Sequence record: MN871446.1
Reading direction: 5' to 3' (one strand)
Source of the DNA: Klebsiella phage KpLz-2_45
DNA length: 64,000 nucleotides
The notes under the pieces: generated by a model
Databases searched by the model: none
Told to the model about the DNA's origin: nothing
Seen by the model: the letters and a program-made list of their open reading frames with translations, nothing else
Position numbers and translations under genes: made by a program
Shown: piece after piece, positions 1 through 64,000 of the stretch
Layout of the letters: every line of letters begins with the position of its first letter
Position numbering within the stretch: the first letter of the stretch is position 1

Positions 1-657
1 CACAGTGACTTCGAGCATTTTACCCACTGCCAGGTTACTGTTGTCACGTAACGCCTGGAGAGTTTCTTTCGATACCAGTTCAGCGGAAATCGGTTTAGCG
101 CCGCGGGCTGGTTTGTCGTTTTGTTCGTCGATACCCTCATTACTCATCGGATTAGGGTTGTGACCGACGCGCATTGCCTCGGTACTATGAACCGACCAGT
201 TAATGGCCCCGACTTGATTGGCCTTAGCCAAGACATTCATGTTCTCTAAAGACGGCAAACCAAACTTGGTACCGTCCTCAAGCGCGACGGCACCGATGAC
301 GGCGTCAGCAAGGTTGTTCAACGGATCACGTTTCGGATTAAAACGTTCTAAACGTTTAGTGACCGAGATCCCTTTGATTTCGGCAGCAAGGGCGACAGCC
401 TGCATGTAATACCCAGAGAAGATGTTGAGCAGGGTCTGCATCAGATCTTCCATATACGGTTCACGCCATAGATTTTGTTCTACTAACGTGAGTGGCTCAA
501 TACGGGTCGGCTGAGTGTATTCAATGAGTGAATCAGAAAAAACATCACTGGCTCGGTTATTTTTGGCTTCTGCCTTCCAGTTACTACCCGCTGCACCCAC
601 TGCAGTCATCACCGCGGTCATAGTAGGAATGGCAATACTTTCTACTGACAGTTTCAT
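1..657 (-). CDS. hypothetical protein, N-terminal part (gene runs off the window start)
   Basis: ATG at 657 preceded by RBS GAGGAAA; open frame continues to position 1; not in the ORF table because it is incomplete. Confidence 0.5.
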   Translation of the reverse strand, partial: MKLSVESIAIPTMTAVMTAVGAAGSNWKAEAKNNRASDVFSDSLIEYTQPTRIEPLTLVEQNLWREPYMEDLMQTLLNIFSGYYMQAVALAAEIKGISVTKRLERFNPKRDPLNNLADAVIGAVALEDGTKFGLPSLENMNVLAKANQVGAINWSVHSTEAMRVGHNPNPMSNEGIDEQNDKPARGAKPISAELVSKETLQALRDNSNLAVGKMLEVTV

Positions 658-692
658 CTAGTTTCCTCTGTGTTAAATAAAGGAGTGGAGTA

Positions 693-1868
693 ATGGCTTC
701 ATATAACCAAATCATGCAAGACAACCTGGACCTCGTTTTTCGTGCGGGTGGTCTGGGTTCTCGTCGTGCTGCGGCCTATGAAATGTTGTTCGGGTTAAAT
801 TATCGAGCAAGAGGACAGGTCGTTCCGGCGCAACGAGATCAGGTAGGTCTCACATTTTTTACTCGTCCAGACCTGAACTTACACAGGGACAACGTTACAC
901 AAGATAGGACGCTGACCGATTTGATTTCCACTGACGAGATCACGTATCCTCGTGCGATTCGTGCGATTCTCGACCCCGTGGGCTCAAGTGATCCTAACTT
1001 TGATTACAGTTGTAAGTTGGTCAATCCACGTAACCCTTTCATGTGCGTTTTAACGAATACCTTAAAAAGCGTTTCAGGTTTCCCTGACAACGCCATTGGT
1101 AAATACACCAGTAATGAAGGGATTGCCGGTGAACAATGGGGGATGGCAGACGGCTATTACAACATCCGTGGTAACTATCAATTGACAGCTTCATTCGCTA
1201 ACGTTGACGGTTCCCCGGTTCTCAGACTCTTCGATGTCTGGGAACGCTATATGGAAAATATCCGCACCAAAAAGATGAAGCCGTGGAGCCGAAATATTTA
1301 CCGTAATCGAATGGATTACACCACACGTATTTATCGTCTGATATTGGACCCCGGTCGGCGCTTTGTTCAACAGATTGGAGCCACCGGTTATGCGTTCCCT
1401 ATCACTAACCCACGTGGCGGTGTCATGAACTTTGATGCGGACGATAACTACGACCGCAGTACGGATCTGATTTCCATTCAGTTTGACGCTTACGGTGCGA
1501 TTTATGACGATCCGTTATTGATTCGTCAATTTAATAAAGTCGTGGCCATGTTTAACCCGGATCTGCGTATCATCAATGAAACCAGTTTAAACAAAAGTAA
1601 TATCGCGGTGAAGAGTAACAACTATTATCGTGTCACTCCCGATCAACGAGAATACCTGAACTATTATTGTTACCCTCTCATTCATCCGTATACTCGAGAA
1701 CTCTGCTGGTTTATCGAGAAACCGATTTACGACTTAATCATGGCGAACAATTACGCTGTTCCTAACTACGACTATAACGCACTCCCTAACGATACTGATG
1801 ACACTTATACCGGTTATCAGTCTAATGTTTGGGATACCCTTGACCTCACGAAATCAGGAGACAATTAA
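693..1868 (+). CDS. hypothetical protein (possible virion structural protein)
   Basis: 391 aa ORF; RBS AAGGAG upstream; TAATG overlap with the next gene. Confidence 0.6.
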   Translation: MASYNQIMQDNLDLVFRAGGLGSRRAAAYEMLFGLNYRARGQVVPAQRDQVGLTFFTRPDLNLHRDNVTQDRTLTDLISTDEITYPRAIRAILDPVGSSDPNFDYSCKLVNPRNPFMCVLTNTLKSVSGFPDNAIGKYTSNEGIAGEQWGMADGYYNIRGNYQLTASFANVDGSPVLRLFDVWERYMENIRTKKMKPWSRNIYRNRMDYTTRIYRLILDPGRRFVQQIGATGYAFPITNPRGGVMNFDADDNYDRSTDLISIQFDAYGAIYDDPLLIRQFNKVVAMFNPDLRIINETSLNKSNIAVKSNNYYRVTPDQREYLNYYCYPLIHPYTRELCWFIEKPIYDLIMANNYAVPNYDYNALPNDTDDTYTGYQSNVWDTLDLTKSGDN

Positions 1869-4774
1869 TGTCTGATTACGACGTTAGTGCGGCGTTAGCG
1901 CGCGCACCGATTAACCCGGAATCCTTTCAGCGTGTAGGGATCGAATTCCTGACGAGCAAATTGAACGGTGACTCGTTAGTGGATGTAAATGCGCCCGCTA
2001 TTCACTTGCTCGAAGCGAGCAGTTCGATGGCGGCTTATCATATCCAAGAAAACTTTGCGTTAGACCGTCGCCATTATCGTTTACTTGCGCAGAACTACAT
2101 GGACCTTTATGGCCATCTTTCTGACGTTGATTACCTCGGTCGTTTTAGTTCACCGGGGAAAGTCACCATGCGGTACACTGTGAGCTACGATGACATTATT
2201 GCCAGCATGATCGAGGTCCCTGACACCAACCTGAAACGCGTGGTGATTCCGCGTTACACTGAAGTCAGACCAGGCGGTGATTACCCGTTAACGCTTCTCT
2301 ACCCGATTGAGATTCGACAGCTCCCGCATGACGGTTTACAAGTGGTGTTCAACACCGACGAGACCAGTCCGATTCAAACTTTGACTGATAACGTTCTGAA
2401 CTGGCAGTTCTTAAAAGACGCCACGAGCGATCAAGCAACTTATTTGCAGATTGAGATCCCCATGTTCCAGTTGGCCAGGAACAGTATCATCGAACAGATC
2501 TCCGACGGTAATTCTCGTTTCGCGGTACCGTTCACTGACAAATATTACTACGCCCGTGTTTTCCAGGGAACAAGCGGAAATTGGAAAGAACTCGGTACTA
2601 CGCACTCTCTTCAGGTTTACGACGCATCGTCTCCCACGGCGGTATTGCAAGTAGGCGACGGGGTTCTTAACGTTACGATCCCGCCTATCTATTACACAGC
2701 GGGCTTAGTCTCTGGTAACCTTCGTATCGACGTTTATACTACGCAAGGCGAGATCTACGAAGACCTGACTAACTTCGCAACCGAGAAGTTTCAGATCACC
2801 TGGGGAAAAGACGCCGAGATTCCTGATCTCGACAACTACTCATCGAGTATTCCTAACCTCCCTTATGCGTGGACGTCGACAGAAGCGATCACTGGGGGAT
2901 CAGACGGTTTGACGTTTGAGGAACTTCGTGAAAGAAGTATTTTTAACGTTTCTAATAGCGTAGATAATACTCCTATTACTCCGGCACAAATTTCTGCACG
3001 CTTGAATTTGTTAGGGTTTGATATTGTCAAATCCAGAGATGACATTGTTGATCGTCTTTATCTGGCGACCACGAATATGCCTACTGCACCGGAATCAATT
3101 CTCAATGCAGGGATTCCCGCAGCGATGACGACGCTTCAAACCAGTATTGAAAAGTTAACGAAAGTCCAGGGTGTTTACGATAACGGTGATCGTATTACGT
3201 TATCGCCGGAAGTGCTCTTCTCGTTAACTAACGGGGTGTTATCACTGGTCGATAATAACATGCGACCGGAAGTACTGTATAAAACCCCGGAAACATTTGT
3301 CAATGGAATCAACCAAGCGAACTACGCGTTTACTCCGTTCCATTACGTATTAGATACGAGTTCGAATGCGTTCTCATTACGACCGTATTACCTGCAAAAC
3401 CCGGAACAAACCAAACGCCGTTTTATCCGTGACAACGCCACGCTCCTGATTGACGTCAGTACAACCGGTTTCAACATCACCCGTACGACAACAGGCTACC
3501 GACTGACCATTGCTTGCACAGTGGGGCAGAGTTACTTAAACATCGAGGCAAGTAACCGTCATGTTCAGTTGGCCTTTATCCCTGCCGGGGAAAACGCTTA
3601 TGCTTATCTGAACGGAACCTTTATGGGGATTACCGGGAAAACGGCAGTCTGGGCGTTTGACTTTAAAACCAACTTCGATCTGGACAGTGACAACAATCTC
3701 ATTATCACCAACTTCAGTATCTTTGAGGAAGAACCGCGTAAACTGGCATTACCGTTAGAAACGGAGTTTATGTTATTACATGCGGTCAGCGGTGATGTTG
3801 ACGACGGTTATCAGTATTCGGCGATCGACGGATTGCTCGGTGAGTTTTTACTCCCTGACGACACGAAAGGGATCTCGCAAGAGTTTGTTACGCTGAAATT
3901 TGGTACAGCGTTAGAACGACTCTGGCACGGTGCACGTAACGTAGCCGGTTCTTACGTTTATCAGACCTACGCAAGTGACGTCTACGATTATTACACCGCA
4001 GACATCCCGGAATACGATGCAAACGGTGTCCCGGTCTTTGTCATTGAAAATGGTCAACCGGTGATCTCTTATGCTCACAAATCAGGGGATCAAAAAGTGG
4101 ATGGTTCGGGTAACCCGATTGTCTTACATAAGGCGGGCGACCCCGTTTTAGACAGTGGCGGTAATCCGGTTCCCGTATCCGCAAGACCGGTACTTCGTCT
4201 CATCGATCTCTTGATCTTTGACGGTAACTACGCCTACGTCTCTCAGGATACGGATTTGACAGATTTGAAATGGACAGCAAATAATCTGGCTAATACACAA
4301 CTCGAGAAATTAGCGGAATTAGGAAACGCAGTCCTGGAGAAAACCAATATCTACCTCTACCCGAAACGCGGCTTCGGTCCAATTTCGGTTGTCGTTGATG
4401 ACGGGGTGGAGAAAGTTATTGACTCGTCACTGACCTTTTCCGTGAAGTTCTATTTAACTGGGACGGCGTATCGTGATATGGACTACCGGGCTGCGTTACA
4501 AACGTTGACTGCGAAGATTCTGAACGATGGTATCCGAAACGAAACCGTTTCTGTCTCAACACTGGTTACGTTGTTGAAACCACAGCTCGATGAGAACGTA
4601 GTCGGCTTTGATATCAACATGTACGCACAAGGGACGGAGATGACCACCTTCACGCTTTCTGACGCATCGGTTCAACCTACCATTGATCGGGTGATTGAAT
4701 ACACCGAGGACGGTAAATACGCCGTGAAAGAAAACATTGAGTTTCTGTTTAAAAACCATACGGTAAGTAACTAA
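1868..4774 (+). CDS. large hypothetical protein (possible virion structural protein)
   Basis: 968 aa ORF translationally coupled to the upstream gene; followed by a hairpin terminator. Confidence 0.6.
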   Translation: MSDYDVSAALARAPINPESFQRVGIEFLTSKLNGDSLVDVNAPAIHLLEASSSMAAYHIQENFALDRRHYRLLAQNYMDLYGHLSDVDYLGRFSSPGKVTMRYTVSYDDIIASMIEVPDTNLKRVVIPRYTEVRPGGDYPLTLLYPIEIRQLPHDGLQVVFNTDETSPIQTLTDNVLNWQFLKDATSDQATYLQIEIPMFQLARNSIIEQISDGNSRFAVPFTDKYYYARVFQGTSGNWKELGTTHSLQVYDASSPTAVLQVGDGVLNVTIPPIYYTAGLVSGNLRIDVYTTQGEIYEDLTNFATEKFQITWGKDAEIPDLDNYSSSIPNLPYAWTSTEAITGGSDGLTFEELRERSIFNVSNSVDNTPITPAQISARLNLLGFDIVKSRDDIVDRLYLATTNMPTAPESILNAGIPAAMTTLQTSIEKLTKVQGVYDNGDRITLSPEVLFSLTNGVLSLVDNNMRPEVLYKTPETFVNGINQANYAFTPFHYVLDTSSNAFSLRPYYLQNPEQTKRRFIRDNATLLIDVSTTGFNITRTTTGYRLTIACTVGQSYLNIEASNRHVQLAFIPAGENAYAYLNGTFMGITGKTAVWAFDFKTNFDLDSDNNLIITNFSIFEEEPRKLALPLETEFMLLHAVSGDVDDGYQYSAIDGLLGEFLLPDDTKGISQEFVTLKFGTALERLWHGARNVAGSYVYQTYASDVYDYYTADIPEYDANGVPVFVIENGQPVISYAHKSGDQKVDGSGNPIVLHKAGDPVLDSGGNPVPVSARPVLRLIDLLIFDGNYAYVSQDTDLTDLKWTANNLANTQLEKLAELGNAVLEKTNIYLYPKRGFGPISVVVDDGVEKVIDSSLTFSVKFYLTGTAYRDMDYRAALQTLTAKILNDGIRNETVSVSTLVTLLKPQLDENVVGFDINMYAQGTEMTTFTLSDASVQPTIDRVIEYTEDGKYAVKENIEFLFKNHTVSN

Positions 4775-4780
4775 AGCACA

Positions 4781-4815
4781 TAGACTGAGAGGCGAATGCC
4801 TCTCAGTCTATTTAT
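4781..4815. terminator. bidirectional hairpin terminator between convergent genes
   Basis: tagactgagagg-cgaat-gcctctcagtcta perfect 12 bp stem followed by TTTAT. Confidence 0.6.
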
Positions 4816-6050
4816 CACGCATCGGTAGATTCGGGTTGTGCACTAACCATGTAGATGTAAAGCCGTTTCAACCAGCGGCGGTTGTCATCGTAAAAATCCA
4901 GTGAGACGTCCGTCACAAATTGCAGAATGGTCAAACATTCATGGACATGTTCACTGACGTGACGGATCTGCTGAACAACGGTTTTATCACGGTCGTTATA
5001 CTTCGACTGCTCAACTAACTTCTCGGTCGCTGACAATGAAGCATGTACCCGCTTTGAAACCGCAATGATTCGATCACCATCGGCATCGCTGAACAGTAAC
5101 GGGGAGGTTTCGACTTTTAAGTTATCGTACGCATGTTTACAAAGGTCGGCGATCTTGGTGCTGTCAAAAGCAATATCATTATTGACGGCGACTTCTTTAA
5201 GATCGGCCAACGTTTGATAACCGCTTTTGATTTTTTCCAGCGTACTATCACCTTCTGCGTTCAACAACTTAAAGATCTTCTCGAGATCCGTTGACTTAAA
5301 CCCGGTGCTCTCTGCGGAAGTGATCTCGTGACCCTCGTCCCACTTCCCAGTTACTACAGCCTTCACTAACGCTTCAAGGCGGTCCACGTTCGTCTCGAGA
5401 TAGTCAACGATTTTACCCGGATGTCTAATAAAGGCACCGAGTGCTTTGTGCAAGTTTGTATCCGTGATCGCCCTGGCGCTATATTGGCTGTAGTTATCGT
5501 TGATGGCGGCAGCGATAGGGGAAAGCTTTTCGTCGTTAACGATTTCTTCTTTGCTGCGCATCTTAAACTGGAAGCCCAGTTCGTCAACCTTTTTCAGAAA
5601 CGCATCAGTCTCTTCCCGTTTGACCTTCCCGATTGCCTTGTTAAAAAATTCACCAAAGGCTTTGATTTTCTCACCCACCCATTTTAACGCCCGTTTGATC
5701 ATGCTTAAAATGGAATGACCGATCTGTTTAATGATCTCTTCACAGGCGACGTTCTGTTGTGTTTTGGAACGCTTCAGGGTATAGGAGTTAGTCGGGTAAT
5801 GATCGGGGAAGGGGAGAATATTCAGAGCTTCCACTGCCGCCATACTGGCACGATCAACACCGTTCTTCTCCACGTCTTCGAGTGTCTCTTCCAGTGCCTC
5901 AAGTTGCGCATCGTCACCCACACGTTTCACCATGTAAAATGACCACTGGTTATTTAACTCCATGACGATATCGCGGAGATTTTTACCGTCCTCACCGACA
6001 AACGTGAATACGCCGGGTACCGGCTTCACAATTTGATTATTCGTTTCCAT
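4815..6050 (-). CDS. hypothetical protein
   Basis: 411 aa ORF; 14 nt overlap with the downstream gene. Confidence 0.55.
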   Translation of the reverse strand: METNNQIVKPVPGVFTFVGEDGKNLRDIVMELNNQWSFYMVKRVGDDAQLEALEETLEDVEKNGVDRASMAAVEALNILPFPDHYPTNSYTLKRSKTQQNVACEEIIKQIGHSILSMIKRALKWVGEKIKAFGEFFNKAIGKVKREETDAFLKKVDELGFQFKMRSKEEIVNDEKLSPIAAAINDNYSQYSARAITDTNLHKALGAFIRHPGKIVDYLETNVDRLEALVKAVVTGKWDEGHEITSAESTGFKSTDLEKIFKLLNAEGDSTLEKIKSGYQTLADLKEVAVNNDIAFDSTKIADLCKHAYDNLKVETSPLLFSDADGDRIIAVSKRVHASLSATEKLVEQSKYNDRDKTVVQQIRHVSEHVHECLTILQFVTDVSLDFYDDNRRWLKRLYIYMVSAQPESTDA

Positions 6051-7056
6051 TGTCTTGGTTCTCGCTTAAAATGGGTTTCAGCTTAATCATAATGACGGCT
6101 TTGAGAGCGGTATCTTTCTCTGCGTCTAATTGTAATTTTAGATATTGACGCTGGATCGTTAAAGCGCTCTCTTGGACAGAAAGGTGCGTATCCAAAAGGA
6201 ACATTAAAAGACGAATCTGTTCGGCTGTCCGTGTCCAAGCTTGGAGCAACGGTGTTTTCGCTTCGGCCAGTAAAGTTTTAATTAGCGTGTTTTTTACAAT
6301 ATTGAAACGAAGCGCCAAAACCTGGGATTTAACTTCATCTACGCCTTCTCGAATAACTTCCGGGATAAACTCTCTGAGGTTCTGAATAGGGTCATTGGTC
6401 AAATAACTGTTTGGCCAACAGACCTCGTTACCTGAGGTTGGGATGAAGTTTTCTTCGATAGTAGGGAGAAGCGATTCGCTGACGTCACGGTTCCGTAATT
6501 GACGGCAATGTAAATCAAAATGTTTGTGGTAATTCTGGTCGCGGCATTTCTCTAAATTCGAGAAGGTTTCCGCAATGAGTTCTGGGTCGTTATCGAGTAA
6601 CGGATGGATTACCCCGGAAGAAAAACTTCGTGTTCCTTGAATAAGGTCAGGGAGATCCATGTAGATCGTTTTAACGGCCGAAAAATACTCTTCAACCAAA
6701 ACACCGTTACGATAAAATTGATCAGTGAACCCAGTGCGTTTCGCATTGAGTGCCTGAATCGCAACTTTTAAACCCGGATCATCAATCGGCGTATGCGGGC
6801 GAACCGTTCGCATGTACACCAGACAATCATTGATTAAGGTATTCTGTTCGATAAGATTATCGAGTGCTTTCTTGGCGCTAAAGAATAACGCAAGTCCCTC
6901 ATCTACGTAATGTATCTTCGGTAAAAAGACATCGAGCACTGAAGCGCTCGATTGCGCTTCAGTATCCGTAGATTTATCACTGACCATCTCCGCGATTCGA
7001 CAACGAAGACCAGGAGGGAAATGCGGGCGCTGATATTCCAACGTAGTGATGGTCAT
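6037..7056 (-). CDS. hypothetical protein
   Basis: 339 aa ORF in a minus-strand operon 8838 to 4815. Confidence 0.55.
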   Translation of the reverse strand: MTITTLEYQRPHFPPGLRCRIAEMVSDKSTDTEAQSSASVLDVFLPKIHYVDEGLALFFSAKKALDNLIEQNTLINDCLVYMRTVRPHTPIDDPGLKVAIQALNAKRTGFTDQFYRNGVLVEEYFSAVKTIYMDLPDLIQGTRSFSSGVIHPLLDNDPELIAETFSNLEKCRDQNYHKHFDLHCRQLRNRDVSESLLPTIEENFIPTSGNEVCWPNSYLTNDPIQNLREFIPEVIREGVDEVKSQVLALRFNIVKNTLIKTLLAEAKTPLLQAWTRTAEQIRLLMFLLDTHLSVQESALTIQRQYLKLQLDAEKDTALKAVIMIKLKPILSENQDNGNE

Positions 7057-7068
7057 CTTTTTAAACCC

Positions 7069-7530
7069 TTATTTCACTGCCGCTCCCGGACGCGACATAT
7101 CGAGAATAACCGGGGTGATCTTGTCCTTCAATAAGAAGGCGGCATTTGCAACAACCGAGTAGTCCATCCCGTCACCTGCGTATTGCGCCAGGAATACCGC
7201 AGCAGGCGTATTACCGGTCAGTACCGCTTCCACCTCGGCTTGGGTATGGACATGACAGGCACGGTAGCGCCCTAACCACACTTCGTGAACGCCGGCCTGT
7301 ACCAGATTAATATCCACCAGGAAACGTTCGTTAAATTCAGAAACAAACTGGGTGACCTTCCAGCGGTATTGTTCCTGGTACCAAACTGCCGGGTTTTCAA
7401 CGGCGGCATTAGGTAAAGGTAAGGCGTACCCCAAACCGATAGCCAGCGCCAGAGAAAGTCTGACTTTGTCGACACCAACCACTTTAGTCAGCGGTTCAAC
7501 GATGTCTTGGACGAATTGACGATTCATCAT
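7069..7530 (-). CDS. hypothetical protein
   Basis: 153 aa ORF tightly packed in the operon. Confidence 0.5.
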   Translation of the reverse strand: MMNRQFVQDIVEPLTKVVGVDKVRLSLALAIGLGYALPLPNAAVENPAVWYQEQYRWKVTQFVSEFNERFLVDINLVQAGVHEVWLGRYRACHVHTQAEVEAVLTGNTPAAVFLAQYAGDGMDYSVVANAAFLLKDKITPVILDMSRPGAAVK

Positions 7531-7536
7531 TAATCC

Positions 7537-8838
7537 TTATTTCAACGTGTTGAGTAAATTCGCAGCAGCGAAGAGATTGTTATTCGCCACGGCTTGGAGA
7601 TCTTGCAGTAAGATACGTTTTTCTTTTTGGTCGCGTAACTTACTCGAGAAGAACAACCAGAGTTTTTCATAATAGCTTTCTTCATCGAGATTACTTTTCA
7701 GATTGGCAATAACATCGATATTCTGACTCAGCTCCACACGTTCTTCAGGCAGAAGACCAGGTTCTTTCATCCGTTGGATAATATCCTGACGTAACCTTTC
7801 TAAACGCTCGTCTGCTTTATCGTAAACGCGATCTACGGGTTTGATTAAAAGTACCAGTAGTTCAATGTATTTACGGAAGTTAAAACCGAACTTGTTTACC
7901 GCAAAACCAAGAATGAAGAAGAACCGAATAATTTTCATTCCCCATAACTGGAAATGATCTTTGAGTGTTTTCTCGGTCATGTTCTTTTGGATTTTATCCA
8001 ACCCAGTGGCCAGCGGTACGGTCAAACCCATACGGGAAGAAAATTGGTCGGACAGACTCTCCCATGATCGCATGTCGTAAATGCTGGCACCGAATTCAGA
8101 CTTCGTTTGGTCGTAAATATCAGAGAAAATCGAAATGGCCAATACGTCAGGATTGATGTCTTCCTCGGCGACGACATCAAGATTGCTGATTTTAATCCCG
8201 GAGAAGTTTTCCACGCCCATCAGAATTTTGACTTTTTCTTCTGGTGAATTCGATTTCTCAAGACGTTTAACTGTATCAACAAGGATAAAGCAGGTACTGA
8301 AAGTATAAGCCAGGGTCTCGAGATACGTAAAGATGTGACCGACTTCATGGAGAATGATAGCGACCACTTCGTCTGGGTTAACATCCGGGCTAGAGATTAA
8401 CTCTTGGGTCACCATCACCGAACACGGCATTTCCTGGAAAAACCCGCCTACTGTCGCTGTGGCACGGTTCACCCAACCTACCCCATTATTGAGGTTCTTA
8501 TCTATTGCGGCTTTACCGGCACCCGCGTGACCAAGTTGATTGCTGTACGTTCTGACCATCACGCTGTTTTTAACAATAGACGGGGTTTGGGCGATGGCGT
8601 TGAAACCTCTTTCCGGGATTATTTGGAACGTGAGTCCTTTCAGTTTGAAACGGTCTCTCAGGATTCGTTGAAAAATCGTGCAGAATGCTTTGTTTACTTT
8701 TTCATTTACCTCACCGTTACTCTCTGTACGGTAGTCTTCTATCGTAATGATCAGTTTCTTACAAACAGGGTCGTAGCCCTGAAAATCAATTGACTCAAAT
8801 GCAGGCAGTGAGAGTCGGGTAATTTTTTCATCTAACAT
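7537..8838 (-). CDS. zinc metallopeptidase-like protein (HExxH)
   Basis: ILHEVGH motif (HExxH zinc-binding signature) in a 433 aa ORF. Confidence 0.5.
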   Translation of the reverse strand: MLDEKITRLSLPAFESIDFQGYDPVCKKLIITIEDYRTESNGEVNEKVNKAFCTIFQRILRDRFKLKGLTFQIIPERGFNAIAQTPSIVKNSVMVRTYSNQLGHAGAGKAAIDKNLNNGVGWVNRATATVGGFFQEMPCSVMVTQELISSPDVNPDEVVAIILHEVGHIFTYLETLAYTFSTCFILVDTVKRLEKSNSPEEKVKILMGVENFSGIKISNLDVVAEEDINPDVLAISIFSDIYDQTKSEFGASIYDMRSWESLSDQFSSRMGLTVPLATGLDKIQKNMTEKTLKDHFQLWGMKIIRFFFILGFAVNKFGFNFRKYIELLVLLIKPVDRVYDKADERLERLRQDIIQRMKEPGLLPEERVELSQNIDVIANLKSNLDEESYYEKLWLFFSSKLRDQKEKRILLQDLQAVANNNLFAAANLLNTLK

Positions 8839-8964
8839 TTCGTGGCTCCTCAGGGGAAAGCGCTACCATAAAGGAAGGGTTACACAAGAAAGCGACACGC
8901 TCCAAAAAGAAGACGCTATCTATTCCTGTAGACCTTGAAAGTTTGACTCAGGAACCAGCCCGTT

Positions 8965-10701
8965 ATGAAAAATATTAAGCGCGATGACATTGAAGGTTAT
9001 GAGTTTAAAAACTCCTTTTTTGTTCAGTCTGCCAATACGCCTGGAAGCGACCTATTAGTCGTTAAAGAAATTATTCATCTTAAAAATAAAGAACAAGTCC
9101 CTAATCTTCGTTTTATCAAAGACTTTAAACGTCCTTATTACGTTACTCGTGAGAGCCAACGTAAGTACAAAGAAAAACGTGTTTGGGAAAGCCTTGATAA
9201 TCTGCGCCGTTACGAGTGCACGCAATCAGCCTTAGCCTCTGATATTCAACGCAAATTAAAAACCGGTAGAGGCGGCGTAAAAACACTCAATCGCAACCCA
9301 TATCTTTTTGGTACTGATATCACTAGTTCTGTTCTGATCAAACATCAGTACATGACGAAATTCCCGCACCTTAAAAGTTTATACCGTGTCGCGCATCTCG
9401 ATATTGAATTTGACGTGGTCGACGGAACGAACAGTATCAACATGATCTCGGTGTCCTGTGGTGACCGTGTCTTTCAAGCGATCACTAAAGCCTATATCGG
9501 AACGAGTATTGATTTCGTTGAGAAAGTCAAACAGTGCTACGAAAGGGAAGTTGTCCCTATCCTTCGCGAAGTCGATCAGAAGATAAAGCAGTTTAAAGAT
9601 AAAAAGATTCATCACCATTTTGACCTCGAAATCTACGAAGCCGCTGACGAAGCTGATGCGGTACAATGGATCTTTAATATTCTCCACAATGTCTTAAAAC
9701 CTGATATGCTATCGATTTGGAACCTGCCTTACGATACCAAAAAGATGATGCAGGCATTAGACCGGAGGAATATCCCACGTGAGTACGTTTTCAATGATCC
9801 TTCTATCCCTGACGAGTTTAAGTTCTTTAACCTCAAAGAAGGCGAAGCGAAGATCTTTGACGCGAACGGCGTAGGGGAATCAAAAGACCCATGTGACCGT
9901 TGGCACCGTGTTCAATCTCCAGGGCACTTCTTCTGGGTTGACCAGATGTCTGTTCGTCGTGCTGTTCGTAAACACCTGAACAAAGAACCCTCTTATGCCT
10001 TAGGCGACATTCTGTACAAGGAATTGGGTTTTGGTAAGTTGAAAGGCGATAAGGGCGTTCGTTCCACCGGGATCGACTGGCACAAACACATGCAGCGCGA
10101 AGAAAAAGTTTTCTACTGCGTTTACAACATGTTCGATAACATCGGTGCCCAACTCCTCGACGAGAAAACAGAAGACTTACGTTCTACGTTTCCTGCTCAA
10201 TGCGGATTCAGTGAACTGCAGTCGTACGGTTCTCAAGGTCGTAAACTTGCTGATGACTTTTACTTTGATCTCTTAGAGAAAGGGTACGTCTTAACGGGTA
10301 CGTCCGATAAGATGGAGAAAGAGCTCGACAAGCATCTGGTTCCACTCGATGGTTGGATCTCTACGTTAGCAGCGCATCTTATCCACGAAGAGATGGGGAA
10401 CAAAGTCCTTAAAGAGCACCCGGGTACATTCACTAAGATCGTTAAGTGGGTATTGGACATCGACGTTAAGTCTTCCTATCCTTCTACTGGGGTATGGATG
10501 AACCTGTCGCAAGAAACCACGAAACGGGCGATGTGTAAAATCATTGGGGTCGATTTCGAGGAACAAAGACGGGCAGGGTTGAACTTGTGTGCAGGGAGGG
10601 TCAACTCCGTCGAAATTGTGACAAAGCTCTGTAAAGCGCCTACTCAATTACAGATGCTTCAGCGCTTCTGTAAGGCGAAGGGAATTAAACTTGAGGATTG
10701 A
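8965..10701 (+). CDS. DnaQ-like / family-B DNA polymerase 3'-5' exonuclease domain protein (stand-alone)
   Basis: Exo I-like HLDIEFD, Exo II-like YCVYNMFD and Exo III-like YFDLL motifs in order; no polymerase palm motifs in this ORF. Confidence 0.45.
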   Translation: MKNIKRDDIEGYEFKNSFFVQSANTPGSDLLVVKEIIHLKNKEQVPNLRFIKDFKRPYYVTRESQRKYKEKRVWESLDNLRRYECTQSALASDIQRKLKTGRGGVKTLNRNPYLFGTDITSSVLIKHQYMTKFPHLKSLYRVAHLDIEFDVVDGTNSINMISVSCGDRVFQAITKAYIGTSIDFVEKVKQCYEREVVPILREVDQKIKQFKDKKIHHHFDLEIYEAADEADAVQWIFNILHNVLKPDMLSIWNLPYDTKKMMQALDRRNIPREYVFNDPSIPDEFKFFNLKEGEAKIFDANGVGESKDPCDRWHRVQSPGHFFWVDQMSVRRAVRKHLNKEPSYALGDILYKELGFGKLKGDKGVRSTGIDWHKHMQREEKVFYCVYNMFDNIGAQLLDEKTEDLRSTFPAQCGFSELQSYGSQGRKLADDFYFDLLEKGYVLTGTSDKMEKELDKHLVPLDGWISTLAAHLIHEEMGNKVLKEHPGTFTKIVKWVLDIDVKSSYPSTGVWMNLSQETTKRAMCKIIGVDFEEQRRAGLNLCAGRVNSVEIVTKLCKAPTQLQMLQRFCKAKGIKLED

Positions 10702-10733
10702 TATCAAAAAAGAAAAGTAACGGCACAGAGAGG

Positions 10734-10762
10734 CTACTGGAACCCTTAACGGGGTTCCAGTA
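10734..10762. terminator. bidirectional hairpin terminator
   Basis: ctactggaaccc-ttaac-ggggttccagtag between convergent genes. Confidence 0.55.
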
Positions 10763-10810
10763 GCGATTGTGTCTTTAGTATCGACAAAGAACCGTTTTTC
10801 TATTGCGGGT

Positions 10811-12184
10811 TTACTTCAATGCACTCTTCCAGTCAAACTTCTCCACTTTCAATGACCTTCCATGCATCGCACTCATCTGGATACCCATAATTATCGATCC
10901 GACCTCTGTAGCCAGTGCCCCTAAAGCGGTCTTCGTATTCTCGAAACGTTTCCCGATACACTTCACGCAGAAGTTACCGTCGGTCGTGTGGCAAAAAAGC
11001 GGTGAGCGGAACAGATAACGTTTCCCATGTGAGGCAGCGGCGATCTCTGGCGTCATGAGAGTGAGTACGTTCTTCTCATCAAAGAAGTAAGACCAATGAA
11101 AACCTTCCTCATTCTCTTTCGTTACCGTGTGCTCCAGCCCAAGTCTGGAACCGCAATCGTCTTCTGCAATAGCCGTGTTCATGAAGAAGCGACCAATGAA
11201 CTTAGCGGCCTCGCCCCCTAAGGCGGTCATAGCGCCTCGGTTGAAGGAACCGTCGATAAGGGAGTTCGCCATCTCCGGAAGTTTATTGATATCCCATTGC
11301 TCTGACAGCGGGTTTTGAATAACCGTGATTTTGTTTCGGTTTTCAAAGTCGTATTCGATAGCGTGGGAGATATAAGCCTTAGCACGGACGACGTCGAAGT
11401 CTTTAGAACCGGGTCTCAGGAATCCTTTCTCGGGGTCTTGGGACTGGAATTCGATATCGTACTTGATCAGTTCGGACATGATTTTGGCGACAATTGCAGG
11501 ATCGTCAAGTTGGTCCTTATACTGTTCGTACAGTGCCGTACGGCGTTTTGCCATGTCAGGGGCAGTAACGATCGTGTAGGGTGTTGCAGCGGGTGTTGCG
11601 AGCTGACACCAGCCCGTTAAAGAGAAAGCGGCCGGATAGTATTTACTTTCCAGTTCATCGGTGTAGATCTTCTGTGGATCGCGTTCACTGGGGTCTTCCG
11701 GGGGTGTTTCTAACAGTTCGGCAATCTTATCTTCGATCTTGCCTATTTTGATCTCACCCGCTATAAAAGGAATACGGTCTTTGAAAGGGTAACAAAGTAC
11801 CGTTTGATTAACCATGACATTCCCTACAAGTGTAGTGACTTTCTCTTTTACGTTGACGAGGTCGCCTGGTTCTAAATCAATTTTGTCTTTGAACCGGAAA
11901 GGGGCGATACCTGGTTCAGCACCTTGAAGAACTTCCCATTCTTTACTGAAGGGATTAAAGAAGACTACCTGACCGTCTTCCTGGAAAAGTTGAAAGGGGT
12001 ATTCCTCGAAATCTTCGCGACGGGGTTCATCTTTAAAGTAAAGCGGGTACTTCCCGTTCGGTCTGCGCTCAGGGTCTTTCTCCGGGTAGTTGACGATACC
12101 AAAAGCATCGATGACCCATCCTTTATAAAGGAAACTGCCGTAGTTCAGAGCAGTTAATAAATAATCGCGTTTAAGCATGGTCAA
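10811..12184 (-). CDS. multisubunit RNA polymerase beta-prime-like subunit, C-terminal segment
   Basis: AIAEDDCGSRLG resembles bacterial beta-prime LVVTEDDCGT; KCIGKRF...GIQMSAMHG resembles the CAHCYGRDL...AAQSIGEPGTQLTMRTFH trigger-loop region. Confidence 0.6.
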   Translation of the reverse strand: MTMLKRDYLLTALNYGSFLYKGWVIDAFGIVNYPEKDPERRPNGKYPLYFKDEPRREDFEEYPFQLFQEDGQVVFFNPFSKEWEVLQGAEPGIAPFRFKDKIDLEPGDLVNVKEKVTTLVGNVMVNQTVLCYPFKDRIPFIAGEIKIGKIEDKIAELLETPPEDPSERDPQKIYTDELESKYYPAAFSLTGWCQLATPAATPYTIVTAPDMAKRRTALYEQYKDQLDDPAIVAKIMSELIKYDIEFQSQDPEKGFLRPGSKDFDVVRAKAYISHAIEYDFENRNKITVIQNPLSEQWDINKLPEMANSLIDGSFNRGAMTALGGEAAKFIGRFFMNTAIAEDDCGSRLGLEHTVTKENEEGFHWSYFFDEKNVLTLMTPEIAAASHGKRYLFRSPLFCHTTDGNFCVKCIGKRFENTKTALGALATEVGSIIMGIQMSAMHGRSLKVEKFDWKSALK

Positions 12185-13010
12185 ACTCCGGGAGTGGTAA
12201 TTTAGTCACAATTCTTGAAATTGTTAATAGCGTTTTCGGGTCGATGAAATAATGCGGCAGTTCTTCGCCAATACGCTCTTTGATTTTATCGTTCGGAATA
12301 CCAGCAGCAATCGCAGAGAAAACTGCTAACTTACCAATAACCTCCGGTGTATTCTTTTCCTCTGAAAAGTAATAATCCAGGAAATTAGTTAATGGCTCAC
12401 CTACACTACCGCCGTCTTTGAAGAAACGCACTGCTCGTTCGATCCCGTAGAAATTCAGGGCGTTCTTTGTTCTTTCAACCAGGGCGGTGTCGACGGAATC
12501 GTCTTCGGGGAAACGATAGGTCATTTCGTTGAGGTAATCTCGGAGACGATAGAGTAATGAAGGTGAGACTTCGGCGGTGAGTTCAAGGATCTGATTAGTG
12601 TCGAGCGTATTGTCCACCACGTGCAGTACTTCGGCGATTTTTTCTTTTGGGTCCTCGGCGATTTCTAACGCGTACTTAACCGACTGAAGATCCTCGTGTG
12701 AATCGACGTGATATAAAGCCTGACAGATCTTTGCGAGGAGTTCGAGTTTACCGTAAAGCGGTTGGTCATCGCTCAGGTATAGACCGAACTCTTCAATACC
12801 TTCTACCAACAAGTCGGTGACGATCTGGTCGAATTGTGCGACGTTGTCTACTGTCGTAAATTCATCGAGGTAGGTGGTAAACTGATTAAACTGTAGTTCG
12901 AAAGTACCTGGGTCTAAACGATACAAAAACGGCAGTACAACTTTATATGTTGAAACTCTGGCTTCTGACACCGTACGTGTCAGATAGTTGAGTAAATTGT
13001 CGATCAGCAT
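12171..13010 (-). CDS. hypothetical protein
   Basis: 279 aa ORF. Confidence 0.5.
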   Translation of the reverse strand: MLIDNLLNYLTRTVSEARVSTYKVVLPFLYRLDPGTFELQFNQFTTYLDEFTTVDNVAQFDQIVTDLLVEGIEEFGLYLSDDQPLYGKLELLAKICQALYHVDSHEDLQSVKYALEIAEDPKEKIAEVLHVVDNTLDTNQILELTAEVSPSLLYRLRDYLNEMTYRFPEDDSVDTALVERTKNALNFYGIERAVRFFKDGGSVGEPLTNFLDYYFSEEKNTPEVIGKLAVFSAIAAGIPNDKIKERIGEELPHYFIDPKTLLTISRIVTKLPLPEFDHA

Positions 13011-13052
13011 TATTGAGCCCTTATGTAAATTTTAATTCACAGTAAGCGTAAT

Positions 13053-13517
13053 TTGAATGAAAATCTTTTTCTAACTGAGGCAAATGACATGTCTAAAGCA
13101 CGTAAGAAGAAACCCACTAAAAAGCCCGGTTACATGAAGTTACACGGGTTTCAATACATCAATGACATTATTCGGAAATCACCGAAGTTACTCTCCGAAG
13201 CCGCCACTATAGTAGTGCAGTTCGACGCCTTAGATGAAAAAACTCTTTCTTTAGGGGAAATCCTGAAAGGGAAAGAAGAGATCAAGAAGATCGCAGAGAA
13301 AGCACCCTCTATTCGAACGACGCTCGAAGAACTGAAAACCGATTTCGAAACGCTGGTTGCGACACCGGGTAAAAAGGAAGAAGAGCACTTCGCCGATTTG
13401 GTTGGACGTGCTGCTGAATTTATTTCAATGATCACCGAAGACGTGATTGCTCCGATGGCAGAGATCGCGGAGATTGTAGAAAAACGCATTAACCAAAAGG
13501 AAACTGTCAATGTCTGA
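13053..13517 (+). CDS. hypothetical protein
   Basis: 154 aa ORF; ATGtctGA overlap with the next gene. Confidence 0.5.
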   Translation: MNENLFLTEANDMSKARKKKPTKKPGYMKLHGFQYINDIIRKSPKLLSEAATIVVQFDALDEKTLSLGEILKGKEEIKKIAEKAPSIRTTLEELKTDFETLVATPGKKEEEHFADLVGRAAEFISMITEDVIAPMAEIAEIVEKRINQKETVNV

Positions 13518-15234
13518 TTTTGAAAACGAACAGTCCGGTACTGAAGAAACCCCTACTATTCCTACCACGGGTGTAGGTATTCCGGTCACCAAACACGTTA
13601 TCACTGACGACGTGTTTGAGGAAGCGCCGGTAGCAGTCTCCGATGAGACTGTTCAGGAAGACACTGTCACTCCGGCGGAAGAAGAAACCAAACCGGAAGA
13701 AGAGACGGAAGAAAAAGAAGAAGAAGAACATCTTCTCTTTGACGTCGAACCGAATAAAATCGTGATTGATCCGACTCGCCCTATCTTTGTCAGGATCGAT
13801 CCTAATCAACGCGGCATTGCAGCGTTAAGTGTATTACCCACGACGCGTGCTGATGCAGAGACGTTTGAAGAAAGTTTGAATAACGTCACTAACGAAGACC
13901 TTGAATGGATTCTCTCGACTCGTAACGCGACGGATTCAGCGTATCCCGGAAACGGTCTTCTGAAAGCGGCGATACGTAACGGAGCAAAGTGGAAGACTCA
14001 GATCGAGAACCCGACGACAGCAATTCCGCTTTGCGATTACCGCAGTGCGTATAAGATCTTTGATCAACCGGCTACCAAAATTTCGGGTATTGATGCAATC
14101 GATATGTTCACTGCCGGAACTAACCTGGGTCGTCCTGTCACGGTACCGCTGTGGCACTCTGGTTTTTGGGTGAAACTCCGTGCACCGTCGGCTGCATTCT
14201 TAGCGGATATCGACCGTGCCTTAGCCTTCTCGCGTGAAGAGCTGGGTCTGGAAGTCTTTGGGGCGATTGGGGCCAATGACCGTTTGATCTTTGACGAGAT
14301 TCTCGTTGACGCGGCGTTGAAACTCGTTGTAGAAACCAATATCCCGATTGCGAAATCCCCGATGGAATTAAAAGAGGTTATTGACTTCTTTGATATCGAC
14401 AACCTGATCTGGGGTATGGCATTAGCAGCATTCCCGGACGGTTGTGAGATCGCCATTCCGTGCCCGAGCTGCCGTGGTGTGAGTCACGTCAAAGCAAACC
14501 TTCTCCGTATGCGTTTTGTCGACGAGTCGCGTTTGACGCAGGTTCAGATCCGTCAGATGGCCAAAGGGATTAGCCATAAGACAACGCTGGAAGAACTGAA
14601 AAAATACAAAGAAGAGTTCCAAATTCTCAATACCCAGAAATGGGAATGGAACAAACGTACCTTCACCTTCCGTTCGCCGACGATCGAAGAGTACTTAACG
14701 TCAGGTCGAGAGTATATCACTTCGGTTTCCCGTGCGTTAACCGAAACGCTGCGCGATGATATCACCGATGACTACCGTCGCGGTCAGAGCATGAAGTCAA
14801 TCCTTAACACGGAAGAGACAGCGCGGTTCATGCACTTCATTCGTGAGATTCGTATCCCGAACACCAATGAAAAAGGTAATCCGGATAACTACGGGATTGT
14901 TACCGATTCCCATGCTATCCTCGATATCATGCGTTATATTTCGGGTGACTTCGAAGCCAGTGATGGTTTAATCGTGGCAATCAATGATTTCATCAATGAC
15001 GCCATCTGCACTATCATTGGATTCCCTAACGTCAATTGCCCGGCCTGTGGTAAATTCTATCTCTCGAAGACCGGGGAAGCGACAATCATTGTTCCGTTTA
15101 ACCCTGCTGTGGGTTTTTTTATCCTTGCGCAACACAAGATTACGGAAGCGGGGTCGGAGCCACTGACGAATTTAATGACGTTAGGTCTGACCGGTTTGCT
15201 ATCCAAGGTATCGGCCAGCGAGGCTCAGGGTTAA
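13510..15234 (+). CDS. hypothetical protein with acidic N-terminal region
   Basis: 574 aa ORF; E/T-rich N-terminus; translationally coupled. Confidence 0.55.
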   Translation: MSDFENEQSGTEETPTIPTTGVGIPVTKHVITDDVFEEAPVAVSDETVQEDTVTPAEEETKPEEETEEKEEEEHLLFDVEPNKIVIDPTRPIFVRIDPNQRGIAALSVLPTTRADAETFEESLNNVTNEDLEWILSTRNATDSAYPGNGLLKAAIRNGAKWKTQIENPTTAIPLCDYRSAYKIFDQPATKISGIDAIDMFTAGTNLGRPVTVPLWHSGFWVKLRAPSAAFLADIDRALAFSREELGLEVFGAIGANDRLIFDEILVDAALKLVVETNIPIAKSPMELKEVIDFFDIDNLIWGMALAAFPDGCEIAIPCPSCRGVSHVKANLLRMRFVDESRLTQVQIRQMAKGISHKTTLEELKKYKEEFQILNTQKWEWNKRTFTFRSPTIEEYLTSGREYITSVSRALTETLRDDITDDYRRGQSMKSILNTEETARFMHFIREIRIPNTNEKGNPDNYGIVTDSHAILDIMRYISGDFEASDGLIVAINDFINDAICTIIGFPNVNCPACGKFYLSKTGEATIIVPFNPAVGFFILAQHKITEAGSEPLTNLMTLGLTGLLSKVSASEAQG

Positions 15235-15251
15235 TTGAGAAGACAGGCGGA

Positions 15252-15638
15252 TTGGGGAACCTTTCCGCCAAAGTGGCGTTGCGCAGGGCGTACGACCTCG
15301 ATAACGGGATTTACTCTGAAGCAGTAGATGCCAAAGTCCCATTCTCTCTTATTGCGATGCATGAACCTGAAGCGGCTGCAAACAAAGGGAAATGGGATGA
15401 GTTACTCGAAAAATATCACACGCACCAGATTAAAGATTACTTCAACTTTACGTTTACAGATTGGGTGAGTCAACCTAATGATATGGTTGAAAAGCAAATC
15501 AACACTTCTATTCGGTGGCGTGAACGAGAAGTCAATGCTAAATCGGAAGAAACGAAAGAGTTAGAGGCACAACTTTCCCAACAGGGTATTACGGTCCCTA
15601 ACGTTCAAATGATGAAGGAAAAAGGCCATGGCCAATAA
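15252..15638 (+). CDS. hypothetical protein
   Basis: 128 aa ORF. Confidence 0.45.
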   Translation: MGNLSAKVALRRAYDLDNGIYSEAVDAKVPFSLIAMHEPEAAANKGKWDELLEKYHTHQIKDYFNFTFTDWVSQPNDMVEKQINTSIRWREREVNAKSEETKELEAQLSQQGITVPNVQMMKEKGHGQ

Positions 15639-16266
15639 GTTTGATAAAATCCAAAAGAAATCTCAGGAACTCTCTGACGCAGCAGATGCGGTAGCAGAAA
15701 CGGCTGCTTCGGGTGAGAACGACAACGCTCCTGTTTCAGCAACCGTGGCAACCGAGTCTGCGGTAGGTGGCAGCGTGAAAGTAAGCACGGTCTCTGAAAC
15801 TGCGGCTAAGACTTCAGCTGATGTTTACGCTGGAGAAAGCGATGCGGTCAAATTGATCATTGCACACCTCGAAGACTACGTTCTGAAAATGGCGCCAGAA
15901 AAAGCGCAGACTGAATCTTCACTGAAAGAAAATCAGAGCGTGCTCTATCGGACACTGGAACAACTGGTTAATCTGGACAATGTTGCGGATTTTGCGGTCT
16001 GTATGAAACGTCTGTTTGCGCTGGTTCGCAAATACGAAGACGGAGCCTTTGCGCCCAATATGCGTTTTCGCCGTCTGAGCCTTTTAGCGAAGGGTGATAA
16101 ACAACTCGACAAATACATCGCGTTCGTCGACATGGTTTGCGCGTTTGCTACTCCTGCAGTGCGTAAAACTATCATTCAGCGTTACAACTTGGCACGAGCG
16201 GCAGAATTCGCTAAACCGGATTACCGTGAGCGTCTGATTGAATTCGTGAAGGCGATCAGCGGTTAA
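15628..16266 (+). CDS. hypothetical protein
   Basis: 212 aa ORF overlapping the upstream gene by 11 nt. Confidence 0.5.
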   Translation: MANKFDKIQKKSQELSDAADAVAETAASGENDNAPVSATVATESAVGGSVKVSTVSETAAKTSADVYAGESDAVKLIIAHLEDYVLKMAPEKAQTESSLKENQSVLYRTLEQLVNLDNVADFAVCMKRLFALVRKYEDGAFAPNMRFRRLSLLAKGDKQLDKYIAFVDMVCAFATPAVRKTIIQRYNLARAAEFAKPDYRERLIEFVKAISG

Positions 16267-16273
16267 GTTATAA

Positions 16274-16307
16274 CTCCCCTCTTCCCGTAAACACGGGAAG
16301 AGGGGAG
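16274..16307. terminator. bidirectional hairpin terminator
   Basis: ctcccctcttcccg-taaaca-cgggaagaggggag perfect 14 bp stem between convergent genes. Confidence 0.6.
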
Positions 16308-16324
16308 AATATATGTTATTTCAA

Positions 16325-17281
16325 TTAATTCGTTTTATCCCATTCCAACAGAATAAGGTCTACCAACTTTTCTTTTTGAGTCTGGTTAAGACCATCTCCC
16401 AAAAAGAAATAAATAAGGTCTTTTACGACGACTTCTTTTTTATTATCGTAATCAGGGGCGAGGAGAGCGACACGACGTTTTATCTCATCTGGATTAGTCA
16501 GAGAGAGGTCAATGAGAGGTGAATTGATATTAATGAATTTTTCTGTCAAAAAATTCAGTTCAGCAGGGTCATTAAGATCTATCACATACTTATTTCGCGA
16601 GCTTTCATTTACTGGGGTGGGTGTAAAACTCGGATCAGGGCGGTCGTTTGGCATTAACCCAGTTACCGTGAATTGCGGTGTGCGATACGATGAAAGATCT
16701 GGGGATTTACATTTACCAAAAATATCATTGATTTTTTCAGTAATATGTTCTTCATGAGTTGGTTGAGGGGCAATTTCCAACTGGTCGCTGATATATCCGT
16801 TAAAAATAAGATCGAATCCGGTAATGTTAACATTACCATTATTTCCCTCGGCTTCTTTACTCGTGTCTAATGCAGGATAAATATAACGTCCATTGACGGA
16901 TAAACGCGGATAAAAACTGAATTCACCGTCACGTAATCCGTTTGCATATTGGAGGAAATGTTCGTGTGGGGTATTGGGGTTCAGTAATGTGATTTTGACC
17001 GAATAAATTGTTCCGGAAAGATCGCCCTGAAGCTGATGGGTATTTAGGGTGAATTTGGCTTCGGATAAAGAAGGGAAATAATCCATTTGGTTATTTTTAT
17101 TTTTAGCTTCTTCACGAGACACAACGGAAACATAAGCCAAAATAGGCGGAGTAGTTTGTTTTACGGCGCTTATTACCTGGGCTACTTTTTCGATGGGCAG
17201 CAGGCAGGCTTTAGCGACATCCTGCAATGAGAAATAAACGATCATGGAGTCGTTACTTACAATTTTTACTTGATGGTTCAT
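16325..17281 (-). CDS. hypothetical protein
   Basis: 318 aa ORF. Confidence 0.5.
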   Translation of the reverse strand: MNHQVKIVSNDSMIVYFSLQDVAKACLLPIEKVAQVISAVKQTTPPILAYVSVVSREEAKNKNNQMDYFPSLSEAKFTLNTHQLQGDLSGTIYSVKITLLNPNTPHEHFLQYANGLRDGEFSFYPRLSVNGRYIYPALDTSKEAEGNNGNVNITGFDLIFNGYISDQLEIAPQPTHEEHITEKINDIFGKCKSPDLSSYRTPQFTVTGLMPNDRPDPSFTPTPVNESSRNKYVIDLNDPAELNFLTEKFININSPLIDLSLTNPDEIKRRVALLAPDYDNKKEVVVKDLIYFFLGDGLNQTQKEKLVDLILLEWDKTN

Positions 17282-17383
17282 CTTGACCGTACCTTTTCTT
17301 TGTTAGAGCCTCCTAGCGGGCTCATAATAGCTGTGGGTACGTATTTTTTGTTATGAGATCAATTTATCACGAAGGGTCAGATT

Positions 17384-19348
17384 ATGTTTAATTTTGCTAA
17401 AGCCGCATTTGGAATGGTTGAAGTAGAAGAATCGAACGGAAAGATTAAGATCACCGCTATTCGTTCTAAGGACGCTTTAGGGGAAATTTATAATACCTGG
17501 CGTACCTCTCGTATCGAACAAAGTATGTTCACTAAGATTACGCCTTACAGTATCGAATTTTACAGTTTCTTCGCGGTAGAGTTTGTTTACATTCTCGATC
17601 AGATTATCGCCAAACAGGGGCGAAGTATGATTGCGAAGAAAACATTGAAACAAGTGAAAGAAGGTATTCTCACTAATACTTGGATGCGGTCTACTCAGGT
17701 AGATCACGACCCTATTTTGGATCGCAGTAAACTGAGCCTGTTTACCAAAAGCCCGCTGCGCCATCAAATGGAATTCATTGATCATTACGATACTGTTGTT
17801 CCTAAATGGCAGCTCAGCGGTTACTGTATGGCTATGAATACTGGGTCCGGGAAAACCTTGTCTTCGTTAATGATCGCAGAAATGCTCAATGTTGATATCA
17901 TTATCATGGTATCATTAAAAGCGTCTATTTATCGTGTCTGGGAAGATGCGATGCAAAATGATTACAAAAAGACGCCTGAGTACTGGGTTCAGGCACGAGA
18001 TGGATCATTGCCCTCGGGAACATTACCGAAGTATTTAATCTACCATATGGAAGCTATTGGTAAATTACTGGAAGATTCCGGGCGATTCACTGGTAAGAAA
18101 ATTGCATTAATACTCGACGAATCTCACAAACTGAATGAGCTTAGTTCTCAGCGCACTCAAGATATTTTACAATTTTGTAAGCGTATACAACCCGTTACAA
18201 CGCTATGGGCTTCCGCAACACCGATCAAAGCGTATGGTTCAGAAGCTATCCCAATGCTGGCGACGTTTGATAAGATGATGACGTTAGAGGCCATGGAAGC
18301 CTTTAAGAAACTATACGGGAAGTCAAGTAAAAAATGTTTTGACATCATACGTCATCGTATGGGCAATGTCATGTTTAAAGTGGAAATTGTTAAAACCAAC
18401 CCAATCATCGAGAATGTTCCGATCAAACTGAAAGACCCGGATAGGTTTTTACTGTCTACGTTGAAAATGGACATGAAAGACTATATTCTGGAGCGGATTG
18501 AGTACTGGAAAAAACTTGAGCCGCAAGTTAAGTTAGGTTACTATTCTGGCGTAGACAAATATGCTCGTACTGTTAAGACTAAAGAACAAGAAGCTCAACT
18601 AAAACAATACCGACGTTTTGTTGAGCAAATCTCTAAAACCACCGATTACCAAATGGTGAAAGAAGAGATGATGTTCTGTAATAAGTTTGAAAAGAATTTA
18701 ATCGAGCCCTTGCTGCGCGGAGAAGATTTAAAGAATTTCCGTAGTTACAAATCAGTGATCAAATATTTACCGTTAAAAGTTCGTGGTGAGTGTTTAGGTA
18801 ACGTCGTAGGGAAGCGCAGAGAAGAAGTTACACTTGCTTTAATTGCGGAGTGTGATCTTCCTAAATACATTAAAGCGGCAGAGAAGAAAACTATCATTTT
18901 TACTAGCTACGTGAAAGCGGTAGAAATGACAGAAAACTATCTGGTGTCGAAAGGATTCAAACCTGTAACCGTTTACGGGGAAGGTGAGGATTTAACTAAA
19001 CAAGTGAAGCGATTCTTTGATGATAGTAGTATTAACCCATTGATTGCAACCTATCAAAGTTTATCTACTTCGGTTCCCTTGATCGCAGCGAACGTTATTT
19101 TAGCCATCAACGCGCCATTCCGCGATTACATCATGGAACAGGCTATCGGTCGTATCGACCGTATTAACCAAAGTGCCCAAACCTATGTCTTTAAGTTCTA
19201 TTTGGAGACATCGGAACCTAACATCAGTAGTCGAACACTTGATATCTTAACCTGGTCGGAAGAACAAGTGAACCAAATACTTGGTGTGAAAGAGGAGGCG
19301 GTAGCCCTGGAAGCTTGGTCACTTGAAGCCATTCCGCAATACACGTAG
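17384..19348 (+). CDS. SF2 helicase (DExH-type)
   Basis: Walker A AMNTGSGKT and motif II ILDESHKL. Confidence 0.6.
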   Translation: MFNFAKAAFGMVEVEESNGKIKITAIRSKDALGEIYNTWRTSRIEQSMFTKITPYSIEFYSFFAVEFVYILDQIIAKQGRSMIAKKTLKQVKEGILTNTWMRSTQVDHDPILDRSKLSLFTKSPLRHQMEFIDHYDTVVPKWQLSGYCMAMNTGSGKTLSSLMIAEMLNVDIIIMVSLKASIYRVWEDAMQNDYKKTPEYWVQARDGSLPSGTLPKYLIYHMEAIGKLLEDSGRFTGKKIALILDESHKLNELSSQRTQDILQFCKRIQPVTTLWASATPIKAYGSEAIPMLATFDKMMTLEAMEAFKKLYGKSSKKCFDIIRHRMGNVMFKVEIVKTNPIIENVPIKLKDPDRFLLSTLKMDMKDYILERIEYWKKLEPQVKLGYYSGVDKYARTVKTKEQEAQLKQYRRFVEQISKTTDYQMVKEEMMFCNKFEKNLIEPLLRGEDLKNFRSYKSVIKYLPLKVRGECLGNVVGKRREEVTLALIAECDLPKYIKAAEKKTIIFTSYVKAVEMTENYLVSKGFKPVTVYGEGEDLTKQVKRFFDDSSINPLIATYQSLSTSVPLIAANVILAINAPFRDYIMEQAIGRIDRINQSAQTYVFKFYLETSEPNISSRTLDILTWSEEQVNQILGVKEEAVALEAWSLEAIPQYT

Positions 19349-19349
19349 C

Positions 19350-19405
19350 AAAAAAAAAGAATATAGCGGATAGTTTCCCTACTGCCACTAGGCAGTAGGG
19401 AAACT
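19350..19405. terminator. bidirectional terminator
   Basis: A9 run, hairpin tagtttccctactgcc-acta-ggcagtagggaaact, T-run on the minus strand. Confidence 0.6.
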
Positions 19406-19409
19406 TATA

Positions 19410-19793
19410 TTAGTTTGCGTCTGTCAAATCAAGGAATTCAATTCCCATGAAAACACAGAGAGAAGGGTTAGTAGTCGATGAGTTAGCGTACATGACCCGT
19501 ATACGCGTATCATTGAATCGTGAGACGGCCGCGGTAAACTCGATAGGGTGAATGTATTGCTCTGGACGAACCGGGTTCTTGAACGCTTTAGGGAACGCTG
19601 GGGGAAGGTTATCAACCTGATCGTAATTCCATTCTCCCATCGCCGCGTATGTCTTGAGCATGATCGCCGCTTTTTGTTTGGCTTCCGCGACACACGGTTT
19701 AGCATATTTAACATCAGGCGATGCGTATCCTTCTGCTGCAAAGGAGGTGGCGGAAATGACGGAGAGAATCAACGCGATAAAAATGTTTTTCAT
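19410..19793 (-). CDS. small secreted protein (signal peptide)
   Basis: N-terminal MKNIFIALILSVISATSFAA signal-peptide-like segment. Confidence 0.5.
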   Translation of the reverse strand: MKNIFIALILSVISATSFAAEGYASPDVKYAKPCVAEAKQKAAIMLKTYAAMGEWNYDQVDNLPPAFPKAFKNPVRPEQYIHPIEFTAAVSRFNDTRIRVMYANSSTTNPSLCVFMGIEFLDLTDAN

Positions 19794-19834
19794 TTATGAA
19801 TTCCTTATTGACTGAAGTAAGTAGGAGGGGGTGT

Positions 19835-20380
19835 TTAAACACTAACGGCGAAATTAACCATGCCAAGTTCTAAAATTATTTCAGCCAACTTTTTACAGTT
19901 AGCGTAACTTGAATGTTCAAACGTACGAACCATGTCGATGGTTAAGCCATCGATGTTTTCATAGTCTTTCACGTTGAAGGTTTTAAAATTAACTTTACCT
20001 GCATCCGGGTCGTTAACGTAATCAGGTTTAACTGGCAAAACAGAATCGATAATGTCGGAATAAAGTTCCTTAATTACACTCACCGCCATTGCGTCAGTAT
20101 CGTAGCTACTAGTCTCAGTGATGATAGGTCCGATAAAATACAACGTTCCGTCATTGATGCCATAGCTAAAGGCTTGGACGCCGAGTGCTTCAAAAAATTT
20201 TAAGAAGTGACCCCAATGTTCATTTTCATTGTTTTCACGATACGTGTGCGTCGGACAAAATTTGTATTCAATACCCTTATTGTAATGAAAATTACAGTCT
20301 TTAATCTCTGACCCCAAAAATATTTTTGCACACGCTTCAACATATTTTTCGATTACGACTTCAGTTAATTTAATCCGCAT
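19835..20380 (-). CDS. hypothetical protein, paralog of the 20455..20991 product
   Basis: Shared blocks CNFHYN/CNFYYT, FSY, LYFI.PII.E with the neighbouring gene. Confidence 0.5.
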   Translation of the reverse strand: MRIKLTEVVIEKYVEACAKIFLGSEIKDCNFHYNKGIEYKFCPTHTYRENNENEHWGHFLKFFEALGVQAFSYGINDGTLYFIGPIITETSSYDTDAMAVSVIKELYSDIIDSVLPVKPDYVNDPDAGKVNFKTFNVKDYENIDGLTIDMVRTFEHSSYANCKKLAEIILELGMVNFAVSV

Positions 20381-20454
20381 TTTAAATTCCTTAATATTAG
20401 TTTAGTTTGTTTATATTCACTAAATGAAAAATAAATTTCACTTTGACCGGAAAC

Positions 20455-20991
20455 TTAGCCACTGTACTCGATGGAAGTAATGCCAAGATCTCGATAGAGA
20501 CTGGCCGCTTTAAGCGCTTCGAAATACGTTAAGGTATCAAACCTTTCACCGAGAGCGTGAGCAAATTCGGTCGCAGAAGCGTAGCGCTGTGGACAGAACT
20601 CTTTGTAGAATAACCGCTGCTGTTCTGCGATATCGAAATGGCTCGCGGCACAATTACGAAGATACGGTTCGGTGAATAGTTCCCGTATCGTAACTATCGC
20701 GGTTGTATTAACTCGATGTGACGGAGCTTCGCTAATGATCGGGCTGATAAAGTAAAGTTCATTGCGGTCAAAGCAATAACTGAAACCTTTGACGCCGATG
20801 AGATTAAGGTGGTAAAGAAAGTTTTCCCAGGGTGTCTTTTCACCTGGGGTTGGTGCAGACGTCGACTGGAACTTAAAGTCGTACATGTTGGTGTAATAAA
20901 AATTACACGCTGTGACATTCTCAGATAAAAATCTTTTCGCGGCGAGTTCAACGTGTTTCTTAACTTGGTCTTCTGTCAGGACAGTGTTCAT
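20455..20991 (-). CDS. hypothetical protein, paralog of the 19835..20380 product (start moved to internal Met)
   Basis: Internal ATG at 20991 has RBS AAGGAAAGGA; the promoter-like motif at 21014..21033 lies inside the longer tabulated ORF. Confidence 0.45.
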   Translation of the reverse strand: MNTVLTEDQVKKHVELAAKRFLSENVTACNFYYTNMYDFKFQSTSAPTPGEKTPWENFLYHLNLIGVKGFSYCFDRNELYFISPIISEAPSHRVNTTAIVTIRELFTEPYLRNCAASHFDIAEQQRLFYKEFCPQRYASATEFAHALGERFDTLTYFEALKAASLYRDLGITSIEYSG

Positions 20992-21303
20992 TTCCTTTCC
21001 TTTGTTATCGGATTTCAATAGCGTGATATATACACAAAACAGATTGGAGACTGATGTCTCCAATCTGTCAGTTATAAGTAAGGTTTTACTACCGCCCATC
21101 TTTCTTCTTCTGTTAGTTCGTCTAAATCACGACTAGTCGACCCTCTGCTGAAGTTACGACTAAACTTCTCACCTGCTTTATCATCGTCTCCCAAACAAAC
21201 AAATTCGTAGGGAAGTAATAATAACTGTTGTTTCAGTTGAGGGGAAAGGTCAGAACCTAATGCGCTCCAGCTATTTAAGTCCAGGACATGAAGACTGGCT
21301 GAT

Positions 21304-21573
21304 TTAAAGACAGACTCCGTTAAGAATACGGGACCGGGTTTCAGTTCTAATTTCTAAACCAAAAACACCGGCATTACCAAGAAGTCTCGTGAAATAACGG
21401 GCTTCTTTTGGGTTCTTTGTTTTCTTGGGGGCGTCGGGTGTATATACCTGATAACCGCGCAGTTTATAATCGAAACCAAACAAAGGTACGGTAAGACTGG
21501 TTTCTGTTAACCAATTAGTCGGGTAGCGGTTTACGTCGTAATGACGTTCGAGCAAGTGTTCGGTTAAGTTCAT
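21304..21573 (-). CDS. hypothetical protein
   Basis: 89 aa ORF. Confidence 0.35.
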   Translation of the reverse strand: MNLTEHLLERHYDVNRYPTNWLTETSLTVPLFGFDYKLRGYQVYTPDAPKKTKNPKEARYFTRLLGNAGVFGLEIRTETRSRILNGVCL

Positions 21574-21680
21574 GACTTGGTCTCTCTTTTATCTTGAGCT
21601 GAGTGTTTTCATACGGGTTTGCAGTAACTGCGGAAAACAGATTTAATCTTTGCATCCCGATAAAAATAGTAAGTGCGTTC

Positions 21681-21881
21681 TTAGCGAACATAATTCCTCC
21701 TTTGGTTTAATTCTGTTCTGGTCGGTTTTTCAGCATCGATAGGTTCTAGCCAAAAATGTTTACATTCCCTACATTCCCAAGTTATTTCATTGTCGTCCTC
21801 ATCGTATACTTGAGAGCAGTGCATAGCTTGGCACATAGGGCAATCCATCCCGGTCCACTGGAACGTCATGGTTTTGCACAC
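21681..21881 (-). CDS. small zinc-ribbon protein
   Basis: CPMC...C..C...CREC cysteine pairs in 66 aa. Confidence 0.4.
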   Translation of the reverse strand: MCKTMTFQWTGMDCPMCQAMHCSQVYDEDDNEITWECRECKHFWLEPIDAEKPTRTELNQRRNYVR

Positions 21882-22342
21882 AGGTATTTGGTCTGCTCCA
21901 GGAAACCCTGAGACTCATAGAATTTCTGGGCAGTGGTGTTGTACAGGTGGACGGACAAACTAACTTGATCAACGGCTAAATGCTTTGCGAACATCCTAAC
22001 CTGATTCAGTAATGCTTTACCGTAACCATTACGACGGTATAGGCGTTTAACGTAAAGATAACTGATCGACATCCAGTTAATGCTGCCATTAGCGATAGGG
22101 TGCGTATACTCAACAAACCCTACGACATTCTCTTTATCCACTACCAGAAGAATGTTAGTTTGGTCAGTCCAACGATCAACGAGTCTTTCTGTTTTTAACT
22201 CGTTAGTAAGGATGTCGAGATTACTTCTCGATTTCCATAAAGTCGCTTCATTTTTATCCATGACATGAAACATGTCTAAAAGTTCTTTTTCATACTTGAT
22301 AGCTTCCGGATCTTCAGGACCCAGTAATAAAACAAATTCCAT
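21866..22342 (-). CDS. GNAT family N-acetyltransferase
   Basis: RRNGYGKALL acetyl-CoA-binding motif; about 158 aa. Confidence 0.6.
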   Translation of the reverse strand: MEFVLLLGPEDPEAIKYEKELLDMFHVMDKNEATLWKSRSNLDILTNELKTERLVDRWTDQTNILLVVDKENVVGFVEYTHPIANGSINWMSISYLYVKRLYRRNGYGKALLNQVRMFAKHLAVDQVSLSVHLYNTTAQKFYESQGFLEQTKYLCAKP

Positions 22343-22539
22343 AGTTTCTCTCCTGAATTGATGGCATAAAGGGAAGAGCTTCCGCCCTCCCCTTAGCCCG
22401 ATTATTTGAATGTCTCACGACAAGCAAAGTCGTATTGTTGCCACGCTGATTTCTCAGACGAAGCTACCGCGCTGGCATCGCGATTCGGTTAACAGGTGGT
22501 GCTGTTTACATAATAACAGGTCACCGCTGTTAATTTAAA

Positions 22540-22692
22540 TTAGCTGCCCAGTTTATCGCTAACCTTGTCTTTCACTTCGTTAAATTTTTCCGCTACTTTG
22601 TCCAGCGCCGGATCCATTTTAGCTTTGTGTTTACGATAAACAAAGATCGCAATAATTGCAACTACTACTACACCGAGAATAGTACCGATCAT
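22540..22692 (-). CDS. small membrane protein (50 aa)
   Basis: ATG at 22692; one hydrophobic TM segment then a K/D-rich tail; below the 60 aa cutoff of the ORF table. Confidence 0.3.
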   Translation of the reverse strand: MIGTILGVVVVAIIAIFVYRKHKAKMDPALDKVAEKFNEVKDKVSDKLGS

Positions 22693-22752
22693 CTTTTTGC
22701 GCCTTCAATTGATGAAAAAGAAAATGTATGGTTCATAAAATTAACAGCATAA

Positions 22753-22777
22753 AGAGAGGGTCTTTCGACCCTCTCTC
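22753..22777. terminator. hairpin
   Basis: agagagggtc-tttc-gaccctctct 10 bp stem. Confidence 0.4.
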
Positions 22778-23815
22778 GTACTGACTAATAGTCAAAAGGA
22801 TCTCAGTGTTTAGCTCATAGATGACTTATCGCACATCATCCTTTTCATGTTAAGGTCGCCACCGAAACATGTTTATTCTCGGCTATACGAGTTAGCTTAA
22901 TTTCCAGATTTTTAATACCCGATCCCTTCTACGTTGGAGAAATGGATCGAATAGGGTGACGCCCCCGGACATTTTTGCCGGCTCCTTGCACCTCTTTCGC
23001 CGGAATCCCCGGCTGAGGTCTATGGTCTATGGCCGCCTATTTTCGCTCTAAGGCGTAGGCCGCCGAAATTGACAGGCGTCATAATTAGTACCCCTCGGCC
23101 GATTCCGCGGCGCGTTTAACCGGCGGGTCGCCGAAGTCTTTGTCTCACGAGAGTTACCAATAAGTTATTGCTTATTGGACAAATCATTCGGATACGATTC
23201 CGAACTCCCTTCCTACCGAGCCTCTACTACCGAGCAGGAGTCGAACCTGCACTCTCTGTAAACAATATCACTTGACTAGAGCAGTATTGTAAAGGTTACG
23301 TGGACTTTAAAAGTGTAGAATGGGTATCAGTTAATTTGTTGCGGCCGCATACCGGTAACTGACTTCTTCTACTAGCGCCACCACTGACTCCGGTGTCTCG
23401 CCTAGTGGCGTTGTGCGACCCATTAACTCGCACTCTCTCTTTTAAGTCCAACTTTGGTTGATAGGTACCGAATCGAACGGCTATCTCAGGCTCCCATGTT
23501 AAGGCGCCCCTCGTATGAGAGGGGGCCTAATGCCCGCGCTTTACCTTTAAGCTAGCCTATCATTGAATAGGTTCCCTAGCACTCAATGAGTATCATCTAC
23601 ACCAGCAGCGCCCGGTGTTTAGCCGAGATGCAATTATGCTTAAATGGGTCGTATTTAACGGCTCATTTATTCGTCGATGATTTACGTAGGGATAACAAGG
23701 AGACATCCCCCTCAGCACGCCGAGGTCAACTTTTTCCTTAGGTCAAGATTAACTCTCCGCAACATTAAGTCGCCTGGTTAACCCCTGCCTTTAGTCTAAG
23801 CAAGATGTCATTATT

Positions 23816-23905
23816 TGGCAGAGAGTGAGAGATTCGAACTCTCGGTACCCTTTCGGATACACTCCCTTAGCAGGGGAGCGACTTAAACCGCTCATCCAAC
23901 TCTCT
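23816..23905 (-). tRNA. tRNA-Ser (anticodon GCU), class II with long variable arm, CCA encoded
   Basis: Acceptor AGAGAGT/ACTCTCT; anticodon arm CTCCC-CTGCTAA-GGGAG; long V-arm; T-arm GAGAG-TTCGAAT-CTCTC. Confidence 0.8.
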
Positions 23906-23912
23906 ATTAAAA

Positions 23913-23989
23913 TGGCGACTCTTCCAGGACTTGAACCTGGGACCTACAGCTTAACAGGCTGCCGTTCTAACCAACTGAACTAAAGAGTC
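23913..23989 (-). tRNA. tRNA-Asn (anticodon GUU)
   Basis: GACTCTT-TA-GTTC-AGTTGGTTA-GAAC; anticodon loop CTGTTAA; T-arm CCAGG-TTCAAGT-CCTGG; CCA encoded. Confidence 0.85.
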
Positions 23990-23995
23990 ATTATT

Positions 23996-24070
23996 TGGCG
24001 GTGCTACGGAGAATCGAACTCCGGTCTCCTCCGTGACAGGGAGGTATCCTTTCCGCTAGACGATAGCACC
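23996..24070 (-). tRNA. tRNA-Asp (anticodon GUC)
   Basis: GGTGCTA acceptor; anticodon arm CCTCC-CTGTCAC-GGAGG; T-arm CGGAG-TTCGATT-CTCCG; CCA encoded. Confidence 0.85.
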
Positions 24071-24077
24071 TTTTGTT

Positions 24078-24179
24078 TGGTTGTTCCCTTCCGGATTTGA
24101 ACCGGCAACCTCCTGCTAAGCAGTGGGCGGCGCAGTGGCCGCCGATGCAGGCGCTCTACCTAGTTGAGCTACGAGAACA
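24078..24179 (-). tRNA. tRNA-like gene with a 23-30 nt GC-hairpin insertion in the anticodon arm (intron-containing tRNA or pseudogene)
   Basis: Canonical D-arm GCTC-AACTAGGTA-GAGC and T-loop TTCAAAT; anticodon stem CCTGC/GCAGG encloses 30 nt including hairpin GGCGGC-CACTGC-GCCGCC and a direct repeat CCACTGC; acceptor has one mismatch. Confidence 0.4.
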
Positions 24180-24186
24180 TTGAATC

Positions 24187-24262
24187 TGGAGCAAGCAGCG
24201 AGGTTCGAACTCGCGACCTATGACTTGGAAGGACATCGCTCTACCAACTGAGCTATACTTGC
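24187..24262 (-). tRNA. tRNA-Gly (anticodon UCC)
   Basis: GCAAGTA-TA-GCTC-AGTTGGTA-GAGC; anticodon loop CTTCCAA; T-arm GCGAG-TTCGAAC-CTCGC; CCA encoded. Confidence 0.85.
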
Positions 24263-24340
24263 TTTGAATTTCGTTCATAAGATGATGAAATTACTTAATT
24301 TTTGATCCGCGCACCAGTATTCTCGTTAACCAACGGGGAA

Positions 24341-24796
24341 TTATATCTTTGGTTTCTTATTAGCCTTTTTACAGGCAGCTCTGTAACCGACCGTATCAAA
24401 AATACCATTGATGGAATGTTTAATGATTATACCCTGAGAAAGTCCGGTAAATAACGCGGCATCTCTAATCGTGTCATAGATCCACCCATCAATAACCCAA
24501 CAAGTTCTCCGTTTCACGTCGGCGTAATAATGAACTTCTTTACTATCATGATAATTATCACGATCCGTACCAATAGACAAATGCTCAGGATTACAGCAAC
24601 GGGTGTTATGGCAAGAATGTCTTACTACTTTACCAATTGGCACTGGCCCATAAACTGTAGTGAAGACAAATTTATGAGTTGTCCAATATTTACCGTTCCG
24701 TGTAAACTGGCCGTAACCAGCGCTATTGCAAGATTTATTCCAATTCCAGCAACCGGTTACTTTATCTACCGTTGTATTTTCTTTAATAAATTCCAT
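24341..24796 (-). CDS. HNH homing endonuclease
   Basis: GCWNWNKSCNSAGYGQF and HSCHNTRCCNPEHL motifs typical of phage HNH endonucleases; embedded between tRNA genes. Confidence 0.7.
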   Translation of the reverse strand: MEFIKENTTVDKVTGCWNWNKSCNSAGYGQFTRNGKYWTTHKFVFTTVYGPVPIGKVVRHSCHNTRCCNPEHLSIGTDRDNYHDSKEVHYYADVKRRTCWVIDGWIYDTIRDAALFTGLSQGIIIKHSINGIFDTVGYRAACKKANKKPKI

Positions 24797-24894
24797 GTGT
24801 TTATAATCTCTTTCTGTTAATTGTTTATCAACAGAGTGATATATATTTTAAGGAATTTTGGTTGCTCTATCCTGCTGAGCTAAGAGGACGTAGA

Positions 24895-24979
24895 TGGTGC
24901 CCAGGGCGGGGCTCGAACCCGCACGCGATAAAGCGAGGGATTTTAAATCCCTTGTGTCTGCCGATTTCACCACCTGGGC
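24895..24979 (-). tRNA. tRNA-Leu (anticodon UAA), class II
   Basis: GCCCAGG acceptor; 3 bp D-stem; anticodon arm AGGGA-TTTAAAA-TCCCT; long variable arm; T-arm GCGGG-TTCGAGC-CCCGC; CCA encoded. Confidence 0.8.
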
Positions 24980-24984
24980 AAATA

Positions 24985-25060
24985 TGGTGGGTCCAGCAGG
25001 TTTTGAACCTGCGACCAAGCGATTATGAGTCGCCTGCTCTAACCACTGAGCTATGGACCC
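24985..25060 (-). tRNA. tRNA-Ile (anticodon CAU, lysidine type) or Met-elongator
   Basis: Anticodon arm GGCGA-CTCATAA-TCGCT and D-arm identical to E. coli ileX (tRNA-Ile2); T-arm GCAGG-TTCAAAA-CCTGC. Confidence 0.75.
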
Positions 25061-25111
25061 GAAAACGATGTTTTATTAAGAGCACATAAATGTACCCTTT
25101 GTAAAATACCG

Positions 25112-25276
25112 TCAGCTCGATTGTTTCTTTTTCTTTCTGAAAGCAAGCTGCACATAAACGGCAATTGCACCAGCAAGAATAATAAGCAGGACAATATCAA
25201 TCAATACGCCTGCCATTCGAAACAACACCAAAAAGATGACGGCCAGTAATATTAACCAGCCGATCTTTTTCAGCAT
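25112..25276 (-). CDS. small hydrophobic membrane protein (54 aa)
   Basis: MLKKIGWLILLAVIFLVLF... two TM-like segments and a KKKK tail; below the ORF-table size cutoff. Confidence 0.3.
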   Translation of the reverse strand: MLKKIGWLILLAVIFLVLFRMAGVLIDIVLLIILAGAIAVYVQLAFRKKKKQSS

Positions 25277-25279
25277 AAC

Positions 25280-26137
25280 TTATTTTCCCGACGCTGTACC
25301 CTGAACGCGCGCAGAGTTCTTCAGAAGAATTGTAGAGGCATCTTCAAGGAACTGGTCGCTGTCGCCTGAGGTATTCGCTACCACCAGGGTTTTAGTGCAA
25401 GGGACTTTTACTGTCGAATTGAAAAGGATGCCCGAGTCGGTTGTTGCTTTTTCGATCGTGTACACCGCTTTACCGTTCGGCAGTTTTGCATCAGCATTCC
25501 AGGAGTTGAAATCAATGATCTCGAGTCCCGAGTCTTTTTGCATGACTGCGTCCAGGAATTTATTATTCCGGTCGGGTGCAGAAACCCAAAGGAACGCGTC
25601 GTATTCGCCAGTATTCACTTTAGCCAGGGAACGGATACCGCCTTTGGCATACGTTTCAACTTTCGCGTAGTTTTTCTCCAATGTCTGGAGATACTGCCAC
25701 GAAGCGTAAGATCCAGAGGTAGGTTCGCCCACAGCGATCTTCGTACCTTCTTTTAAATCACCTTTACTGGTGACCTTACCGTCTTTCTTGACGGCGACAA
25801 AGACGCACTCGCTGGCCAATTCGCCAATGATATCAACGTTCTGTGCTTCATTGGCATGACGCGAACGCCAGAACTGATAGGCATCAGCTTGGGTAAACCC
25901 GATAGTGGCTTCTCCCGAGGCTACACGATCAAGGTTATCGAGTGAGCCTTTAGAAGGGACAACCGAGGTCTGGTAACCGTACTCACCCAGAGCACTGGCT
26001 AAGTTTACACCATAAATGGCGTTATAGGTTAAACCTTGTTGACCGGTGGTAATAACAATTTTGCCATCGGCCGCGGATACGCCAGCACTCATGCAAAGTA
26101 ACGCTACCGAAATCACGGCAAAAGCAAGTTTCTTCAT
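25280..26137 (-). CDS. periplasmic substrate-binding protein (PBP fold) with signal peptide
   Basis: MKKLAFAVISVALLCMSAGVSA signal peptide at the internal Met (tabulated ORF extends to 26227); mature domain about 260 aa with SBP-like composition. Confidence 0.5.
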   Translation of the reverse strand: MKKLAFAVISVALLCMSAGVSAADGKIVITTGQQGLTYNAIYGVNLASALGEYGYQTSVVPSKGSLDNLDRVASGEATIGFTQADAYQFWRSRHANEAQNVDIIGELASECVFVAVKKDGKVTSKGDLKEGTKIAVGEPTSGSYASWQYLQTLEKNYAKVETYAKGGIRSLAKVNTGEYDAFLWVSAPDRNNKFLDAVMQKDSGLEIIDFNSWNADAKLPNGKAVYTIEKATTDSGILFNSTVKVPCTKTLVVANTSGDSDQFLEDASTILLKNSARVQGTASGK

Positions 26138-26248
26138 TTGCATTCCCTTTAAGGAAAGTATGGGTGTCAAGCGGCATAACCGCCACAGTGAATTTGAGAG
26201 GCTGACAAGTTGGCCCAACATGTGCATTAATCATGTCACGGAATAAAG

Positions 26249-26467
26249 AGGCGCCTTTGTTTCGTGCTACCTGTAAGGGTTTAAGATTAAGTTAGTTGCA
26301 AGTCAGCCCCTCAAAAGGGGCGATGACATCTACAAACTTTCAGCTTTCCTATCTTTGGATTCCGGGCCACAGTAGGAGTAAGTTGAATTATGCCGATTTA
26401 AGGTCAGCCTTATCTGTAGATGTCATCTATTGTAAAAAGACAGGCGCCTGAATTAGCTAGGCGCCTG
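26249..26467. promoter_or_regulatory. regulatory region with repeats upstream of the substrate-binding-protein gene
   Basis: 12 bp inverted repeat ATGACATCTACA (26324..26335) / TGTAGATGTCAT (26416..26427); direct repeat AGGCGCCTG at 26442 and 26459 plus AGGCGCC at 26249. Confidence 0.35.
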
Positions 26468-26672
26468 CGTCGGTGAAGAAGTGTCGTCGTCTCTCCATTC
26501 ATGGAAAGAACCTTGAAAAAGGAATCACCTGTTTATCTTACCAGCCAGCCCGCATTGAGATAAAAGAGTTGTTGTGATTCCCTTGGCGTTCATTCGCAAC
26601 GACAGGGGTTTACTACCGTGAAAAGGAACCTGAAGGTTGGGTTCATAAATGACTGACCAGAGTATTTTTTGA

Positions 26673-26828
26673 TCAATTCGAGTCTTCAGGTAAAGGAGTT
26701 TGCTGGAAATCATCCGACCCGCAGTTCTTACAAAGTAGTGGTTTATCTTGCAGTTTAAATTCCTTTAACTGCTTATCTGTTGGGGAGGTCAAGCAATTTT
26801 TGCATTCGTATTCGTGATGCTTTTTCAT
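26673..26828 (-). CDS. small zinc-ribbon protein (start at internal Met)
   Basis: Strong RBS AAGGAGGG before the ATG at 26828; CKNC...CKNC cysteine pairs. Confidence 0.45.
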   Translation of the reverse strand: MKKHHEYECKNCLTSPTDKQLKEFKLQDKPLLCKNCGSDDFQQTPLPEDSN

Positions 26829-26851
26829 AACCTGTCCCTCCTTGAAGGGAA

Positions 26852-27739
26852 TTAAATAAAGTTCCACTCTGCCCATTCTGGTCGTTTAGAATAGCAACGG
26901 GCGTAAACTTCTCTCGGTTGAATAGATTCTCCCTGAGAGCATTTGAAAGCGTTTTGGTACTCTTTCTTACCTACTTTCACTCTTCGCTTGTAATCCGGGT
27001 TATTCGGATTTTTACTTTTTGGCTTCTGACGAGACTCGGCGAATTTATCACGCCAAACCGGTTTGGTTTTTCTTTCCTGTCCGTAGTCGTCGCTCTGATC
27101 TTCAGTAACCGTAGGGTAACCTTGACGAGTGTCTTTCCACCACATAGAGAAACCTTTTGAAACTGCCCAGCATTTCTCATGGTCGTTCACTAACAAGAAT
27201 CGTGACGCCAGTAAATTGATAGGGGTAGCATCAAAAGCGTTCTGAAGGACTTTGCTACTATGGATACCCAGGCGAAGAAATTCTTCTGTTTGTACTACTG
27301 CGTGCCTTGGCATTCGACTGACTTCACTATAGTACACCGCGGAGTCTTTCGGATGGTAAACTACAACGCCCTCTATCGTCTTATCATTAACGTCGGGAAT
27401 CTTCAATCCGTTAATGATAGTCCAATCCGGGAAATGTTTAGGGTCACGATTTGCAAAGTGTAACCAAACCGTGTCATCTTTCCATTCTGCTTTTTGTAAC
27501 CCGTAACCCATCCGAACCTTAAAGAATTCCTCTTCGTGCTCTTTGAGAAAGCGTTCGTAGAGATCTTTGAAGATAGGGATCAATTCTACCGGTTTACGTG
27601 AAACAAATTGTTGCACCGACCATTCCAATAGGCAATGGGAGAGAATCATCCAATCGCTATTCTCATTAGCCAGTGTAGTCATTGATTTACGGAGCCTATG
27701 GCTCAACGTCAAAATAATGACAACGGTTGAGTTATCCAT
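26852..27739 (-). CDS. hypothetical protein
   Basis: 295 aa ORF with RBS GAGGAA. Confidence 0.5.
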   Translation of the reverse strand: MDNSTVVIILTLSHRLRKSMTTLANENSDWMILSHCLLEWSVQQFVSRKPVELIPIFKDLYERFLKEHEEEFFKVRMGYGLQKAEWKDDTVWLHFANRDPKHFPDWTIINGLKIPDVNDKTIEGVVVYHPKDSAVYYSEVSRMPRHAVVQTEEFLRLGIHSSKVLQNAFDATPINLLASRFLLVNDHEKCWAVSKGFSMWWKDTRQGYPTVTEDQSDDYGQERKTKPVWRDKFAESRQKPKSKNPNNPDYKRRVKVGKKEYQNAFKCSQGESIQPREVYARCYSKRPEWAEWNFI

Positions 27740-27785
27740 AAATTCCTCAATTAAAAAGTGTCTTCTACATTAAAACGGTTTACCG

Positions 27786-27826
27786 TAAAAAAGCATAGGA
27801 GAGAGGAGGGAATTCCCTCCTCTCTC
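27786..27826 (-). terminator. rho-independent terminator ending the tRNA-like cluster transcript
   Basis: GGAGAGAGGAGGG-AATT-CCCTCCTCTCTC stem followed by T6 on the minus strand. Confidence 0.6.
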
Positions 27827-27992
27827 GATTAATTCATTTATCAAAAAGTGATCTCTTTGAAAAAGAAACTTTTGTGGTAAGAAGGGCGGAGGTAAGGATA
27901 TAACCATCCCCAACACCGCCCATAGCCATTCAGCTATAAACAGAATTTAGCGCGACCTATCTAAGAATAAGATTGGAAGTTTTATTTTATAA

Positions 27993-28023
27993 TCTAGTGC
28001 TCTACCGGCTGAGCTATCTGCCT
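27993..28023 (-). other. tRNA 5' half Y (acceptor 5' strand, D-arm, anticodon-stem 5' strand), downstream member of a permuted pair
   Basis: AGGCAGA-TA-GCTC-AGCCGGTA-GAGC-A-CTAGA; followed by a degenerate vestigial 3' part (CTTAG ATAGGTC GCGC TAAATTC). Confidence 0.45.
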
Positions 28024-28050
28024 CCAAGAAACACTCTGTGAATGTGTCCA

Positions 28051-28087
28051 GGTAGGCAGAGCGGAATTCGAATCCGCGACCTCTAGA
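28051..28087 (-). other. tRNA 3' half Y (anticodon-stem 3' strand, V-loop, T-arm, acceptor 3' strand), upstream member of a permuted pair
   Basis: TCTAG-AGGTC-GCGGA-TTCGAAT-TCCGC-TCTGCCT-A-CC; acceptor 7/7 and anticodon stem 5/5 complementary to 5' half Y, which lies 27 nt downstream. Confidence 0.45.
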
Positions 28088-28210
28088 ATTCTTTCCGTAA
28101 AAGAAAGAAAGTTCAGTCCGCTATTTTACTGTTTACTCTTTATCTTTAAGCGTGTGAGGCGATAAGATAAAGTTAACACTAACCATCTGGGTCGCATTAT
28201 GGGTGCATTG

Positions 28211-28242
28211 ATGACTGCGTCTACCAATTCCGCCATTCTCCC
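28211..28242 (-). other. tRNA 5' half X (Leu-type D-arm), downstream member of a permuted pair
   Basis: GGGAGAA-TG-GCGG-AATTGGTAGA-CGC-A-GTCAT(CA); followed by a degenerate 3'-half remnant (TGCACCCAT..ATGCGACCC). Confidence 0.45.
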
Positions 28243-28248
28243 ATAGTT

Positions 28249-28287
28249 TGGTGGGAGAAGAAAGAGTCGAACTTCCAGTGGGGTCAT
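28249..28287 (-). other. tRNA 3' half X (anticodon-stem 3' strand, V-loop, T-arm, acceptor 3' strand, CCA encoded)
   Basis: (TG)ATGAC-CCCACT-GGAAG-TTCGACT-CTTTC-TTCTCCC-A-CCA; acceptor 7/7 and anticodon stem 7/7 complementary to 5' half X, 6 nt downstream. Confidence 0.45.
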
Positions 28288-28378
28288 CACACCTGCAACA
28301 CGGACTAACAATAAAGATAAGGTTGGCCTCAATCTTTATTATCAATGGGCACTCGTGAGAATACCCATTACTAACACA

Positions 28379-29146
28379 TTAAGCAGTGAAGTTTTTCAGA
28401 ATCACGTTGGTCAGTACTTCGCCGATAGAACCCTGAACAACTTCGGTGCAGTTTGCACGCATACGTGCATTAGTGACTTCAACGATCAGTTCGTCGATAT
28501 CACGCAGTGCGTTGGCTTTCTGCATCGGGGTGCAGGCGCCGGAATAACTTTTACGGGTGAAGCTACCAATTACGACGGTGCTTTCCGATTCTTTCACCTG
28601 TGCAGGGTGGTGGTCGGTAGCCGGCGCCAGGATAACCGGAGTGAGTACTTTCTCGGTTTTCGTCGTGACTTCGTCCGTCACGGTACGGAATCCGTAGGTG
28701 CTGTTGCTATCGCGTTCCCATTGTTTGGACGAATCCAGAGTAGGGGCAGCGGCGATCAGTTTGCGCAGTTCCGCCAGGCGTTTTTCCAGGCCCAGGAGTT
28801 CATCTACCGGCACTCCAGAAACGAGGACTTCGCCTTTGAACATGATGTCTGCTTTTGCGACCTGGTTAGTCAGGGCTTTTTGCAGGCGAAGGTCTTCTGC
28901 CGTGGCGAAATATTCGAAGAGGTACTGCAGCGTTTCGGCAACAGTGGTGATCACTGCCTTGCTGGTACTTTCGCTTTTTTCGATCGCGGCGTTGGCGTCG
29001 TTGTCTTCGTGCAGTTTCAGGGTTTTATCAAACCCGCTGAAATATTCAGCCGATTTATTGAATTTTTTACTGGCGTCTTCGATCAGGACTTGCACTTGTT
29101 TGGTGCGAGTGGGTTCTGCTGCCAATACTTCGTGTAACTTAGCCAT
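28379..29146 (-). CDS. hypothetical protein, codon usage typical of highly expressed genes
   Basis: 255 aa ORF with RBS AAGGAAAT; the overlapping plus-strand ORF is a G/F/R-rich antisense artifact. Confidence 0.6.
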   Translation of the reverse strand: MAKLHEVLAAEPTRTKQVQVLIEDASKKFNKSAEYFSGFDKTLKLHEDNDANAAIEKSESTSKAVITTVAETLQYLFEYFATAEDLRLQKALTNQVAKADIMFKGEVLVSGVPVDELLGLEKRLAELRKLIAAAPTLDSSKQWERDSNSTYGFRTVTDEVTTKTEKVLTPVILAPATDHHPAQVKESESTVVIGSFTRKSYSGACTPMQKANALRDIDELIVEVTNARMRANCTEVVQGSIGEVLTNVILKNFTA

Positions 29147-29208
29147 TTGATTTCCTTACGATAAGAGTGAAAATAAAGTTTGTTCATAAACTAGTTAACG
29201 ACGTAAAA

Positions 29209-29241
29209 TAAAAAAAAAGAAAGGGCGTACCCTTTCTTTTT
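29209..29241. terminator. symmetric bidirectional terminator
   Basis: A10, GAAAGGGC-GTA-CCCTTTC, T5. Confidence 0.65.
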
Positions 29242-29247
29242 GGCAGA

Positions 29248-29826
29248 TTAATCTACCATAGCCAACCGTAAAACCACCCCGCTGTAATGACCGCCTAAAT
29301 CCATACGACTGGCCAAAATCCACTGGAAGCCAAACGCTCTCGCAATGTAGCGAAACCCTGCGACATTAACGGCCGGTTCGTACCGATCACCGTCAACATC
29401 ATCCGGCAGATTACGTTGGTGAACTTGTGCCATTAAAGAATCGAAATCTGGGAGTAGCTTATAAGCGTACTCGACTAAAATATCTTTCATCCAGACGACG
29501 TACACCTCGCAGTCAAAACTTTCCATTACCGGAGTAATAGATAACCGCGTAATATTGCGCGCTTTATCTTCCAGCGTATATGCTTTGATTTGACGCACTC
29601 CGGCGGCATAAAGTTCGTCGAGTGTTTCGTTGAGTTCGTAATTAAAAGGGAGATCAAACCCAAGGATATTTTTAGCGTCATTCTCTACGTCCAGGTCAAC
29701 GATGCTCGTTCCAGGGGGCGAGATATGGGTAACCGTGATAAGAATGTGTTTGGCAGTGGAAGCAGAAACTTTTCCGGCCAAGTTAAACGCAGCAACAAAT
29801 TTTCCTAACGAGATTAATTCTGACAT
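29248..29826 (-). CDS. hypothetical protein
   Basis: 192 aa ORF. Confidence 0.5.
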   Translation of the reverse strand: MSELISLGKFVAAFNLAGKVSASTAKHILITVTHISPPGTSIVDLDVENDAKNILGFDLPFNYELNETLDELYAAGVRQIKAYTLEDKARNITRLSITPVMESFDCEVYVVWMKDILVEYAYKLLPDFDSLMAQVHQRNLPDDVDGDRYEPAVNVAGFRYIARAFGFQWILASRMDLGGHYSGVVLRLAMVD

Positions 29827-29837
29827 GTTATTCTCCT

Positions 29838-29878
29838 AAAACAAAATAAGGGCAGGTAGGGGTCGAAACCCCTACCCA
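29838..29878 (-). terminator. rho-independent terminator
   Basis: GGTAGGGGT-TTCG-ACCCCTACC stem followed by a T-rich run on the minus strand. Confidence 0.55.
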
Positions 29879-29883
29879 GTAAA

Positions 29884-30336
29884 TTATTCGGCCATCAGTA
29901 CGTTTTTGCAGGAGAACAAATATTCCTGCTGATCAAAATGATCCCAGTCAACTTCGACATAGATTTTGATCGCATTGGTACGGGCTCCAACTTTGCCCTT
30001 CATGGCGATGTGAACACGCACTGTACCTAAGCCGCATTTACAAACACGGTCAATTGTTTTTGCGACATCCAGCGCGCGAGCACCTTGACCAAAAAGAGAA
30101 ACAAACTCTTTTGCATCAAAACGATCACCATGGGAATGAATGCGATTAGACAAAAGGATACGAGCATTGGCCGCGAAAGCTAACTGTTCGGCTTCTTCCA
30201 GGGTCTCAACGAATTTCACTTCGGGGAGATAACCTGTACTTTCGGCTAAGCCTTTGGTTTTCAGAATGACACGTTGAATCTTGATCTTTTGTTCTTCGGT
30301 AATCATGTACGTACGAATCCTAATTGAGAGTTGCAC
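29884..30336 (-). CDS. hypothetical protein
   Basis: 150 aa ORF; start uncertain (alternative ATG at 30306). Confidence 0.45.
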   Translation of the reverse strand: MQLSIRIRTYMITEEQKIKIQRVILKTKGLAESTGYLPEVKFVETLEEAEQLAFAANARILLSNRIHSHGDRFDAKEFVSLFGQGARALDVAKTIDRVCKCGLGTVRVHIAMKGKVGARTNAIKIYVEVDWDHFDQQEYLFSCKNVLMAE

Positions 30337-30364
30337 AAAGAATAATCACAACGTTAAACTTTGA

Positions 30365-30652
30365 TTAACGAAGCGCAGCATTAAAACGCTGTTTAAATAA
30401 CTTCTGGAAACCCGTTTTCACCATCGGATTAAAGCCGGTTTCGGTACGGTGACGGAATTCAATTGTCGATCCGTTAACGATCAACAGGAGTTTTTGATAG
30501 GGTTCCAGGCCGTCTTCTACCGAGAACGACATCGCATCGACGTTAATAAGATCAATCGCGTGGAACGCGTTATCGGTTTCAATCGTAACGACGTTTCCTT
30601 TTTCGCTGGCCTGGGAATCTACTTTGAAGAGATGTTTGGTATAAACAATCAT
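30365..30652 (-). CDS. hypothetical protein
   Basis: 95 aa ORF. Confidence 0.45.
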   Translation of the reverse strand: MIVYTKHLFKVDSQASEKGNVVTIETDNAFHAIDLINVDAMSFSVEDGLEPYQKLLLIVNGSTIEFRHRTETGFNPMVKTGFQKLFKQRFNAALR

Positions 30653-30664
30653 TTTACCTCCGGA

Positions 30665-31834
30665 TTAAATAAAACTTGTTTTGATCATACTTTCAGTTTC
30701 GATGAAGGTCTCCCAGTTTAATGCTTCCGCCAACGTGATTTTCTCACGACCAGCGAAATCTACCGGTTCGAGATCAACTGCGCTCCGGGCCTTCGCTGCT
30801 TCGGTTTCGTTTAACGTTCTGAATGACAGGGCTTTAAACAAACGGCCGGGGCGAATAATTGCATTATCGACTGACTTGAGGTTAAGTAAGTTAGTTGAGA
30901 TAATGAATTTGACGTTACCGGAAGTGATCCCCTCTGCGGCGTTTAATAAACCGGACATTAAGCTATTACCGTTTTCGCGACGCTCCAGCATAACTAGCTG
31001 GTCTTCGGTGACGAGCCAAGTACCGTCATCCAAATCATGGATATACGGAACAATAGATGGCGAATTGAGTACGTCTGCAGTATCCGCTACAACGACGTTA
31101 TCATTTTTTTGTTCATTTTTCCACCGTATCATTTCACGAATGAACTGACTCTTACCTAACCCTGGTGCACCATAAAGGACTAAAACATTATTGTTTGATT
31201 TATCAAATGCTTCCGCCAATTCCGCAGGGGATAATGAGAAATAAGGCCAGAATCCCTTAAAGTCTTTTATCTCTTTTTTATCTTGCAGTCGTTTGTTCCG
31301 CGCAACGACATTACCGGCAGCATTCAGCGACAAACGAGAAACCGTTTCCGGTAAGCGGGCCGTGAAGAACGTACTGATGATTTCCCCGAACCCTTGACAG
31401 AGATCGTCAGGCCCGTAACAGAATACAAAGTTTTCTGAGACACCGGACCCAAAATAGAGCATCCCTACAATCTCTCCTCGTAGGTTAGCGAGAAGGAATG
31501 CCCCAGGAATAATTTCGGTGTAAACAAAAGTGTCGAATTTCGAGAGGTAATTACGTAACTGATTGGAAAGCAGTTCCTCAACACTTTTCCCTAAGTCGCG
31601 TGCATTCCCTGTTAACCAAAACCCTTTCCTTGAGAAACCCATAGGGCGATTATTGACCCCCAAGAAAATTTTGATCGCTTTTTTAACATGGTCGCCGTTA
31701 CTTCGACCTTCAACATTTATCCGGCAGTAAATATCGAAAAATTCCATCATTTCTTCTTTGAGCTTACCTGAATCGGCGCGTGCATTTGACGTAAAATCTT
31801 TAGTCAAAACATTGTTTTTACTTTCATTAGCCAT
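30665..31834 (-). CDS. P-loop NTPase (SF3-helicase-like), paralog 1
   Basis: Walker A LYGAPGLGKSQF; downstream FIISTN motif-C-like; about 45 percent identical blocks with the 32363..33631 product. Confidence 0.5.
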   Translation of the reverse strand: MANESKNNVLTKDFTSNARADSGKLKEEMMEFFDIYCRINVEGRSNGDHVKKAIKIFLGVNNRPMGFSRKGFWLTGNARDLGKSVEELLSNQLRNYLSKFDTFVYTEIIPGAFLLANLRGEIVGMLYFGSGVSENFVFCYGPDDLCQGFGEIISTFFTARLPETVSRLSLNAAGNVVARNKRLQDKKEIKDFKGFWPYFSLSPAELAEAFDKSNNNVLVLYGAPGLGKSQFIREMIRWKNEQKNDNVVVADTADVLNSPSIVPYIHDLDDGTWLVTEDQLVMLERRENGNSLMSGLLNAAEGITSGNVKFIISTNLLNLKSVDNAIIRPGRLFKALSFRTLNETEAAKARSAVDLEPVDFAGREKITLAEALNWETFIETESMIKTSFI

Positions 31835-31938
31835 TTAGATTTCCTTATTAAACAAAGTTAGTTATTGACAAGTACAACCACCAGAGAAAATACTCCCGTA
31901 GCACTTTTCGCAGATGACATCTTCAATGGTCAGTATAA

Positions 31939-32283
31939 TCATTTCTTTTTCCTACTTGGGGATTTCATCCCGGTTTCCAAAATACTGAGTTGTACTTCCA
32001 TCTCAGCGAGCGCTTTGTCAACCGACGCTAATTCCTTCACAAGCGTTTTATCCGACCCTGCACTCACTGCGGCAGTGTGGCGGTCAAATTCGATCACTTT
32101 CTCAACGTCCCCTACGGGACATTCTAAAACATGGGCTATTTCTTCATCAGAAAGCCCACGTGCCCTTAAGACTGTAGGAGAGAGCTCTGCACTGAATTCA
32201 GGAAATAACCGCTCACGTTCGATCTGGCGACCTAAACGATACGTTTGGCGATCGAGGCTATTAAACTTCGTTTTGCGTGCCAT
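31939..32283 (-). CDS. small HTH-like DNA-binding protein (start at internal Met)
   Basis: RBS TAAGGAG before the ATG at 32283; LSDEEIAHVLECPVGDVEKVI helix-turn-helix-like segment; the promoter motif lies upstream inside the longer tabulated ORF. Confidence 0.4.
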   Translation of the reverse strand: MARKTKFNSLDRQTYRLGRQIERERLFPEFSAELSPTVLRARGLSDEEIAHVLECPVGDVEKVIEFDRHTAAVSAGSDKTLVKELASVDKALAEMEVQLSILETGMKSPSRKKK

Positions 32284-32362
32284 GTCATTTGGACTCCTTA
32301 GGGTATCTACGTAAGTGATATATACGTAAATAGACATGGGGCGGGAATTACCGCCCATACGG

Positions 32363-33631
32363 TTAACGACCGATAAAGCCGCCTTGTTTGATCTCGCTTT
32401 GCAGCGCCTGATACGCTTCCCAGTTTAATGCTTCCGCTAAGCTGAGTTTGGACACGTTACCGAAATCAATTGGAGGATGCCCTATCGCAGCGCGGGCGGC
32501 ATTAGCTTGATCAGCTGTTAACGCTTTGAACGGGATGACGCGTAAAGTACGACCTGGACGATACAGGGCATGATCAACGTCTTTTAACGACGTGATGTTA
32601 GTTGAGATAATGAATTTGACATTACCAGAGGTGATCCCTTCGGCAGCATTCAGTATCCCAGCCATCAGACTGTTACCCATATCACGTGCTTCGATCATTT
32701 CATGGGCGTCTTCAGTCACCAACCAGCTGTTACTTGGCATGTCGTGAACGTAAGGTGTAAACCGCGGGGATTTAAATACCGGGTTATCGTCGCAAACAAA
32801 TACGGTACCGTAAGAGTTCTCATCTTTCCACTTGATCATCTCGGCGATATATTGGCTCTTACCTAACCCTGGCTCGCCGTACAAAATCAGTACGTTCGAG
32901 TCACTGGCTTCAAACTCGGCTGCCATCTCACGAGGTGACTTGGGTGCGAATGGCCAAAAGGCTTTTGGATCGGTAACTGTGCGCCGTTGTTTCAGTGTTT
33001 TATATTGACTTTGAACATCATTGTTACCTGTTAAACAGAGCCGACGAATGGTAATATTCTTCTCTTTATTCTGGAAGCTGTTGAAAATATCTTTGAGGAT
33101 TTTCCCGATCGAAAAGTCACCAACGTAAAAAAATCTTTGTTGGCTACCATTATCTTCTATTTGGCATGTCCCTACAATTTTATCATCACGAAAGATAAAG
33201 AAGCTCCTGTGGCTAAATGGTTCAGTATAGATTCCGTACTGATTCATTTTGTCCAAGAAAAGTTTCAGTACTTCCATTTCAAATTGAAAGGCCGTATCAC
33301 CAAAAGGACGTTCGTAGTTAATGAACGTTTGAATACTCACTGCTTCCCTTTCAAGCAGTTGAAAGAAACGCATTAGCAATACCTGACTATTTAAGTTTTC
33401 GCTAACTCGTTCTACCGTGGGGTAAAGTCCTTTAAAAATCAGACGGTGGAATTCTTTAATTTCTTCGTACTTTTTAGCGCGAGATGCTTCATTAAGCGGT
33501 GGGTAATTCAATAATATCTCATGGAAAATCGCAGTACGAGAAGATAATAGAGTATTAGTTTCTTCTTCAACTGCTTCTTCCCAAGGTGCTAGAAGTTCTA
33601 CTGATTCTTCGCGGAAAGCATGTAAGGACAT
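32363..33631 (-). CDS. P-loop NTPase (SF3-helicase-like), paralog 2
   Basis: Walker A LYGEPGLGKSQY; FIISTN; shared C-terminal blocks with paralog 1. Confidence 0.5.
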   Translation of the reverse strand: MSLHAFREESVELLAPWEEAVEEETNTLLSSRTAIFHEILLNYPPLNEASRAKKYEEIKEFHRLIFKGLYPTVERVSENLNSQVLLMRFFQLLEREAVSIQTFINYERPFGDTAFQFEMEVLKLFLDKMNQYGIYTEPFSHRSFFIFRDDKIVGTCQIEDNGSQQRFFYVGDFSIGKILKDIFNSFQNKEKNITIRRLCLTGNNDVQSQYKTLKQRRTVTDPKAFWPFAPKSPREMAAEFEASDSNVLILYGEPGLGKSQYIAEMIKWKDENSYGTVFVCDDNPVFKSPRFTPYVHDMPSNSWLVTEDAHEMIEARDMGNSLMAGILNAAEGITSGNVKFIISTNITSLKDVDHALYRPGRTLRVIPFKALTADQANAARAAIGHPPIDFGNVSKLSLAEALNWEAYQALQSEIKQGGFIGR

Positions 33632-33657
33632 TGACTGTCTCCTTGAACAAAATGGAT

Positions 33658-34296
33658 TTAATTAATGGGAACTAAAACAGGATGATTCTCTGCTTTACTG
33701 ACTAATTGCGCCTTTGTCTTCTTGTCACCAATCATGGCGTTTCCTTTCCCTGAAACAAACTTCACAAAACCCTCGCCTTTACCCAATTGGTTGGCTATTA
33801 CCCTACCTTGTTTTTCAATAAAACGCCGATCTGTCCCTAAGGCTTTATTCGCCAATTCCCCGTCAACAAAAGCACTTCCGAAATAATTAACGCGAAACAC
33901 CTTTGTCTTGCCGCCCAACAAGTAAGGAACTTCTATTCCTTTTTCGGGTAACGCGTCAACGTACTTTAACGAAGAGAAAATAACGCGCGCACTTCTCCCT
34001 TTCTCAACCCCTTTGTGAATCAACATGACGATATCGTCCGCTAAGGTCTTCCAGCTATAGGGGTATAAGTTCCCGTGGAAATAAATCCCGATCAGTTGCG
34101 ACAATTCCCCTTGGGTATTTATTGCCATTAACCCGTCGAAGTCACGCACTTTGTGCATATCGCAGGTTAAGCTCACAATTGCGCGCTCACCAAAGAAGAT
34201 ACTGGCTTTTACCAACTCCCCGTGTTTACCTACTTCACCGATAATCGATTGTTTTTTATCCGTGTACCGAAAAGTTGTATTCAACACTCGACTCAT
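33658..34296 (-). CDS. hypothetical protein
   Basis: 212 aa ORF. Confidence 0.5.
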   Translation of the reverse strand: MSRVLNTTFRYTDKKQSIIGEVGKHGELVKASIFFGERAIVSLTCDMHKVRDFDGLMAINTQGELSQLIGIYFHGNLYPYSWKTLADDIVMLIHKGVEKGRSARVIFSSLKYVDALPEKGIEVPYLLGGKTKVFRVNYFGSAFVDGELANKALGTDRRFIEKQGRVIANQLGKGEGFVKFVSGKGNAMIGDKKTKAQLVSKAENHPVLVPIN

Positions 34297-34308
34297 GTCG
34301 TCCCCTCT

Positions 34309-34656
34309 TTAAACCAATAACCCTAAAGCAATACCAAAAAGCGTACCGATGAAAATCCCTAAGACAACGGGTTTAAATGCACTACTCAGCGATCCATTAC
34401 GCTCTAAGAGACGTTCCCTTTCTTTGGCCAGTAATTCCTGTTCTTTCTCGTTTAACGCGTCAGCGTGGCGCTGAGCGTCTTCTGCGGTCTCATACACCGA
34501 GAAAGTCCGACAACCAAATTGATCAGTTTCATGCGTATAACGGTATTCGTCGTCGTAGCTCGTGACCTTTCTGTCCATGGGTAAGTCGTTAATCGACAAC
34601 TGATATTTATTGTACATCACGACGTAACCCTTTTTGTATCGATTGATTCCGTACAT
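34309..34656 (-). CDS. hypothetical protein with C-terminal transmembrane anchor
   Basis: C-terminal VVLGIFIGTLFGIALGLLV hydrophobic segment. Confidence 0.45.
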   Translation of the reverse strand: MYGINRYKKGYVVMYNKYQLSINDLPMDRKVTSYDDEYRYTHETDQFGCRTFSVYETAEDAQRHADALNEKEQELLAKERERLLERNGSLSSAFKPVVLGIFIGTLFGIALGLLV

Positions 34657-34700
34657 TTCATTTCCTCCGTTAAGTAATGAATTTTATCGAGGGGTATTTT

Positions 34701-35042
34701 TTATTTTTCCTGTATATCAAATTCCCGGTAGCGTCTAATAAATTCTAACACTCCTTTTGCCCACCGGGCGTTAAAAGTGGCTCTGTCCAGCGAATGGTAC
34801 AGGATGACAGTATCATCCTGCCAACCCTCTTTACTTTTCCGTAGCCAATCGATAAAGAGACGTAACCCTTCGGCTTTTTCAGATTCTTGAATAAAGCGTG
34901 TATACTGGTCGACGTCCTGAGGATCTTCTTTCTTTAAACGTAAGAGATCCTTTTGAAGCTGATTCACGATTAACTCAAAACGAGCAGTGTAACGATCCTC
35001 CTGAGTTAATCGGTTAAAATCCAAATAGGGTTCTTTGGTCAT
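34701..35042 (-). CDS. hypothetical protein
   Basis: 113 aa ORF. Confidence 0.45.
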   Translation of the reverse strand: MTKEPYLDFNRLTQEDRYTARFELIVNQLQKDLLRLKKEDPQDVDQYTRFIQESEKAEGLRLFIDWLRKSKEGWQDDTVILYHSLDRATFNARWAKGVLEFIRRYREFDIQEK

Positions 35043-35066
35043 TTCTTTTCCCTTTCCCTTTAAAAC

Positions 35067-35465
35067 TCAATTGATTGCCGTAGACTTCTCTACACTGCCG
35101 TAACGGTTAATAACTAATTCAGTACCGTCTCGTTCAAAGTACGGCTGAAGAACCATTACCCCATTACTGTTATCAATGACCTTGTAAAAGACGGCTGAAA
35201 CACCGTACTCGTTGTAAACGACGGCTTTAATGCAATGTTCAAAGGTCTCCTCGTTTAACGTTTGGAAGGGGATCATCATGAAACCGTCGCCTTCTTTTTT
35301 GTTGATGTAAATAACATTGTCCCCTGGAACGAGTTCTTCTAACGTACTCGGGTTGTAGAAGTCAAAGTTACCTGCGGGGGTTCCCAGGGTGATATCTTTC
35401 GTTCTTACTTTGGTCATCTGTGGGGTATTCATTTTTCTTCCTTCAATGAAACATAAAACATCCAT
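35067..35465 (-). CDS. hypothetical protein
   Basis: 132 aa ORF. Confidence 0.45.
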   Translation of the reverse strand: MDVLCFIEGRKMNTPQMTKVRTKDITLGTPAGNFDFYNPSTLEELVPGDNVIYINKKEGDGFMMIPFQTLNEETFEHCIKAVVYNEYGVSAVFYKVIDNSNGVMVLQPYFERDGTELVINRYGSVEKSTAIN

Positions 35466-36163
35466 CTTTGAGTGTTGTGAGCAAAATCACCTTTAATCAC
35501 GACGCTCTCTGTAGGGTTGTTCTCGGACGAGAACAACCTTTCTGCTGCATCCCTGATAATCTGGATGTTATCACGGAAAAGGTCGCTCTGTTGTAGACGG
35601 TGAGTTTCCCTGAAACCAAATGCCTCAAACGGAATATTTTGGAACTCCTTTAAACCCCTTTCGACTAAGAAGTCTTGATCATCCGTATGAAAACCTCCCA
35701 GAGCCTTATAATTTTCTGGGGGAACTATGGCTATCTGCCAATTTCCGGCTGAATAACAAGGGAGTTCAGTCAGAATGAATTCTATCTCTTTGTGCTCAGA
35801 ATCGATAATGTTAGGGCCTTTTAACTCTTTAATAATCTGAGAAATCCTGGCCGAAGAGAGTTCGTACATCTCCGCTAATTTCCTTTGTGGGATACCGGAT
35901 AAAAACCCCACGCCAATATTCAGCTTTTTGATCTCTGCTAAGATCGCTTTTGTTTCCGCAAGCATCTTATCAATCTCAGGGTTAGCTTGACCCAGCTTAT
36001 GCTGATACTCTAACCTTTCAACAATAGTCTTTGTTAAAGTTAATAAGTCAGTCTGTGTATTTGTCCATTTCACTAACTCCTCAATACTCAACGATTTCTT
36101 CATCTTTTCCTCCTCAAGAGACATAATCCCAGAGGAGAGTTTTATACTCTCTCTCCAGGTCAA
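35429..36163 (-). CDS. putative transcription regulator with sigma-70 region-4-like HTH
   Basis: IPQRKLAEMYELSSARISQIIKEL resembles a sigma region 4.2 HTH. Confidence 0.4.
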   Translation of the reverse strand: MTWRESIKLSSGIMSLEEEKMKKSLSIEELVKWTNTQTDLLTLTKTIVERLEYQHKLGQANPEIDKMLAETKAILAEIKKLNIGVGFLSGIPQRKLAEMYELSSARISQIIKELKGPNIIDSEHKEIEFILTELPCYSAGNWQIAIVPPENYKALGGFHTDDQDFLVERGLKEFQNIPFEAFGFRETHRLQQSDLFRDNIQIIRDAAERLFSSENNPTESVVIKGDFAHNTQRWMFYVSLKEEK

Positions 36164-36439
36164 TTATTCGTATTGTTAACTACCAGCGTAATCTTCATTT
36201 CAATCAGATTACTTGAAGGAGTATTACTCCCTTCCGGTACCTCTTTACCTTAACCGAGAGTTCACTGTGTTCACTCTCTCTAAGGAAGGTACCTGCAGTA
36301 CGTAATAGCTAACTGTTTCGGATTGGTGCATTATTTAAAACCACCCCCTTTCCCCCAAAACTTTATTTTTACCATTACCCTCAAAGTGACCAGTAAAACG
36401 ACCTTTGATTCACATATAAAGAAAAAGCGTTAAAAAATA

Positions 36440-37411
36440 TTAATTACTTTTCTCAATAAACCGATAACGAAATAATTCAGTTTCAATAATCGGGAAATAG
36501 GATCTGTCACGGTATTCGTTTAAGATCAAATTGTGGTAAAAAATCGCCTTCTTAAACTCGCTATCTGATTTATGAACATCCCTATAACGATTGATAGAGG
36601 GTCTTTCATAATACGCGTAACCAAGAGAAACGATCAGGTTGATGAGTTTACTTTGAGTATCGATCCCATCTAAGGATTCGTAGTGATCGAAATAATCTTT
36701 GTAAACATTATCGGATGGATCTAAAACGAAACGATCAAAATTCCAGCCAGAGTGCCTGATGACCAACTGGTATTTTTCTGGATTGCGTAGAATAAGATCC
36801 AGTGGAACACCCAGTCCAAACTCATCTTCGTTATCGCCATGATAAAGAGAATTAACCTCTCGATCAATGAGTTCAATAACACGTTCCTCTGGTAAATTAA
36901 CCGAAAATTGAAGCTCCTTCATTCTGCGAATATTGGCAATGACCCCAGCTAACTCCGGATCTTTAGGTTTCCTTAATAACCCTACCCCAAAGTCGGTGTC
37001 AATTTGAAAGGTACATTTATCGGAAGTTAAATTTTCGATATACCGCCGGGCAGCCTCTTGAAAATATTCAGTTATTTGACTATCGTCAAGGGCTAAATCG
37101 GTAAAGCAATATTCGGCCTCAGCAAAACGCCGAAATAAATCAACCACGGTTTCTTTCCGTTTCTTCTTATCCCATGAAGGATTAAAATGAGTACTGGTAG
37201 CAACGTTGGATCGGAATAAAGAATCACCCGGTAGCCGTACCATAACCCCATTTCGCTGACTGAAAAATTGTACAGCAATGAGATCTTGTTGATCTATTCC
37301 AAAAAGATGATTGAACCGTTCAATTGAGTTCTCTAAATCTTTACCATCGAAATAAATGTCGAGATCATTATTTTCTTCTACTTGCTCCGTGCGATACAGT
37401 GTCTTTTTCAT
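36440..37411 (-). CDS. hypothetical protein
   Basis: 323 aa ORF, last gene of the macro-domain operon. Confidence 0.45.
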   Translation of the reverse strand: MKKTLYRTEQVEENNDLDIYFDGKDLENSIERFNHLFGIDQQDLIAVQFFSQRNGVMVRLPGDSLFRSNVATSTHFNPSWDKKKRKETVVDLFRRFAEAEYCFTDLALDDSQITEYFQEAARRYIENLTSDKCTFQIDTDFGVGLLRKPKDPELAGVIANIRRMKELQFSVNLPEERVIELIDREVNSLYHGDNEDEFGLGVPLDLILRNPEKYQLVIRHSGWNFDRFVLDPSDNVYKDYFDHYESLDGIDTQSKLINLIVSLGYAYYERPSINRYRDVHKSDSEFKKAIFYHNLILNEYRDRSYFPIIETELFRYRFIEKSN

Positions 37412-37650
37412 GCGACCTTCTCCCCGTACTTCAAATTGACGACAAACCCAACTTTCTCTAACCCGGAAAGATCTCTCTGACCTAACATGCGAAGGAAAGT
37501 TTGATTAATGACAATCTGGCTACGGATCCCGACAGGCAGTCGTTTTCTTTCACGTAACGCTTCACGAATACGTTTACGAAAATTCTTACAAGTTTCTTCA
37601 TCCAGCGTCGCCAGCTTTTTCAGATCGTGTTCAATCAGTGCTAAAGTCAT
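37408..37650 (-). CDS. hypothetical protein
   Basis: 80 aa ORF with ATGA overlap. Confidence 0.4.
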   Translation of the reverse strand: MTLALIEHDLKKLATLDEETCKNFRKRIREALRERKRLPVGIRSQIVINQTFLRMLGQRDLSGLEKVGFVVNLKYGEKVA

Positions 37651-37663
37651 GTTATTTTCCTTT

Positions 37664-38029
37664 TTAGTGTTTAATGAGTCTGTTGAAGTATTCGTCAGGG
37701 ATAGTAACTAAGGGTTGAGATTTCCCTTCGCTGATTAATCCGATCGGAAAACCCTGATCACTGTACCCGATGATTTTCACTAATCGGATATGTTTAAGGT
37801 GTCCCGATTGATAAACAACATTATTCCGTCGTTTCCATTCTTCGATCAACCGCTGTTCTTCGAAGAAGTCATTGGCGGTCGTTAAATAACCCTCAGGAAT
37901 CTCTGAGGGCGTTTTCACTGCAATAAGGTAGTACTTATCCAAAACTAACTGATCGATGCTCAGAGGCGCATTCAGGAACCCTGACATCGGTCGAGTTTGG
38001 TTAGCGGTAATATCGATCGTGACTTTCAT
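37664..38029 (-). CDS. hypothetical protein
   Basis: 121 aa ORF. Confidence 0.45.
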   Translation of the reverse strand: MKVTIDITANQTRPMSGFLNAPLSIDQLVLDKYYLIAVKTPSEIPEGYLTTANDFFEEQRLIEEWKRRNNVVYQSGHLKHIRLVKIIGYSDQGFPIGLISEGKSQPLVTIPDEYFNRLIKH

Positions 38030-38038
38030 CCTTCGTCC

Positions 38039-38482
38039 TTAAAAATACAAATGAACATCAACTAAGGCTGCACCCAATTCATCGTCTGTCATCCTCCTCA
38101 CGATGACCGGGTCTAACTTACCGTTACCACAGCCCAAATGCGTTAATGCAAGCGTGTTGACCTGTTCCCGTTCTACAAAGACTGCGATCCGTTTTAAACA
38201 GGCTTCTACCCACGGGTACCGAGAAGGGTAACGCCAATGGTCTTTAGTCGCCGCCAGTAACAGTCGCGTCCCGTCGTTCGCTTCCGTATACCAGACGTTC
38301 CCTGGTTTCCATTGGGCTTTATCGCACTGCGCTCTATACCGCGCGTAGACCTCAGGGTAGCGTTGCTTGCATGTCAAGGCGACTCCAGCACCCATTGCCC
38401 CTACGCAATTTACGGTTACGACCTTTACGACCTCAGCCTCTTCCTCAAACAAATCCCCTTTCCGCAAATATAAAATACCCAC
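38039..38482 (-). CDS. macro-domain protein (ADP-ribose binding / ADP-ribosyl hydrolase family)
   Basis: VVTVNCVGAMGAGVAL matches the macro-domain N-terminal signature; THLGCGNGKLD matches the distal phosphate-binding loop; 147 aa. Confidence 0.6.
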   Translation of the reverse strand: MGILYLRKGDLFEEEAEVVKVVTVNCVGAMGAGVALTCKQRYPEVYARYRAQCDKAQWKPGNVWYTEANDGTRLLLAATKDHWRYPSRYPWVEACLKRIAVFVEREQVNTLALTHLGCGNGKLDPVIVRRMTDDELGAALVDVHLYF

Positions 38483-38584
38483 TTTCTTCTCCTGTTCTCA
38501 TTATCGTTAAATGCTTCACAGAATCCATCCTCAGCGGTTTTCTCTTCAAACCCGACCAAAGATATCTCTAAACAAAGAAAATGG

Positions 38585-39265
38585 TTAACGTTGCCAAATA
38601 GGGAGATTTCTTTTCTTCAGGTCTTTTACCCGTGACATCCAAAACCGATGACTCAGTCGATACGGATACGGTAACAATACCCGACCATTATCCACAGGTT
38701 CAATCGAGTCAGTAAAGTACGCGTTCGGACTGGAGATCGGATAGGTCGTCACGACGACATCGGTACCTGCCTTCTGTCTCTTTTCTAAACGCCTTTGAAA
38801 CCGCCGGAGCTTGTAACGGTTTGCTTTTCGTCTTTGAGGTTCTACCGCCAACCCGTAGTACTGCACAAACGCTTTGAGCGCTACAGTTAAACGAGCGTAG
38901 GGAGAGAGTGCCACTTTATCCCAATCCACTACGTGCCCTGAACCATCGTGTTCCACATCCATATTCGGGAACATCTCACCGACCAACCAATACTCGCTGA
39001 CACTGGTACTATAGCCCAGGGGTTGGAGCGAATCGAAGGCTTTCCCATCGACCTCAATCCACGCGTGCCAGCCGTGGTCATTCCAGACGGCGCTATAGCC
39101 TTTCTTCAGGAGCGCGACACTCAGCGCTTGTCGAACTTGATAACAGCACCCGTTACTGAGAATGAATCGACTCTCGTCGACTGTTTCGTATTTCGGTCCT
39201 GTCAGATGAAATAATGTAATCAACGTTTTTAAGCAATCTTGTACGTACAACTGAGCTTCGGTCAT
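38585..39265 (-). CDS. transglutaminase-like cysteine peptidase
   Basis: Cys-His-Asp core: NGCCYQ ... HAWIEVDGKAFD. Confidence 0.5.
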   Translation of the reverse strand: MTEAQLYVQDCLKTLITLFHLTGPKYETVDESRFILSNGCCYQVRQALSVALLKKGYSAVWNDHGWHAWIEVDGKAFDSLQPLGYSTSVSEYWLVGEMFPNMDVEHDGSGHVVDWDKVALSPYARLTVALKAFVQYYGLAVEPQRRKANRYKLRRFQRRLEKRQKAGTDVVVTTYPISSPNAYFTDSIEPVDNGRVLLPYPYRLSHRFWMSRVKDLKKRNLPIWQR

Positions 39266-39639
39266 TTCTCCTCCGTTTGGTATTTTAAGAGCATAAAACG
39301 AAGTCCCTCACGGACTCCGATAAATAGTTAATCAAATAGTATTTAAAAAATGATTACCCTAAAAGAATAGGTCAACCCCAGTAACCGGCAAGGATGTCGT
39401 TCAGTCTACTCGATCTCGCTCCGTTCCGTATCCTCCCCCTCTACGAGTGTGAGTCTACTACACTACTCTCGCTCTCGTTCCCTTCACTCCTCTCTTCTTG
39501 CCGGTTTCAATTTTGTTCATAATAATAAAAGTAGTAAAATTTTAATTTCCTCTATTCGAACGTTAGAGAGAATAGATTAGGAATATTTATTTCTTAGTTT
39601 ATTTAATCCTTGAATTAACGATACTAAAGAATCTTTCGA

Positions 39640-39682
39640 TAGAAAGAAATAAAACTCTCCCTCCTTCCGTCAGGAGAGAGAT
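39640..39682 (-). terminator. rho-independent terminator
   Basis: CTCTCC...GGAGAG hairpin followed by TTTTATTTC on the minus strand. Confidence 0.5.
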
Positions 39683-39717
39683 TGCCGTTCGGTATAAGTG
39701 AATAGGCGGCGGGGCGA

Positions 39718-40200
39718 TCAGCAGCGGCGAACCAGGTTGGCGGCTTTGAACATGGCCCGCGCCTTGTCGTCGAAGTGCGTCTCGTTTAAAATTCCTTCTC
39801 GTTTTAATTTCGTAAAGAAGCCGCAGCTTTGCAAGTCCCATGGATGCCAATAGACTTCTTTATCCTCTGCCTCTGGCATAATCGCTTTTACCAATTCTAC
39901 TGCTAAGCCGGTTCCCCGATAACTAGACCTCACGTAAAGCATTCCTTCCCAGACTCGTTTGTTCCCGCGTTCCCCTGGTATTAATACCACAACAGCGTCT
40001 TCCCGGTAGAAAATCGCTCGGCATGGAATCTCTCCTTGCCGTTGGTCGTAGAGCGCCTCTAACATTTTCCCTTTGTACAAATAGAGTTCGTGTTCCAGAC
40101 ACAAACGATAAATCTCGCTGCTGTCGTTAATCTGTACGAAAGTCTCTTTAAAACGTTCCGTGATAGTCTCTACGCTTTTTATTAGTTTTGGACGAGTCAT
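39718..40200 (-). CDS. GNAT family acetyltransferase
   Basis: YRGTGLAVELV acetyl-CoA-binding motif; 160 aa. Confidence 0.55.
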   Translation of the reverse strand: MTRPKLIKSVETITERFKETFVQINDSSEIYRLCLEHELYLYKGKMLEALYDQRQGEIPCRAIFYREDAVVVLIPGERGNKRVWEGMLYVRSSYRGTGLAVELVKAIMPEAEDKEVYWHPWDLQSCGFFTKLKREGILNETHFDDKARAMFKAANLVRRC

Positions 40201-40377
40201 TTTATTCCCCTGAAAATGAAATCGCTTACAGAGCTTCCTGTTAGCTCTATTAAGGTAATATATGTTTTAAACCAACTTCACTGGTTAATTAACTTCTTAC
40301 TATTTTAACGATAACAAAATAATTACACAGGCGCACGACTGAGAGAGGCAAAACCTCTCTCAGTCGATGTGTTTTAC

Positions 40378-42561
40378 TTAGATGATCTGATTCAAGTGTG
40401 CGGTACGTGTGCTCAATACCCTTCCCCGGAAGAGTACCTCTTTACTCCGCCAGTAGTCGAGATGTTTATCAATGTTCATGCAAACAAAGCAATGATAACT
40501 CTGTGGGAATTTCTTCTCCCCTTTGAGTTCACGCAAACGCCCTAACGCCTGAACGTTCGCGTTTGGTGAGTCAATCGCAACGGTCAGATAGGCTTGCGTC
40601 AAGTTAGGGATATCCACCGCGGTACCGGATTTACCAATCGTACTGAAAATGATATCCGAATCCAGTAACAATTGATAATCGTCTCCTGATGTAAAGGAGT
40701 TGATCACCAGTTCCGGGAGACGTTTCCTGAAGAACGTGGCCAGGCGCTGGCACATCTCAATAGTCGCCGAGAAGATTAACAGCTTATGTTCCCTTTTCCT
40801 CTTCTCTAACCAGTTATCCTTGGTGTAGTCAAAAAGCGATTCTTGCCACCGTTGCTCTCGTTGCCTGTCTGCCATGATCCAGGCTTCGTACGTCGTATGA
40901 CTGTACGACCCTTGACCTCCGACGACTTTCGCTTTCTGCCAATCCTTCAGATTATACTGGACTTTCACCAGATCGATATACCTACTTGGTTGCCCGCCAT
41001 TTCGCCGCAGTTTTTTCGGTAAGAAGGTTTCGTAGATGAAAAGTTGAAAATCCATCTTAGCCAATAACGTAGCGGTCAAATAAATCTTTTTCGGAACATG
41101 CGAATAGAGATCAGAGACAAAGTTCGCATGAATTTCTTTATGCGCTTCATCAATGATAACCAGACCTATCCCCAGAAACTCCCAGAGATCTCTCGGATTG
41201 ATATCTTCGCAATCAGTCCCAACCACTCTCCCGTTATTCCAGTTCTTGTAAAAGTCCCTCAACGTGGCTGTGGAAATGAAAATCGCCTTAACATTATCAA
41301 TACCGGTAGTCTTCGCTTCCCGTAATAAACGATAGAGCTTTACACAACCGCAGCACGAACGAACCTCTTCCGGCTTGAGATTGAGTTTAGCGTAAAACTC
41401 CGGTATCCATCGATCCTCGTAGCCGCCGAGTGTTACCACCGCAAAACGGGTTCCGTTATTCTTTGCCATCGCCAATGAACAAGCCGTGTTATGGGTCACG
41501 ATATAGTCATCGGTGATGTAGAGATGTTCAGGGTCATCAATCATGATGCACTGAGTGGCCTCAGGCTCGCGTTCTTCGATTGAAGTAATAGCTAACCGCT
41601 CTTGGGTGAAATCGACACGTAATGTGTCCCTTGCCTCATCTAAGTAGGCAAGGCCACCATAAGCCCGTGCGGTATATTGTATTGCCTCCAACAATTCAAG
41701 GCCCCCTAAACTAACCGTAAACTCCATTTCGTCCTGCGAGGTCTCTGTTACCATTCGGAAGTCGGCAGGTAAAGTCTGACCGAGAATGAGCGGCACAGAG
41801 AAAGAACTTTCCCCTAGCCGGTCTTTTATTTCGCGGGTCGTGATAACTTTATCTTGTTGTTCCTCGTTTTCTCGTACTGACCAGAGATGTTCCGGGTTAA
41901 CATCGGTATACCGCCCATCAGCAAAGTGGATACGCCAGACGTCAGTCACGCCCTGCGGGAAGACCCCTATGACAGAAGCGAGGCGCCTCTTAGGTGTCAC
42001 GACCTGTTGCCCGACTTTCATCTCGCCCATGGTTAACCAACCGTCAGGGACTCTGATCTTAGAAGAAAGCGTCTGAGCCTTACCGAACCCAGGCTCTGCG
42101 GTGATCGCTTTCTGGATACCGGGACCCGAACCGAATTCAATAATCGGCACCTGGTTATCCCACGGTGTGAAGTCCATCTCAAACTCAAACTTCACCGGTT
42201 CGTACATCGGAACAACATCGATTTCAAACGTGCAGCCATTCCATTGGTATTTTTCCGCTTCCTGTTTAAAGCGTTCCAGTGTGTTGATGTGGAAACACGT
42301 CTCTTCCGTTTCAAGGTCTCGGCGTGCGTAAACCTTGGTAGGTTCCATTCGGAATCGCCCACGTTTCTTCACTAAGTTTTTCTCAATAAAGTGCTCAGTG
42401 AATTGTCGACGGAATTGTCGGCCTTTGGCGGTATAGGCAAAAACGGAAAAGTAGTGGCTATATTGCGTGATACGTAGATCCAATGTCTTAGCCCTCACAG
42501 GTGATAATCGAATCTCGTAGATTCTTTTCTCTAGGTATAGGTCTCTATAGGAATTACTCAC
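40378..42561 (-). CDS. SF2 (DEAH-type) helicase interrupted by an intein
   Basis: Extein motifs GFGK|TACSLAMA (motif I split by the intein), VIIDEAHK (II), LTATL (III), QALGRLRE (VI). Confidence 0.65.
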   Translation of the reverse strand: MSNSYRDLYLEKRIYEIRLSPVRAKTLDLRITQYSHYFSVFAYTAKGRQFRRQFTEHFIEKNLVKKRGRFRMEPTKVYARRDLETEETCFHINTLERFKQEAEKYQWNGCTFEIDVVPMYEPVKFEFEMDFTPWDNQVPIIEFGSGPGIQKAITAEPGFGKAQTLSSKIRVPDGWLTMGEMKVGQQVVTPKRRLASVIGVFPQGVTDVWRIHFADGRYTDVNPEHLWSVRENEEQQDKVITTREIKDRLGESSFSVPLILGQTLPADFRMVTETSQDEMEFTVSLGGLELLEAIQYTARAYGGLAYLDEARDTLRVDFTQERLAITSIEEREPEATQCIMIDDPEHLYITDDYIVTHNTACSLAMAKNNGTRFAVVTLGGYEDRWIPEFYAKLNLKPEEVRSCCGCVKLYRLLREAKTTGIDNVKAIFISTATLRDFYKNWNNGRVVGTDCEDINPRDLWEFLGIGLVIIDEAHKEIHANFVSDLYSHVPKKIYLTATLLAKMDFQLFIYETFLPKKLRRNGGQPSRYIDLVKVQYNLKDWQKAKVVGGQGSYSHTTYEAWIMADRQREQRWQESLFDYTKDNWLEKRKREHKLLIFSATIEMCQRLATFFRKRLPELVINSFTSGDDYQLLLDSDIIFSTIGKSGTAVDIPNLTQAYLTVAIDSPNANVQALGRLRELKGEKKFPQSYHCFVCMNIDKHLDYWRSKEVLFRGRVLSTRTAHLNQII
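41488..42078 (-). mobile_element. mini-intein (197 aa, no endonuclease domain), probably class 3 (Ala1, WCT)
   Basis: Inserted between GFGK and T of Walker A; Hint block A-like PDGWLTMGEMKVGQ; block B TDVNPEHLW (His..Trp); block F EATQCIMIDD (Cys); C-terminal VTHN then +1 Thr. Confidence 0.6.
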
Positions 42562-42585
42562 TTAGTGTAAAAATACCGTAGATAA

Positions 42586-42622
42586 AACAAAAAAAAGAAG
42601 GAGGGAATTACCCCTCCTTCTC
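42586..42622. terminator. symmetric bidirectional terminator
   Basis: A8, GAAGGAGGG-AATTA-CCCCTCCTTC, T-run on the minus strand. Confidence 0.6.
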
Positions 42623-42627
42623 TCACC

Positions 42628-44595
42628 TTAGATACGTTTTAAACGCATTTCCTTATCGACATCCAACAACAGATAGTCGAAGGGATGGTTCTCTTTAATC
42701 GGGTCATACGAGCCCGGAGAGAGCATGTTTTGATACTGCTTCTCGTAAGCACATTTCACCGAGAGACTCCGTCCAGACATGATATCGGATTTCGTAGCGA
42801 AGTAACGTCCCGTCCCTTTCTTCGGTAAACGGAAATCGCCATTCTTCGGATCACGCGACATCATGGCGTAAAGGACAATTTCCACAATCGCCAGGTTAAC
42901 CGAGAACTTACGGTTCGTCATTTCCGAAATGTCTTTCAACGCCATCGCCAGAATGTCAGGGTCGGTTAAGTCATACCGTAACCGCTCTTTCGATTCCTTA
43001 CTCGACATGAAGATATTGGATTTTAACTCCATCATCATCTCGAGCGTCGAGCTATGACGTTCCGGGAATTTCAGAATACTTTCTGAAGGGTCCCAGTTTT
43101 TCAGATCAACCCGAATCTTACGCCCTAAGTTCTGGAAACCGTAATCCTTCATGTGCTGAATAAAGGCAGCGGTTAAGAACGGTTTATAAGACGAATGACT
43201 TGTAGCGATCAATTCTTCCTTGATAGTCCCTTTGACATCGCCTTGGTGAACGATGATCATGACGTCTTCTACGCCTGAAATACGGCGGAGGTCATTTTGA
43301 CTGAACTCGGTCATCGCATGAATATCGGAAAGACGTGGCAGATACGCCATATCGATTTCGATTTCCACATGATGATTCCAGATCGCCTCAGACAGCATCA
43401 GCTCAGAAATATCCGACGCATTGACCATATAGTCCTTATAGAACGGATCGATTTCAAAACCTTCCGTCTCAGCAGAGCGCAGAAGGTGTTTCGTCGAGAT
43501 AACGTCCTGAGAGACCTTTTCGTTCTGGGTTACGGTTGCAGCATGTCCCAGGTTAGTGCCTCGTTGTACGGATCGCGCCAACTGGCCCATACAGGTGCTA
43601 CAGACTACGCCGTCATCGGGGTGCCAACAACACGCCACATTCCGCAGCTGGATCGTTTTCCCTACCAGGAAGACGTCTCCTGCCTTAATGGCTTTGAGTT
43701 GTCCTGTTTCAGTGAGATAAAACTTACCGGGTAAGATATTATCCAGTTCGTTTTTCTTCACCGTCCACGGGATCGTTTCCGTACTTCCGCAATCCCCCAT
43801 CCAAATGCTCTTCACAACGTACGTAAAGAGCTGCAGCTCACGGTTATAATACTCCGTCTGCTTAACAGGATCGTCCGTCGCCTGGAGCGCTTTAGAGGCG
43901 TCTCTGGAGATCATGGCGAAGAAACTGGCCCGATGTATCCCTTCGAAGAAACCCGCATTGACGACGTTAGGAAAGATGCTCTGATCAACTTCAGAACACC
44001 ACCCTCGTTTCCCGATGACCTGGTGGAACTGCGCCATCTTCGTCTGACCGATGTGACAGGCCAGCGCCATGCTGTTCCCTTGTAAGAAGGGGTCAGTGGC
44101 AATCACACGGGAAATCACCCCGTATGCACGGTTGACCCCGCCAGGGCTCGGTTCCATGTTATAGAGCGCATTCTGGATCTCAGGGCGGTCGTAGATATCC
44201 AATAACGTCAGAACATCAACGGTATCGATATACGCCTCGCCGCGCGTCGTGAAGGCATTGTGTAACCGGTTATTGCCGCGATAGATAGCAGCCTGTAGGT
44301 TTTCAATGTCTTCATGCGGATACGCTTCGAGAACAACCTCCTTCATGCGGTTGAGGATTTTTAATTCCAACCCCGGCGAATCAAAGTCATCCCAGAGATG
44401 ATGACGAATACTGATTTGTGCGTCAGGGTAGTCTCGAAATACCTCCCAGAAATACCAACTAACAATCGTCTGCGACCAATCTGTAATGATCTCGCCATCA
44501 CTGAAGACTAAACGAAATCGATCGTGGTCGTGTTCCTTTTTCCAGAGTTCTTCCTCGGTCCAGTGTACGATGTCTTCTGCCCACACAACTTGCAT
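42628..44595 (-). CDS. hypothetical protein translationally coupled to the RNAP beta-like gene (candidate RNAP subunit)
   Basis: TAATG overlap with the upstream beta-like gene; Cys cluster CCWHPDDGVVCSTCMG; no NADFDGD. Confidence 0.45.
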   Translation of the reverse strand: MQVVWAEDIVHWTEEELWKKEHDHDRFRLVFSDGEIITDWSQTIVSWYFWEVFRDYPDAQISIRHHLWDDFDSPGLELKILNRMKEVVLEAYPHEDIENLQAAIYRGNNRLHNAFTTRGEAYIDTVDVLTLLDIYDRPEIQNALYNMEPSPGGVNRAYGVISRVIATDPFLQGNSMALACHIGQTKMAQFHQVIGKRGWCSEVDQSIFPNVVNAGFFEGIHRASFFAMISRDASKALQATDDPVKQTEYYNRELQLFTYVVKSIWMGDCGSTETIPWTVKKNELDNILPGKFYLTETGQLKAIKAGDVFLVGKTIQLRNVACCWHPDDGVVCSTCMGQLARSVQRGTNLGHAATVTQNEKVSQDVISTKHLLRSAETEGFEIDPFYKDYMVNASDISELMLSEAIWNHHVEIEIDMAYLPRLSDIHAMTEFSQNDLRRISGVEDVMIIVHQGDVKGTIKEELIATSHSSYKPFLTAAFIQHMKDYGFQNLGRKIRVDLKNWDPSESILKFPERHSSTLEMMMELKSNIFMSSKESKERLRYDLTDPDILAMALKDISEMTNRKFSVNLAIVEIVLYAMMSRDPKNGDFRLPKKGTGRYFATKSDIMSGRSLSVKCAYEKQYQNMLSPGSYDPIKENHPFDYLLLDVDKEMRLKRI

Positions 44596-46865
44596 TATTC
44601 ATCCTCTTCGAGCGCGTCGTTATCTTCTTCTGGAATTTCAAACTCATCTTCCAGTTCCGGGTCTTCATCGTAGTTGATTTCTATTTCAGGAATGTCGGAG
44701 AAATCGTCTCTGTAACCCGGCTTGGTTCGGGTTGCCGCTCGGATTTTCTCTTCTTCCACTGGGGTAATGTTATCCACGTTCATGTACGCCATTTTCACCC
44801 CTGAGCAATAGAGTGTATTGTTCAGATAGTTCAGCGCCATGCTGTTACCCAGCGGGATCTCGTTACGGTCAATACAGAAATCGAGATCAACAGGGTTTTC
44901 CGCAGAGATAATCTTACTCCATTGGTATTCCTGCGCTTTCGGGTTATTGGCACGATCCAGCATATCAGCCGCCCACTTCCCGCCAACGATACCAACATAG
45001 TTTCGAATCTCCGATTCACCGAAGAGACGGAACGGGATTTTACGGAAAGGTAAGTTGAAACGCTCACGACCGGAAGGCTTGGTAGGAACACCATGCACCT
45101 GTCGTTTAGCGATATCCACTGCACCCCAGTCATGGCCGGTTTTCTCAAGGACAATGACCTTGATTTCCCCGATCATCGTTGGCTTCGTACTGGTAACACG
45201 TTCGCCCAGATCATTGATCCAGGTAACATGCTCAACCGGTTCAGGAAATGCCTCACGTAACCGCCGACATTGTTCTGCCCCCAGGCCCGGTGTGTACGGC
45301 GGCATATAGGCGAAAATCGCATCTTCTGCCACGGCATCAACGTGTTGTTTAATCCGATCAAACGACCAATTTTGCTGATCAATCTTATCGAGATAAACAG
45401 GCGTCGCCGCCCGATAATAACGACGAAGTAATTCGTAACATTCGAGATACGTCTCCTTACTCTTACTCTCCTTCAGCATGGCACGAATCGGTTTCTCCAC
45501 CCGCTGTTCGGCGATGTAATTACAATACTGCTCGATGAACATACTGGGGTTCATTCGGTTTGCAATGCTGAAACCGTCAACGATCAGGTCAGCAGTCGTT
45601 CCGTCTTCATAACGCGGCATTTTAGCACGAGGTTTCTTCGCACAGATAACGCCTTTCATGCCATAGTCAGTCGAGAGCTTATAACCGATAGTGGGGGTGA
45701 TGTCGTACATGAAAGAGATCTTCACGTACAGCGTGGGGATGCTCTGTTTCTTTAAACGGAAACGTCGTTTTCCTTCTGGGGCCGAAGTGAAGACGATTGC
45801 ATCGGTGATAAGTCGATGAAGTTTCTTCGACAACGCGGGTTCCTTTCCTTGCCCTGCTTCACGACGCAGTTGACGATAGACTTTGACGATCGCATCCATG
45901 TAACGCAATTTCGCTTTCCACAGACGTGTGATAGCATCATCTTCACCGTATTCTTTCCCGGTGAACTCCGGCATGGCATCCAGTTTATCCCCATCAGACA
46001 TCCACAGGTCGATATCAACGACTCGCGCATTCTCAACGCCTGCTTCGATAAAATATTTCTCATCGAAATAGTAGTCGTAATCTTCCATGGCCTCCGCCGT
46101 CATTTCGACACAACCTAACATGTCGTCATATTCGCGCAGCGCCATTAAGAGTCCGTCTTTACGAATCTGCTCACCTGGTAACGGAAGAGGACGATAACGT
46201 TTACTGTTCCCGTAGGTATTGATCGGATACTTACCTTTAGGAACAATAATCGTGACCTCGCCAAAGCCCGTGGTCTGATTCTCCTTACACCATTCTTCTG
46301 ACACCAGAAAACCGTCTTCGGTCACAGCGTGATGACTTTGGAAGGTTGTTTTGGTACGGGTAGCATAAATGTAATCGCCGTCTGGCGTTACCCCCGGAGA
46401 ACGATTGAGTCGAACTCCTCGTTGAAGAATCTCGCCAGGTCGCATGAGTTTTTGATTCTCTATGACCGGGACGAATTCAAAGCCGAAGCTAGTGTGATGA
46501 GAACAATAGGTATCGTAGTCCAGGTAGTCGTATTCACGCGTTTCCATGTTACGTACGATAACAATCTTTTTCGGGTTACTTTTAAAACTCTCGGAACCTC
46601 GACCCACCTCAAACTTGTCGATTACCGCAATCACTTCCGCAGGGAACTGAACGCGACAACCGAAAGTATATTCGGCATACTCTTTCTCAACACCCACGAA
46701 AAAGCGGGGTCGATTGATCCCTTTTGTGATCAGTTTTTGCTGTATCTGCGATGCCAGCATAACCAAACGAGAAGGCGATGTACAAACTGCCCAGGGTCCG
46801 AGGTGAGTGGCTGTCCCTATCAGATCAACATCCATTTGATGTTCATTAGGTAACTTTTCTCTCAT
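44595..46865 (-). CDS. multisubunit RNA polymerase beta-like subunit (C-terminal catalytic region)
   Basis: DYGMKGVICAK resembles GRHGNKGVISK; TADLIVDGFSIANRMNPS resembles PVDIVLNPLGVPSRMNIGQ; GG..RFGE-like segment. Confidence 0.65.
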   Translation of the reverse strand: MREKLPNEHQMDVDLIGTATHLGPWAVCTSPSRLVMLASQIQQKLITKGINRPRFFVGVEKEYAEYTFGCRVQFPAEVIAVIDKFEVGRGSESFKSNPKKIVIVRNMETREYDYLDYDTYCSHHTSFGFEFVPVIENQKLMRPGEILQRGVRLNRSPGVTPDGDYIYATRTKTTFQSHHAVTEDGFLVSEEWCKENQTTGFGEVTIIVPKGKYPINTYGNSKRYRPLPLPGEQIRKDGLLMALREYDDMLGCVEMTAEAMEDYDYYFDEKYFIEAGVENARVVDIDLWMSDGDKLDAMPEFTGKEYGEDDAITRLWKAKLRYMDAIVKVYRQLRREAGQGKEPALSKKLHRLITDAIVFTSAPEGKRRFRLKKQSIPTLYVKISFMYDITPTIGYKLSTDYGMKGVICAKKPRAKMPRYEDGTTADLIVDGFSIANRMNPSMFIEQYCNYIAEQRVEKPIRAMLKESKSKETYLECYELLRRYYRAATPVYLDKIDQQNWSFDRIKQHVDAVAEDAIFAYMPPYTPGLGAEQCRRLREAFPEPVEHVTWINDLGERVTSTKPTMIGEIKVIVLEKTGHDWGAVDIAKRQVHGVPTKPSGRERFNLPFRKIPFRLFGESEIRNYVGIVGGKWAADMLDRANNPKAQEYQWSKIISAENPVDLDFCIDRNEIPLGNSMALNYLNNTLYCSGVKMAYMNVDNITPVEEEKIRAATRTKPGYRDDFSDIPEIEINYDEDPELEDEFEIPEEDNDALEEDE

Positions 46866-46936
46866 GACAGACTAAACCCCTTTATGCTTCTTTCACGATA
46901 GTTAAAAATAGATTTAGACTCAGTGTCTAAACAGCC

Positions 46937-46956
46937 TTCAATAGAGTGATATATTC
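46937..46956 (-). promoter_or_regulatory. phage promoter-like motif (TTCAATAGAGTGATATATTC on plus, ATATATCACTCTATTGAA on the transcribed strand) upstream of the RNAP beta-like gene
   Basis: Near-identical copies at 21014..21033, 24828..24847, 32308..32325, 52109..52128, 60401..60420, and a weaker copy at 40244..40265, each 23-90 nt upstream of a minus-strand start codon. Confidence 0.5.
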
Positions 46957-46982
46957 TTTAAGTCAGTTGGAGAAACCTTGTT

Positions 46983-47333
46983 ATGGCAGAACCTTTAATA
47001 ACGAAATTGAGGAACCCAGGACAACCTCAATATTACACGGAAAGTTGGCTGAATTGTGTTGAAGATCATTTACTGTTCCTTCAAGACCCAGGGAACGGCG
47101 AAACTTACCGTCCCACGGGAATGGAGCGAGCACGGTATAAAGGAAGGTTCTACGCTTTCCTCCGTGACGTAGCGAAGGTAACACAACCACAATACTTTTA
47201 CCCTTATCTTCGTGCTAACAACATGACATCACCTGATCAATTCGGGGAAAAGTTTGATTTGCTCATCTTCCCTTCAATCAATAAAATCGAGCAGATATAC
47301 ACGCGGTATACGTCGTCTCTGCCGACGAATTAA
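46983..47333 (+). CDS. hypothetical protein
   Basis: 116 aa plus-strand ORF in a gap between minus-strand operons. Confidence 0.35.
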   Translation: MAEPLITKLRNPGQPQYYTESWLNCVEDHLLFLQDPGNGETYRPTGMERARYKGRFYAFLRDVAKVTQPQYFYPYLRANNMTSPDQFGEKFDLLIFPSINKIEQIYTRYTSSLPTN

Positions 47334-47374
47334 AAGGTTTTCTATATCATTAGACCCAGCCGTTGAAAATGAGA

Positions 47375-47413
47375 AAACAAAAAATAAAGAGAAGAGGCGA
47401 AAACCTCTTCTCG
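47375..47413 (-). terminator. rho-independent terminator
   Basis: GAGAAGAGG-TTTTCG-CCTCTTCTC then T-run on the minus strand. Confidence 0.55.
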
Positions 47414-47424
47414 TTTATAACGAA

Positions 47425-47655
47425 TTAATTGGGTTCGAAAACATCGGGCGAGTAGCTAAGAAAGTTGTCTACAGCACCGACCGGTATTTCCAGAAACGCA
47501 GCAATTTCTTCGTTGAGATAACCCCGTTCAGCCGCCGATACCACCAAACGATGTAAGTGATTATCGATCGTTGTCCGGTAGAGATTAACTTGTGCCTCGA
47601 CGTCGTCGAGGATAAGTTTCATCTGCGAATCTTCTTTTGATTGACGCATTTTCAT
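47425..47655 (-). CDS. hypothetical protein
   Basis: 76 aa ORF. Confidence 0.4.
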   Translation of the reverse strand: MKMRQSKEDSQMKLILDDVEAQVNLYRTTIDNHLHRLVVSAAERGYLNEEIAAFLEIPVGAVDNFLSYSPDVFEPN

Positions 47656-47674
47656 CTCCTTAAAAGAACAGATT

Positions 47675-47706
47675 GAGAGAGGGCAAATGCCCTCTCTCGG
47701 TTTTAT
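47675..47706. terminator. hairpin terminator
   Basis: GAGAGAGGGC-AAAT-GCCCTCTCTC then GGTTTTAT. Confidence 0.5.
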
Positions 47707-47709
47707 GTC

Positions 47710-48963
47710 TTAACGATGGAAACGGTTGCGAGAACCAAACGCGCTTCGTTCTCCGAATCCGCTTCCGCGACGGTCGTAGTCACGATCATCATAACGGTCG
47801 AGCAAGGAGCGAGGACGTGAACCACGACGGTCATCGTCATAATCACGATCGTCCCGGTCGTCATGAGAAACACGACGCAATAAACCACCGCCACGGCGAT
47901 CGTCTTCGTAACGACGATCATTACGACTCCCGCCGATTAAACTCCGCGGTTCATCACGACGCTCATCTGTTGAACGAAGTACTTGCCGACGGCCAGAGGA
48001 AACTTCACGACGTTGTTCGCGTTCTTCACGAATACGTTCGCGGTTTTCCGCTTTAGCCTTAGGCTTCGCCAGCTCGTCTTCGTTCGCTTCGCCTTCGTTA
48101 CCTTCCAGCGGCGGAATGTCATTACGATACTCCGTCAGCTCCGCCATGTTCTTAACCCAGTTCGTTCCGATCAACAGACCTTTCATTTCTTCAAAGTCTT
48201 CCTGGAATACTTTCGTGACCTTATTCAGATCAAACGCCAGATTTGCAAACGCCATCATCAGCGAATGGAAATTTGGCGCGACCGATGAACGACTACCATA
48301 GCTGTATTCGTCAATCGATTTATCGAAGTTGGGGAAAATGTGACGGAGCAGGTTAAACAGCGCTGCACGGTCACGAACGCGGAAGGTGACATCGAAGATT
48401 TTCTTATCTTCGTTATTCTCCTGGTCCGCAATCGGGAAGGTGGTTACCGCCACGCGAGAATACTCCTCGCCTTTCCATACGCCGCCACGTTTGATGAAGA
48501 TGTTGATAAACGCGTTATCGCCTTTAAAGGTCAACTTCGACATCATCAATTTACGGGTATCTTCAACCGTACGTTTATCGGCTTCCGGTAAGAGGCGAAG
48601 ATAGTCGCGTTGCTCCGGCGTCAGTTTTGCATGGCGATCTGTGTCCGCGGCCAGTTCGGTCAGGAAACAGATCATCGTTGCCCCAACCTGATAGAGTCGG
48701 TTACAAACACAGAGCGTCAAACGTTCCAGTACTTCGGACTTTTTCCGTTGGGTGTTTTCGGATAGCGGGTGGAACGGGATAGTATTTTCCCAATCCGGAT
48801 TTTTCAGCCATTCGTCGGTCGGAATAACCAACTGACGTTTGTTCATGGTGAAAGGTGCTCTGACGCCCAATGCTTCAAAATAGACGCCGCCCTTCTCATC
48901 CACCTCAAAACCTAACGCGGTAAGAATCTCGCGATAGATTGTAGTCAACTTTTTCTTGTTCAT
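47710..48963 (-). CDS. hypothetical protein with an Arg/Asp/Tyr-rich low-complexity C-terminal tail
   Basis: C-terminal roughly 90 aa composed of RD, RDY, DDR repeats (DRDYDDDRRGSRPRSLLDRYDDRDYDRRG). Confidence 0.55.
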   Translation of the reverse strand: MNKKKLTTIYREILTALGFEVDEKGGVYFEALGVRAPFTMNKRQLVIPTDEWLKNPDWENTIPFHPLSENTQRKKSEVLERLTLCVCNRLYQVGATMICFLTELAADTDRHAKLTPEQRDYLRLLPEADKRTVEDTRKLMMSKLTFKGDNAFINIFIKRGGVWKGEEYSRVAVTTFPIADQENNEDKKIFDVTFRVRDRAALFNLLRHIFPNFDKSIDEYSYGSRSSVAPNFHSLMMAFANLAFDLNKVTKVFQEDFEEMKGLLIGTNWVKNMAELTEYRNDIPPLEGNEGEANEDELAKPKAKAENRERIREEREQRREVSSGRRQVLRSTDERRDEPRSLIGGSRNDRRYEDDRRGGGLLRRVSHDDRDDRDYDDDRRGSRPRSLLDRYDDRDYDRRGSGFGERSAFGSRNRFHR

Positions 48964-48991
48964 TTCTTTTCCTCAAAGAGAATCTTATCGT

Positions 48992-50515
48992 TTAAAAACG
49001 GCCGTTCCCGCCCCAACTGAAACCAGTCAACGCGTCATCGATACGGTTTTCTTCCATGGAGAATTGACTGTCTGCCAATTCGGTGATCGTACTTTGCAAG
49101 TCAGTGACGATCTTAGATGCCAGATCGTAGTCATCGGTTTTCTGCGGTGAGATAAGACCATCGCAATACATCGGAATAACGTAAAGCTCTTCCGGTTGGC
49201 CGTCTAACGACAGATTGATTTTAATGTCCGTGATTGCAGAACAGTCGATCGTACAGGTAACGATCATCTGACCGTTATGGGAAACGGGTTTCGCTACTTG
49301 ATACTCAATCAACTGACGAACCGCGTTCACCGCGCCCGAGACGTTCGAACCCGGAATCAACGGACGTTCACCCCAGACCTCAACCTGCATTTCTCCGATA
49401 TCGTTATCATTACTGAAAGCGATCATGGCATCAGAGATGTGGTTGGTCATCAGGATAGAAGGTACGGCTTGAGAGATGATACGAACGGCTACTGCATCAA
49501 CACCTGCACCGCCGAGGTTGTTCCCACGTCCACGTTCGTAGCTTTTATAACCACGCTCTTCGACCTGTTTCGGATTGATAAACTGCGTGACGGGCTGACC
49601 ACGATAAGTCTCTGGCCAATCTACCATCCGCGCTAAGTCTTCGAGGCGAATGACGCCTTCTTGATAGAAGTCGCATTCTTGCAGGAACTGTGCAAAGAGT
49701 GGGTTATCTTCTGTTTTGCTCAGGTTAACTGCTCCTGCCGCCAGTTCCGATTTTGACATCTCTTCCCCTGCTAACGCAGAGTCGGGGTTCCAGCTCGGCT
49801 GCTCCATTGTCTCCGCCAGTACACCCGCCTTCAACACCGTCGAGATGTAGTCCGCCGCATTATTCTCACGACGAGAACCCATCTTGATATCGCCCACCAG
49901 ATCAGCACGGGTATCAATAATCTGATCGCCGCCGGAATGGTAACGCTGATAATCCTGGATACCTACGTCATTGAAGATATCGTGCGGACGAATTAAACGC
50001 TCGCCACGGTCACGGCGAAGACCACGCTGGCCTTCGTTACGACCCCGACCACGGATAACGTACTCAGAGGATTCAATTCGTGGACGCAGAATACGGCCAC
50101 GGCCCGTATCGAGAACGGTGTCACGGATGATGATGGAGTTATTGATGAAGAGATCCATTTGGTCATCCAGTTCACCGCTGACCATGCTGACGCCGTTATA
50201 ATCGGTGAACCCGGTCAGTACCTGACGTTGGGTAGATCCCGCATAGTCAGAGATCAGGAACGTGATAATGAAACTCAAACGTTTCTCACCCCAACCCCCG
50301 GGGATATCAATAATCGAACCGCGTTTTGCAGTCATGCTGATCGCATCGTTAACGGCTGTAGATAACGAAATCGAGTTGATGTTTCTGCCGCGATCAGTTG
50401 CTTTGACAAGACGGTCTTTCACGCCATTGTCGAAATGAGTCGTGAATGAGCTACCGTATTGGTCATCGTAATTAGAAGTGGTGAAGAAGAATGCACTAAT
50501 TACTGTCGGTTTCAT
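48992..50515 (-). CDS. hypothetical protein
   Basis: 507 aa ORF. Confidence 0.5.
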   Translation of the reverse strand: MKPTVISAFFFTTSNYDDQYGSSFTTHFDNGVKDRLVKATDRGRNINSISLSTAVNDAISMTAKRGSIIDIPGGWGEKRLSFIITFLISDYAGSTQRQVLTGFTDYNGVSMVSGELDDQMDLFINNSIIIRDTVLDTGRGRILRPRIESSEYVIRGRGRNEGQRGLRRDRGERLIRPHDIFNDVGIQDYQRYHSGGDQIIDTRADLVGDIKMGSRRENNAADYISTVLKAGVLAETMEQPSWNPDSALAGEEMSKSELAAGAVNLSKTEDNPLFAQFLQECDFYQEGVIRLEDLARMVDWPETYRGQPVTQFINPKQVEERGYKSYERGRGNNLGGAGVDAVAVRIISQAVPSILMTNHISDAMIAFSNDNDIGEMQVEVWGERPLIPGSNVSGAVNAVRQLIEYQVAKPVSHNGQMIVTCTIDCSAITDIKINLSLDGQPEELYVIPMYCDGLISPQKTDDYDLASKIVTDLQSTITELADSQFSMEENRIDDALTGFSWGGNGRF

Positions 50516-50543
50516 TTACAGGTTCCTTTTCGGTAGTTTGGTA

Positions 50544-52085
50544 TTAAGGTTTAGCAATGGTAGAACGCGTCTTAATGAAGATAATGAACTCAGCCAATAA
50601 CTGTTTAAAGTTAGGCGGTACCATTAATCCGCGATGATTATCTTCAATCATCGTACTTTCGTTTGCGATCTCAGCAACGACGTCGCGTTGCCAATAGTTG
50701 TTCGCAAATTCATTATAGAAGGCGTTAACGGCGATTTCGCCGGGAGTTTTTAGCATGGCTTTAGAGCGGGCAGACCCTAAAGTTGAATAGCGTCGATATG
50801 GATAAATTTCATTGAAGACATTCAGTTGCTCCTCTTTGATTTGTCCTGCATTGAAGATATTTTGGATTCTTTCTTTCTGCGTAGCACCAATCAAGTCCGC
50901 CAGCGCCGCGAACCCGTTTTGATAAAGATAGACCTGCGCAATAGAGATCAGATCAATCGCTCCGCTGCGCTCCGTATGCGGAATAGAACGCGTAACAACC
51001 TGTTGATGTAACGTCACCGCCACCAACTTCAGTTGCGCTTCGTTCGGGTTGAAAAACTTCCTGGACTTATTACGCGCAATCACCGAGAAAAGTAACGCTT
51101 GGTCGTAGTCATCACCGAGAATACGACTGGCTTTCGCCCGCAGTTCTTTCGCCCAATAGTCAAATGCGATACGTTCGCCGTCAGAAATACTTTCCCTGAC
51201 TTTATAACTTTCCGCCGTAGACAGGTTATCTTCTTCCCCGCCTGAGTCTTTGACCATGGTCTTTGGCCTGACGTCATCTTTGCCGCTCCGTCCGCCGTCA
51301 CTTGGAAGCTGCGTTTTGATCGCGCTCCACATCTTACTGATCAGGTTAACGGTTTCGACTTGATCATCGTCATCATCATGACTCAACTGAATCACTGACA
51401 GCCGACTCACCACGAGATACGCCAACATCCATTCGGGAATATCCGCTGAACCGATCCCAAAGATGATATTCTTCATCCCCGGTGTCGTCCCCGAAACCAC
51501 CGCATCTACGAATTCACGGAAACGTTCCATCGCCTGTGATTCATAGATTTCAGTTCGACGTAAAAGCTGTTGCGCGTAGATCTCTTTGTTGGATTCTGCC
51601 ATTGCGGATTCCAACGCCAAGAACTCACTCCAGATCGGCACCATTGCTTTCAGAGCAATCGACATCACGGTCAGTTGACGATAATCCGGTTCCAGATATG
51701 TTTGCTCTGGACGATCATCTTCCAGCAAAGACGTTTTCAAATCTGGGGGTAAACGGATATCGCTGTAGTGACGCATCCAGTGATCGATCAAGGCTAACGG
51801 CAAGAACTGATAAAGTTCAATGATGTCCTCGTTGACCATTTTACTCGTGGTATTGAATTCGTACGCATTGTCCAGTTTATCACGAATGTTACGATAAACT
51901 AAGAAGACCTTTTCCTGAATGTCTTCTTCGAGATAAGAGAAGAATCGATTAATGTCACGAAACGTTGTTTCGTTCCAGGTTAATTTCTTCATCTCCCAAA
52001 AGAGCGTGTCGTATTCCCCGTGACTCATGCAGAGTACACGTGTTTTTGCTCGACCACCTAAACTTTCATCAAAATAAAATTGCAT
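50544..52085 (-). CDS. hypothetical protein
   Basis: 513 aa ORF; RBS GAGGAAAAA; promoter motif upstream. Confidence 0.55.
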   Translation of the reverse strand: MQFYFDESLGGRAKTRVLCMSHGEYDTLFWEMKKLTWNETTFRDINRFFSYLEEDIQEKVFLVYRNIRDKLDNAYEFNTTSKMVNEDIIELYQFLPLALIDHWMRHYSDIRLPPDLKTSLLEDDRPEQTYLEPDYRQLTVMSIALKAMVPIWSEFLALESAMAESNKEIYAQQLLRRTEIYESQAMERFREFVDAVVSGTTPGMKNIIFGIGSADIPEWMLAYLVVSRLSVIQLSHDDDDDQVETVNLISKMWSAIKTQLPSDGGRSGKDDVRPKTMVKDSGGEEDNLSTAESYKVRESISDGERIAFDYWAKELRAKASRILGDDYDQALLFSVIARNKSRKFFNPNEAQLKLVAVTLHQQVVTRSIPHTERSGAIDLISIAQVYLYQNGFAALADLIGATQKERIQNIFNAGQIKEEQLNVFNEIYPYRRYSTLGSARSKAMLKTPGEIAVNAFYNEFANNYWQRDVVAEIANESTMIEDNHRGLMVPPNFKQLLAEFIIFIKTRSTIAKP

Positions 52086-52179
52086 GGTTTTTCCTCGGGT
52101 TTACGGCTATCAATAGAGTAATATATGCACGAAAACAAATGGAACCGAGCGAGTCTCACGACTCGCTCGGGTATTCCTG

Positions 52180-53016
52180 TTACCAAGGAACGTCGTTATC
52201 AAAAGTGCCTTGCGGCGCCGCAGGTGCAGCAGGTTGAGAAGACGCTTGGTTGCCGCCACCCCAACTATTACCGCCGTTACCGCCACCGGAATTGTTGTTC
52301 CAGTTCCCGCCGCCGTTACCGCCTTGACGTTTAGCGAAGTTCTGCTGGTTCTGCTGACGGTTACGGTCTTTCGCTTCTTGAACTTCTTGGTCAGACATAT
52401 AACCCGCTTTCAGAATGCTGTTAACGTGATCCCACCAGATGTCTGCACGAGCACGGGCCGCCAGAGAAGAAACATAACCGTTAGTCAGGACTTCACCGGA
52501 AGAAAGACGCAGCTGTGTCATCTTCGGCGGAGTGAAGTAGAACTTCACGTTATCGCGCCCTTTCATCATCAGACCAATGAAAACGCCTTCCTGGTCTTTA
52601 CCTACAACAACCATGACTTCGGTTTCAGGGCGATCGAGCTTTTTGCCGAACATGAAAGTTGTCATACTTTCAAGTTTAACGATCGAAAGCGGCTGTCCGT
52701 TCTCATCCTGTGCGCGACCCGAAGCAATGTCTTCGATCGCTATTGTGATCATTCTGAACTGCGTCAACGAAGGGTAGAAATCGATTTTCCCGTCACGACC
52801 TTGTTTACGCAGGTTCACACCCATTTTGATATCACGGACTTTAACGTGATTACCATCAACTTTGTGATAACGGAAATCGACGAACAGAAACGGTTCTTTA
52901 CCGTCACTGCTTTGTGTTGCAGGTGCGCTCAAACGGCAGTCCCAAGCATCCATCGCGCGAAGAGGACGTCCGAGATCAAATGTACTGTTGTTAGCCATAA
53001 CTAGCCTTAATTTCAC
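52180..53016 (-). CDS. SSB-like protein (Gly/Asn-rich linker and acidic C-terminal tip)
   Basis: C-terminus GGNGGGNWNNNSGGGNGGNSWGGGNQ...PAAPAAPQGTFDNDVPW resembles SSB tails ending DFDDDIPF. Confidence 0.45.
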   Translation of the reverse strand: MKLRLVMANNSTFDLGRPLRAMDAWDCRLSAPATQSSDGKEPFLFVDFRYHKVDGNHVKVRDIKMGVNLRKQGRDGKIDFYPSLTQFRMITIAIEDIASGRAQDENGQPLSIVKLESMTTFMFGKKLDRPETEVMVVVGKDQEGVFIGLMMKGRDNVKFYFTPPKMTQLRLSSGEVLTNGYVSSLAARARADIWWDHVNSILKAGYMSDQEVQEAKDRNRQQNQQNFAKRQGGNGGGNWNNNSGGGNGGNSWGGGNQASSQPAAPAAPQGTFDNDVPW

Positions 53017-53068
53017 GGTTAAGAAAAGGGTATCGTATTAACTCACCCTCGCGTAAAAACTGAGACTC

Positions 53069-53914
53069 TTAGAAAAGTCTTTTTAGCATCTCAGCAGTGT
53101 AGCGGTCGTTCATCCAGTTCAGGTTGAGCCTTATTTTGTCCATCGTTGTCATCGTTGTCCATTTGAAACGTTCTGACAATTCAAGAACAGCCTCCCTCAC
53201 CGGTTTGGGGTAACGCATAAAAAGAATATTTCGGTCACCGAAGACCTGAATCGTGAACGCGTTAAATGGAATCCTCGGGTAGAGCTTTCCATCCGTCAAT
53301 TTGGTGTTCCACTGACTCTTCGATTTGATCGCACCTGAATACGATTCAATCAAACGTAATTGCGTAAACTCAGTACGGGAAAGTAAGTCAATGGAGTAAT
53401 GAGTCATAATCAGAGCTTTGATCGGTTCCCCTTTTAACTGAGAGCCTTTATCAAAGTCGACATAGCGTCCGATGGGTCGACGTAAAACCTCATCGATAAC
53501 ATTGTCCATTAAATGACGAAACGTTTTCTGAAGCGGAGTCTTCGGGTTAAACAAAATCGCGTGACGATAATCCCGTAGCAAGTTGGCGTATTCACGGTGA
53601 TATAAGGTAACTTTGTCAAGTTTCCCTTGCCCGTACTGAAGAATTTGATGGAGCTCTTCTTCGAGGGTATCAGCAAATGCTGCAACCACCGCCTGATTAG
53701 TACGCTGGCTTTTATCCTGCATCAGAGACCCTACAAGCGCTTTTCTGTCTTCGCCGTCTAACGCATCGTAGATGTTACGATAAAGCGTCCGTGTGTTGAT
53801 CCAGAGCCCTCCGTAACGTTTGTTTGGTTCAAGGGTCTCCATAGCCAAACTGGTACCAATGCTGAGCGGTAGTTCCCCTACCGCTCTTCTCGCAAGGATG
53901 TCGTAGATATTCAT
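53069..53914 (-). CDS. hypothetical protein
   Basis: 281 aa ORF. Confidence 0.5.
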   Translation of the reverse strand: MNIYDILARRAVGELPLSIGTSLAMETLEPNKRYGGLWINTRTLYRNIYDALDGEDRKALVGSLMQDKSQRTNQAVVAAFADTLEEELHQILQYGQGKLDKVTLYHREYANLLRDYRHAILFNPKTPLQKTFRHLMDNVIDEVLRRPIGRYVDFDKGSQLKGEPIKALIMTHYSIDLLSRTEFTQLRLIESYSGAIKSKSQWNTKLTDGKLYPRIPFNAFTIQVFGDRNILFMRYPKPVREAVLELSERFKWTTMTTMDKIRLNLNWMNDRYTAEMLKRLF

Positions 53915-54147
53915 TCTGCTCCTTGGTCGACGTTCTTACTTTTGGTCACCGAGCTTAAAATCGCATAGATGACCCGGGCCAAAATCAATGCGAACAACGC
54001 TAATGTCGCATGAGCGGGAACGTTGTAGTCATTAGGGTGAAAGAGACTGGCGAAAGAGGACATAAACCAAAATAAAAACCAAAATCCTGATGCCGCAATA
54101 ATCTCCAGAATAATGTTCGTCGCCGGCTTATCCATCTTATTCCTCAA
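53911..54147 (-). CDS. small membrane protein
   Basis: 78 aa with two hydrophobic segments. Confidence 0.4.
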   Translation of the reverse strand: MRNKMDKPATNIILEIIAASGFWFLFWFMSSFASLFHPNDYNVPAHATLALFALILARVIYAILSSVTKSKNVDQGAE

Positions 54148-55258
54148 TTAATTCATTCAATAACGAAAGAGTCTTTTCAATTTTACTTGCCGGGATTTGT
54201 TCGTTCTCCCAGCGCTGTTTGAACAGAGGTTGAATACTTGACGGCGTGATAGGAGTAAACTCAAAACGTTTCTGAGTGAACGTGCTCCCCGCCACCGTTT
54301 GGGTTTTCTTTCCTCTTCTGATCTCACTGAGTTCATAATCAGGGAAAGTAGATTTAAGAATTTCCATCCACGCCGTCACCGGGTCATCGGACATAAACTC
54401 TAACCTTATCGCCGAGCCTTTCGGGAGATCACTCTGCCTGTCGATGAGATCGATAATTTCCGGGAAATCTAAACCGATAGTAGAAAGCGTACGGTATATT
54501 TTCGCCTGCTGATTAATCCGGCGTTTAAAGTCGACCTCTTTCCCGTTTAAGAACGTCAGTTCGATCACACCTTTAGGTTCTTCTTCCCCATGACCAAGTC
54601 GCTCCAATGAACCCACAGAGACCCATTTCAGATACCGACTGTGGTTATGGATATGCCCAGAGAGAATGACCAGGGAGACAAGATCACTCCATTTCACCGC
54701 ATCGTGTAACGCAGGGGAATGAATCCCAGGCAACTGATAAGTACAACCCCCATGAACAATAGCGATATCGACTTTTTCCAGCCCGCGAGAATGAATCAAA
54801 TCCTTAACCTGCTGGAGCGTTAGTTCCGCGTTATGAGTCCATTCATCGGGAAGGTAAAGTACGTTGATATCCCACGCCTCAAAATATTCGATACTCAACG
54901 TATCAACGTATTTCAGTTGCGCGTCAATCCCCTCGCCGTCGTTGATAAAATCGAAAATCTGATTCTGTCGACGGTCATGAGAGTTGGTCCCTTCTAATAC
55001 ACGGAGTAAAATGTTCCATTTTTTACAATAGCGCAAGAGGTGACGAACACCTTCAATTGCGTAGTAGATATCGGGTTCATTGAAACTGACCAAATGATCG
55101 AAGTAATCCCCTGACACCGTGAGGATGTCTAAATCGGGCTTTTCTTCCATCGGGTAAAGTCGCCTTAACCCCGCAAGCATTCGAGGGGATTTGGTTCGCT
55201 TATGGAAGAAGTGAATATCGCTGACAGCACCTATTGTGAGTTTTTTGTCAGAAATCAT
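54137..55258 (-). CDS. calcineurin-like metallophosphoesterase (SbcD/Mre11-like nuclease candidate)
   Basis: Motifs GAVSDIH, TVSGDYFDH, EGTNSHD, SGHIHNH in canonical order. Confidence 0.6.
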   Translation of the reverse strand: MISDKKLTIGAVSDIHFFHKRTKSPRMLAGLRRLYPMEEKPDLDILTVSGDYFDHLVSFNEPDIYYAIEGVRHLLRYCKKWNILLRVLEGTNSHDRRQNQIFDFINDGEGIDAQLKYVDTLSIEYFEAWDINVLYLPDEWTHNAELTLQQVKDLIHSRGLEKVDIAIVHGGCTYQLPGIHSPALHDAVKWSDLVSLVILSGHIHNHSRYLKWVSVGSLERLGHGEEEPKGVIELTFLNGKEVDFKRRINQQAKIYRTLSTIGLDFPEIIDLIDRQSDLPKGSAIRLEFMSDDPVTAWMEILKSTFPDYELSEIRRGKKTQTVAGSTFTQKRFEFTPITPSSIQPLFKQRWENEQIPASKIEKTLSLLNELIEE

Positions 55259-55805
55259 AATCGTCCGGTTGACTCAGTGAAGAGGGAGTTACAGGAGCAG
55301 CGTTCCCTTTACCTGTCGTTATTGTCGTTTGGCCAGGATAAGGGTAACCACAGTGCATCCTGATTTCGTGGAGGTGACGTTGCCACATTTCTTTATCGGC
55401 TGTTTCAAGCGCGAGTGAGGAGTAGATTTTCTCGCTCATGGCTTCGCCCTGTTTACGCATCCGATTCATAACCGTTTTTATCTCCATCCCGATGGAAAAT
55501 AACGAATTATGTTCGCCGGTGTAACGAGGTTGGAAATCGCCGAGAATAGGCGGGAAAACCCATTTAATCGTTCTATCCTCATCGAAGAGGAAAACCGGTT
55601 TATTCCGCCCAAACGCAATCAGGCGTTCCCACTCCTCTAACGCTTGTGTTTGGACAGCGGGTTCGGTATTAAAGAAACGTGGCGCCCAATTGGCTGCAAA
55701 ATCCCGCATACTGAGCTTACTGATCATCTCTGCGGAATATTGCATAACGTCGCTCAGATCCCGTTCCAGGTCTTCTCGTGTTAGCTTAGGCGTTGCATCA
55801 GTCAT
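55248..55805 (-). CDS. hypothetical protein
   Basis: 185 aa ORF. Confidence 0.45.
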   Translation of the reverse strand: MTDATPKLTREDLERDLSDVMQYSAEMISKLSMRDFAANWAPRFFNTEPAVQTQALEEWERLIAFGRNKPVFLFDEDRTIKWVFPPILGDFQPRYTGEHNSLFSIGMEIKTVMNRMRKQGEAMSEKIYSSLALETADKEMWQRHLHEIRMHCGYPYPGQTTITTGKGNAAPVTPSSLSQPDDYDF

Positions 55806-56196
55806 TGTTTAAAACCCCCAAAACATTTTTAATTACACCGTTGTAATACTCAATAATTCGTGAGAAGTCGTAACTCTTCCCTTCTCGCGTAAAACGCACT
55901 TTGAAGATTACACCGAAGGTATCTTTTGTCTCGTCGATTTCAGGCGTAACCAGGACTTTTACGTCGGAAAAATGCGTACTGAATAAAGTAGTGTATTGTT
56001 CCGTCATTTCCGTACAAAGGCTATTCGGGTCATCCGAGTACCTTTGTATCATCATGTCAAGGGAAATGATTTGACCGTGATACAGTTCAGACTGACTGTC
56101 CTTTGCCCAAATAGAGGAAGCGAATAATTCATCGGCAATCACAAAAGGATTTTTCGTATAACCGTGACCGTTTAAACTGGGGTGTACAGTGGCCAT
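55798..56196 (-). CDS. hypothetical protein
   Basis: 132 aa ORF. Confidence 0.45.
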   Translation of the reverse strand: MATVHPSLNGHGYTKNPFVIADELFASSIWAKDSQSELYHGQIISLDMMIQRYSDDPNSLCTEMTEQYTTLFSTHFSDVKVLVTPEIDETKDTFGVIFKVRFTREGKSYDFSRIIEYYNGVIKNVLGVLNND

Positions 56197-56245
56197 TTTT
56201 TACTCCTAGTTATTAAGTTTGGTCTACAGAAATACAGAACAGAAA

Positions 56246-56279
56246 CAAAAAAGAAAGGGGCGAACCCCTTTCTTTTATT
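56246..56279. terminator. symmetric bidirectional terminator
   Basis: A-run, GAAAGGGG-CGAA-CCCCTTTC, T-run. Confidence 0.6.
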
Positions 56280-56282
56280 ATT

Positions 56283-56903
56283 TTACAGTTTCTCACCTAA
56301 CGGACTGAAGGGGTCAATGCCTTCATCAATCGCGTTATTGATCACGTCAAAGGTCGCGCAAAGTTCCATCTGCTGTTCCAACGTCAGATGTTCTTCACCT
56401 TCAACATCACAAGCGCCATAGGTGTATTCCACCCACCACTCCCCTTTACTGTTTTTCTCTGCAACTCCATTGCGAATCGCTTTCCAGTAAGGGTCGTTTT
56501 CCGGCGTAGTCTCAAACACAAAGGCGTCGCGTTTAGAACCCCAGCCGTGCGTACTCTGGCGATCCCAAAGTGAACGGGTTCTCGGACTACTGAGTAACCA
56601 ACGTCGCATCTTCAGCGGTGCACTGGCCACTTCCTCAGGACTGTCCAAGAACTGAATAATGTTATCACGATAGAGACCGCGTTTACTGCTGTTCAAACGC
56701 TTGAGCTGACTTCTGACTGTGTCATCATAAAGCGATGAAATCATTGTCTTCGCCGAGTTCAGCATTCCTTTCGCCCGGTCAGACAGATTGGAACTAAAAC
56801 GCTCCAGTCTATCGTAAGAGCGCTGAATGTCCTCACGATCGGGAAGACCGAAGGCCGCTGCCCTAAAAACAGACTCACCGCCATCGATAATTGCAATTTT
56901 CAA
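56283..56903 (-). CDS. hypothetical protein
   Basis: 206 aa ORF with ATGA overlap to the upstream gene. Confidence 0.5.
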   Translation of the reverse strand: MKIAIIDGGESVFRAAAFGLPDREDIQRSYDRLERFSSNLSDRAKGMLNSAKTMISSLYDDTVRSQLKRLNSSKRGLYRDNIIQFLDSPEEVASAPLKMRRWLLSSPRTRSLWDRQSTHGWGSKRDAFVFETTPENDPYWKAIRNGVAEKNSKGEWWVEYTYGACDVEGEEHLTLEQQMELCATFDVINNAIDEGIDPFSPLGEKL

Positions 56904-58354
56904 AAGTGTCTCCCGTATAAGAAATTGTTGATTGTGGAACGCACAGGTTTCCCAATCTCCATGTTGCTATTCAAACTCAGAGGTTTATTGAGATCGAAAG
57001 TCCCCGTGTGCGGAGAAAGCTTCCGTATAGCAATAAAGTCCTCACGTGAAAGAATAGGCATTCCCGCGAGCTGGTCCCCATCGAAATCGCAGTTAGGGGC
57101 TCGGAGCACGAGTAAGCTTAGGCCGATGGTATTGTCGTGAGGGTCTGTCTTGAAGCGTGTAACGAACAGAGACTGTACTGAACGCAGGTTTAAGGTCGGG
57201 TTACGACCCAAGATCTGCGGTAAGCCACGTTTACCCTGAAGCGTTTCGTAAGGAGAACGATCAATCAGACGATTGAGAAGATCGTGCATGTACGGGTCGT
57301 ATTGCCCTACACAATCCAAAATGAACCGCTCACTCTGCGCCAAGGTTAATCCGTCACGCATTAACATCCCAAGAAGATGCGTATGATACAAGGTTATACC
57401 CATACCCCAAGGCATGTGCATTTCTTCGTAGTCATGTGCACCGGACAACGAACTCACCACGCCACGATAAGTCGGTCCTGTACGAGAACCGAAGATCTGT
57501 TTACGATACCAACCAGGTTTCGAACCCAAAACATTCTTATCGACAAACTCACGATACGCAATCAGCATTGTTAATGCTTTAAACGTATTATGCTCACGGG
57601 TGTTTTGATAACGGGGTTCCTCTTTCCCAACGAGTCCGTAAATGGCCCTTGCTGCGTCAACCACATTGACATAGCCCTCCGCGCAAAAGCGCGTTTTGTT
57701 TGAGAGTTCTGTAATGATACTACGCCGACTGGGTAACGGGATATATTGCGAAAAGAGGAGATGACGATTGTTGCGCATGAAGTCATAAACTTCGGTTCGC
57801 TTCTGGTCGGGTTTGAAGACAGGGGCCGTCATCAGTAATTCCAGAATTTCGTCGAAGTGATCAATGAAGTGGTTATACCCTCTTGGTATCCCTAACTTCT
57901 TGAATCGTTCATAGACTATGCTGTTGCGATTCTTAGGCTCATACCGCGTATTACAGAGCCATTCTATCGCACTAAAATCGTCTTGCTTAAAAGCCCGCAT
58001 TAACATATCGAGCGCATTAACGCGTATAAAGGCTCTAACGCCATGAGGGACTTTCATCCAAACACTGGACTCAAAACCTCGGTCAATCGGTGACATCACT
58101 TCAGTGTCACAATACGGACACACGGTATTGGCGGTGCCAGGTTTGGTTGAGGTATTATAACGACCAGTGGTCATCCCACATTCACACGAGGGTAACGTAT
58201 CGATCACGTCGCCTTCATACTCTGTCATGGTTAATTCACGGACAGGGTCAATGAGTTCATATTCGTCGGAACGAATTTCATTGAGAATAATAGGAGGACG
58301 TTTGAGCCGTTGTATGTCTTTGTCGTAGTCAGGTAACGCGTAATAAATGCCCAT
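56900..58354 (-). CDS. multisubunit RNA polymerase beta-prime-like subunit, N-terminal catalytic segment
   Basis: RAPNCDFDGDQLAGMP matches the universal NADFDGD Mg-binding motif. Confidence 0.65.
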   Translation of the reverse strand: MGIYYALPDYDKDIQRLKRPPIILNEIRSDEYELIDPVRELTMTEYEGDVIDTLPSCECGMTTGRYNTSTKPGTANTVCPYCDTEVMSPIDRGFESSVWMKVPHGVRAFIRVNALDMLMRAFKQDDFSAIEWLCNTRYEPKNRNSIVYERFKKLGIPRGYNHFIDHFDEILELLMTAPVFKPDQKRTEVYDFMRNNRHLLFSQYIPLPSRRSIITELSNKTRFCAEGYVNVVDAARAIYGLVGKEEPRYQNTREHNTFKALTMLIAYREFVDKNVLGSKPGWYRKQIFGSRTGPTYRGVVSSLSGAHDYEEMHMPWGMGITLYHTHLLGMLMRDGLTLAQSERFILDCVGQYDPYMHDLLNRLIDRSPYETLQGKRGLPQILGRNPTLNLRSVQSLFVTRFKTDPHDNTIGLSLLVLRAPNCDFDGDQLAGMPILSREDFIAIRKLSPHTGTFDLNKPLSLNSNMEIGKPVRSTINNFLYGRHF

Positions 58355-58384
58355 GATTCCCCTCTAAGCATTAAAAGTCAAGAC

Positions 58385-58416
58385 AAAAAAAGAAAGGACC
58401 GAAGTCCTTTCTTTTT
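58385..58416. terminator. symmetric bidirectional terminator
   Basis: A7, GAAAGGAC-CGAA-GTCCTTTC, T5. Confidence 0.65.
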
Positions 58417-58437
58417 AGAGTATTACCAAACTACGAA

Positions 58438-60339
58438 TTAACGACCGCCGAAACCGTAAGAAGAACGGGCACGAGAACGGAAACCTGCACCGTCATAGCC
58501 GTTGGATTCGTAACGAGAGGTATAACCACGACGGCTGGTACGGCCATCCTGAGTAATACCATCAGCGGTAACCACCATGCCTGCTGCAGACAGTGCGCGG
58601 GTCAGGCCGAACAGCCAGTTGGCGTTCACTTCGATGACGTCTGCACGGTCGGTGATCTGATACTGACCGCCGGTGTAGTCTTCGATGATTTTTTCCATCT
58701 GGTCCATACGGACTTGCAGATCGATCGAATCGTCGTTCAGGCAACGATCGTAATCGGCAACCACCTGCGGAGATTTCAGACCGAAGTTGGTCAGAATTTC
58801 GTAGTAACCGATTTCACGCAGGTCACGTTTATGACCCTGTTCGTCGATCCAGGTGCCCAGCAGTTGCGGCATGTCGCGGATGATACCCACGTCGTACAGA
58901 TCTGAGGTGTTCATGATGGTAGAGAAACGATCGCCGGAGATGTTGTCGGCGGCTTCGATCAGCACGTCAACAGCTTCTTTACGGTTCGGGTTCGTTTCGT
59001 CGCACGCATCAACCAGCAGCTGCAGCAGCGGGGTGTTGATGGAAGAACGCGGGATCTGGATCTGAACGATCTGGCTGTTCTCACGAACAACGTTAGCCAC
59101 CAGGCCAGCCCATTCGTCGTCGTTCAGAACTTCCGGGAGTTTTTCAAACTCGCCTTTCAGTTCATAGGTCAGAGCTTCAGCGGTACGCAGCGCGCCTTTG
59201 GTGTTCAGCGGACGCAGACCCTGAATCAGAGCCGGTTCAGTCATCAGTGCAGATACCTGTGCCAGAGAGAACATCAGGTATTCAGGAATCGCCACGCATT
59301 TCAGATCGCTGATCACCAGAGCGATACCGTAGATACGGGTATCGAAGTCTTCCGCTTTCTTTTTGCGCAGTGCAAAGAAACTGTTGGACTGCTCTTCTTC
59401 GCCTTTGTAATACAGGTCGACGTGGGAGATCAGACCGGCCAGCTGAGTGGACTCACGCTCGGACAATACGTTAACAATACCGCCACGACGTTCGTCACGC
59501 GGCGCCACCATCAGATCAACAACGATATCGGCGCGATGCGGCATTTCGGTGATGTCGTCAGCAACGTCACCTTGATGGAACGCGATGTTCGCCAGCAGAT
59601 CGTTATTTTTCAGGTCCAGCGCCGCAATGCTGAACTCGTTAGTGGTCAGGATCGCGTTAACGGAATAGATGATCTGGTTGATCACGGCAGAAGCGATACG
59701 CTCCAGTTCTGCGTCGGTCGGTTTGTCCAGGAAGATCGGGGACGCCGCCAGATGCTGAACCTGGCCGGTGAATGCCGGGTTGGACAGGGCAATCAGATCG
59801 TCCAGGGACTCTTTATAGCCGATCGCTTCGTACTGGTCGTTAGCGGTGGTGGTGAAACGCACGGTGTGGTCACGACCAACCTGCACGGCCTGTTTCGGCA
59901 TCACGGTGTTACCCACGAAGATCACGGTAGACGCGAAGATCATGCCGTTGTCTTTCAGACGGGCAGCGATGACCGCAGCGTCCAGTTTCATTTGGGTATC
60001 TTTGCCTGTTGCCGGCGTTACCGTCCATTCCAGGACACCGTTCAGGCTGATCGCGGCGCTGTGCTGTTTCTGGATTTCTTTGGTCAGTTCGACGAATTTG
60101 GCTACGTCGCCTGCCGCAGAGTTCAGGGACAGTACTGGCGCATCTTTACGGAAGTTATAGGATGAAGTCACTTTTTTCTCCTGACGGGAATCATTTTCGT
60201 TGGAACGGGTGTAAAAGGAACGGCGGCGTGCAGAGGATTCTTCCTGGCGACCTTCGTCGCGAGAAGTTTCCTGCGCACCAGTTTCTACTGCTGCTTCTTC
60301 TGCTTTGTTTTTGTTGTGATCGTCATCACGTAAGGCCAT
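58438..60339 (-). CDS. abundant-protein candidate with disordered N-terminus and RG-rich C-terminal tail
   Basis: 633 aa; host-optimal codon usage; N-terminal 60 aa charged and disordered; C-terminal GRTSRRGYTSRYESNGYDGAGFRSRARSSYGFGGR. Confidence 0.55.
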   Translation of the reverse strand: MALRDDDHNKNKAEEAAVETGAQETSRDEGRQEESSARRRSFYTRSNENDSRQEKKVTSSYNFRKDAPVLSLNSAAGDVAKFVELTKEIQKQHSAAISLNGVLEWTVTPATGKDTQMKLDAAVIAARLKDNGMIFASTVIFVGNTVMPKQAVQVGRDHTVRFTTTANDQYEAIGYKESLDDLIALSNPAFTGQVQHLAASPIFLDKPTDAELERIASAVINQIIYSVNAILTTNEFSIAALDLKNNDLLANIAFHQGDVADDITEMPHRADIVVDLMVAPRDERRGGIVNVLSERESTQLAGLISHVDLYYKGEEEQSNSFFALRKKKAEDFDTRIYGIALVISDLKCVAIPEYLMFSLAQVSALMTEPALIQGLRPLNTKGALRTAEALTYELKGEFEKLPEVLNDDEWAGLVANVVRENSQIVQIQIPRSSINTPLLQLLVDACDETNPNRKEAVDVLIEAADNISGDRFSTIMNTSDLYDVGIIRDMPQLLGTWIDEQGHKRDLREIGYYEILTNFGLKSPQVVADYDRCLNDDSIDLQVRMDQMEKIIEDYTGGQYQITDRADVIEVNANWLFGLTRALSAAGMVVTADGITQDGRTSRRGYTSRYESNGYDGAGFRSRARSSYGFGGR

Positions 60340-60623
60340 CTTTAAATCTCCTAGGAGTTAAAACAATTTTTATCGCGATTCTGAAGGTACTCATTACCTT
60401 CTTCACTATTGTGATATAGATGTGAAAAAAGTTTGAAATGGGTCTTTTATAGCGATGAGATATAATAGACCTCACTCAATAGAGAGTCAATCGGGTTTCC
60501 GATTAGAACTTTCTACATATAATAGTCATTATGCCCATTTAGGGCTAGTCCTTCGTTATGAAGGAGTTCTTTCATAATATAGCAGATGCACTTTAAAAAT
60601 GATTAGTCGCTCGGAGAAAACTA

Positions 60624-61718
60624 ATGATCTCAGCTTTCGAATTTCTAAACCGTCAATCCGTGAAGACGTTTTTTCCGGGACAACTCACCTTGCTGCGCAA
60701 CAATGCCGACATTAATTTAAAGAACATTAAACAACATTACCGTAATAGCATCCGTGCTGTTGAGAGTGATCATATACTGATTCAGATACTTCAACATTTA
60801 CCGTCACGGGTAGACATGAACGATGAACAGTATTATCGATTCTGCCACTCCGCCAGTAAACTGACACACAGGGCGTTGAACCTCAATACGGAAACCGTGC
60901 TTTCTGGTAAAGCCAGTAAACCATGGTTTTACGGTCAAGGTATGACCGAGTTCTACATCGTTGAGGAAAAAGATCTCCCTTATCGATTCGACGCAAAGAA
61001 CTACTGGCAAGAACTTATTCCAGTACGCCCAATTTCGCACAATCTGACAGGGCTTTCTTTTAACGCCCGTGACGGGCAGTACTTTAGTCACTATAAAGGA
61101 AACGCTTTCCTGTCTATCGACATCGGTCTTCTGGCAGTCCAGTATCGGCACTGGTCGCAGTTTAACGTCGGTACAGAAGCGAACCCGCATCCCGTTTCTA
61201 TCAACCAATTTGTTTATCAGTACCCTTTAGTCAACATGATCGAAGAGGACATGAATTTTTGTTTCTTCAATCGTCTTCGGTTGTCGACAGGGTATATCCC
61301 GGTTAACGATGACGCCGCACGACACGGCTTGGCAATCTACGATTTACGTCCACTGGTTGATAAAGTCTGGGAACAGTGGTTACAACGCGCCAGAAGCGCT
61401 CCGCGGCGCTTCATTGACCTTCCGGCACAAATCCCCGGGTTATTTACAGAAACACTTCTTGAAGCGATTACGATCCCGGATATCTTTTTCAACCGTCAGA
61501 ACCTCGGTCTTTACACATTGGCAAATTTACCGTACTTAAGTACCCTGTCCCGTCTTTCTGGTGAAACAGGGTCTAAAGACAACGGTAGTGTAAAAACTCA
61601 ACTGGAACGTTGGTACGCGCGTTTTGTTAACGGAGGTTACCTGACACCGATAACGGGGATTAATCCTCAAGATACTCTACAGGTTCTGTTGGACGAAGTG
61701 CTGATTCCACTTCGTTAA
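60624..61718 (+). CDS. hypothetical protein
   Basis: 364 aa ORF transcribed divergently from the 58438..60339 gene and convergent with 61660..63876. Confidence 0.5.
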   Translation: MISAFEFLNRQSVKTFFPGQLTLLRNNADINLKNIKQHYRNSIRAVESDHILIQILQHLPSRVDMNDEQYYRFCHSASKLTHRALNLNTETVLSGKASKPWFYGQGMTEFYIVEEKDLPYRFDAKNYWQELIPVRPISHNLTGLSFNARDGQYFSHYKGNAFLSIDIGLLAVQYRHWSQFNVGTEANPHPVSINQFVYQYPLVNMIEEDMNFCFFNRLRLSTGYIPVNDDAARHGLAIYDLRPLVDKVWEQWLQRARSAPRRFIDLPAQIPGLFTETLLEAITIPDIFFNRQNLGLYTLANLPYLSTLSRLSGETGSKDNGSVKTQLERWYARFVNGGYLTPITGINPQDTLQVLLDEVLIPLR

Positions 61719-63876
61719 AGTCAGAGAAAGCATCCTCACGAGAAATTTGATCAAAGACCAGTTTAGATTGGTCTTTATCAAAGAGGTAGTATTCCAGTGA
61801 CTCAAGAACCAGGTAGAAAGGTGACATGGCGCTGCCGATAATTTTACGAATGTTTGTCGCCTCAAGGATATCCTCTGGAATCCCGATTGACATGACAATA
61901 CTTTCTGGCAGCAGGATACGACCCAAATAAGTCTTATTCTTCGCTGCCAGGAATTGTCGCATTCGTTTCGCCATTTCCTGATCTTTCCAGTTCGCTAACC
62001 ATTTCTCCGTTTTGGTTTTCGTATCGTGGATAATACTGAACGACAACGCTGAGTATGGCGGCGGTTCAATAAGACCAAACTTCGGCGCAAAGACTTCTTG
62101 CCACAGTTCGTAGTTCAGATACGGCGTATTCTGTTCTTCGGTCTTCTTAGTGTACCCTTCCTCTTCTTTAACACGTGCCGCTTTAAGGTACGTGGTCTCC
62201 CCTTTACGAATCGATTCGTAGATCGTATACTCCCACCGGGCTACCCACCGTAAGTAACGGCTCAGTTCCAACATTTTCCCTTCCGTAACACTGTCGACAA
62301 TCTCTTCGATCATCAAATCAAGATCTTTACGTACTCCGGCTGGTGAGTTGGAAGCAATGAGCTCTACGCCTTTCTTCTCTCGGTCTTCGATATAGACCCC
62401 TTCTTGTACGCGTTTGTTTGCCGCATAGTGCTTAGCACGACTGGTCAACATGAACACCGGGAAAAGGAATTCGTTCTTCATTGCCAGACGGAAGACTTCT
62501 TTCTCGTCCTGAACACCCATGTTTACGGTCATGGTAGCAAGGTTATGCGTGGTCGTCTGCGAGACAAGGAACGCAATCCCTTCAGCTAGAATGATGTTTT
62601 CTTTCGTTAGCAAATCATTATCAGAGTACCAACGAATCCAATCCTGAACCGTAAAGATAGCGGAGTCGGTATCAGACCCTACACCACTGCGTCTAACGGC
62701 ATGGGGGAAGTCAGAAATCAGGAACGGGATGTTTCTTGACATCAGGAACGTATCGATGATTTCTTTATATTTGTCCAGCGTCTGGTAAATGAGTGCACAG
62801 GTGGAACCTAAACGCCAGTAATCGGCTTTAGCAATAACTTCTTCGTGGAACGGGTTTTTATCGCCAATGATTTCCGGGAACATAACCGTGATCTGTGCGA
62901 TGGTGTCTTCATCGACAAACTTCATCCATCCTTCGTAGTCAGGTACCGGCGTTTCTGCTGGAGTGACTAAACCACGAATCAGATCCCTTACAATCGCCTC
63001 GTTGAACTGACGAATATGATAAAGGTCGCCCATGTAAACGAACGCTGCTCGTTCGTAATCGCTACAGCCTTTCAGGAAACGTTTTAAATTGCGGTCTCCC
63101 CCTTCTGATCGCCAGTAGAGGTCAGACGAATACGACAGTACCGCTAACGTTTCTTCAACCGACGGGATATGCAGATTAAACTTCTTAACGGTATTTTCTA
63201 CTTTTGCCCAATCGGTCAGTTCAAGAATACTGGTCAAGTTAGCGTAGACAACATCAGGTCGCCAATAGTGGCGAGAGCCAGACAATAAACGGTCATTGTT
63301 GGAGTTGGCAATACCGTTGGCAATACGACAGCAACTTGTCAATACCGGGTGCGTTGAGCGGTCGTAAAGCGGTGAGTGCTCAGAACGGTGGTTACCGGAG
63401 ATGGCGTTGTTCAGAATCTTTTTGTTGTTCTGATTGTTGTTGTGGAAGGTTGCCTTAATAAAGTTACCGACTTTCTTCGCTTCAAACATTTCATGTTTTT
63501 CGGCGGAGCGCTTTTTCAAGTTACCTTTGATATATTCAGAGAGTAACGATAACTTTTGGTGCGGCGGTAACACGGTCGTGAACGTAGGTGCCATTAACCA
63601 TTCGTTATCGAGAATGTCTTTGAGGTACTGTGAGAAAGGTACCATAATCGGTTTTTGATCCAGATTCTCATCGCGTTCCAACATGCAAAAAACAGGATCG
63701 GTCACGCCGTTATCCGGGTTTTTCAGTTCCTCGACAACAAAGTCACGACATTCTTCGAAAGGTCTTCCAGTGCTGCGTTGTATGAATAAAGCAGTTTGAA
63801 TAATGTACGACTCGTGCACGCCAAGGTCTCGATGGTAATCCTTAGCGGTGCGCGTAAATGGGTTAGAAACTTTCAC
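61660..63876 (-). CDS. hypothetical protein
   Basis: 738 aa ORF. Confidence 0.55.
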   Translation of the reverse strand: MKVSNPFTRTAKDYHRDLGVHESYIIQTALFIQRSTGRPFEECRDFVVEELKNPDNGVTDPVFCMLERDENLDQKPIMVPFSQYLKDILDNEWLMAPTFTTVLPPHQKLSLLSEYIKGNLKKRSAEKHEMFEAKKVGNFIKATFHNNNQNNKKILNNAISGNHRSEHSPLYDRSTHPVLTSCCRIANGIANSNNDRLLSGSRHYWRPDVVYANLTSILELTDWAKVENTVKKFNLHIPSVEETLAVLSYSSDLYWRSEGGDRNLKRFLKGCSDYERAAFVYMGDLYHIRQFNEAIVRDLIRGLVTPAETPVPDYEGWMKFVDEDTIAQITVMFPEIIGDKNPFHEEVIAKADYWRLGSTCALIYQTLDKYKEIIDTFLMSRNIPFLISDFPHAVRRSGVGSDTDSAIFTVQDWIRWYSDNDLLTKENIILAEGIAFLVSQTTTHNLATMTVNMGVQDEKEVFRLAMKNEFLFPVFMLTSRAKHYAANKRVQEGVYIEDREKKGVELIASNSPAGVRKDLDLMIEEIVDSVTEGKMLELSRYLRWVARWEYTIYESIRKGETTYLKAARVKEEEGYTKKTEEQNTPYLNYELWQEVFAPKFGLIEPPPYSALSFSIIHDTKTKTEKWLANWKDQEMAKRMRQFLAAKNKTYLGRILLPESIVMSIGIPEDILEATNIRKIIGSAMSPFYLVLESLEYYLFDKDQSKLVFDQISREDAFSDFNEVESALRPTEPVEYLED

Positions 63877-63924
63877 GCTATCGTCCTATGTAATCGGTCT
63901 TCTACAGGAATAGTACGGTCACTG

Positions 63925-63982
63925 AAAAAAGAAAAAAAGAAAAGATAACCTTCTCCTGTAACCTTTCGGTTACAGGAGAAGA
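63925..63982 (-). terminator. rho-independent terminator for a gene beyond the window end
   Basis: CTTCTCCTGTAACC-GAAAG-GTTACAGGAGAAG then a long T-run on the minus strand. Confidence 0.55.
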
Positions 63983-64000
63983 GAATAGTTAACTGGTGAC

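Follow-up and report, generated by a model that had tools for sequence, protein, structure and literature searches.

A Probable Class 3-Type Mini-Intein Without Its Homing Endonuclease in the Walker A Motif of a Klebsiella Jumbo Phage Helicase

Introduction

[quoted passage not shown] Among its members, MsmDnaBi1 (Mycobacterium smegmatis DnaB intein 1, 6BS8), for which the roles of individual residues are documented (PMC6195587), and the M. chimaera DnaB1 intein (6RIX/6RIY) are mini-inteins (139-145 aa; short, disordered linker) located in the P-loop of DnaB, an SF4, RecA-type hexameric helicase. The position between Lys and Thr of this loop (K/T) has been called the "classic" P-loop insertion site (PMC5050341). 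The class 3 prototype, the DnaB intein of Mycobacteriophage Bethlehem (MP-Be DnaB), is phage-encoded and helicase-hosted, and it carries the Trp-Cys-Thr (WCT) triad, a Thr+1 and a LAGLIDADG-type endonuclease (PMC2807308, PMC5050341). A Snf2-type class 3 precedent, mentioned in the original prediction that had been made from the letters of the present DNA, is real as well: the Deinococcus radiodurans Snf2 intein belongs to class 3 and is hosted by an SF2 (Snf2-type) ATPase/helicase, and its block F branched intermediate was detected by Brace et al. (2010), as cited in PMC6195587.

Here, we analyzed a 64,000-nucleotide stretch of Klebsiella phage KpLz-2_45 (MN871446.1), hereafter the window, with attention to a helicase gene whose ATP-binding loop is split by an insert of 197 aa. 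Our results suggested that the insert is very probably a class 3-type intein that lost its endonuclease. No description of this particular intein was found in the literature on FBKp24 and jumbo-phage helicase inteins.

Results

Helicase Gene and Translation Start

The helicase gene belongs to a Klebsiella jumbo phage of ~300 kb. The mechanical open reading frame spans 40378..42561 on the minus strand, starting at GTG 42561 and encoding 727 aa, and the frame is unbroken through the insert. No ribosome-binding site was found upstream of GTG 42561; a ribosome-binding site, GAGGG, lies 5' of TTG 42483, with which the annotated starts in the related genomes FBKp24 and MJ359 as well as gene callers agree, and a 701-aa gene call (P0153) is identical to the helicase precursor. 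TTG 42483 is the likely translation start, and on the evidence of GAGGG, the related annotations and the gene callers, the lengths first proposed, 727 aa for the precursor and 530 aa for the spliced protein, were revised to 701 and 504 aa. The parts of the locus are as follows.

40378..42483, minus strand: helicase precursor gene, with a 701-aa product from TTG 42483; SF2-type DNA helicase
42079..42483, minus strand: N-extein, 135 aa, ending in ...AEPGFGK (Walker A residues 1-4)
41488..42078, minus strand: probable class 3-type mini-intein, 197 aa, Ala1 to Asn197
40378..41487, minus strand: C-extein, 369 aa plus the stop codon, with DEAH, TAT and QxxGRxxR motifs
42593..42624, minus strand: intrinsic terminator hairpin and T-run lying between the helicase gene and the RNA polymerase subunit gene upstream of it (context, outside the intein)

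In FBKp24, a terminator is annotated at the position equivalent to 42593..42624.

The protein matched PHROG 16 "DNA helicase" (E = 8e-30), the helicase motifs GFGK/T, DEAH, TAT and QALGRLR were recognized, and the orthologues have precomputed DEAD, ResIII and Helicase_C domains. A phmmer search of the PDB with the spliced helicase gave no significant match, and in Pfam its DEAD hit (22.4 bits) stayed under the cut-off for that family; the SF2 assignment was therefore made from PHROG 16, the order of motifs in the sequence and the orthologue domains.

Position of the Insert and Empty Sites

The insert interrupts Walker A in frame, between its Lys and Thr (GFGK/T), and occupies residues 162-358 of the 727-aa frame in the arrangement AEPGFGK / AQTLSSK...YIVTHN / TACSLAMAK. 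As the Lys before the insert is unlike its last residue (N), and its first residue (A) unlike the Thr behind it, its boundary is unambiguous. An insert of 197 aa at 41488-42078 had been proposed, and these coordinates were found to be exact, with the key codons verified. It had also been proposed that the helicase P-loop is restored when the insert is removed, and nature offers this very allele: the 504-aa helicase of FBKp24, 85% identical overall, aligns with one gap only, which consists of these 197 residues, and reads GFGKTACSL without interruption. Taken together, the FBKp24 and Centimanus orthologues have exteins 81-86% identical to those of the window, lack exactly the 197 residues and read GFGKTACSL. 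At a larger scale, 82 of 120 orthologous helicase clusters have an uninterrupted, intact GxGKT, and the other 38 carry an intein exactly at K/T, in many cases with an intact LAGLIDADG endonuclease. Searches of all six frames with tblastn and the family HMM found no second intein in the window.

Class 3 Signature

The residues relevant to splicing were located as listed below.

42010..42078, minus strand: block A region AQTLSSKIRVPDGWLTMGEMKVG, with the Ala1 codon GCT at 42076-42078
41881..41898, minus strand: block B NPEHLW, with Asn61 (B:7), His64 (B:10) and Trp66 (B:12; triad Trp)
41548..41550, minus strand: block F Cys177 (F:4), predicted initiating nucleophile and sole Cys of the intein
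41488..41496, minus strand: block G Thr195-His196-Asn197, comprising the G:5 Thr of the WCT triad, the penultimate His and the terminal Asn
41485..41487, minus strand: Thr+1, which is the first C-extein residue (second nucleophile) and also the Thr of Walker A GKT

Most of the hallmarks reported at first reading were recovered, namely the Hint block A features (PDGWLTMGEMKVGQ), Ala and not Cys/Ser at intein position 1 (codon GCT), the block F Cys in EATQCIMIDD, and the C-terminal VTHN with a +1 Thr behind it. Block B had been described as TxxH followed by Trp, which holds for the Trp, located two residues past the His (NPEHLW, His64-Leu-Trp66), but not for TxxH, as the block reads NxxH. The Thr of the triad is the one at block G position 5 (Thr195) rather than the +1 Thr, and both are present. 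In block A, Gly13, Trp14, Gly18 and Gly23 are invariant across the family alignment; position 12 of this block (Asp) is Gly in some close alleles, and this counts against the class 3-type reading, as does Asn at B:7, where MsmDnaBi1 has Asp. Furthermore, Ala1, His64, Trp66, Cys177, Thr195, His196, Asn197 and Thr+1 of the insert align residue for residue with MsmDnaBi1 (His65, Trp67, Cys118, Thr137, His138 and Asn139), so that the block F Cys corresponds to Cys118.

The insert thus has the His-Asn end (His196-Asn197) and the following nucleophile (Thr+1) of inteins in general and, as in class 3, no Cys, Ser or Thr at position 1, Trp at B:12, Cys at F:4, Thr at G:5 and Thr+1. The class 3 assignment originally made from Ala1 and the Trp-Cys-Thr set agrees with the published definition (PMC2807308), the mechanism being predicted from sequence. 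Ala1 is common to class 2 (KlbA-type) inteins too, and an active intein could follow a class 2-like route, with Thr+1 attacking the N-terminal junction directly and no branched intermediate at Cys177. Sequence cannot fix the mechanism with certainty: a WCT triad grafted on a class 1 intein failed to convert it, being alone insufficient for class 3 splicing (PMC7664689), and the signature alone is therefore no proof of mechanism. The insert does not have the class 2 (KlbA-type) pattern, and we regard this route as highly improbable.

Fold and Relatives

The AlphaFold2 model of the insert was confident throughout (pLDDT 94.7) and showed a HINT fold, the best structural matches of which were the class 3 inteins 6riy, 6bs8 and 6rix. 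Sequence comparison of the insert with the PDB (phmmer) pointed in the same direction, giving a class 3 intein match at E = 2e-7, and the top matches were all class 3 inteins or class 3-engineered gp41-1. Neither the whole protein nor the insert by itself matched a Hint/intein family of Pfam or NCBIfam at E <= 1; the only matches were sub-threshold ones to DEAD and ResIII and a spurious one to SH3-C_UBE2O (E = 0.09), so that both collections gave no information in this case. Because the intein/Hint models of both collections miss the segment, its recognition rests on pairwise/profile searches and the predicted fold. This miss reflects a sensitivity limit for a divergent family, and a profile match does not define an intein biochemically.

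With only the insert as query, a word-indexed search for homologues recovered just two fragments (P0001 and P0002), and exhaustive HMMER was required, which identified 3972 relatives at E <= 1e-10. Among the best 150 of the 3972, the Trp-Cys-Thr triad was almost invariant and the GxGK/T or GxGK/S insertion site predominated. The block F Cys was conserved in 203 of 203 related intein copies and the block B His and Trp in 201, followed by THN/T or THN/S in 193 (C-T-H-N/T in 162, C-T-H-N/S in 31) and Ala1 in 136. Relatives of the window intein were also found inside SNF2-domain proteins (e.g., P0022). Class 3 had been called rare in the original prediction; this did not hold, as phages and metagenomes contain very many members of the family, and our data showed WCT-type inteins to be abundant in jumbo phages.

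These results also bear on whether the segment could be an ordinary accessory domain of the helicase lineage that is not removable. Annotation would agree with such a domain, in that related genomes include the insert in a gene labelled merely "DNA helicase" or "hypothetical protein," and Pfam/NCBIfam assign no intein domain. However, the segment cuts Walker A between its invariant Lys and Thr, is precisely missing in the closest orthologues and in 82 of the 120 orthologue clusters, adopts the HINT fold, and occurs as the same element in unrelated ATPases, terminases and an RNA polymerase subunit. Homologous helicases that carry the segment as a normal domain together with an intact P-loop had been named in advance as the finding that would speak against an intein; what was found is the exact gap in FBKp24 and the uninterrupted clusters, by which the ordinary-domain reading is refuted, and we consider it exceedingly improbable.

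Selection on the Intein and the Exteins

Across five intein-bearing phage alleles, the intein had a dN/dS of 0.08-0.12; that of the exteins was 0-0.02, with 0-2 non-synonymous vs. 11-25 synonymous changes, and all catalytic residues were unchanged in the five alleles examined. In the KpSz_1 group, dS was about 4-fold higher in the intein than in the exteins. Purifying selection acts on intein and exteins alike, which argues that the intein still splices. Strong selection on a helicase whose Walker A is split is sensible only if splicing restores the motif. A decayed, pseudogene-like intein that does not splice (compare Arthrobacter Arth_1007) would leave the helicase inactive or acting without ATP binding. 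Loss of the homing endonuclease, which shows that the mobile stage is over for this element, could be taken as a sign of such decay, and a non-functional class 3-like intein is on record (PMC3196547). Nevertheless, the catalytic residues that are all intact, the low dN/dS of the intein, the few non-synonymous extein changes and a predicted fold that is confident throughout make decay very unlikely.

Loss of the Endonuclease

Same-site relatives carry LAGLIDADG_3, and alignment with them showed that both LAGLIDADG motifs are deleted in the window intein, in which no LAGLIDADG Pfam match was found. The first description, a mini-intein with no endonuclease domain, is accordingly right as to function, but a folded part of the domain, about 60 aa long, is kept:

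41599..41790, minus strand: LAGLIDADG homing endonuclease remnant, ~residues 97-160, with helix and strands kept, including a motif matching YLVRSLGG

The remnant is confidently folded, and its "RSxGG" helix recurs in many independently shortened relatives. The remnant might have been retained for a role in splicing stability or timing or in DNA binding, making the intein a post-translational switch of the helicase in the infection cycle, in the manner of mycobacterial DnaB inteins, which splice conditionally. This seems very unlikely. The analysis gave no support for a regulatory role, and the second Cys of a redox trap is absent. A redox trap as in MsmDnaBi1 was ruled out by the single Cys of the intein. 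A C-extein Cys at +3 was also found in intein-free orthologues.

Discussion

Very probably, the insert is a class 3-type intein that lost its endonuclease; it is located between Lys and Thr of Walker A in an SF2-type helicase and would splice via the block F Cys. By analogy with the characterized members of the class, we infer that the copy is active in splicing and uses a block F branched intermediate. The helicase would be translated as a 701-aa precursor with an interrupted ATP-binding loop. Cys177, positioned by His64, Trp66 and Thr195, would attack the Lys(-1)-Ala1 bond to yield a thioester-linked branched intermediate, and the N-extein would then be transferred to the Thr+1 side chain. 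Cyclization of Asn197 with the help of His196 would release the intein, and an O-to-N acyl shift would create the Lys-Thr bond, restoring GFGKT in an active helicase of 504 aa. The ancestor was very probably a full-length intein with a LAGLIDADG homing endonuclease, a form that related jumbo phages still have at this site. Because deletions took both endonuclease active-site motifs, the copy would now be immobile and vertically inherited, and it probably survives only because splicing must be kept.

The intein is real but unremarkable: such elements are very common in phages, and the class 3 type is already well described; class 3 inteins in phage helicase P-loops are a textbook case, and the understanding of inteins is unchanged. 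The main value lies in annotation: the mature helicase has 504 aa, not 701 or 727, and its P-loop is whole only after splicing, while curated Pfam/NCBIfam models overlook the intein. In addition, all stages of the intein life cycle occur in one gene family: the site is empty in FBKp24 and Centimanus, the endonuclease is present in the Serratia phage 2050HW/Haymo group, and it has been lost in this phage and P0003. A compact class 3 intein with a single cysteine and Thr+1 might also have modest appeal for protein engineers.

Comparison With Known Inteins

MsmDnaBi1 and the M. chimaera DnaB1 intein were the best matches both by sequence (E = 2e-7) and by structure. They share with the window intein Ala1, the block B His and Trp, the block F Cys and the C-terminal THN, and in all of them the hydroxyl +1 nucleophile doubles as the Ser/Thr of a helicase P-loop. 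In contrast, identity is only about 16-22%, and the host is DnaB (SF4) rather than an SF2 helicase. At +1, the mycobacterial inteins have Ser and the window intein has Thr, and block B position 7 is Asp in the former, MsmDnaBi1 included, and Asn in the latter. The window intein keeps its folded endonuclease remnant of ~60 aa where they have the short linker, and it has one Cys, whereas MsmDnaBi1 has a second (Cys48) that serves as a redox trap.

Two further inteins were compared by description. MP-Be DnaB resembles the window intein in its phage origin, helicase host, WCT triad and Thr+1, and with its endonuclease it resembles the full-length same-site relatives, but at 341 aa it is full length, and its host protein and phage lineage are different. 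The D. radiodurans Snf2 intein likewise belongs to class 3 and has an SF2 host protein, yet the host is bacterial and the helicase subfamily is another one.

Full-length inteins of jumbo phages, e.g., those of Serratia phages 2050HW and Haymo and of the metagenomic sequences P0006 and P0157, lie in the orthologous helicase at the identical K/T point. In the splicing blocks, they share 48-57% identity with the window intein, and many start with AQTLSSK likewise. They keep the LAGLIDADG endonuclease at a length of 346-356 aa, whereas the window intein (197 aa) and P0003 (198 aa) have both lost the two LAGLIDADG motifs.

The helicase gene and its products

The window matches Klebsiella jumbo phages with genomes of ~300 kb, and its helicase gene is 100% identical in MN871447 and MN871451 and 97.8-99.5% identical in six others. 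Directly upstream of it are two genes for beta-type RNA polymerase subunits, together with an intrinsic terminator. The features of the locus are:

40378..42561, minus strand: helicase open reading frame, mechanically delimited
42593-42624, minus strand: strong intrinsic-terminator hairpin plus T-run, separating the helicase gene from the RNA polymerase subunit gene
40336-40366: second hairpin, 13-bp stem, just 3' of the helicase stop codon

With one hairpin before it and another after it, the helicase gene looks like a separate transcription unit. Direct reading of the protein gave the SF2 motif order GFGKT ... DEAH ... TAT ... QALGRLR; PHROG 16 'DNA helicase' was matched (E = 8e-30), and precomputed DEAD, ResIII or Helicase_C domains are present in many orthologues. 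The frame reads ...AEPGFGK / AQTLSSK...YIVTHN / TACSLAMAK..., the middle 197 residues being exactly 41488-42078 (minus strand), which confirms the location originally given for the insert. The GTG at 42561 directly follows the upstream terminator and has no ribosome-binding site, whereas the TTG at 42483 is preceded by GAGGG, is the annotated start in related genomes and also begins the gene call of an identical protein of 701 aa in the database. Thus 701 aa is the most likely length of the precursor, and splicing would leave 504 aa; both figures are 26 residues lower than the 727 and 530 aa first proposed.

A removable insert in the P-loop

In Klebsiella phages FBKp24 and Centimanus the helicase is 504 aa, its exteins share 81-86% identity with those of the window protein, and exactly these 197 residues are absent, giving GFGKTACSLAMAK across the site; the insert boundary cannot be shifted, because the flanking residues differ. 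A search with the spliced sequence found 120 orthologue clusters. Eighty-two are ~500-540 aa, nearly all with an unbroken GxGK(T/S) near residue 135, and 38 are 629-868 aa, with a same-family insert exactly at K/T (slash, splice junction) in 36; in the other two, P0192 and P0200, the N-terminal boundary was not placed and they stand outside this count. The original prediction held that homologues with the segment as a normal domain and an intact P-loop would refute an intein; orthologues without it favour one, and judged from these comparisons the segment is a removable insert.

Class 3 assignment and probable splicing activity

No Hint/intein match to the insert was found in Pfam or NCBIfam. 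Against the PDB, phmmer returned five matches, headed by MsmDnaBi1 (6BS8; E = 2e-7) and followed by MchDnaB1 (6RIX, 6RIY), class 3-engineered gp41-1 (6RIZ) and gp41-1 (6QAZ). His64, Trp66, Cys177, Thr195, His196 and Asn197 aligned on MsmDnaBi1 His65, Trp67, Cys118, Thr137, His138 and Asn139, which are its block B His, WCT triad and C-terminal His-Asn (PMC6195587). Class 3 inteins are defined by a residue 1 that is not a nucleophile and that co-varies with Trp (B:12), Cys (F:4) and Thr (G:5), with Thr/Ser at +1 (PMC2807308; PMC5050341), and the window intein has them all: Ala1, Trp66, Cys177, Thr195 and Thr+1. An AlphaFold2 model built from a 17-sequence alignment of related mini-inteins was confident (pLDDT 94.7, pTM 0.89), and in Foldseek its top seven matches were the class 3 structures (E = 6.5e-9 to 4e-8; target TM 0.79-0.89). 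Residues and structural matches thus support the class 3 reading, with two corrections: block B is NxxH rather than TxxH, and the triad Thr is Thr195 (G:5).

Among five intein-bearing alleles, dN/dS was 0.08-0.12 for the intein, with all catalytic positions unchanged, and 0-0.02 for the exteins. Because the split helicase stays under strong constraint, Walker A must be regained by splicing, and constraint on both parts suggests that the element is still active. A non-splicing relic is very improbable, and an active intein using another route marginally more so. We consider it highly probable that the element is an active class 3 intein. By analogy with characterised class 3 inteins (PMC2807308; PMC6195587; PMC7664689), Cys177 would attack the Lys(-1)-Ala1 bond to form a thioester branched intermediate, the N-extein would move to Thr+1, His196 would aid Asn197 cyclisation and release of the intein, and an O-to-N acyl shift would restore GFGK-T.

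Endonuclease remnant

Same-site inteins of orthologous helicases (P0006, P0013, P0028, P0157, Serratia phages 2050HW and Haymo) are 346-356 aa with a LAGLIDADG endonuclease (Pfam LAGLIDADG_3). Aligned to these full-length forms, two inteins, that of the window and the 198-aa one in database protein P0003, are missing both LAGLIDADG motifs through several deletions and keep pieces of the domain, e.g., TVSLGGLELLEAIQYTARAYGGLAYL versus TFSSTSKNLSMAVQYLVRSLGGIAKI; the remnant is modelled by AlphaFold2 as a folded alpha/beta subdomain (pLDDT 80-95). 'Mini-intein' is thus right functionally, but the alignment and model indicate an endonuclease domain that is truncated, not absent as first described.

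Family, history and possible exchange

When the 197 residues were searched exhaustively with HMMER, 8643 representative proteins scored E <= 1e-3, of which 3972 reached E <= 1e-10. The best 150 of the 8643 hold ~200 (203) intein copies, of which 201/203 have the block B His and Trp, 203/203 the block F Cys, and 193/203 C-T-H-N/T (162) or C-T-H-N/S (31). Residue 1 is Ala in 136/203, the others being chiefly Pro, Glu, Ser, Cys and Asp. In these copies the insertion context is GxGK/T in 111, GxGK/S in 12, plus other xxGK variants, GxGK before T or S being the 'classic' P-loop site (PMC2807308; PMC5050341), and their median length of 343 aa implies that most carry an endonuclease. In sequenced phages, tblastn found 386 records, 161 of them mycobacteriophages and many from jumbo phages of Vibrio, Pseudomonas, Aeromonas, Serratia, Klebsiella and Erwinia. 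On these counts the class is not rare, contrary to the original prediction, and the host-and-site combination is typical.

In helicases with exteins just 29-39% identical to the window's, splicing-domain identity is still ~48-53%, and the nearest extein relatives have an empty site. Such sporadic, horizontally influenced spread is expected from the homing cycle. Between the window and Serratia/Klebsiella phage KpSz_1 (MN871448), dS was 0.19 for the intein and 0.05 for the flanking exteins (~4x), which suggests that the intein segment recombined between phages and has a history different from the remaining gene.

Related inteins and annotation

Serratia phage 2050HW (NC_048668; L009:2093-4655) carries a same-site full-length intein whose LAGLIDADG domain is frameshifted, so that annotation divides the helicase gene into two CDSs, 'DarB-like antirestriction' and 'DNA helicase'; in Haymo the orthologue (P0167, 853 aa) is intact. 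Sequencing error or decay of the endonuclease could explain the break, as, conceivably, could a split intein. In Pseudomonas phage EL, the RNA polymerase beta'-like subunit gp39 (L008:1763-4873) is broken by a full-length WCT-family intein (...AAGK/AGVLSSK...FIVTHN/S) with two LAGLIDADG-type motifs (LGVLLGDG, LLDTDGT) and splicing blocks 56% identical to the window intein's; the window orthologue (42628-44595, minus strand) has no intein. P0177 (862 aa), an orthologous helicase, has a same-site intein with Ser first (GFGK/SLALDSD...THN/T), and is one of the WCT-type inteins retaining a position-1 nucleophile. Its contig of 205,581 bp carries the label Salmonella enterica serovar Oslo in a bacterial genome record but probably represents a jumbo phage.

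Literature searches found no published description of the window intein, and none of the related phage genomes carries an intein annotation, probably because the curated Hint/intein models of Pfam and NCBIfam fail on this family; an abundant group is thus missed completely. MsmDnaBi1 has an internal disulfide trap, which cannot operate in the window intein, as it has a single Cys. The window intein adds one more example to a well-known kind, and its setting is the most typical one for that kind.
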